From the NCBI GenBank assembly GCA_964016885.1, contig OZ024749.1, forward strand, positions 12,400,001 to 12,464,000: a DNA stretch of 64,000 nt, written 5' to 3'. The first letter of the stretch is position 1, and every line of letters starts with the position of its first letter. The position numbers were made by a program, and so were the translations under genes. Under the pieces are notes generated by a model that was not told where the DNA came from, made no database searches, and was given only the letters and a program-made list of their open reading frames with translations. Below are positions 1 to 64,000 of this stretch, piece by piece. Origin of the DNA: Eledone cirrhosa. Lineage: Eukaryota.

Positions 1-737
1 TTTTATAAGCATTTGAAAAATGTGGGAATAAATTATCATTATAGTAAAAACCCAGCTTGCTTTACTGAGAAGATTCCTTGGGGATATTTTATTTTTATCA
101 AAGCTATAAAATTGGACAGCTTCTTCTCACTTAGATTGCCTTCAAAATTTAATGAGTTACTCTGATGGTAATGTATACTTTTGAGTGGTTCTTTCTTTTT
201 TTTTAATCTAAAAGTTAACCAGTGTTATCATGTGATGCCCAAGATGGTTGTCTACTTTTAATGATGGAAATGGTAGCAGGTTTTATTGAAATTACATAGC
301 CACACATTCTGTCTTCCTATCTATTTTTATTTCGCAGTCATTAATTTTCTCTTTTTCTATTTCTTTAATATTCTTCATTTTGATCTGTTCCTAAATTGAT
401 AGATAAGCTATAGTACTGTGACATGTTAAAGGATAAAACCCTTCAATTAAAAATGGAAGGTTCTGAATTATACAAGCCAAAAGAAAGATGATCAAAGGTT
501 TATAAAATGATTTCAAAATATAATGTAGAAATCAAAACATGAAATTTCCCAGAAAATTTAAACTACACAATTTACATTGCCATTTTCTCATTGGAAATTC
601 AAAAAATGATCGGATCATCACAGGGAATCTCATACATTTAACAAATTAATACTAATGTAATTAATATGAATCTGATACTCTAGTATCAGATTCATGCTTT
701 CAATCTCTTATTTCTAATGAAATATACTGTCCATGAT

Positions 738-1070
738 ATTAACCCTTTCATTACCATATCCCTAATGAAAGACACTGTCTGTCTTTAACACTTTCATTAC
801 CATATTTCTAATGAAAGACACTGTCTATGTATTTAATCCTTTCATTACCATATTTCTAATGTAAGACACAGTCTATGCCATTAACCCTTTCATTACCATA
901 TTTCTAATGAAAGACACTGTCTATGTCATTAACCCTTTCATTACCATATTTCCAATGAAAGACACTGTCTATGTCATTAATCCTTTCATTACCATATTTC
1001 CAATGAAAGACACTGTCTATATCTTTACCCCTGACATTACCATATTTCTAATGAAAAACACTGTCTATGA
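738..1070. repeat. 48-bp tandem repeat (~7 units) made from the MITE terminus
   Basis: Unit TTAACCCTTTCATTACCATATTTCTAATGAAAGACACTGTCTATGTCA repeated head to tail. Confidence 0.9.
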
Positions 1071-1280
1071 TTTTCAAATAATTTTGAAAATAATCAAGAA
1101 TTTTGAGAGATTTAGTAATATAACAAAATTTCTCATTTTCTAGTATTTGGAGCATAATTTAGCAACAGTTTGTATGTAAAATTATAATGGTGGGTTTTTA
1201 GATTAATACAAACATTTCATAATAAACAGCTATATGTTATAAAACCAGGAGCATTTTCTGGCAGTTTAGTATAAAAAGGG
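742..1280 (+). mobile_element. piggyBac-type (TTAA) MITE family A with tandemly amplified left end
   Basis: Starts TTAA|CCCTTTCATTACC and ends AAAAAGGGG|TTAA. Related copies at ~6600-6839, 14269-14470, 43130-43354, 46950-47025(-), 50729-51142, 57310-57530(-), 58120-58225(-) and 59090-59250. Confidence 0.7.
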
Positions 1281-1543
1281 GTTAAAACAGTGGTTCCCAA
1301 ACTTTTTTTCTCTGGGCTACAGTTTGGGAATGAGTTTTTATTGGCTATATGATCAGTAATTATGTGGAATAATGGCTTGTGGGTATGTGTGTGGGGTATG
1401 GGTGTGAGATTTGGTGGCATATATTTGTATAAATTTCATGAGTGTATAGCTTATAAAAAGGTATGTATGTACATGTGTATAATGCAAATAGTGGATGACT
1501 GAATGTAAATGAATTCTGTTTTATATCTTTATAAGTATATATT

Positions 1544-2106
1544 GTAGCAGAAAAACCACCCTTTGGGTGGTTCTCTGCTAGTATGTGTAGTGTGCATAGT
1601 GATATTATACACAATATAAACGTTATGATATAACGATGCAAATATATGATCGTTTATATAAGCGATGTGATATAGCGTATGTTATATCATAACCAGAAGT
1701 ATTGACATTTTAAAAGAAGTGAATCTTAAAATAAGCAATCATTAAATATAAGAATATTTATGTTTAATCAACATCTACGAAATTTAGATAAATTATGTAA
1801 TATTCATTCGTTATTTATTCAAAGTAATAAGGCGGTGAATTGGCAGTATCGGTAGAGGGTTGGACGCCATGCTTTGAAGCATAGTTACCTCCCTTTATAA
1901 TCTGAGTTCAAATCCCGCTGAGGTTAACTTTGCCTTTCATCCTTACGGGGTCGATAAAATAAAGTACCAGTAATGCACTGGGTAATTGCTGGCCTTGCGC
2001 CAAAAGTAGAAACAATTATTTATTCGAAGTAATCCAACTTATTTTACTAACGGGATAAACAAATATATTCGGACAGTCCCGCACTTCTCCCTTTATTATA
2101 TTATGA
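1544..2106 (-). mobile_element. Non-autonomous Helitron, interrupted by a SINE
   Basis: Reverse complement matches 42165-42633: 5' A|TCATAATATAATAAAGG and 3' hairpin GCAGAGAACCACCC..GGGTGGTTTTTCTGC. The terminal CTAG has decayed to CTAC. Confidence 0.7.
1829..2015 (+). mobile_element. tRNA-derived SINE (family 1, Meta-domain-like core)
   Basis: A-box-like TGGCAGTATCGG, B-box GAGTTCAAATCC and core GCCTTTCATCCTTACGGGGTCGATAAA. 18-bp TSD TTATTTATTC(A/G)AAGTAAT at 1811-1828 and 2016-2033. Confidence 0.9.
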
Positions 2107-2321
2107 TAATTTATTCTTTAAAGACAGTTAATTATGCAAGTTAGAAAAATATTCAGAAGAGAACGAAGATGAAAATCAGTTGTGTCATGACTGGAAGTGT
2201 AATAGGGAAATGGTGGCAATACTTTGGGGGAAGTGATACCTCTGGTTTACTGCATTTAATAAAACAATGGGGTGGAGGAAAACTCAATAACTACCTTGGT
2301 CAGTAGTTGTAGCATTATTTT

Positions 2322-2573
2322 AAATTTGAAAATGCAAGAGTCCCAAATACATAATGACTGTAAAAACAGTTGAGAAAATCAGATAAAATATCCAGTGACA
2401 GAAAGAACAGTATTCTAGAGATGTGGAGATCGATTCCTTGCTGATGTTTCTGTTCACATTTGTTTCCCATCTGTGGGAGTTATTTTACCTGATTTTTCTC
2501 AACTATTATTTATATTGATCAACTGTTCTTATAGTTATTCTGTACATTTGGGACGCTCACATCTTCAGATTTC
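2322..2573. repeat. Old degenerate inverted repeat (fold-back or MITE remnant)
   Basis: GTCCCAAAT..CAGTTGAGAAAATCAG is mirrored by CTGATTTTTCTCAACT..ATTTGGGAC. Confidence 0.5.
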
Positions 2574-2671
2574 AAACTCTCTCAACTCTCTATAAATCAT
2601 AAAGTTTGATTATTTTAAATGTTTGGCTGATGAAAGGTAACACCAATACACTATTATCTGATAATCTAGCA

Positions 2672-2842
2672 TTATAGGGTCGGACGCCATACTTTGCAGC
2701 ATAGAGTTACGGCCCTTTATGGTCTGAGTACAAATCCCGCTAAGGTTAACTTTGTCTTTCATCCTTACGGGGTTGATAAAATAAAGTACCAGTGATACAC
2801 TGGGATAATTGCTGGCCTTGTGCCAAAAGTAGAAACAATTAT
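2672..2842 (+). mobile_element. SINE family 1, slightly 5'-truncated
   Basis: Same body and CCAAAAGTAGAAACAATTA tail as 1829-2015. Confidence 0.88.
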
Positions 2843-3735
2843 TGTCATAGACATATTTGAAACAGAAAACCATTCAAGGGAATTCCACCGTTGTTCAACT
2901 TAAAAGCTCGCCTGCTGTTACATTTTGGAAAATTCCCATAAATTTTCAAACAAATTATTAATTGTTGTTTTAAATTAATACATTCCAAGCAAAATGGATT
3001 GGAAGAATAATGGAATCTGGCCTAAGACAAACATGAATAAGATATTTACTTGCTCTAGTTTTTATATTAATGGACACAAGTGTCTACATATGATGGTGGT
3101 GGTGGGGAGTGGATGTTGATTGTGGTGGTGGCAGTTGTAGTGGTAGTTATGGCATCAGTAGCAGTGGCAGTGGTGGTGGTGGCAGTTGTAGTGGCATCAG
3201 TAGCAGTGGTGGTGGGAGGGGTGACAAATTAGTATTTGGTGTTTGCTAAACTATATCATATTGCCTTACAACTCCATCATTATCTTTTAATTATAACGAT
3301 GCTATTATATTCTATTTTTGATATAGGTTTCTTTCAATCAATTTTTATTTCTGAACATCAGAACTCTATTATAACCTTTATTTAAAATACAATATCTGTT
3401 CTATAATTATGAAGCTTATATTTGAAACAACTTAACTTTATAATAACTTATTTCAGATATGTTCTCAGCAGTATTACAAGTTCAACTGTCACCATAGAAT
3501 GGAGTAAATGGCAGAGCACCAACACAATTACAGCACCATATATATATCTTTAGGTTTGTTGGTTCACCACTGGATAGAATTCCGTATGGTCAATCTTGGT
3601 GTAATATTGTGGAGAGTACTCAACGTAGTGCAGTTCACCCGTCTTCGTTTGTGTAGTTGGTGGTGCGAATACGGAGTTAATTATCAAGAAAAATAACAGG
3701 AGGCTGGACTGGTGTAAATCCTTGAAAGGTTTATT

Positions 3736-3793
3736 ATACTATGATCATTTCAATATCCGGGTTCCATATGAATCCGGTGATTTCATCAGGTAT
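3736..3793 (-). ncRNA. Minimal type I hammerhead ribozyme motif
   Basis: Minus strand reads ATAC-CTGATGA-[AATCACCGGATTC ATATG GAACCCGGATATT]-GAAA-TGATCA-TA-GTAT. It has an intact core, stem I ATAC/GTAT, a palindromic stem III and an AUA cleavage triplet. Confidence 0.8.
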
Positions 3794-3929
3794 TTGAAAT
3801 ATAACAAAGGAATATTTTTCGGACCCTGGTTTTTACATATTCCTTTGTTATATTTCGAATACCTGATGAAACCATAGTATAATAAACCTTTCAAGGATTT
3901 ACACCAGTCCAGCCTCCTGTTATTGTTAT

Positions 3930-4002
<73 letters not shown>

Positions 4003-4180
4003 AAAAAGTTTAACCCCGACGGCAGAGCTCAAGCCGTTTCGACGGCTATTTCTGGAGTCCAGAAACGGCTTGAGCTCTGCCGTCAGAGTTAAACTTTTTC
4101 CTATTACCCACTCTACTACCCTAAGTTTTGAGTACTCTGGTGCATTATGGTTCATCTGGTTCCTTACCACACCTCCTTCG

Positions 4181-4274
<94 letters not shown>

Positions 4275-4330
4275 ATTTAAAACTGCACTATCAACAAGTG
4301 TTTTTTTAGCCTTCATATCATGTTCTCCTG

Positions 4331-4397
4331 TTTTATCTGATGAAAACACAAATATTATTGTTTGATGATGTTTGTCTTTGAAATGCACATAATAAAA
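4331..4397 (+). ncRNA. Minimal type I hammerhead ribozyme motif
   Basis: TTTTAT-CTGATGA-[AAACACAAATATTATT..GATGATGTTTGTCTTT]-GAAA-TGCACA-TA-ATAAAA. Confidence 0.7.
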
Positions 4398-4429
4398 TAT
4401 ATTGAACTCCTTTAACCATCTTTTGATCT

Positions 4430-4479
<50 letters not shown>

Positions 4480-4995
4480 TTATGGTAAACATTGATGCAA
4501 TTCAATTCAAGAACTCTATGGACTTTTTCCACATAGGAATGACGGAGTATATTTAGAATAAGAAAATGCGAAGTAGTTTTAGATGTTGAACTGAATTGCA
4601 TCAATGTTTACCGTAAGTGTGTGTGTGTGTATATATATATGGTGCTATAATTGTGTTGGTGCTCTGCCATTTACTCCATTCTACAGTGACAGTTCAACTT
4701 GTAATACTGCTGAAAACATATCTGAAATAAGTTATTATAAAGCAAAGCTGTTTCAAATATAAACTTCATAATAATAGAACAGATATATAAATATATATAT
4801 TTTCCCCATAGCTGGGGTTGGTCAAAAGTAACCCAGTGACGTCCAGCAGGCACCAGGTAATTACCTCCCTTAGCGAGTTATATCCCTTTCACCGGCAGCA
4901 ATGAGTTTACTATCTTAGAACAGAATGCATGGGGATGTGATGTTGTGATATTCTCTCAACGATTTGTAATTAAGGACCTAGCTATTGGAATTTCC

Positions 4996-5030
4996 GCTTC
5001 CGATGAGCCCTTCTGGGCGAAACAATGAGC
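4996..5030 (+). ncRNA. Degenerate hammerhead motif
   Basis: GCTT-CCGATGA-GCCC TTCT GGGC-GAAA-CAA-TG-AGC. Stem II is perfect, but the core has a U4C change and there is no NUH triplet. Confidence 0.45.
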
Positions 5031-5257
5031 TATATAAAGAAATGTTTTAACGGCTTGTAACTCTTTCATTCACTCATTCATTTGCTTATTCCAGCTCTGA
5101 TTAAACCTTACGCAAAACATTAACCTTCTCTAATATTTAACCCTGCTAACCCAAGCATCGAGCACACTACACTTCGGCTATTGGTGTTCTGTATCACCCC
5201 TCTTTGTATCCCTCCGCTTCATCCTCTCCTACGATACTTTAACCCTATTATTATATA

Positions 5258-5451
5258 TAGGGTGATGGATTGGCAGTATCGGTAGAGGGTCGGACGCCAT
5301 GCTTTGCAGCAAAGAGTTACGGCCCTTTATGGTCTGAGTTCAAATCCTGCCGAGGTTCACTTTGCCTTTCATCCTTACTGGATCGATAAAATAAAGTACC
5401 AGTAATACACTGAGATAATTGCTGGCCTTGTGCCAAAAGTAGAAACAATTA
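5258..5451 (+). mobile_element. SINE family 1
   Basis: Full-length match to 1829-2015. Confidence 0.9.
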
Positions 5452-5460
5452 TATATATAT

Positions 5461-5797
5461 ATCATCATCATCATCATTTGACGTCCGCTTTTCTCTGCTT
5501 GCAAGGGTGGGACGGGAACTGATTCTGGCTTGATTTCTACAGCTGGATGCCCTTCCTAACACCAACCTCATTTACAGTGAGTGCTGGGTGCTTTTTTGCC
5601 GTGGCACCTCCACGACCACTTTGCAGTGGAATGATAGGGACCCCAGTCCCTATCATCTCATTTCTACAGCTGAGTAAACTGGAGCAATGGGAAATAAAGT
5701 GTCTTGCTCAAGGAAACAACACATCACCCGGTCTGAGAATTGAACTCACAACCTTTTGATTGCAAGGCCAATGCTCTAACCACTAAGCCCTGTGCCT

Positions 5798-5800
<3 letters not shown>
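5461..5800 (-). mobile_element. tRNA-derived SINE family 2 with RTE-derived 3' tail
   Basis: Minus-strand head GGCTTAGTGGTTAGAGC..GAGTTCAATTC and TTCCTTGAGCAAGACACTT core. The tail matches the 3' end of the RTE at 47311-47362 and ends in (TGA)n. Near-identical to 63122-63457. Confidence 0.85.
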
Positions 5801-5857
<57 letters not shown>

Positions 5858-6019
5858 CTAGTTAGTGAGGGAAGGGGCAGTGCCCATGCTCTTTTTTAGG
5901 ATCTCTGATACTAGTGGGAAAAAGGAAGGGAGGGGAAGGTATTCTCAAACTGGAGACCTGACCAAAATATTTGCAACAGAATGACCACCCAAGGATCAGG
6001 TGGTATTAAACATGACAAC

Positions 6020-6420
6020 AAATTTAGGCACAAAGCCAGCAAACATGTGCGACAGACAAAGTTGATTAAATCAACCCCAGGACATGACTAGTACTATATT
6101 ATGTTGACCTCAGTGGCATTTTATCCATGCTCTACCAATTCTGTCAATCTATCGCCCTTTATTTTATTGAATTTAATGGATGAGAGGCAAAGGTGACCTC
6201 ATCTGGATTTGAACTGACGACACAGACAGCTGAAATAAATGCTACATGACATTTTGTCCTATACTCTGATGACTTTGCCACCAATTTGCTGCTTTATCGT
6301 GGATTACTTTGTTTTGAGTTCAAATTCTCATGTGGTTCAACTTTAATATTTTTTCTTATATAAAATAAAATAAGTACCATTAATATACTGTTACTAATTC
6401 AGTTAACTCTTCTCCTACAA
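6020..6420. mobile_element. Degenerate SINE family 1 fragments in both orientations
   Basis: TTAGGCACAAAGCCAGCAA and GATGAGAGGCAAAGGTGACCTC (minus orientation); GAGTTCAAAT..TAAGTACCA (plus orientation). Confidence 0.55.
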
Positions 6421-7548
6421 ATGTGATGAATCAATATTACATGTTTAATTACTAAATAAAAAAAAAAATTGATGTATTATTGAATTTCAATAATGCAACA
6501 AGAAACTAAACAGCTTCCCCAAACACACTGAATACCATTTCACTGAAACCTCCATCTAGTTTTCCAATTAATCACCAGCTGTCAACCACTGAAATTGAAA
6601 CAAATTAACAATTTCATGATCATATTTCTAATAAAATACAATCTATTTCAATTAATTAGTGTAGAAGTTTGAGGAATTTACTAAAACTATTAGTTATCTC
6701 ATTACTAAGATGGTGACTTGAAATATGGTTCTTATTTAAATTATGTTGGAAGATTCTAATTTAAATAGGCATCATTTAGAATAGATAGTTTTGTTTCATA
6801 GAACCAGAAGTGGTTTTGGCCAGGTTAGAAGCAAAAGGGTTAATATTATCCAATTATTTCTATAATTCCCATCCCAGGGATATTCAATAAGGTTTTGAGA
6901 ATTGTCTCTATCACCCAAAACTAAAGAAAAAAAAAAAAAATGAAAACAAGGTTATATTTGAAATTTATTTGAAGTGACATAGTATAGAAAAATGTTTAAA
7001 TAGAGTTTATTTAAGTGCAAAGTTTGCAAACCATTGAAGTGTAAAACTTAGTTAGATTATTGGAAACCGAAACAGAAAATGTAAAAATTATTTCTATCCA
7101 GTTATATTAGATTTAGTAATTTGAAAGGGAAAAATCACCAGTTTTATGAGAGCATTAAATCTTAGATCAAAGAATTTAGATATTCTATTTAACACAGATT
7201 CTTAACGCCTTCACTTTAATTTACTGGATTTAAAAAAATTTATTTTACTAGATTTTTTTTGTTTCACAGGCAAATATATTTTCTATTTTACTCCTTTATG
7301 CTTTTACTGACTTCAGTCATTAGATTGCTGCCATACTGGAGCACTGAGTTGAAGCATTTAGTTGATTATATCAAACACATTATTATTTTCAAATCTGATA
7401 CTTATTTTATCCATCAAACTGCTAAGATGCAACGCACACACACGTGGGCACACACAAACATGAAAAATAAATGGATAAACAACTCAGCAAAACGATACAG
7501 TACAATAAAGATATATATTAGGTTAACGCTTGAAATAACAGAAAAAGA

Positions 7549-7590
7549 GTTTTAACGTTTCAGATATTAGTCCTTCATCAGAAGATAGAA
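7549..7590 (-). ncRNA. Degenerate hammerhead motif
   Basis: Minus strand reads TCTT-CTGATGA-AGGACTAATATCT-GAAA-CG-TT-AAAAC. The core is intact but the stems are weakened. Confidence 0.5.
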
Positions 7591-7894
7591 TGAGAAATAA
7601 AAGAAATAAAAAGATAGACTAGAACAAAAAGAGAAAGTAACGGAATACAATTTTGTTGGAGAAGAAGCAGGTGTGTGTTTAGTGAGCCATTCTTGGGGAA
7701 TATGACATATGTTCAATAAGTAATGAGAACATTCCAATTAGAATACTAGTTCATGGTGGTGTAGACTTATATATAATGTATAAAGTGACTAACTGGCAAC
7801 TTGCTATCTGTCTAGGCTGGAGCACAGCAGCTGTGTATGTGGTAGAACCAATGTAATCCGATTCACTGATCTGTCAGCATGTGACAAGATGTAA

Positions 7895-8830
7895 GGAAAC
7901 ATGGAGCCATCAAATTTTGTGTTAAACTTAAGAAAACCTAACAAGAAGCCTATGGAATGTTAGGAGGTCTATGAATTGATGAGCAAAGCAAGTTTCTATA
8001 GTTGGTTTAAACATTTTTCTGAAAATGAACAGGCTGAGGATGAATGCAGATCTGGAGCACTGAACAGTGCACAAAAGGGGGAAAACATTGAGGAAGTGTG
8101 AGGGTTAGTGATATGACAGTCAAGCTAGTGTGAGAATGATATCAGAAGCTGTTGGTATAAATATTGGCACAGTGGAGACAATTCCGACCAAAGATCTGGA
8201 GCTCCACAAAGTCTGTGCCTAGTTACTTCCAAAGATCTTTGATGACCAGAAGCAGTTTTGTATGGAATGTTACAGACATTCTCGATATGATAGAGGCTGA
8301 TTCTGGTTTCCTGAATAACGTACTGACTTCTGACAAGAGATGGGTATTCACATATGACCCTGAGAGAAAATGTCAGAGTGCTCAGTGGAAGCATGTGTCT
8401 TCTCCTAGGCCCAAGAAGACAAATATGAAGAGATCACAAGAGAAGACTATGGTCATTCCTTTCTTCAACTCCCAGGGACTGATTCTCATTGAATGGGTTC
8501 CTGAGGGCCAAACTGTCAAATATGTTCTTAAGAGGATCAGGGAGAGAATGAGGAAGAAGCACAACAATGGAGAGTGGTGATTCCACCAGGACAATGCCAC
8601 AAGTCAATGTTGGTGACCACCTGGATGATCAATAGGGGAATGAAAGTGGTACAACACCCCTCCTACAACCCAGGCTTGGCTCCTTGTGACTTCTTCCTCT
8701 TCCTACACATGAAACACAGCCTCTGGGGAACCAGATTTGAGTCAACATAGGAGCTGAATGAGGCATCAGCGAATTTGCTGATGGGATTTCAGAAAAATGA
8801 CTAGGAGGAGGTCTTCCATGAGTGGAGAAG
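7895..8830 (+). pseudogene. Mariner transposase pseudogene
   Basis: Motifs AIKFCVKL, LTSDKRWVFTYDPERKCQSAQW..SPRPKK, HQDNA and YNPGLAPCDFFLF, interrupted by frameshifts and stops. Confidence 0.9.
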
Positions 8831-8962
8831 GACTGGGAAGAGGTGTTCTTGGGGTGGGGAAGTAGGGCTGGGATGAGGTGTTCTAGGGGTGGGAAAGTAG
8901 GGCTGGGATGAGGTGTTCTAGGGGTGGGGAAGAAGGATTGGGAGGAGGTTTTCCAAGGGTAG
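8800..8962. repeat. 35-bp G-rich tandem repeat inside the mariner
   Basis: GAGGTGTTCTAGGGGTGGG(G/A)AAGTAGGGCTGGGAT, about 4 units. Confidence 0.8.
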
Positions 8963-9516
8963 GTGTCTGCACAAGTGTGTAGATGGGAAAAGTTATTATT
9001 TTGGAGGAGACAGTTTTGTAAGCTTATGAAATTTTCTCATTACTTATTGAACATACTTTGTATATGATAAGATTTGGAACATTTTCTGAAACTCTACTCT
9101 CAAGTCATTTATCAACCCTAGGATTTAGTGGAAGTCACTTGTCCAAAGTGCCACACAGTGGGACAGAAGCTGAAAACATTTGTATTGAAAAGATATTAAG
9201 TATTTCAAGACCTTCTAATGGAAACTCTTTTAGTGATGTTACAACAATTTTATTGAATTTTTAACTAAATAAAAATAGCTTTTCTTTAAGAGAGCCCATC
9301 ACACAAAGAAAAAATAAAATCAATTGTCATATTTTATACTTTATACATTTTTTAAAATTATTCTGCTATTTTTTCCATTTTTCTTTGTCATAAAATTTAA
9401 AATTTATCGAAATTTAGTCAAGATATGAATTATTCTAATGATGTACATTTAATATCTGGTTGTACAACTTATGTTACTGTTTGACATCATTTTAATTGCT
9501 TATCATTTTGAAGATT

Positions 9517-10632
9517 GGTTTTGAAATTTCTCCACTGTCTCAATGTCCTCAGTTTGCTCAGGGAGTTCTCTGAATTTGGATGCAATAGTATCTACATATG
9601 TGGTCCTGACATCCTTATACACCAATGCTTCCCACTTTATCCTGTAGGTCACCCTGGAACTGCCAGTTTTGTGGGCTTCTTTGGCTTTAGGTAGTCTCAA
9701 GTTTCAGTTAACTAGATGCTGATCAGTTGAGATCTCATCTCCTCTCTTCACCCTTTAGCATTTAAACTGGCCATATCTGTCCAGAATTCTCTCACCTCTT
9801 TCTGTTCAAACTGGCCATAACTGGCCACTCTTACTGGTGTTAAGGTATTGTTCTCAATATAAATAAATAATATCAAAATCTCATAGATTCGATATTATGT
9901 GAGATATTATGTGTGATAAAGACTTTACCGTGAAAATACAATAGTATATATAGAGTAATGTAAATGCTAAAGGGTTAACACAAACATCCCACACAGAATA
10001 AAAAAGATCAGAGACAATTACAAAATCAATTATTGATTTCTGTCCCTGATTCCTCTTACACCATGTGATTTTATGGATGTTTCTGTGCTGGAAGATGTTC
10101 ATAATAGAGAGTCCATTGCTAGAACAGAAGTCTAGAAAGGCCTCTCTGTTTGTATTTAGATCAGGGTCACCATTCCTTCCAATCACTCCTTTCCATGTAA
10201 GGGGTTCAGTGCCAACATGTGCATTGAAGTCTCCCATCAGGATATATGACTGTCTTAACTACATCTAACACTGCAGTGACTTCATCAAGGAAGGACCTGT
10301 ATTCAGACTCCTTGTTTGGTGCATAAACTTGCACCACCCACAGAGACCTATCTTTCAGCCTAAGCTTGAAAAGGCAAATCCTCCCTCCTAATGGGATCCA
10401 GTCCATAACACATTCTGACAGCCAGGGGCTTGTGAATATCCCACTCCTGCCTATGCAGCCATTTCTGGCTCCATAGTGGAGTTTCCATCCTCCATCCAAA
10501 TCTACAGCATCCGAGCCACAGAACTTTGTTGAGGAGATCCTAACTGTATCTAGCCGATAGCGTCTAGCCGCCTCCACTAGTTCCTGCTTCTTACCTTTAA
10601 GGGTTGTTATGTTCCAGGTTCCAACCGGACCA
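9517..10632 (-). pseudogene. RTE LINE AP-endonuclease half, inverted relative to the RT half
   Basis: GTWNITTL, VQVYAPN, GDFNAHVG, SIIDFVIVS, STDQHLV. Confidence 0.88.
9751..9974 (+). mobile_element. piggyBac-type MITE family B (224 bp) inserted in the LINE
   Basis: Perfect 14-bp TIR CCCTTTAGCATTTA/TAAATGCTAAAGGG, flanked by TTCA (left) and TTAA (right). Confidence 0.9.
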
Positions 10633-12076
10633 GTTTCTGCTTCATCTGTTAAATGCTTGGTGAGAAAGAGGCTTGGTGTGGTACCAGATGGCAGCAGGAG
10701 CCCTTGGTTCAATCAAGAGGTCAAAGATGTCATCTGAACAAAGGAGGAGGATTACAAAGCTTGGCTTGGAAATAAGTGCTCCTCCTTACACTCACAGTAC
10801 AATTAGCCACTAAGAATCACAGCAGAGACAGTAAGGGCGTCCAAAGTTAAGAAACAGGAGGACTTTGGGATTAAGCTGGAATCTGACTTCAGATCAGCAA
10901 ATAAAGTGTTCTGACATACCTGCTATCAGAAATGCATCTGGGGTTCTCCTCTCTTCAGTGAGGTGCATCCTTGTGCGGTGGAGAGAATACTTTGCTGATC
11001 TTCTAAACCCGATCACAACAGCATCTTCTGATGTACATGAGGTGGAAATGGGAGAGGTGACTAATCTCTCAGTGGCTGAGGTCACAAGAGCAGTTAAAGA
11101 GCTCAAATGTGGCAAGACCACTAAAGTAAATGAAAGTCAGGCTGAGATGTTAAACACCTTAAATAGAAAAGGTATTCTCTGGCTGACTGATGTGTGCCAG
11201 GTGGCCTGTATCTCTGGAAAGGCACCTAAGCAATGGCAATCAGGAGTGATAATCCGAATTTTCAAAAAGGGAGACAAGAAAGATTGTTCCAATTACAGAG
11301 GGATCTCCTTGTCAAACCTCTTCAGTAAAGTTTATGTTAAGTGTCTGGCAAAGAGATGCAGGGAGATTGTTGAGTTGATGTTACCTGATGAACAGTGTGG
11401 TTTTCGCCCTGGACATAGCACTCACCCTCTTAAGGAAGCCTGCCCAGTCCACTCTACTTGTAAATGGAGTTCCACTGAAGCAGGTAGAGAAGTTCAAGTA
11501 TCCTGGGGCTGTGTTCACGAGTGATGGAAGGCAGGAGGCTGAATTAAGTGCAAGAATTGCAGGAGCTGGTCTAGTAATGTGCCAGCTTCAGCATTTAGTA
11601 ATCAGAAGTGAAGTAGGCATAAAAGTCAAACTCACTATCTTCAATTCAGTTTTCGTGCCAACCCTTACCTATGATCATGAAACTTGGGTAATGACCAAAA
11701 GAATACGATCACAAATACAAGTGGCTCGCCGAAATGGGTTCCTCCGAAGGGTCTTTGAAGTAATGTTACTCGATAGAGGGCATAGCTTGGAGATCAGAGA
11801 GTCTCCGAATTGAGAGATCACAGCTCCGATACTATGGACATGTGGTTAGAATATCTCAGGAGAGAATCGCTGGACAGATTTTACGGACAAAACCAACCGG
11901 CAGGAGTCCCAGGGGAAGACTCCGAGCAGGATGGTTGGATAATATCCATGAGCTTGGCAATCCAGCTGGATCAGTTGGAAGCGGTTGCTTCTGGCAGGAC
12001 CTGCTGGAAGGAGTGTTTGAGGACTCTGACCCCACGACCCTCTCAGAAATAAGTGGGCAAAGAAGAAGTAGAAGAA
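10633..12076 (+). pseudogene. RTE LINE RT half with internal deletion and (GAA)n tail
   Basis: PWFNQEVK, RWREYFADLLN, FKKGDKKDCSNYRGISL and QCGFRPG, then a jump to VEKFKY. The YADD region is missing. Confidence 0.88.
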
Positions 12077-12339
12077 GGTTTCGAAATTTTTCACCTTTTA
12101 AAAGCTAAAAAAAATGGCAAGAATTAAAGTGAAAATTGTATACTTAATATTTCCTATGTTAGTGAATATTTTTGTTCAAGCAATAAATATATTTGAAGGA
12201 GAGGCATTTATTTTTGCAACAGAGACACTGCACGCCACTATACAACTCTATCACAGTATATGTTGACACATATCTACTTTACTCTGTCACACAACCTCTC
12301 AATTCTGTCACAACCTATCAACATTGTCATACAACCTGG

Positions 12340-12612
12340 TGTGCAAGAGAGGAGACTGTGAGGGTATGGACAATTGATGTGCATGGATGATGATCAGTGG
12401 GGGGAAGAAGTGCCAAGAAATCCCAGTGGAAAGGTGCTACAGTAGAAAACCAATGAAGACCTGGACAGAGGAAATAAGAGCTAATCTCAAATCACTGAAG
12501 CTGACAGGGGAGATGACAAAAGAGCACAATGAGAGGAGAGATGCTGTTCTAAAAAAAGATGTATCCAATGATGCAAGAATGGAACATCAGACAAAAAATG
12601 ATAATGATGATT
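12340..12612 (+). mobile_element. Degenerate RTE 3' fragment
   Basis: KKCQEIPVE..KPMKTWTEEIR..LKLT aligns with the C-terminus of the 797-aa ORF. Confidence 0.7.
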
Positions 12613-12849
12613 GTACCACATATTTTGAATAGAGGCTGTGTATGTGACATACTGGTTCTCTACATTGAATATTTGTGAAAAAAAAAGTGTGAATTATATA
12701 TGATTATATAAGATAATTTGCTATATATCAATGGATTTGTAATTTCAAAACTTTCTGATATATTTGAAATAGCATAGGAATGTTTGTATATAAATGTATT
12801 TATTCAGCATTATAACCAAATGAAAAATATTTTTGTTTATACAAACAAA

Positions 12850-13052
12850 TCATCATCATCATCATACGTCTGCTTTTCCTTGCTTGCACGGGTGGGGTGG
12901 GTTCTCTACAGCATCTCTACATTCGTCATGGTCCTTCATCATCTCCTCTGTGAGCTTCAGTGATCTGAGGTCAGCTCTCACCGCCTCCGTCCATGGTTTT
13001 CATGGTCTTCCTCCACTGTGTCTTCCTTCCACTGCGATTTCTTGGCAATTTG
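12850..13052 (-). mobile_element. RTE 3' fragment
   Basis: Matches 47311-47515 and carries the (CAT)n tail. Confidence 0.8.
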
Positions 13053-13707
13053 TAGATATATCTTGCTATGATCCACCCAATAATATCTTCTTCATAAATC
13101 AAGCTTATTGTGGTATATCCCAATCTAATGTTTAATTAATGTTACTAAGGTCAAATAAAAAAGTGTATGGTGTCCATTTTGAATATTGCATTTGTTCATC
13201 CCAAGCTCAATATAAATTGTTATAAATCAATGAAGTTGTAATTTTAAAGTTTTATGACATATTTCAAAGAGCATGGGAATGTTTGTATATTGATATTCTG
13301 TTTCAACATCATCATCATCGTTTTACGTCCATTCTTCCACGCTAACATGGGTTAGACAGGTTGGGTAACCATGTCTTGCTCCTACAGAACTGATTTTGGA
13401 AGGTTTTTAGATAAAAAAAAAACAGTTTGGTATTATAGAACCAGGGGCAGTTTGAGAAAATTTAATATAAAAATGCTTAAGATAATAGATCAGTTTCCAT
13501 TTATAGCCCTCTATGATTCAAACAGTCTGTATTATCCAAGGTTTCTTGGTTTAAATGTATTTTTATAACAGGCTTAATATCTAACACTGACATTTCACTT
13601 GATATGTCAATAGTTTATCACAACTGATAATGTTACTGAACAGGCTGGGAGACTGATTACAGATGATAACAGGAAAGAAAGCTTACTTGTCTATAATCAT
13701 TATTGCA

Positions 13708-13890
13708 TTGGCAGTATCGGTAGAGGGTTGGACACCATGCTTTGCAGCATAGAGTTATGGCCCTTTATGGTCTGAGTTTAAATCCCGCTGAGGTTAACTT
13801 TGCCTTTCATCCTTACGGGGTCAATAAAATAAAGTACCAGTAATGCACTGGGTAATTGCTGGCCTTGTGCCAAAAGTAGAAACAATTATT
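13708..13890 (+). mobile_element. SINE family 1
   Basis: Matches 1829-2015. Confidence 0.9.
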
Positions 13891-13975
13891 GCAATCCTTA
13901 TATTTTCAAGAAATGTTACACTTCTGTGTCAGAAAAGATTTTCTCTCCAAATTTAGCTATTTCAGCTGAATGATT

Positions 13976-14233
13976 AACTATTAAGGAATCTAATTGAGCT
14001 AGTCCACTGATTGTTAAATGTATCAATGTGTAAACTATTAAGGAATCTAAATGAGCTGGTCCACTGATTGTTAAATGTATCAATGTGTAAACTATTAAGG
14101 AATCTAAATGAGCTGGTCCACTGATTGTTAAATGTATCAATGTGTAAACTATTAAAAAATCTGAGCTAGTCCACTGATTGTTAAATGTATCAATGTGTAA
14201 ACTATTAAAACATCTGAGCTAGTCCACTGATTG
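13976..14233. repeat. 57/53-bp minisatellite (~4.5 units)
   Basis: Unit AACTATTAAGGAATCTAAATGAGCTGGTCCACTGATTGTTAAATGTATCAATGTGTA. Confidence 0.9.
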
Positions 14234-14916
14234 TCAACCTATTTTTATGATATATCTGACAGATTTAACCCTTTCATTACCATATTTCCTGTGAAATACA
14301 CTGTTTTAATTAATTACTGAAAAAGCCGGAGGGATTTACTAAAATGACTTATCTCATTATTAGTATACTATTTGTAACATAACTTAACAAGTGAGTCTTA
14401 TAATAGCAAATTATGTTGGCAGGTATTAATTTAAATAAGGAACTCAGAGGCAGTTTTGAGTGGGCTCATTGAACCTCAAATATTACCAACGTACTTTTAA
14501 AGAAACTTGATAATAGAAAGAATATATATGTACACAAGCTGCATTTTATAAATGAATAATATTTAAATAAAAACGTTAGAATGTCTTAAAAAAGTGTAAA
14601 ACTTTACTAACAAACTCTGTAGAGACCCTTCCCCCATTTTGTTTTTCACAAGCCCCAGAAATATTTAGTTGAATCAAGGTCGGAGATTACTGGTTAGTCT
14701 AATGTAGACCAACACTGCCAAATAGCATTTGTAGGGTAATGTTGCAGGAGAAAGCATTTCAAGGCCATTTTTCCTTCCTGAAGCAAAGTTTAGCCTTGTA
14801 GGCCCCATAAAAGGCTTCATGCTTATTATGGAGTTATTTGTTGAAGCAATATATGGCCAGATGCCCTTCTTGGTGCCAACCCATCATAGTTGCCTTTTAA
14901 GACATTCATCGATACT

Positions 14917-17900
14917 GTATATCTATTATATACTGGATACAGTGAGAGATGACAGTGATGTGGTATATCTATTGTATACTGGATACAGTGAGAGATGACA
15001 CAGTAATGTGGTATATCTATTATATACTGGATACAGTGAGAGATGACACAGTCATGTGGTATATCTATTATATACTGGATACAGTGAAAGATGACACAGT
15101 AATGTGGTATATCTATTATATACTGGATACAGTGAGAGATGACACAGTCATGTGGTATATCTATTATATACTGGATACAGTGAGAGAAGACACAGTAATG
15201 TGGTATATCTATTATATACTGGATACAGTGAGAGATGACACAGTGATGTGGTATATCTATTATATACTGGATACAGTGAGAGATGACACAGTAATGTGGT
15301 ATATCTATTATATACTGGATACAGTGAGAGATGACACAGTAATGTGGTATATCTATTATATACTGGATACAGTGAGAGATGACACAGTCATGTGGTATAT
15401 CTATTATATACTGGATACAGTGAGAGATGACACAGTAATGTGGTATATCTATTATATACTGGATACAGTGAGAGATGACAGTCATGTGGTATATCTATTA
15501 TATACTGGATACAGTGAGAGAAGACACAGTAATGTGGTATATCTATTGTATACTGGATACAGTGAGAGATGACACAGTAATGTGGTATATCTATTATATA
15601 CTGGATACAGTGAGAGGTGACAGTCATGTGGTGTATCTATTATATACTGGATACAGTGAGAGATGACATAGTCATGTGGTATATCTATTGTATACTGGAT
15701 ACAGTGAGAGATGACACAGTCATGTGGTGTATCTATTATATACTGGATACAGTGAGAGATGACACAGTCATGTGGTATATCTATTATATACTGGATACAG
15801 TGAGAGATGAGTCATGTGGTATATCTATTATATACTGGATACAGTGAGAGATGACACAGTCATGTGGTGTATCTATTGTATACTGGATACAGTGAGAGAT
15901 GACACAGTGATGTGGTATATCTATTATATACTGGATATAGTGAGAGATGACACAGTAATGTGGTATATCTATTGTATACTGGATACAGTGAGAGATGACA
16001 GTGATGTGGTATATCTATTGTATACTGGATACAGTGAGAGATGACACAGTAATGTGGTATATCTATTATATACTGGATACAGTGAGAGATGACAGTGATG
16101 TGGTATATCTAAATTCCATCTGTGATAACATTTTACACGTTTTTATTGTATGTAAACTTCCCCCTTTGTATTTGTCCCCTTCTTTTGTGCCCCTGTGGCT
16201 AATAAAGAAATATATCTATTATATACTGGATACAGTGAGAGATGACAGTGATGTGGTATATCTATTGTATACTGGATACAGTGAGAGATGACACAGTAAT
16301 GTGGTATATCTATTATATACTGGATACAGTGAGAGATGACAGTGATGTGGTATATCTATTATATACTGGATACAGTGAGAGATGACAGTGATGTGGTATA
16401 TCTATTGTATACTGGATACAGTGAGAGATGACACAGTAATGTGGTATATCTATTATATACTGGATACAGTGAGAGATGACAGTGATGTGGTATATCTATT
16501 ATATACTGGATACAGAGTGATGTGGTATATCTATTGTATACTGGATACAGTGAGAGATGACACAGTAATGTGGTATATCTATTATATACTGGATACAGTG
16601 AGAGATGACAGTGATGTGGTATATCTATTATATACTGGATACAGTGAGAGATGACAGTCATGTGGTATATCTATTGTATACTGGATACAGTGAGAGATGA
16701 CACAGTAATGTGGTATATCTATTATATACTGGATACAGTGAGAGATGACAGTGATGTGGTATATCTATTGTATACTGGATACAGTGAGAGATAACACAGT
16801 CATGTGGTGTATCTATTATATACTGGATACAGTGAGAGATGACAGAGCGATGTGGTATATCTATTGTATACTGGATACAGTGAGAGGTGACACAGTAATG
16901 TGGTATATCTATTGTATACTGGATACAGTGAGAGATGACACAGTCATGTGGTGTATCTATTGTATACTTGATACAGTGAGAGATGACAGTGATGTGGTAT
17001 ATCTATTGTATACTGGATACAGTGAGAGATGACACAGTAATGTGGTATATCTATTATATACTGGATACAGTGAGAGATGACAGTGATGTGGTATATCTAT
17101 TATATACTGGATACAGTGAGAGATGACAGTGATGTGGTATATCTATTGTATACTGGATACAGTGAGAGATGACACAGTAATGTGGTATATCTATTATATA
17201 CTGGATACAGTGAGAGATGACAGTGATGTGGTATATCTATTGTATACTGGATACAGTGAGAGATGACACAGTCATGTGGTGTATCTATTATATACTGGAT
17301 ACAGTGAGAGATGACAGAGCGATGTGGTATATCTATTGTATACTGGATACAGTGAGAGATGACACAGTAATGTGGTATATCTATTGTATACTGGATACAG
17401 TGAGAGATGACACAGTCATGTGGTGTATCTATTGTATACTTGATACAGTGAGAGATGACAGTGATGTGGTATATCTATTATATACTGGATACAGTGAGAG
17501 ATGACAGAGTAATGTGGTGTATCTATTGTATACTGGATACAGTGAGAGATGACACAGTCATGTGGTATATCCATTATATACTGGAGACAGTGAGAGATGA
17601 CACAGTAATGTGGTATATCTATTATATACTGGATACAGTGAGAGATGACACAGTAATGTGGTATATCTATTATATACTGGATACAGTGAGAGATGACACA
17701 GTCATGTGGTATATCTATTATATACTGGATACAGTGAGAGATGACAGAGTGATGTGGTATATCTATTATATACTGGATACAGTGAGAGATGACAGAGCGA
17801 TGTGGTATATCTATTATATACTGGATACAGTGGGAGATGACACAGTCATGTGGTATATCTATTGTATACTGGATACAGTGAGAGATGACACAGTAATGTG

Positions 17901-20900
17901 GTGTATCTATTATATACTGGATACAGTGAGGGATGACAGTGATGTGGTATATCTATTGTATACTGGATACAGTGAGAGATGACACAGTAATGTGGTATAT
18001 CTATTGTATACTGGATACAGTGAGAGATGACACAGTAATGTGGTATATCTATTATATACTGGATACAGTGAGAGATGACACAGTCATGTGGTATATCTAT
18101 TATATACTGGATACAGTGAGAGATGACAGAGTGATGTGGTATATCTATTGTATACTGGATACAGTGAGAGATGACACAGTAATGTGGTATATCTATTGTA
18201 TACTGGATACAGTGAGAGATGACACAGTCATGTGGTATATCTATTATATACTGGATACAGTGAGAGATGACACAGTCATGTGGTATATCTATTATATACT
18301 GGATACAGTGAGAGATGACACAGTCATGTGGTATATCTATTATATACTGGATACAGTGAGAGATGACACAGTCATGTGGTATATCTATTATATACTGGAT
18401 ACAGTGAGAGATGACAGAGTGATGTGGTATATCTATTGTATACTGGATACAGTGAGAGATGACACAGTAATGTGGTATATCTATTATATACTGGATACAG
18501 TGAGAGATGACACAGTAATGTGGTATATCTATTATATACTGGATACAGTGAGAGATGACAGAGCGATGTGGTATATCTATTATATACTGGATACAGTGAG
18601 AGGTGACACAGTAATGTGGTATATCTATTATATACTGGATACAGTGAGAGGTGACACAGTAATGTGGTATATCTATTATATACTGGATACAGTGAGAGAT
18701 GACAGAGCGATGTGGTATATCTATTATATACTGGATACAGTGAGAGGTGACACAGTAATGTGGTATATCTATTATATACTGGATACAGTGAGAGATGACA
18801 GTAATGTGGTATATCTATTATATACTGGATACAGTGAGAGATGACACAGTCATGTGGTATATCTATTATATACTGGATACAGTGAGAGATGACACAGTAA
18901 TGTGGTGTATCTATTGTATACTGGATACAGTGAGAGATGACACAGTAATGTGGTGTATCTATTGTATACTGGATACAGTGAGAGATGACACAGTAATGTG
19001 GTATATCTATTATATACTGGATACAGTGAGAGATGACAGTGATGTGGTATATCTATTATATACTGGATACAGTGAGAGATGACACAGTCATGTGGTATAT
19101 CTATTATATACTGGATACAGTGAGAGATGACACAGTAATGTGGTATATCTATTATATACTGGATACAGTGAGAGATGACACAGTAATGTGGTATATCTAT
19201 TATATACTGGATACAGTGAGAGATGACACAGTCATGTGGTATATCTATTATATACTGGATACAGTGAGAGATGACAGAGTGATGTGGTATATCTATTATA
19301 TACTGGATACAGTGAGAGATGACAGAGTGATGTGGTATATCTATTATATACTGGATACAGTGAGAGATGACAGTCATATGGTATATCTATTATATACTGG
19401 ATACAGTGAGAGATGACAGAGCGATGTGGTATATCTATTATATACTGGATACAGTGAGAGATGACAGTAATGTGGTATATCTATTATATACTGGATACAG
19501 TGAGAGGTGACACAGTCATGTGGTATATCTATTATATACTGGATACAGTGAGAGATGACACAGTAATGTGGTATATCTATTGTATACTGGATACAGTGAG
19601 AGATGACACAGTCATGTGGTGTATCTATTATATACTGGATACAGTGAGAGATGACACAGTAATGTGGTATATCTATTATATACTGGATACAGTGAGAGAT
19701 GACACAGTAATGTGGTGTATCTATTGTATACTGGATACAGTGAGAGATGACAGTCATGTGGTATATCTATTATATACTGGATACAGTGAGAGATGACACA
19801 GTAATGTGGTGTATCTATTGTATACTGGATACAGTGAGAGATGACACAGTAATGTGGTATATCTATTATATACTGGATACAGTGAGAGATGACAGTGATG
19901 TGGTATATCTATTATATACTGGATACAGTGAGAGATGACAGAGTGATGTGGTATATCTATTGTATACTGGATACAGTGAGAGATGACACAGTGATGTGGT
20001 ATATCTATTGTATACTGGATACAGTGAGAGATGACACAGTCATGTGGTATATCTATTGTATACTGGATACAGTGAGAGATGACACAGTAATGTGGTGTAT
20101 CTATTGTATACTGGATACAGTGAGAGATGACACAGTAATGTGGTATATCTATTATATACTGGATACAGTGAGAGATGACAGTGATGTGGTATATCTATTA
20201 CCTACTGGATACAGTGAGAGATGACAGAGTGATGTGGTATATCTATTGTAAACTGGATACAGTGAGAGATGACACAGTAATGTGGTATATCTATTATATA
20301 CTGGATACAGTGAGAGATGACACAGTAATGTGGTATATCTATTGTATACTGGATACAGTGAGAGATGACAGTGATGTGGTATATCTATTATATACTGGAT
20401 ACAGTGAGAGATGACAGTAATGTGGTATATCTATTATATACTGGATACAGTGAGAGATGACAGTAATGTGGTATATCTATTATATACTGGATACAGTGAG
20501 AGATGACAGAGTGATGTGGTATATCTATTGTATACTGGATACAGTGAGAGATGACACAGTCATGTGGTATATCTATTATATACTGGATACAGTGAGAGAT
20601 GACACAGTCATGTGGTGTATCTATTATATACTGGATACAGTGAGAGATGACAGTGATGTGGTATATCTATTATATACTGGATACAGTGAGAGATGACAGT
20701 GATGTGGTATATCTATTGTATACTGGATACAGTGAGAGATGACACAGTAATGTGGTATATCTATTGTATACTGGATACAGTGAGAGATGACACAGTAATG
20801 TGGTATATCTATTATATACTGGATACAGTGAGAGATGACACAGTCATGTGGTATATCTATTATATACTGGATACAGTGAGAGATGACAGAGTGATGTGGT

Positions 20901-23900
20901 ATATCTATTGTATACTGGATACAGTGAGAGATGACACAGTAATGTGGTATATCTATTGTATACTGGATACAGTGAGAGATGACACAGTCATGTGGTATAT
21001 CTATTATATACTGGATACAGTGAGAGATGACACAGTCATGTGGTATATCTATTATATACTGGATACAGTGAGAGATGACACAGTCATGTGGTATATCTAT
21101 TATATACTGGATACAGTGAGAGATGACACAGTCATGTGGTATATCTATTATATACTGGATACAGTGAGAGATGACAGAGTGATGTGGTATATCTATTGTA
21201 TACTGGATACAGTGAGAGATGACACAGTAATGTGGTATATCTATTATATACTGGATACAGTGAGAGATGACACAGTAATGTGGTATATCTATTATATACT
21301 GGATACAGTGAGAGATGACAGAGCGATGTGGTATATCTATTATATACTGGATACAGTGAGAGGTGACACAGTAATGTGGTATATCTATTATATACTGGAT
21401 ACAGTGAGAGGTGACACAGTAATGTGGTATATCTATTATATACTGGATACAGTGAGAGATGACAGAGCGATGTGGTATATCTATTATATACTGGATACAG
21501 TGAGAGGTGACACAGTAATGTGGTATATCTATTATATACTGGATACAGTGAGAGATGACAGTAATGTGGTATATCTATTATATACTGGATACAGTGAGAG
21601 ATGACACAGTCATGTGGTATATCTATTATATACTGGATACAGTGAGAGATGACACAGTAATGTGGTGTATCTATTGTATACTGGATACAGTGAGAGATGA
21701 CACAGTAATGTGGTGTATCTATTGTATACTGGATACAGTGAGAGATGACACAGTAATGTGGTATATCTATTATATACTGGATACAGTGAGAGATGACAGT
21801 GATGTGGTATATCTATTATATACTGGATACAGTGAGAGATGACACAGTCATGTGGTATATCTATTATATACTGGATACAGTGAGAGATGACACAGTAATG
21901 TGGTATATCTATTATATACTGGATACAGTGAGAGATGACACAGTAATGTGGTATATCTATTATATACTGGATACAGTGAGAGATGACACAGTCATGTGGT
22001 ATATCTATTATATACTGGATACAGTGAGAGATGACAGAGTGATGTGGTATATCTATTATATACTGGATACAGTGAGAGATGACACAGTAATGTGGTATAT
22101 CTATTATATACTGGATACAGTGAGAGATGACACAGTCATGTGGTATATCTATTATATACTGGATACAGTGAGAGATGACAGAGTGATGTGGTATATCTAT
22201 TATATACTGGATACAGTGAGAGATGACAGAGTGATGTGGTATATCTATTATATACTGGATACAGTGAGAGATGACAGTCATATGGTATATCTATTATATA
22301 CTGGATACAGTGAGAGATGACAGAGCGATGTGGTATATCTATTATATACTGGATACAGTGAGAGATGACAGTAATGTGGTATATCTATTATATACTGGAT
22401 ACAGTGAGAGGTGACACAGTCATGTGGTATATCTATTATATACTGGATACAGTGAGAGATGACACAGTAATGTGGTATATCTATTGTATACTGGATACAG
22501 TGAGAGATGACACAGTCATGTGGTGTATCTATTATATACTGGATACAGTGAGAGATGACACAGTAATGTGGTATATCTATTATATACTGGATACAGTGAG
22601 AGATGACACAGTAATGTGGTGTATCTATTGTATACTGGATACAGTGAGAGATGACAGTCATGTGGTATATCTATTATATACTGGATACAGTGAGAGATGA
22701 CACAGTAATGTGGTGTATCTATTGTATACTGGATACAGTGAGAGATGACACAGTAATGTGGTATATCTATTATATACTGGATACAGTGAGAGATGACAGT
22801 GATGTGGTATATCTATTATATACTGGATACAGTGAGAGATGACAGAGTGATGTGGTATATCTATTGTATACTGGATACAGTGAGAGATGACACAGTGATG
22901 TGGTATATCTATTGTATACTGGATACAGTGAGAGATGACACAGTCATGTGGTATATCTATTGTATACTGGATACAGTGAGAGATGACACAGTAATGTGGT
23001 GTATCTATTGTATACTGGATACAGTGAGAGATGACACAGTAATGTGGTATATCTATTATATACTGGATACAGTGAGAGATGACAGTGATGTGGTATATCT
23101 ATTACCTACTGGATACAGTGAGAGATGACAGAGTGATGTGGTATATCTATTGTAAACTGGATACAGTGAGAGATGACACAGTAATATGGTATATCTATTA
23201 TATACTGGATACAGTGAGAGATGACACAGTAATGTGGTATATCTATTGTATACTGGATACAGTGAGAGATGACAGTGATGTGGTATATCTATTATATACT
23301 GGATACAGTGAGAGATGACAGTAATGTGGTATATCTATTATATACTGGATACAGTGAGAGATGACAGAGTGATGTGGTATATCTATTGTATACTGGATAC
23401 AGTGAGAGATGACACAGTCATGTGGTATATCTATTATATACTGGATACAGTGAGAGATGACACAGTCATGTGGTGTATCTATTATATACTGGATACAGTG
23501 AGAGATGACAGTGATGTGGTATATCTATTATATACTGGATACAGTGAGAGATGACAGTGATGTGGTATATCTATTGTATACTGGATACAGTGAGAGATGA
23601 CACAGTAATGTGGTATATCTATTGTATACTGGATACAGTGAGAGATGACACAGTAATGTGGTATATCTATTATATACTGGATACAGTGAGAGATGACACA
23701 GTCATGTGGTATATCTATTATATACTGGATACAGTGAGAGATGACAGAGTGATGTGGTATATCTATTGTATACTGGATACAGTGAGAGATGACACAGTAA
23801 TGTGGTATATCTATTGTATACTGGATACAGTGAGAGATGACACAGTCATGTGGTATATCTATTATATACTGGATACAGTGAGAGATGACACAGTCATGTG

Positions 23901-26900
23901 GTATATCTATTATATACTGGATACAGTGAGAGATGACACAGTCATGTGGTATATCTATTATATACTGGATACAGTGAGAGATGACACAGTCATGTGGTAT
24001 ATCTATTATATACTGGATACAGTGAGAGATGACAGAGTGATGTGGTATATCTATTGTATACTGGATACAGTGAGAGATGACACAGTAATGTGGTATATCT
24101 ATTATATACTGGATACAGTGAGAGATGACACAGTAATGTGGTATATCTATTATATACTGGATACAGTGAGAGATGACAGAGCGATGTGGTATATCTATTA
24201 TATACTGGATACAGTGAGAGGTGACACAGTAATGTGGTATATCTATTATATACTGGATACAGTGAGAGGTGACACAGTAATGTGGTATATCTATTATATA
24301 CTGGATACAGTGAGAGATGACAGAGCGATGTGGTATATCTATTATATACTGGATACAGTGAGAGGTGACACAGTAATGTGGTATATCTATTATATACTGG
24401 ATACAGTGAGAGATGACAGTAATGTGGTATATCTATTATATACTGGATACAGTGAGAGATGACACAGTCATGTGGTATATCTATTATATACTGGATACAG
24501 TGAGAGATGACACAGTAATGTGGTGTATCTATTGTATACTGGATACAGTGAGAGATGACACAGTAATGTGGTGTATCTATTGTATACTGGATACAGTGAG
24601 AGATGACACAGTAATGTGGTATATCTATTATATACTGGATACAGTGAGAGATGACAGTGATGTGGTATATCTATTATATACTGGATACAGTGAGAGATGA
24701 CACAGTCATGTGGTATATCTATTATATACTGGATACAGTGAGAGATGACACAGTAATGTGGTATATCTATTATATACTGGATACAGTGAGAGATGACACA
24801 GTAATGTGGTATATCTATTATATACTGGATACAGTGAGAGATGACACAGTCATGTGGTATATCTATTATATACTGGATACAGTGAGAGATGACAGAGTGA
24901 TGTGGTATATCTATTATATACTGGATACAGTGAGAGATGACAGAGTGATGTGGTATATCTATTATATACTGGATACAGTGAGAGATGACAGTCATATGGT
25001 ATATCTATTATATACTGGATACAGTGAGAGATGACAGAGCGATGTGGTATATCTATTATATACTGGATACAGTGAGAGATGACAGTAATGTGGTATATCT
25101 ATTATATACTGGATACAGTGAGAGGTGACACAGTCATGTGGTATATCTATTATATACTGGATACAGTGAGAGATGACACAGTAATGTGGTATATCTATTG
25201 TATACTGGATACAGTGAGAGATGACACAGTCATGTGGTGTATCTATTATATACTGGATACAGTGAGAGATGACACAGTAATGTGGTATATCTATTATATA
25301 CTGGATACAGTGAGAGATGACACAGTAATGTGGTGTATCTATTGTATACTGGATACAGTGAGAGATGACAGTCATGTGGTATATCTATTATATACTGGAT
25401 ACAGTGAGAGATGACACAGTAATGTGGTGTATCTATTGTATACTGGATACAGTGAGAGATGACACAGTAATGTGGTATATCTATTATATACTGGATACAG
25501 TGAGAGATGACAGTGATGTGGTATATCTATTATATACTGGATACAGTGAGAGATGACAGAGTGATGTGGTATATCTATTGTATACTGGATACAGTGAGAG
25601 ATGACACAGTGATGTGGTATATCTATTGTATACTGGATACAGTGAGAGATGACACAGTCATGTGGTATATCTATTGTATACTGGATACAGTGAGAGATGA
25701 CACAGTAATGTGGTGTATCTATTGTATACTGGATACAGTGAGAGATGACACAGTAATGTGGTATATCTATTATATACTGGATACAGTGAGAGATGACAGT
25801 GATGTGGTATATCTATTACCTACTGGATACAGTGAGAGATGACAGAGTGATGTGGTATATCTATTGTAAACTGGATACAGTGAGAGATGACACAGTAATG
25901 TGGTATATCTATTATATACTGGATACAGTGAGAGATGACACAGTAATGTGGTATATCTATTGTATACTGGATACAGTGAGAGATGACAGTGATGTGATAT
26001 ATCTATTATATACTGGATACAGTGAGAGATGACAGTAATGTGGTATATCTATTATATACTGGATACAGTGAGAGATGACAGTAATGTGGTATATCTATTA
26101 TATACTGGATACAGTGAGAGATGACAGAGTGATGTGGTATATCTATTGTATACTGGATACAGTGAGAGATGACACAGTCATGTGGTATATCTATTATATA
26201 CTGGATACAGTGAGAGATGACACAGTCATGTGGTGTATCTATTATATACTGGATACAGTGAGAGATGACAGTGATGTGGTATATCTATTATATACTGGAT
26301 ACAGTGAGAGATGACAGTGATGTGGTATATCTATTGTATACTGGATACAGTGAGAGATGACACAGTAATGTGGTATATCTATTATATACTGGATACAGTG
26401 AGAGATGACAGTGATGTGGTATATCTATTATATACTGGATACAGTGAGAGATGACAGAGTGATGTGGTATATCTATTATATACTGGATACAGTGAGAGAT
26501 GACACAGTCATGTGGTATATCTATTATATACTGGATACAGTGAGAGATGACAGAGCGATGTGGTATATCTATTATATACTGGATACAGTGAGAGGTGACA
26601 CAGTGATGTGGTATATCTATTATATACTGGATACAGTGAGAGATGACACAGTCATGTGGTATATCTATTATATACTGGATACAGTGAGAGATGACAGAGC
26701 GATGTGGTATATCTATTATATACTGGATACAGTGAGAGATGACACAGTCATGTGGTATATCTATTATATACTGGATACAGTGAGAGATGACACAGTCATG
26801 TGGTATATCTATTATATACTGGATACAGTGAGAGATGACAGAGCGATGTGGTATATCTATTATATACTGGATACAGTGAGAGGTGACACAGTCATGTGGT

Positions 26901-26987
26901 ATATCTATTGTATACTGGATACAGTGAGAGATGACACAGTAATGTGGTATATCTATTGTATACTGGATACAGTGAGAGATGACACAG
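14917..26987. repeat. 12-kb satellite of 48/46-bp monomers (~250 units) with higher-order repeat
   Basis: Unit GTATATCTATT(A/G)TATACTGGATACAGTGAGAGATGAC(AC/AG/-)AGT(A/C/G)ATGTG. Confidence 0.98.
16112..16210 (+). mobile_element. ~100-bp retroposon 3' end inserted in the satellite
   Basis: Unique sequence ending AATAAAGAAA, flanked by a TATATCTA duplication at 16104-16111 and 16211-16218. Confidence 0.7.
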
Positions 26988-28553
26988 GGATATGTTGATT
27001 GGTGTCATGTCACAAAAAGAGTGTAGGTAAATTTTGATCAATGAATATTAATTTTCATTGTGCCAAAAGTAGAAACAATTATAATAAAGAAATGAGAAAA
27101 AGTTTAGTCATCCCAAAATATTAGTTTTGTTAAGATCTAAACATCTCACTGATTTTAATTTTCTTAAATTGACATTTTTTCTTTTTCAAGTGAACAACTG
27201 TAATATATGTGAATATGTGTGCTTGTATGTTTGATTATATATATGTATGCTTGCATGCATGCTTGTATGTATGTGTAAGTGCTTGTATGTGTGAGTATTT
27301 GTATTGAGTGCTTGTATGTGTGTATATATGTTTGCATGTTTATTTGTCTGTCTGCATGTACATGTGTGTGTGCTTGCATTTGTATGTGTGTGTGTGTTTG
27401 TGTGTGCTTGCATGTGTGTTTGTTTGCATGTACTTGATTACAGTTCCAAATCATGATTTCATTGAATCTGACAAGTTGTTGAGGTTGTTTAAGGCAGTTG
27501 GTCTGTTTATCATGGAGCTGTAACTCACCTTTTAGCCTGTTCTTCTTTAACAACCAGTCTTCTTCCTGTATATTTTATTACAAACCAGTTCAAAACCACC
27601 TCGTGGTCAATGTAACAAAACCACCCATTTTAAAGGTGGCATGACAAACCAAAGCACCCAATCCATATGGTAACATGGTTGGCCTGAGGAATGGAATCCA
27701 GACCAAAATACAGGCCAAGTGACTGTCTTGCTTATTGAAATCTGTATCAATATACAGGACATAGTCACCTGGCCTGATTTGTCTCAATGTAACAACCTGT
27801 CTAATCCATGCAAGCATAGAAAAACAGATGTTAAACATTGATGATGATGAACCACATCAAGTTACTATCTTAGTAATTAAGTAATGAATAATTTTAGTAA
27901 ACCCTTCAAAATATTTCATTAATCAGTTGAAATAGAGTATATTTTATTAGGAGTATAATAATGAAAGGATTAAAATGGAAGTATCTCTGAGACCAAGAGA
28001 CTCATTAGGCTGGAGCTTTTCCCAGTTTCACGTAACATTAAGCATCTGAGAATAAGAAATATAAATTAACTTTTCAACCATAAAACTTCCATATAATCCA
28101 CTCTAATGCTTAATGTATTTACTTCATTTCCTTGGCATTCACTGTAAGATTACGGGGGAGAGGATATATTGATATTACAGACTATATGTTATCTGGTTCA
28201 ATAAAATACTGAACTAGATAGCATAAATAGTCATCATCATCATCATTTTACTGCTGCCTTGTTGCCTCATTTTCACAACTTTAAAAACATAGGACTAGAT
28301 TAGCTGGCTAGATTTCATCCATTTACAGTTAAACTTCTCTAAATGTGACCCCAAATTCTATTCTGTGCACCTCACTTTTCATTACATTCTTACTTTCCTG
28401 ATCACTACAATTTGCAATGCTAATCATCATCTTCTCTCTCCTTGAATTATGTTCTCTCTGTCTTGTCTGTCTCTTCTTGTATTTTAATGGCTTTATTGCC
28501 TTGCTTCGAGTGAACAAAAAAAAAAAAGAAGAAAATTGGTTGTTACAGTCAGT

Positions 28554-29022
28554 CACCCTTGCAAGCAGGGAAAAGCGGATGTAAAATCATGATGATGATG
28601 ATGATGATAATATATATATATAATACATATACATATATATACAATTACACCTCTCAAAGGCGATGACACACGACCATGACCTCTGGCGTCACGCAGTAAT
28701 ACAGAGTACCCGACCTCCCATGGGTACAAGCTGAAGCATATAGACAATATGCCCCCCCCACCGCAAGGTAGTCGTGGAGGTGCCACGGCAAAAAAGCACC
28801 CAGCCCACACTGTAAAGTGGACGTGTAGGCGCCACGAAAAAGCACCCAGCACTCACTGTAAATGAGGTTGGTGTTAGGAAGGGCATCCAGCTGTAGAAAT
28901 CAAGCCAAATCAGTTCCTGTATGAGCAAGGCATGGTCAGCTGACCAGACACTGCCCACAACAGGACAACCCGTCTAACCCATGCTAGCGTGGAAGAATGG
29001 ACGTAAAACGGTGATGATGATG
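28554..29022 (+). mobile_element. RTE tail followed by a chimeric RTE C-terminus/SINE-body element
   Basis: RTE tail at 28554-28608, DLWRHAVIQ-coding segment at 28640-28750, SINE2-like body (GGTGTTAGGAAGGGCATCCAGCTGTAGAAA), then a CCGTCTAACCCATGCTAGC..(TGA)n tail. Confidence 0.75.
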
Positions 29023-29119
29023 ATATATAATACATATATATATAATACATATATATATATATACATATACATATATATATAATACATATATATATAATAC
29101 ATATATTATATATATTAAT

Positions 29120-29312
29120 AGGGCGGTGAATTGGTAGTATCGGTAGAGGGTCGGACGCCATGCTTTGCAGCAAAGAGTTACGGCCCTTTATGGTCTGAGT
29201 TCAAATTCCGCCAGGGTTAACTTTGCCTTTCATCCTTACGGGGTCAATAAAATAAAGTACCAGTAATGCACTGAGATAATTGCTGGCCTTGTGCCAAAAG
29301 TAGAAATAATTA
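29120..29312 (+). mobile_element. SINE family 1
   Basis: Full-length match, flanked by ATTATATATATTAAT on both sides (probable TSD). Confidence 0.9.
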
Positions 29313-29949
29313 TATATATTAATCTTAAAACAGAATTGTTTTCTTCTTGCAGACATCGCCAAAATTCCACTTTCAGAAGTATTTTTAATTTATGATATTC
29401 ATTACACTTGACTATATCTTATACACCTTCAAAATGATCCTATTTTCCTTAAAAATTTAAATGTTAATTTTTTTAAATGATCTTCCTTCTTAATTTTTTA
29501 ATATTTCTACTATTTTTACCTTTTGACATTAATTTTTTAATTTTTTTAAAATATATATTTTTTAAAATATTTTTTTACTTCTGACATTATTCGTTTAGAT
29601 GTAGATTGTTAATCTTTAATTGACATGCTGAAAATTTATCCTCTTTACGATAGTTCTTCGAAATGCCCATTACGTTTTTCCTCTCCTTTTGATCTTCAAA
29701 CTTTCACACATCTTTCAACTAAAATAATTAATCTCACACAAAATAATATATAATTTTCTCTATATATTTTCTGAGTAAATCATTCATCAAATTTAACTGT
29801 TAACAAACAAGATTGGAGTTATCTTTCCCTTTTCAATTGTGCAAACATAAACATCATATTATAATGTAATATGTACGATAAACTATATAATTTCGCTAAA
29901 TTAACAATATTCTGAAAACATTTTCAATATTGGAACAAAATATTTGAAT

Positions 29950-30460
29950 CTACAGATTGAACTTGAACCACCTGTTTTTTATGTAAAATACAAAATCAAC
30001 ATCCTTCGTAACTCATATTAGAAATGTAAACAATTAATAATTGTAAATTATTTCTATTTCTATAATACTTATACATGCACAATTATTAATCTATATAGAT
30101 ATTTATATACTTATAATCTATTGTAATGTAATAAGATAAAATATACTTACAACCATAATTCTTCATATAATCTAATTGATTATATATATAATATTATAAC
30201 TCATAATATAGCTAAATAAATTTAAATTCTGGAATCATATTCCACCATTCCCCCAAATTGTTAATTCCTTTTAAATTAAGGTAAATACAAGCTCTTCTTC
30301 CTACTCATACATACATATATCCTAATTATTTAAATTCTGCATAGTGTCTAAAATAACGTTTTTTCAGCCCTATACCTCAACCTCATTTGCATACTCATCT
30401 TAATAATTTGAAATATCTGACTTTTCTTCTCTTATCCCTTCACTATCCAAGGAAAACTTG
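29950..30460 (-). pseudogene. Possible very decayed L1/Tx1-like ORF2 remnant
   Basis: Minus strand reads YMYV*VGRRACI..LGNGGI*FQNLNLF, resembling the FIWxGK..GGLGxPNL thumb motif. Confidence 0.3.
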
Positions 30461-30513
30461 AACTGTTAAGGTATCTTTTCTTGGTTATGTCAAAATTTAT
30501 AAAACAAACTTTG

Positions 30514-30574
30514 TATTTTATCTGATGAAAGCGTACCAAAGTTTTGGTACCCTTGAAATATATATAATAGAATA
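30514..30574 (+). ncRNA. Minimal type I hammerhead ribozyme motif
   Basis: TATTTTAT-CTGATGA-[AAGCGTACCAAA GT TTTGGTACCCTT]-GAAA-TATATA-TA-ATAGAATA, with an 8-bp stem I. Confidence 0.8.
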
Positions 30575-30725
30575 AATATGGTTTTATAAATATAGTTTCC
30601 ACTTATTTAATATCATTGAATATTATACTCCAGAAAACCCGTCGAGTGCTCTGAATCAGTTATAAACATTTATATTTGTTGAATTACCAACAAATTGAAT
30701 ATCCCTTTTGCTTATATAATACATA

Positions 30726-31182
30726 CATCATCATCATCATCGTTTAACGTCCATCTTGCATGGGTTTGGACGGGAATTTTCCCACTTGAGGCAAGATTGG
30801 TCGTCTTGCTTGTATAGGACTGTCTGGCGGGTTTTCTACGGCTGGATACCCTTCCTAACACTAACCACGTTTACAGTGTGGACTGGGAGGTTTTTACCGT
30901 GTTACCTACACGGACATATTACAGCGTGGACTGTGTGTTTTTTTTGTCATGACACCTTCACGACCTCATTTATTTCGGACTGGATGTTGTGGTACCAACA
31001 TAACTTTACATCGTAAGGGGTGGTGTGGATGGGGTGGGGGTGTATTTTTGTTAAGAGGTGCCTACTGACTGTATATATATATATATATATATATATACTT
31101 ATACATATATCATCATCATCACCGTTTTACGTCTGTTCTTCCACGCTAGCATGGGTTAGATTGGTTGTCCTGTTGTGGGCAG
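30726..31182 (-). mobile_element. Degenerate SINE2/RTE-tail fragments
   Basis: (CAT)n tails, CTGGATACCCTTCCTAACAC and GCTAGCATGGGTTAGA. Confidence 0.65.
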
Positions 31183-31414
31183 TATATATGTATATGCATA
31201 TATATATATGCATATTTTTAAAGTGAGGAAAGACTGTGCACTGAGCCAATCCCACTCTCTGAGCGACAGTAGCTATAACCCGAAAAGATGAAGAAATCAA
31301 CATCATTGGTAACTACTAGCCCGCAGGTTTTATGTCGGAGTTAACCCAGTTTCCTGAGATGCCTTCTCCTATAAGAATGTCCTTCACTCTCAGTGGTTTA
31401 ACTGCGCGATCGAG

Positions 31415-32165
31415 TAACAAGATGGAAGAAATTCAGGGAGCTACTGCCACTGCTAGCTGCAAAAGGTTTTTCCCTCAAAATGAAAGGCAGACTGTATGAT
31501 GCGTGCATATGAACAGCAATGTTACATGGTAGTGAGACCTGGACACTATGTGTAGAAGACTTGTGTAGATTAGAAAGAAATGAAGCTTGCATGCTTTGAT
31601 GGATGTGTAATAGTAATATACGTGAACTGAGAGAGAGACTCAACATAAGAGGAATCAAATGCTGTGTGCAGGAGAGAAGGATGTGTTAGTATGGACATGT
31701 GATGCGTATGAAGGATGACAGCTACATAAAAAGGTGCAGAGCACTAAAACTTGATGGAAGCCGTGGAGTGGGGAGACCCAAGAAGACCCGGAATGAGGTG
31801 ATAAAAGCGGACCTTGCCCAATTGCACCTCTCAACGGCGATGACACAGGACCGTGATCTCTGGCGTCACGCAGTAATACAGAAGACCCGACTTCCCATGG
31901 GAACAAGCCGAACCATATAGGCAATATGCCCCCATCCCCTCGCACTGCAAATTGGTCATGGAGGTGTCACAACAAAAAAGCACCCAGCCCCCACTGTAAA
32001 GTGGATGTGTAGGCACCACGGAAAAAAAGTACCCAGTACTCACTGTAAATGAGGTTGGTGTTAGGAAGGGCATCCAGCTGTAGAAATCAAGCCAAAATCA
32101 GTTCCCATATGAGCAAGACAAGGTCAGCCGACCTAACATTGCCCATGCTAGCATGGAAGAATCGA
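31415..32165 (+). mobile_element. RTE 3' fragment joined to a SINE-like body (chimera)
   Basis: WKKFRELLPLL..DLWRHAVIQK, followed by the same extension as 28750-28990. Confidence 0.8.
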
Positions 32166-32785
32166 CATAGCAGGCTTAATGAGTTTACCAGTTTAGTTAC
32201 AGGTAGTCAGACCATGCAACAGGTTGCACTGGGTTATATGTTACTAGCATTGCTCAAGAGTGACCTGACATATTTTGGCATTGAAGATAATAGTAGTTGT
32301 TTTTTTTTAGTACTCCACTGCCTTCATTTGTTATCAGGTCTTATACTATTGATGTACTTTCTAGTTATTTAGATTTTAAATCAATTTAAATAATGTAATT
32401 TTACAAAGCTTCATAGTTGAACAAATTTAACACAACAACAACAGCCACAATACATTTGATGTCTTTTGTCCATCTACAGAATGTAATCTTTTCACAAAAT
32501 TAGTTTGAAGTTTTCTTCAGTTGATCTATAGTATTGGACTTTTCTGTATAGAATTGTGTAAAGTATATTGAATATTTGGAAGAAATCTGGAAATGTCATT
32601 TTGTGTTTTAATGGGAATGAATAAAGCAATTTTTTTAACAGCTTCCATTAAAAGATATTTTTTCTTTGTAAATCTTGAGACTATTTCCATATTATATTGT
32701 TACTTTCTAAATCTACAACTTTTTACAATATTCAAAAAAATATATTACAACACGTATATTTTTTATTTATATTCCAATCTGGAAG

Positions 32786-32804
32786 TTATTTATTTCAGGT
32801 AAGA
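32786..32804 (+). promoter_or_regulatory. Candidate recursive splice site or exon donor
   Basis: T-rich tract ..TTATTTATTTCAG|GTAAGA. Confidence 0.35.
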
Positions 32805-33179
32805 AATCAACCTAACATTGATAGGTTTTCCAATATTACAGCTAAATAGGTTGGAATAATCAGTGTCTTCTATTTTTAGTGATCTGAAATAATTCAACAG
32901 TTTCTAAAATTACTTTTGGTTTGTTGGAACTATATTCTCAGCAGGATTCCTAATTTTGTCTATTCAGTCACTAAAGGTCACATTGCTACACAGTCACATT
33001 GCTACACAAGCTTTTATATAGATTACAGGATTGTGTAAAATGCTAGCCAACTTCAGGATTTAATACTCAAGTTGATTCCAGTTGTCAAATACAAAATCTC
33101 TTCCTACAAGATTGTCCAATCTGATTGCTTTCCATAAATATTCTTCTTTTATTTTGAATATATATTATTGCTTTCTACA

Positions 33180-34120
33180 GGGACTAGAAAGAAAGGGTCT
33201 CAAAGTCAACCTGACAAAGACTAAGGTCCTTGTAACTAGATGAGAAAACAGAACCCAGATCTCCTCAGGGAAATCACCTTGCTCAGTATGTAGGAAAGGT
33301 GTAGGTAGGAACTCCATTCTTTGCCCCAAATGCAAACAATGGGTACACAAGAGATGTAGCGTGATCTCAGGAAGCTTAATTAAGAATGTAGGCTTCACAT
33401 GTAGCAGCTGTGCTGGGACAGCAAGCAGCAAACAGCCACAGGAAACAAGTACCACCAATCTCTGGGAGGGCTCTGTAGAAATAGTAGACAGCTTCTGCTA
33501 CCTAGGTGACCGAATTAGCAGCGGAGGTGGGTGTTCAGAAAGTACAATAACTAGGGTAAGAACGGGATGGAAGAAGTTCAGGGAGCTACTGCCACTGCTA
33601 GCTGCAAAAGGCTTTTCCCTCAAAATGAAAGGCAGACTGTATGATGTGTGTATACTAACAGCAATGTTACATGGTAGTGAAACCTGGGCGCTGAATGTGG
33701 AAGACTTGCGTAGATTAGAAAGAAACGAAGCCTGCATGCTCAGATGGATCTGTAATAGTAATATACGCGAACGGCAAAGCATAAATGAATTGAGAGAGAG
33801 ACTGAGCATAAGAGGAATCAAGCGATGTGTGCAGGAGAGGCGGTTGCGTTGGTATGGACATGTGATGTGTATGAAGGATGACAGCTGCATAAAAAGGTGC
33901 AGAGCACTAGAAGTCGATGGAAACTGCGAAGTGGGGAGATCCAAGAAGACCTGGGATGAGGTGATAAAAGCCAACCTTACCCAATTATACCTCTCAAAGG
34001 CAATGACACACGTTCGTGACCTCTGGCGTCACGCAGTAATACAGAGTACCCGACCTCCCATACTGAAGCTGAAGCATATAGACAATGTGCCCCCACACCC
34101 AAAACGGTGATGATGATGAT
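33180..34120 (+). pseudogene. RTE LINE 3' fragment (post-RT domains)
   Basis: GLKVNLTKTK, VDSFCYLGD, GWKKFRELLP, HGSETW and RRLRWYGHV, ending in a (TGA)n tail. Confidence 0.9.
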
Positions 34121-34703
34121 TCAACTATTTATTAATTATATCTCTAAAGAAAGACACTGCCTATGATTTTCAAATTATTTTGACTGTTCTCTGTTGCAAT
34201 GTTTTCACCAACTTTTCTACTACTAGAGTTTGTTGCCCCTGCATGGAGAAACTCCCTCAAACTATTTCTTCCAACCCATACAAGCAGAAGAAAAGCAGAC
34301 ACAGAATTTAAGATATAAAAATATAAATTATAGAAACTCACTGAAGAGAAATATGTATTTCTAGTAGACAGTTTATAAAATGGTGATCTAATTGTTGTAT
34401 CACTGAAACTGATGTGAGATGGCAAACTAATGAATAATGAACAGTAATTAATGGAATATCTATGAATATATTCATGTATTTTCTATATATGATGTCTCTA
34501 CATTATATTTCTATATTTCTATTTATCATCATTTTATATTCATATATATTATATTTTTATATTTCTATATTATATTTTGTCCATATGTATCTAGTTTAAA
34601 AAGGTACACTGTATCACTGTGTCATAATAAATAAACTAATGGGGTTAAGATGGACATCATCATCATCATCATCATCAGGCTATAAAACACTGCGTCAAAA
34701 ACT

Positions 34704-36168
34704 CCCGTCTAACCCATGCCATCAGATATTGCCTCAAAAAGCCCCGTCCAACCCATGCCATCAGATAGTGCCTCATAAAGCCTCGTCCAACCCATGCCAT
34801 CTAATATTGCCTCAAAAAGCCCTGTCCAACCCATGCCACCAAACATTGCCTCCCCCTCCCCTGTCTAACCCATGTCACCAAATATTACCCCGCCCCGTCT
34901 AACCCATGCCATCAAACATTGCCTCCCCCCCGTTTAACCCATGCCATCAAACATTGCCTCCCCCTTCCCCCGTCTAACCCATGCCACCAAACATTGCCTC
35001 CCCTCCCCCGTCTAACCCATGCCATCAAACATTGCCCCCCCCCCTCCCCGTCTAACCCATGCCATCAAACATTGCCTCCCCCTCCCCCCGTCTAACCCAT
35101 GCCACCAAGCATTGCCTCCCCCTCCCCGTCTAACCCATGCCATCAAACATTGCCTCCCCCTCCCTCCGTCTAACCTATGCCACCAAACATTGCCTCCTCC
35201 TCCCCCGTCTAACCCATGCCATCAAACATTGCCTCACCCTCCCCCCATCTAACCCATGCCACCAAACATTGCCTCCCACTCCCCCCGTCTAACCCATGCC
35301 ACCAAACATTGCCTCACCCTCCCCCGTCTAACCCATGCCACCAAACATTGCCTCCCCCTCCCCCGTCTAACCCATGCCACCAAACATTGCCCCCCCCCCC
35401 CCGTCTAACCCATGCCATCAAACATTGCCTCCCCCTCCCCCTGTCTAACCCATGCCATCAAACATTGCCTCCCCCTCCCCCTGTCTAACCCATGCCATCA
35501 AACATTGCCTCACCCTCCCCCCGTCTAACCCATGCCACCAAACATTGCCTCCCCCCCCCCCTGTCTAACCCATGCCATCAAACATTGCCTCCCCCTCCCC
35601 CGTCTAACCCATGCCACCAAACATTGCCTCCCCCTCCCCCCGTCTAACCCATGCCATCAAACATTGCCTCCCCCTCCGCTTGTCTAACCCATGCCATCAA
35701 ACATTGCCTCACCCTCCCCCGTCTAACCCATGCCATCAAACATTGCCTCACCCTCCCCCGTCTAACCCATGCCATCAAACATTGCCTCACCCTCCCCCCG
35801 TCTAACCCATGCCATCAAACATTGCATCACCCTCCCCCCGTCTAACCCCTTCCATCAAACATTGCCTCACCCTCCCCCCGTCTAACCCATGCCATCAAAC
35901 ATTGCCTCACCCTCCCCCCGTCTAACCCATGCCATCAAACATTGCCTCACCCTCCCCCCGTCTAACCCATGCCATCAAACATTGCCTTCCCCTCCCCCGT
36001 CTAACCCATGCCATCAAACATTGCCTCCCCCTCCCCCCGTCTAACCCATGCCATCAAACATTGCCTCACCCTCCCCCCGTCTAACCCATGCCATCAAACA
36101 TTGCCTCCCCCTCCCCCCGTCTAACCCATGCCACCAAACATTGCCTCCCCCCGTCTAACCCATGCCTC
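34704..36168. repeat. ~39-40-bp C-rich minisatellite (~36 units)
   Basis: Unit CCGTCTAACCCATGCCA(T/C)CAAACATTGCCTC(C/A)CCCTCCCC. Confidence 0.95.
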
Positions 36169-36232
36169 ACCCCCGCCCCAAATTACTGGCCTTGTGCCTA
36201 TACTATAAACCATTATTATTCATCAACAAATC

Positions 36233-36412
36233 CAGTGCGTTGGATTGACAGTATCAGTAGAGGCTTGCAGCTTAGAGTTACGGCCCTTTACAGTTTGAAT
36301 TCAAATCCCGCCTAGGTTAACTTTGCCTTTCATCCTTACGAGGTCGATAAAATAAAGCACCAGTAATACACTGGGTAATTGCTGACCTTGTGCCAAAAGT
36401 AGAAAGAATTAT
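36233..36412 (+). mobile_element. SINE family 1
   Basis: Matches 1829-2015. Confidence 0.85.
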
Positions 36413-36419
36413 TATTCAT

Positions 36420-36770
36420 CCACATTTAACATCTCCACACTTGCCTGGTTTAGACGGGTTGTCATGTTATGAAACTAGTCAGGTCAGGTGACTATTTTGT
36501 TTCCTACAGAACTGTTTCTGGCTTGGTTTCTATGGTTGGATGCCCTTCCTAACGCCAACCACATTTACAATGGTTACTGGGTGCTTTTTTATTGTGGCAC
36601 GAAAATGACCATTTGGTATGGTATCAGCACAACCACTATTACAGGGTGGACTGGGTATTTTTGTCGTGTCACCAACACAACCACCTTACAGGGTGGACTG
36701 GGTGCTTTTTGTCATGTCACCAGCATGACCACCTTACAGAGTGGATTGGGTGCTTTTTGTTGTTGGATGT
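36420..36770 (-). mobile_element. Degenerate SINE2-like element with internal ~40-bp repeats
   Basis: TGGATGCCCTTCCTAACGCCAACC and repeated GGTGGACTGGGTGCTTTTT. Confidence 0.65.
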
Positions 36771-37054
36771 GACTGGAAAAGATTTTTTGTGAGACTAAAG
36801 GAAAAAATGTTGAAAGATTGAAAATAATGTTTTTTTTTTATTTAATAATGTTGGCATCACCGTCAGTCCTCACGAATGTATTAGCTTTTCTAGAATTGAT
36901 TTTTGTATGTGCAGTACATTATTAACATAATAGAACAAGTGTCAACTATTGAGTTGATATAATTGATGGACTGCATTCAACCTTTCCACACTTCTGACCT
37001 TGTGCCTATCTTAAATTATGATAATAGATTTTCCTTTTTATGTGAATTTGTAAT

Positions 37055-37485
37055 CGTTTATAATTCACATCTTTTTCCCAAGAAAATACCAGCATGTGAC
37101 TACAAAACCTCAATTCAAAACATATTTACTTAACATACAAAAACCCAGTTCAAAATATGTGGTACAATATAAATATTGTTTGTAAAATGGAGGTGTGACT
37201 TATACACAAATATTTACAGACTGCTATTTGTACTCATGTATAAGTCACACCTTTTTATACAAAAATGTCAAAAACTGGGATTTATCTACCAGAGCTACAA
37301 ATTCTCAATTCAAAATATATGATACAAGGTAAATATTGTATGTAAAAAGGTGAAACTTATACACAGTATATACATGTATAAGTCACACATTTTTCCATGT
37401 AAATATGGTGTGAAAAACCAGCATGCTACTTATCTACCGCACCCACAAAACCTTAATTCAAATTATATGAATATATACTGTATAT
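37055..37485. mobile_element. Degenerate Tc1/pogo-type MITE pieces in tandem
   Basis: Recurring TATAAGTCACAC, GACTTATACAC and CAAAACCTCAATTCAAAA blocks. Confidence 0.4.
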
Positions 37486-37803
37486 TTCAGCTCTGCTGGA
37501 GTTTTTAACTTTTTATAAATGTTGGGACAAAAAAAAAGAAACTATTTTAATTTTGTATAGATGACCTTTGCTTTACATTGTTTACACAATTTAGAAGTAC
37601 ATTTAAATTTTTCTACTGGAAATGTTTTGGTTGATAATTTTCATTGTATAGTTTAGTTTCTGATTTCCTACTGTTCTGAGAAATATTTCATCAATCATCT
37701 GAGTGGTTCTGATATGATAGAATATTAAATTATTAATTCAATTCAATTTGAAATTAATTTGAAAGACAAAACAAACATTGATAAAGGAAATTAATTGAAA
37801 AAA

Positions 37804-39020
37804 ATAGTTACTATAAATATACTGTCTTTTTCTATAGGAGATCACATAGTTACTATAAATATACTGTCTTTTTCTATAGGAGATCACACGGTTACTATAA
37901 ATATACTGTCTTTTTCTATAGGAGATCACACGGTTACTATAAATATACTGTCTTTTTCTATAGGAGACCACATAGTTACTATAAATATACCTTTTCTATA
38001 GGAGATAACAGTTACTATAAATATACAGTCTTTTTCTATAGGAGATCACATAGTTACTATAAATATACCTTTTCTATAGGAGATCACATAGTTACTATAA
38101 ATATACCTTTTCTATAGGAGATCACATAGTTACTATAAATATACTGTCTTTTTCTATAGGAGATCACAGAGTTACTATAAATATACCTTTTCTATAGGAG
38201 ATCACATAGTTACTATAAATATACCTTTTCTATAGATCACATAGTTACTATAAATATACTGTCTTTTCTATAGGAGATCACATAGTTACTATAAATACCT
38301 TTTCTATAGGAGATCACAGTTACTATAAATATACCTTTTCTATAGGAGATCACATAGTTACTATAAATATACCTTTTCTATAGGAGATCACATAGTTACT
38401 ATAAATATACCTTTTCTATAGGAGATCACATAGTTACTATAAATATACTGTCTTTTTCTATAGGAGATCACATAGTTACTATAAATATACCTTTTCTATA
38501 GGAGATCACATAGTTACTATAAATATAGTCTTTTTCTATAGGAGATCACATAGTTACTATAAATATACCTTTTCTATAGGAGATCACATAGTTACTATAA
38601 ATATACCTTTTCTATAGGAGATCACATAGTTACTATAAATATACTGTCTTTTTCTATAGGAGATCACAGAGTTACTATAAATATACCTTTTCTATAGGAG
38701 ATCACATAGTTACTATAAATATACTGTCTTTTTCTATAGGAGATCACATAGTTACTATAAATACCTTTTCTATAGGAGATCACAGTTACTATAAATATAC
38801 TGTCTTTTTCTATAGATCATAGTTACTATAAATATACCTTTTCTATAGGAGATCACATAGTTACTATAAATATACCTTTTCTATAGGAGATCACAGTTAC
38901 TATAAATATACTGTCTTTTTCTATAGGAGATCACACAGTTACTATAAATATACCTTTTTTATAGGAGATAACAACAATAGTTACTATAAATGTACTCTCT
39001 TTTTCTATAGGAGATCACAA
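37804..39020. repeat. 42/38-bp minisatellite (~30 units)
   Basis: Unit ATAGTTACTATAAATATAC(TGT)CTTTT(T)CTATAGGAGATCAC. Confidence 0.95.
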
Positions 39021-40199
39021 CAATAATTGTTGATTAAATAAAATGGTAAATTGTGCTATTGTATGAACATTTAATATACATAAAATTTTACTAACCTTTT
39101 CCTGATTAGGAAATATGTAATTACATTATGTATCAAGTTAGACATACAGTAGCTCATTAATTGTCTTCAAACTATTTGTTAAACGTTTACATTAGATTTC
39201 TATTGTGAAATTCATTACAAAGAATTTCAATGCTAGTATTCTGAGTGTATCATTCATTTCTAGGTCACTGTCTATTGATTTGTCCATGTATCTTGTATTG
39301 GCTTAAATTTATTTCCCCATGCTATCAATATTTTGCAGACAGTTATTCAATGTATCTCTTCACTAGAACGTTTGTAGTATCTTCTTGTGGAATTTTCAAG
39401 TGTTTAAAAAAAAAAGTTTACTCTAAAATTAGACCTATACTGAATAGCTTAAACTCTTAGCTTACATTAAAGGGAAATTATATATGAAAATAAACTCACA
39501 TGTTTGCTTTCAAATTGTCATTTCTAGAAAACAGGAAATCAATTGTGTAATTAAACAGCTTATTTTGGACAAAAGAATATAAAAAAAGAATATAAGAATA
39601 TAAGAATATAAATATCTCCAGGCTTAAATTGACATTAAGATAATCTTAAAGTTGTTATATTATTTAATAGATAAGAACACAAACATTGCTGTATGGTTAA
39701 GGAGTTTGTTTCACAGTCATCTGTTTGTGGTTCAGTCCCACTGTGTGGTACCTTGGATTTTAATAAAATTGTAATATTGTCAGCATGAAGGGTAGCTGTA
39801 AACAGGTGGAAACTATATGTATAATAAAAAGTGGGGTTAAGATGCGACCTCTTTTCGAACGGAGAGTGGGAGAGAAAGAAAGAAAGAGAATCTCAAGCAT
39901 GAGATGAGAAATGAGGGGTTATAGAGAGAGAGAAGGGGGGAGGATAGGAGAAAAGCAGGAACAAGATCAATAGAGTAGGACTTAGGGAGAATTACGAAAA
40001 AAGATAAAAAAGTGGAGAAAGTAAACTAACAACAAATAGAATCATATGAATCATCAGCTTCTTTCAAGACCAACAGTTGAATATGAAGTCTGCAGAACTA
40101 ACTTCTTCCTGAGTAGGGGAAACACTTGTATTTTATCCAACACTAACAACATGAGAGGACTCTTCAGTTGTGTCACAACACAACAGTTTCTCTAGTGTT

Positions 40200-40420
40200 G
40201 GTGACATAAGATGTACCTGGTAGCATAAGATGCATTTGGTGGCATAACATAATGTCTGGTGACATAACATAATGCATCAGGTGACATAATACAATGCATA
40301 TGGTGACATAAGATGCATCTGGTGACATAAGATGCATCTGGTGACATAAGATGCATCTGGTGACATAATAAATTGCATCTGGTGACATATGATGACACAT
40401 CTGGTAACATACGATGCATC
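40200..40420. repeat. ~19-24-bp degenerate minisatellite
   Basis: GGTGACATAAGATGCATCT repeated. Confidence 0.85.
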
Positions 40421-40611
40421 CATAAAGTGATTTGATAGGAAGAGGATTCAGCCATAGAAAACCTGCCAAACAAAGGGGGGGGGGAGACACCTCAACTGTG
40501 CCAAAGACAAACTCTCTTATGTTGCTGATCTACATGGTAAAGGCATCTAGTACACTTTGTGCTTATGTCCCGTTAAAATGAATCTGGTGCACTCTGTAGT
40601 AAGAAAAATGC

Positions 40612-41217
40612 ATCTCCCCCGGGTCCATCTGAGAGGGCAATAGCTCCAACTTGGTCTGTGACAACCCATCTAACATTTCCCCCTGGTCTGAGAACCTATC
40701 CAACATCTCCCCCCTGGTCCATCTGAGAGGGCAATAGCTCCAACTTGGTATGTGACAACACATCTAACATTTCCCCCTGGTCCATCTGAGCGGGCAATAG
40801 CTCCAGCTTGGTCTGAGAACCTATCCAACATCTCCCCCCTGGTTCACCTGAGAGGCCAATAGCTCCAACTTGGTCTGTGACAACCCATCTAACATGGCAA
40901 TAGCTCCAACTTGGTCTGTGACAACCCATCTAACATTTCCCCCTCCCCGGGTCCATCTGAGAAGGTCAATAGCTCCAACTTGGTCTGTGACAACCCATCT
41001 AACATTTCCCCCTGGTCCATCTGAGAGGGCAATAGCTCCAACTTGGTCTGTGACAACCCATCTAACAGGTCAATAGCTCCAACTTGGTCTGTGACAACCC
41101 ATCTAACATTTCCCCCTCCCCGAGTCCATCTGAGAAGATCAATAGCTCCAACTTGGTCTGTGACAACCCATCTAACATGGCAATAGCTCCAACTTGGTCT
41201 GTGACAACCTATCCAAA
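40612..41217. repeat. Modular minisatellite
   Basis: Blocks CAATAGCTCCAACTTGGTCTGTGACAACCCATCTAACA and TTTCCCCCTGGTCCATCTGAGAGGG in varying combinations. Confidence 0.9.
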
Positions 41218-41992
41218 CCTTGCTAGCAGAAGAAACAAAAGAGATATTAAATGATGATGTTTCTACCACTTGACCACCATATTGAAAGTGGAATCTGAAA
41301 GCAATGATATCATTTTTGTTGTTCTTGTATTTCATGTTTTTATATTTTTACAAAATAATATAAATTTCAAATCTTTCCATCTTTCTATTTCTATTGAAGA
41401 ACCAATATTTTATTTCAACAGACTCTATTGTCATAAACAATATTTTCTTTAATTGCTTTCCTGTTTGAAGTTACAATGAACAGACGTCTTTTCAAGTATA
41501 CACACGCACACACGTGCGCGCACCAGCACACACACACACACTCTCTCTCAATAGAAATCAATGAATCATACTAGAGAACAACACATTATAATAACAGTAT
41601 ATTAACATAATACTTACATGGCTAGAGTATAAATACGAAAATGTCTTAATGGTTTGGGCACTGTACTTCATTTGAAATAAAAGTAGAGAAAGAGGAAAAT
41701 ATTTTTTTATGAAAGAAAACAAAAAAGGAGACCCCCTTCCCCCAGAAAATCTTGTATGCGGCAATGGGTTTAGACAATGTTTTATGACCAGATGCCTCCC
41801 TCACATTAATCTGTTTAGTGCGCTCTTATGCAGTATAAGGTGTATTTATTCTAAAGAAAAACCGATACATACAATGTAAACAAAGATTTGCAGTGTTAGA
41901 GTTAAGACTGTGATGCAGTCATAGTGTTGTTTTTTATATTTCAAAGATATCTTACTAATGTGGTTTTGTGATCATGTGTTACAGGACATTAA

Positions 41993-42659
41993 CCCTTTAG
42001 CATTTAAACTGGCCGTATACGGCCAGAATTCTCTCACCTCTTTCTGTTCAAACTGGCCATTCATACTGATGTTAAGGTATTGTTCTCAAAATAAATAATA
42101 TCAAAGTCTCGTATATTCGATATTATGTGAGGTAAAGCTTTTTCTGTGAAAATACAATAGTAAATCTTAACTATAATAAAGGAAGGTCTGCGGGATTGCG
42201 TCCAGAATATATTTTTTTACCACGTTTGTAAAATAAGTTGGATTATTTTGAATAAATAATGAATGAATATTACATAATTTATGTGCTAAATTTCGTGGCT
42301 GTTGATTATATATATTTTGTAGCTTATTTAAAGATCTTTAAATTTCACTTCTTTAAAATTATCAAATGTTATAACACTTATAATCGCATATATTTCCGTC
42401 GCTAATTTTCTCCTAATGCAGTTTATATATTATGTCGTCTTTTTTTTAATATATCATGGAATACTGATTACAGAAGACAGTGTAACATAGACTTTGTTCA
42501 ATTTCTGTGTATATTGTCAATTACAATTTTATTTGATGTATCATATTTACATGCATATATATTTGTGTATTATATCAATATACACACTACACATGCTAGC
42601 AGAAAAACTACCCGTGGGTGGTTTTCCTGCTAGTATAGAGTAATGTCAATGCTAACGGT
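41993..42659 (+). mobile_element. piggyBac-type MITE family B carrying a Helitron insertion
   Basis: TTAA|CCCTTTAGCATTTA ... AATGCTAACGGT|TTAA. Colinear with 9751-9974 once 42165-42633 is removed. Confidence 0.85.
42165..42633 (+). mobile_element. Non-autonomous Helitron
   Basis: A|TC start, terminal hairpin, CTAG|T end and no TSD. The empty site is visible in the 9751-9974 MITE copy. Confidence 0.85.
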
Positions 42660-43729
42660 TTAAGAGTTAATCTACTACGAAAGAAGCCAGTTTGTGTAAA
42701 CAGTTTTGTATATGGCTGGAATGTGAAACAGATCTATATTATGGCTTCATGTCCATTATTAATAGATATTGATGACAATTGAGTTGAGTGGTTTTGTAAA
42801 TGTTAAATTCCTGAGAGTAGAAGACAATGGAATTAACATACAACGGCTTTAATACACAACTGTATTACTATTGATGAGGCTCAATTAACTTGCTACGTGT
42901 GTGTTGGCCTAGGGGTTAGGATGTGGGTTCAATTCCTGTATCAGGTGACAGGATGATTCATTTCACATTCTTTTTCATGATAAGAACAAAGGCCTTTATC
43001 ATTAAAACACTCTAAAAACCCCAATGAGATGCAACCTCAAAGGTCAGATATATAAACCTGCATCGGTGTAAATTTATTTATTTATTAATTTTTATTTTTA
43101 TTTTGCAATTAACATTGCATATAAATTAATCCTTTCATTACTATATTTCTAATGAAAAACACTTCTTAGAATTTTGAAATCATTTTGAAAATAATTGAGA
43201 ATTTGGGGAGGATTTAGTAATACAACTAATTTTCTCATGATTAAGTTGATGCTTGGAACATAACTTAACAAAAGTTCTTATATAAAATTATGCTGGAAAT
43301 TTTTTTAGATAAATATAAACACTTTACAAGGAGTAGTTTCAGACATTAAAAGGGTTAAATTACAAAATTTCATCCCTAGAAATTTTCTTCTTTTGTATCC
43401 AAACTTCCGGAACATTCTATATTGGTGTGTGAGTTTCATAACATTTAACAGTGATAAAATATGAAGACTTTCTGGAATTGTTATTAAAATGTATTATTAA
43501 TGGCTTTATTTTATCGACCCTCTAAGGATGAAAGTTAAGTTTCAATCCAGCCGAGGTTACCTTTGCCTTTCATCCCTACCAAAAGTAGAAATGGTTATTA
43601 GTGGGGGACAAGAAGCCATAATAATACACACTCAGTTTTACCTTCCAGCCATATATAGTACTCAATGTTTACTAGAAATGTTTCTTTTGTAGTAGATTAA
43701 AATCTAGACTGTCAGTATTATGACTGTTA

Positions 43730-44703
43730 CGGGGTGGATTGGTAGTCATTAGAGGGTGGTGGATTGGTAGAGTCATTAGAGGGTGGTGGATTGGTAGAGT
43801 CATTAGAGGGTGGTGGGTTGGTAGAGTCATTAGAGGGTGGTGGATTGGTAGAGTCATTAGAGGGTGGTGGATTGGTAGAGTCATTAGAGGGTGGTGGATT
43901 GGTAGAGCCATTAGAGGGTGGTGGATTGGTAGTCATTAGGGGGTGGTGGATTGGTAGAGTCATTACAGGGTGGTGGATTGGTAGAGTCATTAGAGGGTGG
44001 TGGATTGGTAGAGTCATTAGAGGGTGGTGGATTGGTAGTCATTAGAGGGAGGTGGATTGGTAGAGTCATTAGAGGGTGGTGGATTGGTAGAGTCATTAGA
44101 GGGTGGTGGATTGGTAGAGTCATTAGAGGGTGGTGGATTGGTAGAGTCATTAGAGGGAGGTGGATTGGTAGTCATTAGAGGGAGGTGGATTGGTAGAGTC
44201 ATTAGAGGGTGGTGGATTGGTAGAGTCATTAGAGGGTGGTGGATTGGTAGAGTCATTAGAGGGTGGTGGATTGGTAGTCATTAGGGGGTGGTGGATTGGT
44301 AGAGTCATTAGAGGGAGGTGGATTGGTAGAGTCATTAGAGGGTGGTGGATTGGTAGTCATTAGGGGGTGGTGGATTGGTAGAGTCATTAGAGGGAGGTGG
44401 ATTGGTAGAGTCATTAGAGGGAGGTGGATTGGTAGAGTCATTAGAGGGAGGTGGATTGGTAGAGTCATTAGAGGGTGGTGGATTGGTAGAGTCATTAGAG
44501 GGAGGTGGATTGGTAGAGTCATTAGAGGGTGGTGGATTGGTAGAGTCATTAGAGGGTGGTGGATTGGTAGTCATTAGAGGGTGGTGGATTGGTAGAGTCA
44601 TTAGAGGGTGGTGGATTGGCAGAGTCATTAGAGGGAGGTGGATTGGCAGAGTCATTAGAGGGTGGTGGATTGGTAGAGTCATTAGAGGGTGGTGGATTGG
44701 TAG
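43730..44703. repeat. 27/25-bp minisatellite (~36 units) from the SINE head
   Basis: Unit AGAGGGTGGTGGATTGGTAG(AG)TCATT. It runs directly into a SINE body at 44704-44900. Confidence 0.95.
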
Positions 44704-44900
44704 CCATTATAGTGTTAGACAAATGCATTGCAGTATTTCTTCTGGTTCTTTACATTCTGAGTTCAAATCCTACCAAGGTTAACTTCCTCTTTCATCCTTC
44801 AAGGGGTGATAAGATAAAGTACCAGTCAAATACTGAGGCTGATATAATCTATTTTCCTTTCCTCCAAATTACAGGCCCTGTGCCCAAATCAGAAATCATT
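44685..44900 (+). mobile_element. SINE family 1, older variant
   Basis: GAGTTCAAATCC, CTTTCATCCTTC and AAGTACCAG motifs. Confidence 0.8.
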
Positions 44901-44912
44901 ATTTAAAGAAAG

Positions 44913-45042
44913 TTACGTCCCTTTACGATCTGAGTTCAAATCCCGCCGAGGTTAACTTTGCTTTTCATCCTTACGGGGTTGATAAAATAAAGTACCAGTA
45001 ATGCACTGGGTAATTGCTGGCCTTGTGCCTAAAGTAGAAACA
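44913..45042 (+). mobile_element. SINE family 1, 5'-truncated
   Basis: 15-bp TSD ATTATTTAAAGAAAG at 44898-44912 and 45043-45057. Confidence 0.88.
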
Positions 45043-45907
45043 ATTATTTAAAGAAAGCGGTGGATTGGCAATCAACCGCCCTTTAAAACTATAACAACAA
45101 AATGTCTGACTTTTTATGTTTCTTTTGCTCAATGCCAGGTCATCTTTCAGCAAATTGAATTACAAATACAATTTTGGCTCCTAGTTGAAGTTATTTCACT
45201 TCATTTATTTTGCTAATATACTTAGAATTATATTTTTAAGTTTTTCTATTTTTACCATGTTTGCATCATGTAATGGTTTATTTATTAAAACAGGGAAGTG
45301 CTCCATCATGGACCTAGTCAAATTACTAAAACCAGTAAAAGAGTAATGGGAAGTGTTTCCCAATGTGGGATTAAAGCAACCCCAAATTTAGCCAGGAAAA
45401 TGCAGGGTTATGTCAGACAAAGCATCTTTCATAAAATGTAATAACATTTTTTTTTTCTTTTTTGATGAATAAATTTTCCTAACTAAAGCAATTTAACCCT
45501 TCTTCTTCCGACCCATCTGTCCCTGGTTCTGTTATAATGGGGTATTACACCTGTACAAACAAAGGTAAACCAAAGTATTCACCAGATGTAATTTCAAACT
45601 ACCAACGAGATCACTACAATGAGACTCAGTATACACAATCTACTAACAGTTCACTTCAGTTATCATTTACAGACATTTCGCCTAGTCCACTTTTAGTTAT
45701 GTGGGAGTGTTCAGGGTTTTTCCCTATAACAGGTTCAAAAATGCTTTTAAAAATATTCATACTTATTTTAGAACTTTCCAACGTAATTTTGTGCTAGAAA
45801 TTTTGTTAAGTAATGTTTCAAACATCATTTTACTAAAGAAAAAAGGTTATTTTGGAAATAATTTTATAAATTGAATGAATTTAGTTAAAATAATTTAAAC
45901 ACATTGG

Positions 45908-46240
45908 CATCATCATCACCGATTTATGTCTATTTTCCCATGCTTGCATGGGTTAGACAGGTTGTCCTGTTCTGAGCTAGGTCAGCAAACCATGTCTTAC
46001 ATGGGTTAGACAGGTTGTCATGTTCTGAGACATGTCAGTGGACCATGTCTTACATGGGTTAGACGGTTGTCATGTTCTGAGGTCAAATGACTACATTTTG
46101 AAATGGTTTTTATGATTGGATACCCTTTCCAATGTCAACCACGTGAGGGTGTGCACTGGGTGTGTTTTAACATGGCACTATCACTACCAACCATTTCAGG
46201 GTGTGTACTGGGTGTGTTTTAACATGGCACTGTCACCACC
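45908..46240 (-). mobile_element. Degenerate SINE2/RTE-tail element with a 53-bp triplication
   Basis: CATGGGTTAGAC(A)GGTTGTC at 45947, 46000 and 46053. Confidence 0.65.
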
Positions 46241-46299
46241 ATATAACCAGATAATATACTTAAATTATATTCCAAGCATCAGCTTAAAAATGAGAAAAT

Positions 46300-46945
46300 G
46301 ATATGACGAAATCCCTCGCTGGGAAGAAAAATTTAACAACCGCTCATCTGTAACAACAATGGAGCTAAATGCAAGTGAGGCACTGCCCCCTGGAGCTAAA
46401 GGCAAGCGAGGCACTGCCCCCCTCCTCCCTGGAGCAGATACAAACAATGCAGTGTGGAAATGCCTCAACCAATTAAGATCTGGTCTTGGTCGTGCAAAAG
46501 CCAATCTGCCAAAATGGGGATATTTAAAGGATGGAGACGTTGTGTGTGACTGTGTCATCAAACCACGGACTACACAGCACCTCTTGATATGGCCCCTGCT
46601 GGAACACCCCTGCACAGCATTGAACTTGGCAGAATTTAATGAGAAAGGACAGCAATGTGTTCAGCTGTGGTGGAACCACATCTAGCCAAGTTTTGTAGCT
46701 GACACTCTTGTGGACACAAGGACAGCAATGTGTTCAGCTGTGGTGGAACCACATCTAGCCAAGTTTTGTAGCTGGCACTCTTGTGGACACAAGGACAGCA
46801 GTGTGTTCAGCTGTGGTGGAACCACATCAGGCCAAGTTTTGTAGCTGGCACTCTTGTGGACACAAGGACAGCAGTGTGTTCAGCTGTGGTGGAACCACAT
46901 CAGGCCAAGTTTTGTAGCTGACACTCTTGTGGACACGACAAGAAC
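46300..46945 (+). pseudogene. Non-LTR retrotransposon C-terminal fragment (RTE-X/I-like) with 4 x 73-bp repeated 3' end
   Basis: WKCLNQLRSGLGR..KWG..CDC..TTQHLL zinc-knuckle-like motif. 73-bp units at 46645-46936. Confidence 0.75.
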
Positions 46946-47324
46946 TAAATCCCTCCCAATTCTTGATTATTTTCAAAATATTTTGAAAATCATAAGCAAT
47001 GTCTTTCATTAGAAGTGTAGTAATGACTCAAATTCCAGAATCATACTTTATCAAAATATCTTTTATATCTGGATAGCTAAACACACAAGCTAACTTATTA
47101 TATGTTCACTGTATCACCCTTTTTTACATAGTAGAATATTGTTTCACTCATTTATTTATCTATAATATCAAATTTTTCCATGTTTGTTAATTGCTCTAAA
47201 TTAGTAATGATACAACATAACCATTTATTCCTAGTTTGAGGAAGTGTGACCTAAACCTGGAGATGATATATGCTACAGTTCTTTTTACTGATTCAACATT
47301 TCAACCCAATTCATCATCATCATT

Positions 47325-49718
47325 TTACGTCCGCTTTTCCCTGCTTGCAAGGGTGGGACGGGTCTTATTCAGCACAGCATCTCTCCACTCGTCACGGTCC
47401 CTCGTCATCTCCACCGTGAGCTTCAATGATCTGAGGTCTGTTCTCACCACCTCCGCCCATGTTTTTCGTGGTCTACCTCTACCACGTCTTCCTTCAACTG
47501 GCATTTCCTGGCACTTCTTCACCCATCGGTCATCCTCCATGCGCATCACATGTCCATACCACCTCAGTCTCCTCTCCCGTACACTACATTCTATCCCTCT
47601 CAGACACAGTTTCTCTCTCAACACATTTATGCTGGGTCGTTCACGCACATTTACACTGCACATCCAACGGAGCATGCTTGCCTCATTTCTCTCCAGCCGT
47701 CGCATATCTTCTGCGGTAGCTGCCCATGTCTCACTACCATGCAGTATCGCGCTCCTCACACAGGCATCATACAACCAGCCTTTCGTACGCAGGGAGAAAC
47801 CCTTCTTCGTCAACAGAGGAAGCAGCTCCCTAAACTTCTTCCAACCCGTCCTTATTCTAGATACTATGGCCTCGGAACACCCTCCTCCCATGCTAATCTG
47901 ATCTCCTAGGTACCGGAAGCTATCCACCACTTCTATAGCGCCCTCTCGCATTTGAAAAATGTGTCTATCAGTGCGACTTCTACTGTCTAATTTCCCTGTA
48001 CATCTACTGCATACATATTTCTCCCTACCTGTTAGTTTGCCTGCTATCCCGCTACATCTCTTGTGTACCCAGGACCTACATTGTGTGCATTTTATAGAAT
48101 TTATGCCAGTTCCTTTTCTGCATATCGAACATGGCCATTTCCCTGACGGAATCAGGGTTTTGTCCTCTTTTCTACTCATCAACACTTTTGTCTTAGCTAG
48201 ATTTACTCTCAGTCCTCTTGCTTCCAACTGCTGTTTCCATAGCCGGAATTTATTCTCTAGCTCCTCTACTGATTCTGCCATAAGAGCCAGATCGTCAGCA
48301 TAGAGAAGTTCCCATGGACAGCCAGTCTTAAACTCCTCTGTTATGGCTTGGAGGACTATAATGAACAAGAGCGGGCTGAGGACCGAACCCTGATGTACTC
48401 CTACTTGTATCTGGAATTCCTCACTAAACTCCATTCCTACCCTGACTTTACTGAGAGTACCTCTGTACAAAGTTTGCACTGTCCTTACAAGCCATTCCTC
48501 AACACCCAGCTTCCTTAGGGACCACCAGATGACAGATCGGGGTACCCTATCAAAGGCCTTCTCTAGGTCAACAAAGGCTAAGTATAGTGGCTTATTCTTC
48601 TCTAAGAACCTCTCTTGCATTTGTCTCACCAAGAAGAGGGCATCTGTTGTACTCTTCCCAGGCACAAAACCAAACTGCATCTCATCTAGTTTGACCCTTT
48701 CTCTAATTAGTTGTGCTAAAATCCTTTCTGCCACTTTCATAACCTGATCTATCAGTTTTATACCCCTATAATTGCTCCTCTCCAAAGCATCCCCTTTACC
48801 TTTGTAGCAATTTATGAGAATACTGCTGCACCAGTCTTTGGGTATGACACCACCATATATAGCCTGATTGATTATGCGTGCAACCAGTTTAGTGCCTACG
48901 TCCCCTGATGCCTTCAGCATCTCAGCAACTATACCCGATGGTCCGGCCGCCTTACCATTTTTCATTTCCCTAATCTCCTCTTGGACCCTATATTCGTCAA
49001 TCTCAATAGCTGGTCCCTCTGTCGGATCTACCAAGGGTAATTTCTCTCTCTCCCATTCGTTCTCCACATTCATCAGTCTCTCATAATGACATTTCCAGGC
49101 CTCCTTTTTCTGGTCATTCATGACACTAAGTACACCGGCATCATCCCGGACACATTTATCACCAACAACATCCTGATTTGCATTGACACACTGCCTTGCA
49201 ATGTGGAACACCGCACGCCTCTGATCTTCCCGTCGCAGAACATTGGCAAACCTCCTACTCTCTGCCTCCCTGCGTGCTAAGTACACCTGACGTCTAGCTT
49301 CTCTCTTAGTGGCTGTATATTCTTCCCTACTCCCACCCTTATTCCAAGCCTTCCATGCTAGTCTTTTGTCTCTAATAGCCTTATCTACACTGCTGTTCCA
49401 CCACCAGGTCACTCTCTGTCTGGTTGGAGCTCTGCTCCAGCCACAGGTTTCATCAGTAGCCTTCAGCAAGTTGTCACGTAAGAACTTCCAGTTATTATCT
49501 ATGTCATACATCTCTAAATCGTCTTCTTTTTCGTCATATACATCTTGAAGGGCTTTCCTAAATTTGAATTTTAGTGAAAGGTCTTTTAGCTTCCAGACCT
49601 TTCTTCTCCACACCTTCCTATATGTCTCATTCCATCTCTTGCTTACTGAGATATCACTAACAACTAACCTATGCTGTGGGGTACATTCTTCCCCAGGGTA
49701 TGCCTTGGTATTAGACAC
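47325..49718 (-). CDS. RTE-clade LINE reverse transcriptase (5'-truncated; endonuclease mostly missing)
   Basis: 797-aa open frame with NYRGIKL, QFGFVPG, FVDLEKAFDRV, GVHQGSVLSPLLF, LLYADD, a Cys-rich insert and RRLRWYGHV. (TGA)n tail at 47311-47324. Confidence 0.93.
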   Translation of the reverse strand: MSNTKAYPGEECTPQHRLVVSDISVSKRWNETYRKVWRRKVWKLKDLSLKFKFRKALQDVYDEKEDDLEMYDIDNNWKFLRDNLLKATDETCGWSRAPTRQRVTWWWNSSVDKAIRDKRLAWKAWNKGGSREEYTATKREARRQVYLARREAESRRFANVLRREDQRRAVFHIARQCVNANQDVVGDKCVRDDAGVLSVMNDQKKEAWKCHYERLMNVENEWEREKLPLVDPTEGPAIEIDEYRVQEEIREMKNGKAAGPSGIVAEMLKASGDVGTKLVARIINQAIYGGVIPKDWCSSILINCYKGKGDALERSNYRGIKLIDQVMKVAERILAQLIRERVKLDEMQFGFVPGKSTTDALFLVRQMQERFLEKNKPLYLAFVDLEKAFDRVPRSVIWWSLRKLGVEEWLVRTVQTLYRGTLSKVRVGMEFSEEFQIQVGVHQGSVLSPLLFIIVLQAITEEFKTGCPWELLYADDLALMAESVEELENKFRLWKQQLEARGLRVNLAKTKVLMSRKEDKTLIPSGKWPCSICRKGTGINSIKCTQCRSWVHKRCSGIAGKLTGREKYVCSRCTGKLDSRSRTDRHIFQMREGAIEVVDSFRYLGDQISMGGGCSEAIVSRIRTGWKKFRELLPLLTKKGFSLRTKGWLYDACVRSAILHGSETWAATAEDMRRLERNEASMLRWMCSVNVRERPSINVLREKLCLRGIECSVRERRLRWYGHVMRMEDDRWVKKCQEMPVEGRRGRGRPRKTWAEVVRTDLRSLKLTVEMTRDRDEWRDAVLNKTRPTLASREKRT

Positions 49719-49764
49719 TATCTGCCTGTCCCGCTGCCTAACTAGCAGGATTGTACATACTATT

Positions 49765-50063
49765 TCAGGATGGTCTCTCCCACTGCTTGCTACTGCTGGA
49801 CTTGAAAACAGTCGAGAATATATAGTTTTCTCATCTGTGTAAATGAGGTGATTAATCTCATTTGCATATGAAGCTGCATAAGTTGGCTCAACTTATAAGC
49901 ATAGCTTTATACTATGTATAGAAATTTCGTATTTCTAAAGAAATACGGTTTTAGAAAGCTATGCAAATGAGATTAATCACCTCATTTACACAGACGAGAA
50001 AACTATATATTCTCGACTGTTTTCAAGACCAGCAGTAGCAAGCGGTGGGAGGGACCATCCTGA
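49765..50063. repeat. 104-bp inverted repeat (fold-back) leading into a hammerhead
   Basis: 49765-49868 is the reverse complement of 49960-50063 with few mismatches. The spacer contains the hairpin CGTATTTCT AA AGAAATACG. Confidence 0.9.
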
Positions 50064-50103
50064 CGAAGGCCAGTCAAGCCTGAAATGCATAGACAGTTGT
50101 CCC
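50051..50103 (+). ncRNA. Minimal type I hammerhead ribozyme motif
   Basis: GGGACCATC-CTGACGA-AGGC CAGTCAA GCCT-GAAA-TGCA-TA-GA CAGTT GTCCC. Stem I is bulged and the stem III loop (TGCA) is palindromic. Confidence 0.82.
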
Positions 50104-51604
50104 CCTTGCTTCTGCTGGACATCCCTGCTGACTACTAATGGGGTGGAGTTACCTCCCGCAGGTGCAAGCCCCATGAGGTGTAGTGGCTGTTCCAGCACAT
50201 CTCCCTTGCCGTCCTCCGGGGTAATGCATTCTCCATCCTGTTGGCTGGTATCCTGAGGCGGAGGGTAAGTTCGGATGTTACTCTCACCCATGTATTGAGT
50301 TTTTACTTGGTATATTTAATAAAATAGACAATAATTGCCTATAATTATGTTTAGAAATTTCCAGTTAAATAGTTTTGTTTACAAATGTGTTGGTTGATGG
50401 GGTTGGAATATGACTTAAAACTATAAGGAATTATTTTTAGTTCATTTCCAACATCAGAAACTAATTAAAATGGTTTTCCTTTGACTAATTCACAACAGCT
50501 CTGTGAATTAGAATTAATATTTGCTGACCATTAATTTCACATCACATCCTACAATTGATAATGTTAGCTGTATATGTACTACAGATTAATTCTACCCCCC
50601 CCTCTCTCTCTCTCTCATTATATTACATCTGAGAAGAGGTGTGATAGTGAAGTGTAAAGATGTATATTTCACTTCCCCTCTCCCAAAATGGATGTTAAAA
50701 ACATCACAGTTAGTAGCTGTCCTTTTCACCCTTTCATTACTATATTTCTAACAAAAACACTGCCTATAATTTTTAAATAATTTTTGAAATAATCAAGAAT
50801 TTATAGGGATTTAGTAATATAACTAACTTTCTCATTATTAAGTTGGTGTTTGGTACATAATATCTGAGATATACAGCCTCATCTGGGGTGGTGTTTGGAC
50901 CATAACAGCTGGGATATACTGCTTTAATTGGGGTGTGAAGTTTGCCACTCCCTCCTTCCCCCCCTTACTTTCCAGATTTAATTTTATCTCTGTCTTTTTC
51001 ATTTTTTATATGAAAACCTTTAATTGAACAAAGCTTCTTACATAAAATTATGATGGAAGGTTTTTAGACAAATATAATCACTTTCCAGCGTTTTTTAATC
51101 CTAGATCCAGTGATGGTTTTAGGTAGTTTTGTATCAAAAAGGTTAAATTGTTGAAATCTTCCTGCCAGCATCACTATAGTTTTATTTGTGTAAATATTGG
51201 TCAGGTACTTTGGCAAAAGAAATCAATTGAAATCATTTGTATTTTATTGAGTCATCCATAGGATAATAGACTATATTTCTGCAATAGCCTTCCATTGATG
51301 TTAGCTGTTGTTACATTCAGTAGAAAAATCAATAATTGCTTTACCTTAGCAATGTGCATTGATAAGGCTGTTAGAGAGAGGGAGGAATATATGGTATTAT
51401 TTGCTAAGGAAAAGTGGAAGCTAAATATATATTTATCCAGTAACATAACATAAAAGAATTTAGTTATGGCAGTTTCTCAGTAAACTTTGAGTTAAAGCAG
51501 TGATGCTCAGCTGTTTTTCTTTTTTCAGAAGGAGCTTCATAAAATTTATGAGGAATAGTTAATGGACCACTAGATTTTAGGTTGTATTATAATACCTAAG
51601 AAAA

Positions 51605-51825
51605 TGGGTAGTAGATTGGCATTATCAGTAGGGCATCAAACAACATGCTTTACGACATAGTTACAACCCTTTATGTTCTGAGTTCAATTTCTGCTGAGGT
51701 TAGCTTTGCCTTTCATCCTTACAGAGTTGATAAAATAAAAGTACCAGTAGTACACTGAAGCTGATTTAATCGACTTCCCCTCCCCCCAAATTGTTGGCCT
51801 TGTGCCTAAATCAGCAATCATTATA
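51605..51825 (+). mobile_element. SINE family 1, older variant
   Basis: GAGTTCAATT and CTTTGCCTTTCATCCTT motifs with a TGGCCTTGTGCCTAAA tail. Confidence 0.85.
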
Positions 51826-52344
51826 TACATAAGAAAAAAATTAGTGATTTCCTTTGTCTTCTGAAACTCACAATGGACAACCAAAATTTGGTATGGGACA
51901 CATTACTAGTAGGTGTTTTCCTCTGAGATATTGAACTTAGCACTGCAAGTTAATAAATTAATCTTACGCAGTTACATAGCATGGACAAAAATACTAGGGT
52001 AAGCAAATAGAATGTTGCATGTTTGAGGGACAGTAACCTTGCACAGGGATATCATCTAATTACCCCCTCCAAAAAAAATTATACCATCATTAATTAATCA
52101 TTCCAAAATATTAATTTCATTTGATGTCATTATTCAAGTTCTGTGATAATGGATGTATGGTGTGGTATGATCCCATAACTCCCGATAGAGTCGTAGAGGC
52201 ACCGTATTGACATATGGCGTTTCTTGGACATTTTAAGCCTGGCAGAGCCCATCCCTCCCCAGGCCTGACCTGGCAGAGCCCATCCCTCTCTTCCAGAGAA
52301 AGATAGAAAGTGAGAGAGAGGAAATGAGAAAGAGATATTAGAGG

Positions 52345-52510
52345 AAGAATTGACCCCAGTACGAGACTGGTACTTTTTTTTATCACTCTCAAAAGGATGA
52401 AAGGCAAAGTTGACCTCGGCGGGATATGAATTCTGAGAGCAGAGAACCAGAACAAATACCATAAGACATTCTATCTGACGTTCTAATGACTGCCTGTTCA
52501 CTGCCACCAT
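52345..52510 (-). mobile_element. SINE family 1, older variant
   Basis: CTGGTACTT..GGATGAAAGGCAAAGTTGACCTCGGCGGGAT. Confidence 0.8.
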
Positions 52511-52789
52511 AATGGATGTAGTAGTCTACAAAACTGTGAAGCTGAAAAAAATGTGTTGAGATAAATAATAATAAATTAGGAATGCATTAAAAGATATGAA
52601 AATTGGACAGGGACCAGGTGAAGAGGAAGGACTCATTTAGTTCTGTATAGAAGGATGGGACCCTGTTTATAAGCAAGTAGCAGATCCCTTCACAAAAGAC
52701 ATAAAATGAAATGAAATGTCCAGTAACAGAAGCAATGCCATTATGTTTTTATATAAGAAAGGGAACATTACAGATTTTAAAAACTACAG

Positions 52790-53043
52790 ATCCACCAGAC
52801 TCCTGTATATCACCACCAGACTCTTGTATATCAACACCACACTCCTGTATATCATCAGACTCCTGTATATCACCACCACAGTCCTGTATATCACCACCAC
52901 ACTCCTGTATATCACCACCAGACTCTTGTATATCACCACCAGACTCTTGTATATCACCACCAGACTCTTGTATATCACCACCAGACTCTTGTATATCACC
53001 ACCAGACTCTTGTATATCACCACCAGACTCCTGTATATCACCA
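52790..53043. repeat. 21-bp minisatellite (~12 units)
   Basis: Unit CCACCAGACTC(C/T)TGTATATCA. Confidence 0.95.
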
Positions 53044-53699
53044 TCATCATTTAATGTCCATTTCCCACGGTAGCATGGCTATAACTTTTACAAAATAATA
53101 ACTAAATGTTTACAAATGTTACGGTTGGACAAACTAAAGAAACAAGCAGAGTTCAGTAACAGGTTTTCATCAACCATCCATTTCACAAACTAAGTTATCC
53201 AGCACATGTAGAATACAGACAACTATTATGTTTAAGATTTATTGATTATGAGGAAGCCTTAGATAACAATGAAATCTAAACTGTTATTGATCAGGGAATG
53301 CATCAGACTTGTATAGAAATTATTAAGAAAATCTATGGCCTAGGACCATCATCTATAAATTTCCCACGGGAAGTGAATAGATCAATATTGAAAAGGGAGT
53401 AAGACAAAAGGATATAATATCACTTCAACTCATTAATACTGCACTGGAAGATATCTTTAAAATGTTTAACTTGGATGAAAAATAAATAAGCATAAATGAT
53501 GAATTTTAAATTCAATCACACTTTGCTGATGACAGCCATCTTCTCAAATGATGGACTAGAAATACTGACTGACCTGGACAGTGAAAAGAACATTTTGGAC
53601 TAAAAATAAATATGAAGAAAACATATCATGTTCAAGAGCCATGCAACAAGTCATCAAAGTCAACAATGATCTTTAATAGTTTCTGATATAAGCAGAAGG

Positions 53700-53885
53700 C
53701 CATGAATTTTAGTTGGGTGGGAGTTTAACCCAGAATTGGACAGGTACTTTATTTTATTGACCTCAAAAGGATGAATGGCAAAGTTGACCTCTGCAGTATT
53801 TGAACTCAGAATGTAGAAAATCGTAATTAAACACCAATAGGGATTTTGTCCGATGTTCTACCGATACTACCAATCCACTACCACT
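53700..53885 (-). mobile_element. SINE family 1, older variant
   Basis: GGTACTTTATTTTATTGACC..GGATGAATGGCAAAGTTGACCTC..TTTGAACTC. Confidence 0.8.
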
Positions 53886-53908
53886 AATAATGATCTTATA
53901 ATAACAAC

Positions 53909-55728
53909 CGACTCCTGTATATCACCACCACACTTCTGTATATCACCACCACACTCCTGTATATTACCACCACACTCCTGTATATCACCACCACACTCTT
54001 GTATATCACCACCACACTCCTGTATATCACAACCACACTCCTGTATATCACCTCCACACTCCTGTATATCACCACCACACTCCTGTATATCACCACCACA
54101 CTCATGTATATCACCACCACACTCATGTATATCACCTCCACACTCCTGTATATCACCACCACACTCCTGTATATCACCACCACACTCCTGTATATCACCA
54201 CCACACTCATGTATATCACCACCACACTCATGTATATCACCCCCACATTCATGTATATCACCCCCACACTCATGTATATCACCTCCACACTCATGTATAT
54301 CACCTCCACACTCCTGTATATCACCACCACAGTCCTGTATATTACCCAACACTCCTGTATATCACCCCCACACTCCTGTATAACACCATCTGACTCCTGT
54401 ATATCACCCCCACACTCCTGTATATCACCTCCACACTCCTCTATATCACCACCACACTCCTGTATATCCCCACCACACTCCTGTATATCCCCACCACACT
54501 CCTGTATATCACCACCACACTCCTCTATATCACCACCGCACTCCTGCATATCACCACCACACTCCTCTATATCACCACCACACTCATGTATATCACCTCC
54601 ACACTCATGTATATCACCACCGCACTCCTGTATATCACCACCGCACTCCTGTATATCACCACCGCACTCCTCTATATCACCACCACACTCATGTATATCA
54701 CCTCCACACTCCTGTATATCACCTCCACACTCATGTATATCACCTCCACACTCATGTATATCACCACCACACTCATGTATATCACCACCACACTCATGTA
54801 TATCACCTCCACACTCATGTATATCACCTCCACACTCCTGTATATCACCACCACACTCGTGTATATCACCACCACACTCATGTATATCACCACCACACTC
54901 CTGTATATCACCCCCACACTCCTGTATATCACCACCACACTCCTGTATATCACCACCACACTCCTGTATATCACCTCCACACTCCTGTATATCACCTCCG
55001 CACTCCTGTATATCACCCCCGCACTCCTCTATATCACCACCGCACTCCTGTATATCCCCACCACACTCCTGTATATCCTCACCACACTCCTGTATATCCC
55101 CACCACACTCCTCTATATCACCACCACACTCCTGTATATCACCACCACACTCCTCTATATCACCACCACACTCCTCTATATCACCACCACACTCCTGTAT
55201 ATCACCACCACACTCCTGTATATCCCCACCACACTCCTCTATATCACCACCACACTCCTGTATATCACAACCACACTCCTGTATATCACCTCCACACTCC
55301 TGTATATCACCACCACACTCATGTATATCACCTCCACACTCCTGTATATCACCTCCACACTCCTGTATATCACCTCCACACTCCTGTATATCACCACCAC
55401 ACTCCTGTATATCACCTCCACACTCCTGTATATCACCACCACACTCCTGTATATCACCACCACACTCCTGTATATCACCTCCACACTCATGTATATCACC
55501 TCCACACTCCTGTATATCACCTCCACATTCCTGTATATCACCTCCACACTCATGTATATCACCTCCACACTCCTGTATATCACCTCCACATTCCTGTATA
55601 TCACCTCCACACTCATGTATATCACCTCCACACTCCTGTATATCACCCCCACACTCATGTATATCACCCCCACACTCCTGTATAACACCATCTGACTCCT
55701 GTATATCACCTCCACAATTCTGTATATC
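53909..55728. repeat. 21-bp minisatellite (~87 units)
   Basis: Unit CACC(A/T/C)CCACACTC(C/A)TGTATAT. Confidence 0.97.
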
Positions 55729-56230
55729 ATTGGACAGCTGGTAAACATAAAATACAGCTCTATAGAGAAAGTAAAAGGATTAATCCAATCTGGAATATGA
55801 GCTTTTGATAAATTTTATATCATGATAAATACAATTTTACTATGTTTGAAGTGCAAATAATTTGTTGAGTGCAAGATATTTGCTATCTGTAATGACATGA
55901 GAGAGAGACATGGTTGATGACTAAAAATATAGAAGAAAGGCTTAGAAGTTCACAAAGAACTATAGAAAGGTGTTAACAGAGAAACATACAAATAAAAGTA
56001 TAAGACATCCGAAAACATTAAGAGAAAATAGAAGTCGACAAGTTATGTAACACCACAAACAAATCACAACAGATGTACAAAGCTGTATACATACAGAATA
56101 GTGCCCGAGGGGAGAGGGGCACGTTCACATAGTAAGGAACACGTGACTAACTGGGGAGATGAGATCAAAAATTTTTGTGTGAGCACATGTTCCTCCGACC
56201 TCGATCTCTCACAACGGGACATTACTTTAA

Positions 56231-56360
56231 CCCTTTAGCGTTCACATTACTCTATATATTTTCATGGCAAAGGCTTTACCTTACATAATTATCTCACATA
56301 ATATCGAATGTATGAGATTTTGAAAGTATTTATTTTGAGAACAATACATTAACATCAGTT
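56231..56360 (-). mobile_element. piggyBac-type MITE family B, partial
   Basis: TTAA|CCCTTTAGCGTTCACATTACTCTATAT matches the reverse complement of the right end of 9751-9974. Confidence 0.75.
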
Positions 56361-56812
56361 TGTAAAAAAATAAAAGAAATAAAAATGAATTATTATTGAA
56401 CAATTATTTCCAACAACCATGATAGAGCTAATAAATCTTGGCTAGAATTATTCTTGTGGGAATACAATTAACAAATGTTACATGATCTCTTATGCATCTC
56501 AAGACAATACTCTCTCATTGTCATCATAACTGTTGTCTTTTTGTTTGACATCCTCATAACTCTTTGTTTTATGTCAATTTTATAGAACTGACAAACAATA
56601 TAAAGCCAAACTATTACACACTTGGGGATCATGAGAATTTGGTACCTAAGCTAGTCATAGTTTCAATACAAATGTATTAATCATCTTTCCTAGAATAGTG
56701 AAAGAAATCAGTTGAACTAACAACCTTTTCTTTTGACATCTTATTTACTCCTTATTTTCATTGACATACTCTTTGAATATTTAAGATTTTTTTGTTTATC
56801 ACACACACACAC

Positions 56813-57302
56813 ATGGTGAAGGCGCATGGCTTAGTGGTTTAAGGTGTTCAGTTCATGATCATAAAGTCGCTAGTTTGATTTCCACTAGCAAGTTATGCCA
56901 GTCCACTTAGCTTATTACATTAAGGGTTTGCGTGCCTGTGGAATGCTCAGCCACTTGCACATTAATTTAATGAGCAGGCTGTTCCATTTATCATATCAAC
57001 TGGAACATGTCATACCCAATGGGGTTCCAGTTATATTTGTGCCTGGGAAAAGTACAACAGATGCCCTCTTCTTAGTGAGAGAGGTTCTTAGAGAAAAATA
57101 AGCCACTGTATTTAGCTTTTGTTGAAGGCCTTTAATAGAGTACCTTGATCCGTCATCTGGTGGTCCCTAAGGAAACTAGGTCTAGAGGAATGGCTTATGA
57201 GGACAGTGTAAGCTATGTACAGAGGAGCTGTCAGTAAAGTGGGAGTAGGAATGGAGTTTAGTGAGGAATTCCAGATATAAGTAGGAGTTCATCAGGGTTC
57301 TA
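56813..57302 (+). mobile_element. tRNA-SINE head/body fused to an internal RTE RT fragment
   Basis: GGCGCATGGCTTAGTGGTT head. From ~57035 the sequence reads FVPGKSTTDALFLVR..GVHQGS, as in the 797-aa ORF. Confidence 0.75.
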
Positions 57303-58003
57303 TTCTATTTAGCCTTTGATACCAAACCACCTGAAAGAGTCCCTGGTTTCATGATACTAAGCTGTTTATTTTAAAGTTGACAATTTTATGTAAGAACTCT
57401 TATTAAGACATGCTGTAAATATCACCTTAATGATCGGAAAGTTAGTCATATTAACAAAATCCTTTCAAATTTTTGATTATCTTCAAAATGACATGAAAAT
57501 CATGAGCAATGCCCTTCAGGAGAATAAATAGATTAAAAGAATTTAAAGTTTAATGAATAAAAGAAATCCTGAATTGCAATTCCTGATTAAGTTCATTGTT
57601 TAGTAGAATTCATAAGAAAATCACCTGTAACCTTTGTTATGACGTTTCTAAGCCAGCTTAATAATGAGAAAGTTATGTGAGACATGAGTAACGTTTTTCA
57701 TCAGATATATAGTAATGGTGGGAGTGGCTTTTCCAGCGCGTCTCCCTTACCGTCCTCCAGGGAAACGTCTTCTCCATTCTGTCCGCCGGGGCTGTGGGTG
57801 GGCCCCATCGCATACCGTTGTAGTTGTTGTATACAGATATTAACTCATCAATCCCATTGTCCTAATCCAAAATCATTTACTAAACTTTTATTCACCGCAT
57901 AATTATTACTCTCTAATCGTATAATATTGATAAAAATGAAGACCTGTTAGCTGATTAAAATATATATAGTGTTATATTATGTTCTAAATACCAGATAAAT
58001 AAT

Positions 58004-58100
58004 TGTTTCTACTTTAGGCACAAGGCCAGCAATTACCCAGTGCATTACTGGTACTTTATTTTATCGACCCCGTAAGGATGAAAGGCAAAGTCAACCTCGA
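58004..58100 (-). mobile_element. SINE family 1, 5'-truncated
   Basis: 19-bp TSD TAAATACCAGATAAATAAT at 57985-58003 and 58101-58119. Confidence 0.9.
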
Positions 58101-58784
58101 TAAATACCAGATAAATAATGAGAAAGTTATATTGCTAAATTCCTTCGAATTCTTGATTATTAAAAAAATTATTTGAAATATCTTAGGCACAGTGTCTTCC
58201 ATTAGAAATATGGTAATGAAAGTTTTAAATATTTCATGCTCGATATAACAGAAGATATTTATGGAATCAGTCTTTGATATTCCACTTGAGATAACTTCTC
58301 AAATGTTCATTACAAACTATTCTTTGTAAATCCATCGAATTTCTTACCAACATTGAAACTAGGTAAATTCTAGTTTCATAATCAATATTTGTACACTTTG
58401 GAAATTGTGTTCATCTTGTGGTTTTAATCAGTTAAAATGTTGAAAGAATTGTATTTTTGCCTCAAATGTAATATCTTGAGTGACAAACGTTTGTGTTGGA
58501 ATTTGGTTACTTTTAATATTTGTCTTGTTAATCTCTGTGAAATGGAGATTGATTGTTGTGTTCTTTGTCCAAGGAACAAATGAAGAAAGATTTGATCATG
58601 TACATCATCAGCATCACTTTTTAATTCTTGTACTGGGAGATTTCTTTCATAGCACCAACACTTTACAGGCTGGACTGGCTGTTTTTATTTATCTTTTGTT
58701 GTACCAGCACAACCATCTTACGGGGTGGACTAGGTGCCTTTTGTTGTGGCACCAGTATGACTACCTTACATATTACATATTTGA

Positions 58785-59010
58785 ATGTCTAAGGAAAGAA
58801 TTGCAGGACAGATATTTTATAGGCAAAGACAACCAGCAGGGAACCCAGAGGTAGACCATGAGCAAGATGGTTAGATAAGCCTGGTTGGTCTCACTTGGGA
58901 ATCCAGTTGGATCATCTGAAAATATTGCTTGCAATAAGATACTCTGGAAGGAATGTTTGCGAACTCTATTCTCATAACCCTCTCAGGAATAAGTGGGTAA
59001 AGAAGAAGAT
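58785..59010 (+). mobile_element. RTE 3' end, same family as 11850-12076
   Basis: Shared CCCTCTCAG(A/G)AATAAGTGGG(C/T)AAAGAAGAAG terminus. Confidence 0.8.
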
Positions 59011-59454
59011 ATGTTACCAAATGTTTTGATTTATAGATGATGAATTAGCATTGTTAGAGCATTGGATTAACAATTTTTTAATCATATTTGTAATGAAAGA
59101 CACTGCCTATGATTTTCAAATTACTTTGAAAATAATAAAAAATTTAGAGGGGAATATAATATTTAGTAATATTATTATTCATTTCTTACATAAAATTATT
59201 TTAAAATATACAGCTTAGTATTGAAAAACCAGAGACAGTTTCAGGTGGTTTGGTATTTATTTCAGCCATGGTCAAAATTGACTTCAGCCATGGTCAACAT
59301 TGACTTCAGCAATGGTCAACTTTGACTTCAGCAATGGTCAACTTTGTCTTCAGCCTTTCTAGATCAATAAATAATAGCAGTTTAGGATCACTGGGTTGGC
59401 AAAATTGTTAGTCAGACTAGATACTTTGTGGTATCTAATCCATCCTTATGAATT

Positions 59455-59880
59455 CTGACCCTTTACAAAGCTCAGGTGAGACCCTCAATGGAGTACTGCT
59501 CTCACATCTGGGGCAGTGTTTCTGTTGCATCCACAGGCATAATATCTACAGAAAGGTCTCTCAACTAATTTATATAAAGTCATTCATACACATATACATT
59601 CTAACCTCTGATTCACAGATGTGCTGTCTCCCTCCCCTCTCTCTGCCTCTACTATAATGGCCTCTTGGTTGGTCACATGCTAACTCCAGTTAGGTACTCC
59701 TGATTAACTTGCATCTCCTCTCATCATTTATCTTGTGTCAGACCTCTCACTAACCACAGTACCCAGTCCTTCCTGCCCAGAGAATGCCAGCTCTCTGGAA
59801 TTTCCTCCCTGCAGGTATTAAGTTCAGATGTTTCTGTGGAATGCCAATTACATCAATCTTGCTAGTTGAGAACGACCTGC
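59455..59880 (+). pseudogene. CR1/Jockey-group LINE 3' remnant
   Basis: LYKAQVRPSMEYCSHIWG and LWNFLP motifs. Confidence 0.7.
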
Positions 59881-60035
59881 AATATTCAAGGTGCTGTCCC
59901 TTCAATCAGATTTAACAAATAAAAAACAAACCAATTGATCGTCGAAGTATTTTAGTCCCTCTTTACAGTTTGAATCCACATGACATTTTGCTGACTTTGT
60001 TTTTCCTCCTTCTGTATATAATCCTTTTTCTTTTA

Positions 60036-60037
<2 letters not shown>

Positions 60038-60103
<66 letters not shown>
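60038..60103. repeat. (GT)n microsatellite
   Basis: About 33 GT units. Confidence 0.97.
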
Positions 60104-60105
<2 letters not shown>

Positions 60106-60331
60106 AGGACAATACAAAAGGATGAGGTTGAAACAGAAGAGTTTAAAACAGAAAAAAAATGAAGACCCATGGACAAAATTTTTTTTTTAAAATAGGAAGA
60201 ATGTATGTAGGGGATGTTTACACTGAATAGAAAGAGAAGAAACGATACAAATAAATTTATTTCATATTTTGTATTTCATCTGAATTATGAGAATTATTTC
60301 ATTTAAAGATATTTTTTTTTTTGAATTACAG

Positions 60332-60370
60332 ATGGCCCACCTCCGTTAACATCTTCACAAATTCGAATGT
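60332..60370 (+). CDS. Candidate 39-nt internal microexon of an unidentified host gene
   Basis: T11-GAATTACAG|ATGGCC...GAATGT|GTAAGT. The length is divisible by 3 and two frames are open (DGPPPLTSSQIRM or WPTSVNIFTNSN). Confidence 0.55.
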
Positions 60371-60549
60371 GTAAGTAACTATTTCATTATATTTTTTATA
60401 TATATTGCTAATTAATATTCAATATTATTATCTCATTAGCCTTTTTAGTAGCTGTCTTAGAACATCCATACAAAAGTTATTCATGTTTAAATTAAGATCT
60501 GTCAAAATCTTATAACCCAGGTTAATATCAATATATATATATATTATAT

Positions 60550-61125
60550 ATAGTATATACTATATGTAGTTATATACTATATGTAGTTATATACTATATG
60601 TAGTTATATATCATATATAGTTATATACTATATGTAGTTATATATCATATATAGTTAAATACTATATGTAGTTATATATATCATATATAGTTATATACTA
60701 TATGTAGTTATATATCATATATAGTTATATACTATATGTAGTTATATATAATATATAGTTATATACTATATGTAGTTATATATCATATATAGTTATATAC
60801 TATATGTAGTTATAGTATATAACTACATATGATATATAACTAGACATAGTATATAACTACATATAGTATATAACTACATATGATATATAACATATATTAT
60901 ATATATGTAGTTATATACTATATGTAGTTATAGTATATAACTACATCTAGTATATAACTACATATAGTATATAACTACATCTAGTATATAACTACATCTA
61001 GTATATAACTACATATAGTATATAACTACATATAGTATATAACTACATATAGTATATAACTATATATGATATATAACTACATATAGTATTTAACTATATA
61101 TGATATATAACTACATATAGTATAT
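60550..61125. repeat. AT-rich ~15-17-bp satellite with orientation switches
   Basis: TATACTATATGTAGT units flip to ACTACATATAGTATA at ~60813, flip back at ~60900 and flip again at ~60931. Confidence 0.9.
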
Positions 61126-61165
61126 AACAATATATAATATATAACTATATCTATATATAACTATA

Positions 61166-61605
61166 TCTATATATAATATAAAAGGGAGATGTTTCTTGGT
61201 TGGTTGGTTTACACACACACACGTACATAGACATATTACATCTAAAGAGAGAGACACACACAGAGGGATAGTGAGATACAGAGAGAGGTACAATTAAAGT
61301 GTTAGATATGCAGAGAGAGAGAGAGAATGGCAACGAACACTGGTTTACACACACACACACACATATAAAGACAGAGGGGAGATCTGCGTGTTCCTTGTTT
61401 CTCAGCCAGCATCTCTAATTGTGTCAATGAAGATGTTTGTGTGTGTAAGATTAAGACAACAAGAAAGACAATCGCAACTTTCTGAAAATGAACAGAACCT
61501 GAGAGGAAGATTGAAGCTGAACGGTTGGCATTCATTAAAAGCAGCCAAGTGAAACTTAAAGCAGAGCAGTACATCCATTTGAGAGGTACCATTATAACTG
61601 AATGG
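61166..61605 (+). mobile_element. Helitron 5' part with a Rep-protein fragment
   Basis: A|TCTATATATAATATAAAAGGGAGA start, like the other Helitron 5' ends. 61507-61602 encodes KIEAERLAFIKSSQVKLKAEQYIHLRGTI. Confidence 0.7.
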
Positions 61606-61707
61606 CAGTTTGGTAGAGGAAGGGTTAAGTGGAATCTTGTTGTCTTAATCTTTCTGTTTGCTGTCTCTGATGTTCTCTTTCACTTGAAAGATTTCAATCA
61701 TTTGGTG

Positions 61708-63054
61708 GACATTGTAACTACATCTATAGATGAGTGACATTGTAACTACACCAATAGATGAGTGACATTGTAACTACACCAATAGATGAGTGACATTGTA
61801 ACTACACCAATAGATGAGTGACATTGTAACTACACCAATAGATGAGTGGCATTGTAACTACACCAATAGATGAGTGACATTGTAACTACACCAATAGATG
61901 AGTGGCGTTGTAACTACACCAATAGATGAGTGACATTGTAACTGCACCAATAGATGAGTGGCGTTGTAACTACACCAATAGATGAGTGACATTGTAACTA
62001 CACCAATAGATGAGTGACATTGTAACTGCACCAATAGATGAGTGGCGTTGTAACTACACCAATAGATGAGTGACATTGTAACTACACCAATAGATGAGTG
62101 ACATTATAACTACACCAATAGATGAGTGGCATTGTAACTACACCAATAGATGAGTGACATTGTAACTACACCAATAGATGAGTGACATTGTAACTACACC
62201 AATAGATGAGTGGCATTGTAACTACACCTATAGATGAGTGGCATTGTAACTACACCAATAGATGAGTGATATTGTAACTACACCAATAGATGAGTGACAT
62301 TGTAACTACACCAATAGATGAGTGACATTGTAACTACACCAATAGATGAGTGACGTTGTAACTACACCAATAGATGAGTGACATTGTAACTACACCAATA
62401 GATGAGTGACGTTGTAACTACACCAATAGATGAGTGACATTGTAACTACACCAATAGATGAGTGGCGTTGTAACTACACCAATAGATGAGTGACGTTGTA
62501 ACTACACCAATAGATGAGTGACATTGTAACTACACCAATAGATGAGTGGCATTGTAACTACACCTATAGATGAGTGGCATTGTAACTACACCAATAGATG
62601 AGTGGCATTGTAACTACACCAATAGATGAGTGGCATTGTAACTACACCTATAGATGAGTGGCATTGTAACTACACCTATAGATGAGTGGCATTGTAACTA
62701 CACCAATAGATGAGTGACATTGTAACTACACCAATAGATGAGTGGCGTTGTAACTACACCAATAGATGAGTGGCATTGTAACTACACCAATAGATGAGTG
62801 GCATTGTAACTACACCAATAGATGAGTGGCATTGTAACTACACCAATAGATGAGTGACATTGTAACTACACCAATAGATGAGTGACATTGTAACTACACC
62901 AATAGATGAGTGGCATTGTAACTACACCAATAGATGAGTGACATTGTAACTACACCTATAGATGAGTGACATTGTAACTACACCAATAGATGAGTGACAT
63001 TGTAACTACACCAATAGATGAGTGGTGTTGTAACTACACCAATAGATGAGCGGC
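61708..63054. repeat. 28-bp minisatellite (~48 units)
   Basis: Unit GTG(A/G)CATTGTAACTACACCAATAGATGA. Confidence 0.97.
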
Positions 63055-63121
63055 GTTTTTGTGACATGATGAAATCAATTTTCTTGGAAAATATTGTGAA
63101 AAAAAACAACAAACAATACAA

Positions 63122-63457
63122 ATCATCATCATCATCATTTTACGCCCACTTTTCCCTGCTTGCAAGGGTGAGACAGGAACTGATTCTGGCTTGATTTCTA
63201 CAGCTGGATGCCCTTCCTAACACCAACCCCATTTACAGTGAGTGCTGGGTGCTTTTTTTGCCGTGGCACCTCCACAACCACTTTGCAGTGGAATGATAGG
63301 GATCCCAGTCCCTATCATCTCATTTCTACAGCTGAGTAAACTGGAGCAAAGTGAAATAAAGTGTCTTGCTCAAGGAAACAACACATTACCCGGTCTGAGA
63401 ATTGAACTCTCAACATTTTGATTGCAAGCCCAATGCTCTAACCACTAAGCCATGTGC
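63122..63457 (-). mobile_element. SINE family 2 with RTE-derived tail
   Basis: Near-identical to 5461-5800. Confidence 0.88.
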
Positions 63458-63734
63458 AAAAAAAATAGAAATAAATGCAAATCGCAGCCTCAGAGAATAG
63501 GTTGACACTCTGTCATCTGAATTAGGTCAATTATAATATGACACTCCTCAAAAAAGCTAAATTCATATACACCATAGTTTAATTTCAAATAGTATCAATT
63601 TTTTCTGTGTTCTGTAAAATAGGTTTGTGTTGTAGTTAGTATCACTTAACTTTCAATGACTGGTATAACGACAAACCTACTGATACTTTGATCTATTGTT
63701 GGACACCACACACATACATACATACATACATACA

Positions 63735-63980
63735 TACATACACAAAAACTTCATTGGCACAATTAGAGATGCTGGCTGAGAAACAAGGAACTCGCAGATC
63801 TCCTTCTCTGTCTTTATATGTGTGTGTGTATGTATGCGTGTGTAAACCAGCATTCGTTGCCACTCTCTCTCTCTCTGCATTCTAACACTTCTCTGTATCT
63901 CTCTCTCTCTCTGCCTATCCTATCCCTCTGTGTCTCTCTCTCTTTAGATGTCTGTGTGTCTATGTACATGTGTGTGTGTA
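63735..63980 (-). mobile_element. Second, inverted copy of the 61210-61447 Helitron-internal segment
   Basis: ATTAGAGATGCTGGCTGAGAAACAAGGAAC is the reverse complement of sequence near 61390-61420. Confidence 0.8.
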
Positions 63981-64000
63981 TAATTATCATGGGATTAAAC

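Follow-up and report, generated by a model that had tools for sequence, protein, structure and literature searches.

Penelope-like elements (PLEs) are the sister group of telomerase reverse transcriptases and leave tailed and inverted ends. Among them the Hydra clade, in the parts of its description drawn on here (Craig et al., 2021, PMC8557442), inserts into (TA)n, carries canonical hammerheads near the 3' end and has a single ORF with a C-terminal GIY-YIG domain, RWK-like, DKT, CxCX5C, CxxC and CxH motifs and no CCHH; its listed members include Hydra-1_Obim from Octopus bimaculoides. The families reported below share these traits, those of the ORF wherever one is linked, but their hammerhead is by eye distinct from that of Hydra-1_Obim, and they differ from the clade as described in their very high copy number and in their U3-A8 and C4 core variants.

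In Poseidon PAc of Anolis (Frangieh et al., 2024, PMC11167929) the element's protein nicks AT-rich DNA on both strands, and reverse transcription starts at two internal sites bounding the tail; RNA 3' of the start sites is required, and the hammerhead is dispensable for insertion in vitro. The two starts, the nicking of both strands, the AT-rich target and the need for downstream RNA are all features that our reading of the present families would share. However, PAc belongs to another clade and its two adjacent starts lie in an AC-rich stem loop inside the ORF; the main text reports no duplicated signal, and the supplement shows RNA folding near the starts.

The hammerheads of metazoan PLEs, in the portion of the survey used here (Cervera and de la Pena, 2014, PMC4209133), are also of type I with a palindromic stem III, occur mostly as single truncated copies and in opposite-strand pairs 100-700 bp apart, and include a U3-A8 variant in Schistosoma PLEs (Cercyon); the minimal ribozymes cleave poorly, mainly as dimers. 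In contrast to that survey, the hammerheads described here are tied to named parents, to (TA)n joins and to a tail signal, with an estimate of about 1e5. Finally, the non-LTR retrozymes, as presented in the available part of the preprint (Li et al., 2026, bioRxiv), are ORF-less, hammerhead-bearing and PLE-derived, which partly fits the parent of one of our modules, M1; they form tandem arrays of short units, whereas the M1 parent is a dispersed 1.9-kb pLTR-body-pLTR unit with PLE-like insertion.

A nest of inserts in a (TA)n tract

The window analysed here, a 64-kb stretch of the Eledone cirrhosa genome (contig OZ024749.1; assembly size 3.0 Gb), contains a nest of five modules, M1 (3548-3931), M2 (4001-4181), M3 (4271-4436), M4 (4479-4617) and M5 (4800-5250), each bounded by TA runs, and the nest extends on to 5857 through two SINE-like inserts. 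With a probability of about 0.85, we read the five modules as the 5'-truncated 3' ends (pLTRs) of five hammerhead-bearing Penelope-like families, a reading based on sequence comparison. The features under this reading are as follows.

3392..3540, + strand: arm A, host flank up to the original (TA)n site; only 2 genome matches
3548..3815, - strand: M1 tailed arm, the pLTR terminus of a PLE that is non-autonomous (ORF-less direct-repeat unit of 1.9 kb)
3789-3783, - strand: core of the intact type I hammerhead of the M1 tailed arm; predicted cut 3740/3739
3677 and 3621, - strand: motif pair of the M1 tailed arm
3816..3931, + strand: M1 inverted arm without tail; its hammerhead (core at 3863) has lost stem II by deletion
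3932..4000: (TA)n, 34.5 units
4001..4055, - strand: M2 tail-less inverted arm
4056..4181, + strand: M2 tailed arm, end of an autonomous Hydra-clade PLE
GAAAC at 4062 and GUC ending at 4084, + strand: 3' half of a U3-A8 hammerhead in the M2 tailed arm
4110 and 4130, + strand: motif pair of the M2 tailed arm
4182..4270: (TA)n, 44.5 units
4271..4436, + strand: M3 tail-less single arm, autonomous Hydra-clade PLE
4337-4343, + strand: core of the intact type I hammerhead of M3; predicted cut 4391/4392
4437..4478: (TA)n
4479..4617, - strand: M4, comprising the tailed 112-nt terminus of a fifth hammerhead-bearing family and, in inverted orientation, a 32-nt copy of that terminus; the hammerhead is missing from this module
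4638..4786, - strand: arm A', inverted duplicate of arm A
4800..5250, + strand: M5 tailed single arm, Hydra-type PLE with broken ORFs; family core CCGAYGA, here without stem III owing to a deletion; motif pair at 5094 and 5160 (+)
5262..5452, + strand: high-copy SINE-like insert between TA runs; second copy at 2673-2842
5463..5800, - strand: second SINE-like insert with tRNA-like head, then (TA)28 to 5855

The layout agrees with the first-pass annotation, in which an outer inverted repeat enclosed four TA-bounded modules with a fifth beyond (the arms are 93% complementary) and three of the enclosed modules were palindromic; in fold analysis these are M1, M2 and M4, which are self-complementary fold-backs. 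The modules had also been called unrelated, which holds in that they belong to separate families but fails in that all are of one kind, namely hammerhead-bearing and Penelope-like. The copy-number check proposed with that description found all five to be multicopy and all to abut (TA)n. The two SINE-like families (5262-5452 and 5463-5800) occur at 77 and 50 loci per 600 kb with their heads adjoining TA runs, and the tRNA-like head of the second matches the Rfam tRNA model at E 0.016, below the gathering score. Minisatellite arrays, which include 254 copies of a 48-bp unit, occupy 14917-26987, 34704-36151, 53911-55729 and 61708-63050.

First-look searches returned 3,223 candidates for M1, 2,792 for M2, 684 for M3, 1,388 for M4 and 915 for M5 (40 scored each), and a 26-nt motif of M1 and a 30-nt motif of M2 have 5,134 and 8,675 exact genomic matches respectively, with none for either reversed control. 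The background was taken from 60 evenly spaced 10-kb stretches on 18 contigs (600 kb), in which TA runs of at least 4 units occur at 2.85 per kb and make up 5.4% of bases. In this sample the chance that a random position has a TA run beginning no more than 10 nt away is 0.021, yet 28/30 M1 and 27/30 M2 loci, both position-ordered, and 20/25 M4 loci are joined to TA; the 10-nt window of the background figure is narrower than that of the join counts, and the ends still fall in two narrow clusters. The microsatellite targeting suggested earlier is borne out by these joins, which display the (TA)n preference of the Hydra clade, and repeated insertion into a single TA tract was likewise upheld. The anatomy is that of EN+ PLE insertions, with pLTR direct repeats, 5' truncation, an inverted 5' copy and a tail on one arm, and the 5' junctions vary between copies.

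The same 600 kb holds 19 M2-like, 4 M3-like and 2 M4-like loci (M1 and M5, 0 each), 21 complete C3-G8 hammerheads (null 0), 17 of which have TA 38-57 or 113-143 nt downstream, and Hydra-type ORF remnants in 16 of the 60 stretches. Given these densities of hammerheads, TA and ORF remnants, the nest is ordinary in this genome; scaled from this small sample, the genome total would be roughly 100,000 hammerheads. Pieces of M3, M1 and SINEs form a second nest at L063:1391-3160, which also has an inverted local duplicate and a palindrome with (TA)16 at its centre. Seven near-identical loci on two contigs (L034-L040; C18, C28), 98-100% alike downstream and each comprising an M5 pLTR and an RT fragment, are likely a segmental or tandem duplication and not separate insertions.

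The arms of the outer repeat (3392-3540 and 4638-4786) are 93.3% alike over 149 nt. A genome-wide similarity search that skipped very common words gave two candidates for arm A, which are its own two arms, and the evenly spaced 600-kb sample gave 0 loci. On the inner side both arms abut TA, and on its outer side A' passes back into TA through an ATAT microhomology. The repeat is likely a fold-back copy of host DNA, in which A' would have arisen by a broken (TA)n end, self-complementary as it is, folding back and being extended. Identity between arms is 94-97% for the inner elements and 93% for the outer repeat, and as the latter is at or below the former, the inner inserts are consistent with being no older than the outer repeat. 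The nearest genomic match to M5 is 93.6% over 290 nt, and A' may therefore have formed together with M5. As a common signature, fold-back host duplication was rejected, since 28 TA-facing inverted pairs in 1.41 Mb yielded 2 weaker further cases; it is at most occasional.

Hammerheads and parent elements

A type I descriptor run on the whole window gave three matches, at 3789(-), 4337(+) and 30522(+), against 0.03 matches per 11.6 kb in 60 Markov nulls. The Rfam check that had been suggested returned no hammerhead at E<=10 and only generic hairpin miRNA models. Cores had been reported in three modules; those of M1 and M3 are intact, with a near-palindromic stem III, the third, at 5000(+), is a degenerate CCGATGA, and M2 adds a 3' half. 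The expected minimal type I form with palindromic stem III is thereby borne out, and whole (predicted) hammerheads are kept in the window nest only by M1 and M3. The window copy of M5 has lost stem III and the cleavage site through a short deletion relative to its family, in which core position 4 is C; the reading of M5 as type III was rejected, as family copies show a type I palindromic stem III. CTGATGA is kept in 27/30 position-ordered M1 copies. The M2 parent has U3-A8 in 24/28 cores with position 7 free, and early M2 patterns, which required a C3-G8 core, therefore missed it. Regex-complete cores were found in 8/25 loci of the M4 family, many of the others being visibly mutated. The minimum free energy (MFE) fold of the M2 parent is a three-way junction (z -0.66), and the core is not formed in monomer MFE folds of M1 and M3. 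A hammerhead lies near the 3' end in all five families, where these putative ribozymes would be pLTR cargo.

Further hammerhead families were seen. At 30514-30680 (+) a complete type I hammerhead of a sixth family is followed by the same RCUC...GAGY motif pair as discussed below. Another (L200, near 5601 and 6068; L094; L117) has a direct repeat of ~467 bp, is without TA joins at the usual distance and looks like a true tandem retrozyme. A U3-A8 family (L184 and the cluster headed by L028) with one TA end at 117-119 nt and without the motif pair may be another PLE clade.

Two intact parents were found. M2 lies at both ends of L270:3878-6235 (+), which has an intact 786-codon frame (719 from the first Met) and an inverted partial M2 copy upstream, and M3 lies at both ends of L272:3370-5829 (-), with an intact 820-codon frame; the pLTR copies of each are ~99% alike and both elements were therefore probably recently active. 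Both follow the plan of a short single ORF with RT and then a C-terminal GIY-YIG, as does the M5 parent in broken form: upstream of M5, its copies share as much as 1.5 kb encoding a GIY-YIG domain, and a longer locus carries a broken RT-EN ORF. The RWx, DKT, YRDD, CxCX5C, CxxC-E and CxH motifs are all present in the L270 and L272 proteins, which have neither a CxxC inside the GIY-YIG core, where a single Cys separates the GIY half from the YIG half, nor a CCHH. The N-terminal and DKT motifs read RLRWR/SDKTG and RLRWT/SDKTN in the M2 and M3 parents and RVRWK/SDKTK in M5, whose linker is CxCX4C. Both proteins agree by eye with the Hydra alignment of Craig et al.; full-length ORFs gave nothing significant in Pfam, GIY-YIG being only sub-threshold, and the ORF proteins gave no significant match in PDB. 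Relatives of the M2 protein numbered 2,054 at E<=1e-20 among 8,000 candidates scored, with 38-54% identity in the best 120. The Neptune clade was rejected, the CX2-5CxxC linker, CCHH and DKG being absent from L270 and L272. The M3 and M5 parents (L272, L273) have an Asn-rich stretch between the RT thumb and the endonuclease, and similar N-rich inserts are reported in rotifer Penelope (PMC3846280).

As part of the identity given above, and with the same confidence, the clade would be Hydra wherever an ORF is linked (M2, M3, M5), the assignment being by motifs. The M1 parent is a 1,904-bp direct-repeat unit, ORF-less and without similarity to these RT-EN proteins; no ORF-bearing parent was linked in 30+30 loci, the ORF remnants near 3 of 30 further M1 loci being on the opposite strand in two cases and beyond TA runs in one. 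None was linked in 25 loci of M4 either, so that the Hydra assignment of M1 and M4 rests on cis features. The Penelope-like link made by the first-pass annotation is sound, since M2, M3 and M5 run into RT-GIY-YIG ORFs. Its label of ORF-less ribozyme retroelements is not, as these ORFs are intact for M2 and M3 and broken for M5 and only the M1 parent is ORF-less, and its small fold-back modules are instead the known head-to-head insertion product of PLEs.

These parents bear on the possibility that the modules are independent ORF-less retrozyme-like elements, spread through hammerhead-processed small or circular RNAs. The M1 parent, ORF-less and with a hammerhead in each direct repeat, is what such an origin would leave, short forms dominate the copy numbers, and retrozymes derive from PLE pLTRs according to the part of the preprint used (bioRxiv 10.64898/2026.07.22.740005). 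However, M2, M3 and M5 run directly into RT-EN ORFs, copies end 17-64 nt and about 100-230 nt past the hammerhead cut and not at it, 5' junctions vary, M2, M4 and M5 are here without a complete ribozyme, and the modules are not tandem arrays. A retrozyme origin is largely refuted for M2, M3 and M5, and for the modules as a whole it is improbable.

The inverted structures could also suggest that M2 and M4 are TA-targeting MITEs and that the outer repeat is the terminal inverted repeats (TIRs) of a DNA transposon. M4 has 32-bp inverted termini with TA flanks, M2 forms a 100-bp hairpin, and M2 arms match within a copy in 32/68 pairs (some counted from both strands) as against 246/4,556 between copies. 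Nevertheless, relatives of M4 match its first 112 nt only and then continue into a hammerhead pLTR, for which reason M4 as a MITE was rejected, and relatives of M2 continue into the PLE, which likewise excludes M2 as a short element whose 5' end or transcription start is fixed. Across M2 and M4 copies the two termini are not conserved as a TIR pair, and the outer arms, which had no other copy in the search that skipped very common words, were rejected as transposon TIRs. We consider this explanation very improbable and retain that of truncated PLE ends. At six loci (L150, L151, L152, L153, L164, L167) M2 arms are joined at their 5' side to pLTR pieces of other hammerhead families; these chimeric joins represent cross-family template switches or insertions and are enriched by the search pattern.

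Two 3' ends and a repeated motif pair

Each family joins TA at two fixed sites, with modal positions on read-through references of 66/205 (M1), 40/120 (M2), 55/144 (M3), 66/143 (M4) and 73/242 (M5). Short and long ends are about equally represented: 14 short, 14 long and 2 neither in 30 M1 loci, and 13, 14 and 3 in 30 M2 loci. The distance between the two ends, the tail, is 77-169 nt, compared with the 30-40 nt described for PLEs generally in the parts of the literature consulted (PMC8557442, PMC3846280). In copies that read through, each site is followed after 6-8 nt by RCTCY and further on by GAGYRC, which pair through A-U or G-C. Ends fall within -3 to +12 nt of this motif in 64/69 cases for M1, 162/166 for M2, 58/59 for M3, 33/33 for M4 and 6/28 for M5; the M1-M4 total of 317/327, for a naive expectation of 0.15-0.3, should be considered in the light that the motif was found post hoc and that the end loci were picked by similarity or position and partly overlap, duplicates having been removed by sequence. 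The first end of M5 has the motif, whereas the second, in a single read-through subfamily, is without it. One M4 read-through body (L134:1827-2050) contains a 224-bp repeat which elsewhere occurs in direct pairs 3-5 kb apart and is likely an inserted LTR.

Both an A-U and a G-C version exist, and in these families the two motif halves pair without exception; as the states largely follow end type, they represent few independent changes. Thirteen clusters were assembled, of which one proved to be M1 and one M3, and in the 11 held out the motif was present in 4, against a background of 0.85%, the largest of these having it in 8/9 copies; the strict test failed in the other 7, several of them on single copies or visible mapping errors. 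By eye the motif is also present in the window family at 30522 and at the end of the coral element Hydra-2_Amil. In 26/29 head-to-head pairs (M1 5/6, M2 21/23) a tailed arm is combined with a tail-less one. The two ends and the motif pair likely explain the PLE 'tail'.

It is possible that the pair acts on DNA, being recognised by the endonuclease when a pLTR is re-cut, or as a promoter or translation signal, and not as an RT-binding hairpin. The hairpins are weak (-3.7 to -11.4 kcal/mol, with a z of 0.16 for that of M2 in the window), the first pair of M4 is not formed in its MFE, and such weak energetics leave room for a DNA-level or sequence-only role. The second motif copy stands just before the ORF start, and the tail is needed for recognition by the D. 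virilis endonuclease, as cited in the portion of PMC11167929 used here. On the other hand, R:Y pairing is kept over spacer lengths from about 10 to 60 nt, genomic ends at both sites keep a constant distance of 6-8 nt from the motif, the motif that follows an end is absent from the copy with that end, and the anole PLE needs RNA 3' of its start sites (PMC11167929, same portion). On balance these other roles seem unlikely, and the RNA hairpin is the reading followed below.

A proposed start signal and its implications

The five families probably entered one (TA)n tract in succession, within what is likely a fold-back host duplicate. At each event the endonuclease would cut (TA)n and the RT would bind the motif pair as an RNA hairpin and start 6-8 nt upstream, each nicked strand priming from a different hairpin. 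The two cDNAs would then join head to head (M1, M2) or one arm would be lost, giving the single-arm outcomes of M3 (tail-less), M5 (tailed) and M4 (tailed with a short inverted end), and each event would split the tract and leave new (TA)n targets. For this start-signal mechanism, based on patterns in the sequences, we see the odds as even. There is a similarly balanced case that the tail is what separates two copies of a single RT-recruiting RNA hairpin, one for each protomer of a dimeric Hydra-clade RT-endonuclease, and that the signal is conserved between coral and cephalopod.

Element class, target, hammerhead and inverted anatomy have all been described before, and the five families are new members of a known PLE kind. 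The duplicated start signal, long tails and mixed-arm rule were not found in the literature searched, the retrozyme preprint included, which did not extend to Repbase entries, subscription papers and some supplements and figures; the consulted parts of the Hydra-clade description (PMC8557442) do not mention a duplicated motif, nor does the main text of the O. vulgaris repeat annotation (PMC13282606) mention ribozymes. In the parts used here, the former calls for an in vitro PLE system, and the anole study (PMC11167929) located the required RNA region but not its signal.

The value of the locus lies in five adjacent families having revealed a common sequence rule, the nest itself being ordinary, and a defined start signal together with two intact ORFs makes this rule directly testable. 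For annotation some caution is advised, as such ends resemble MITEs or SINEs. If the mechanism is true, tail, inverted pLTR and asymmetric palindromes all follow from one rule, and a microsatellite-targeting RT-endonuclease would have an internal-start signal that is portable. In this genome the same process would then have left the ~100,000 hammerheads and may feed its (TA)n load.
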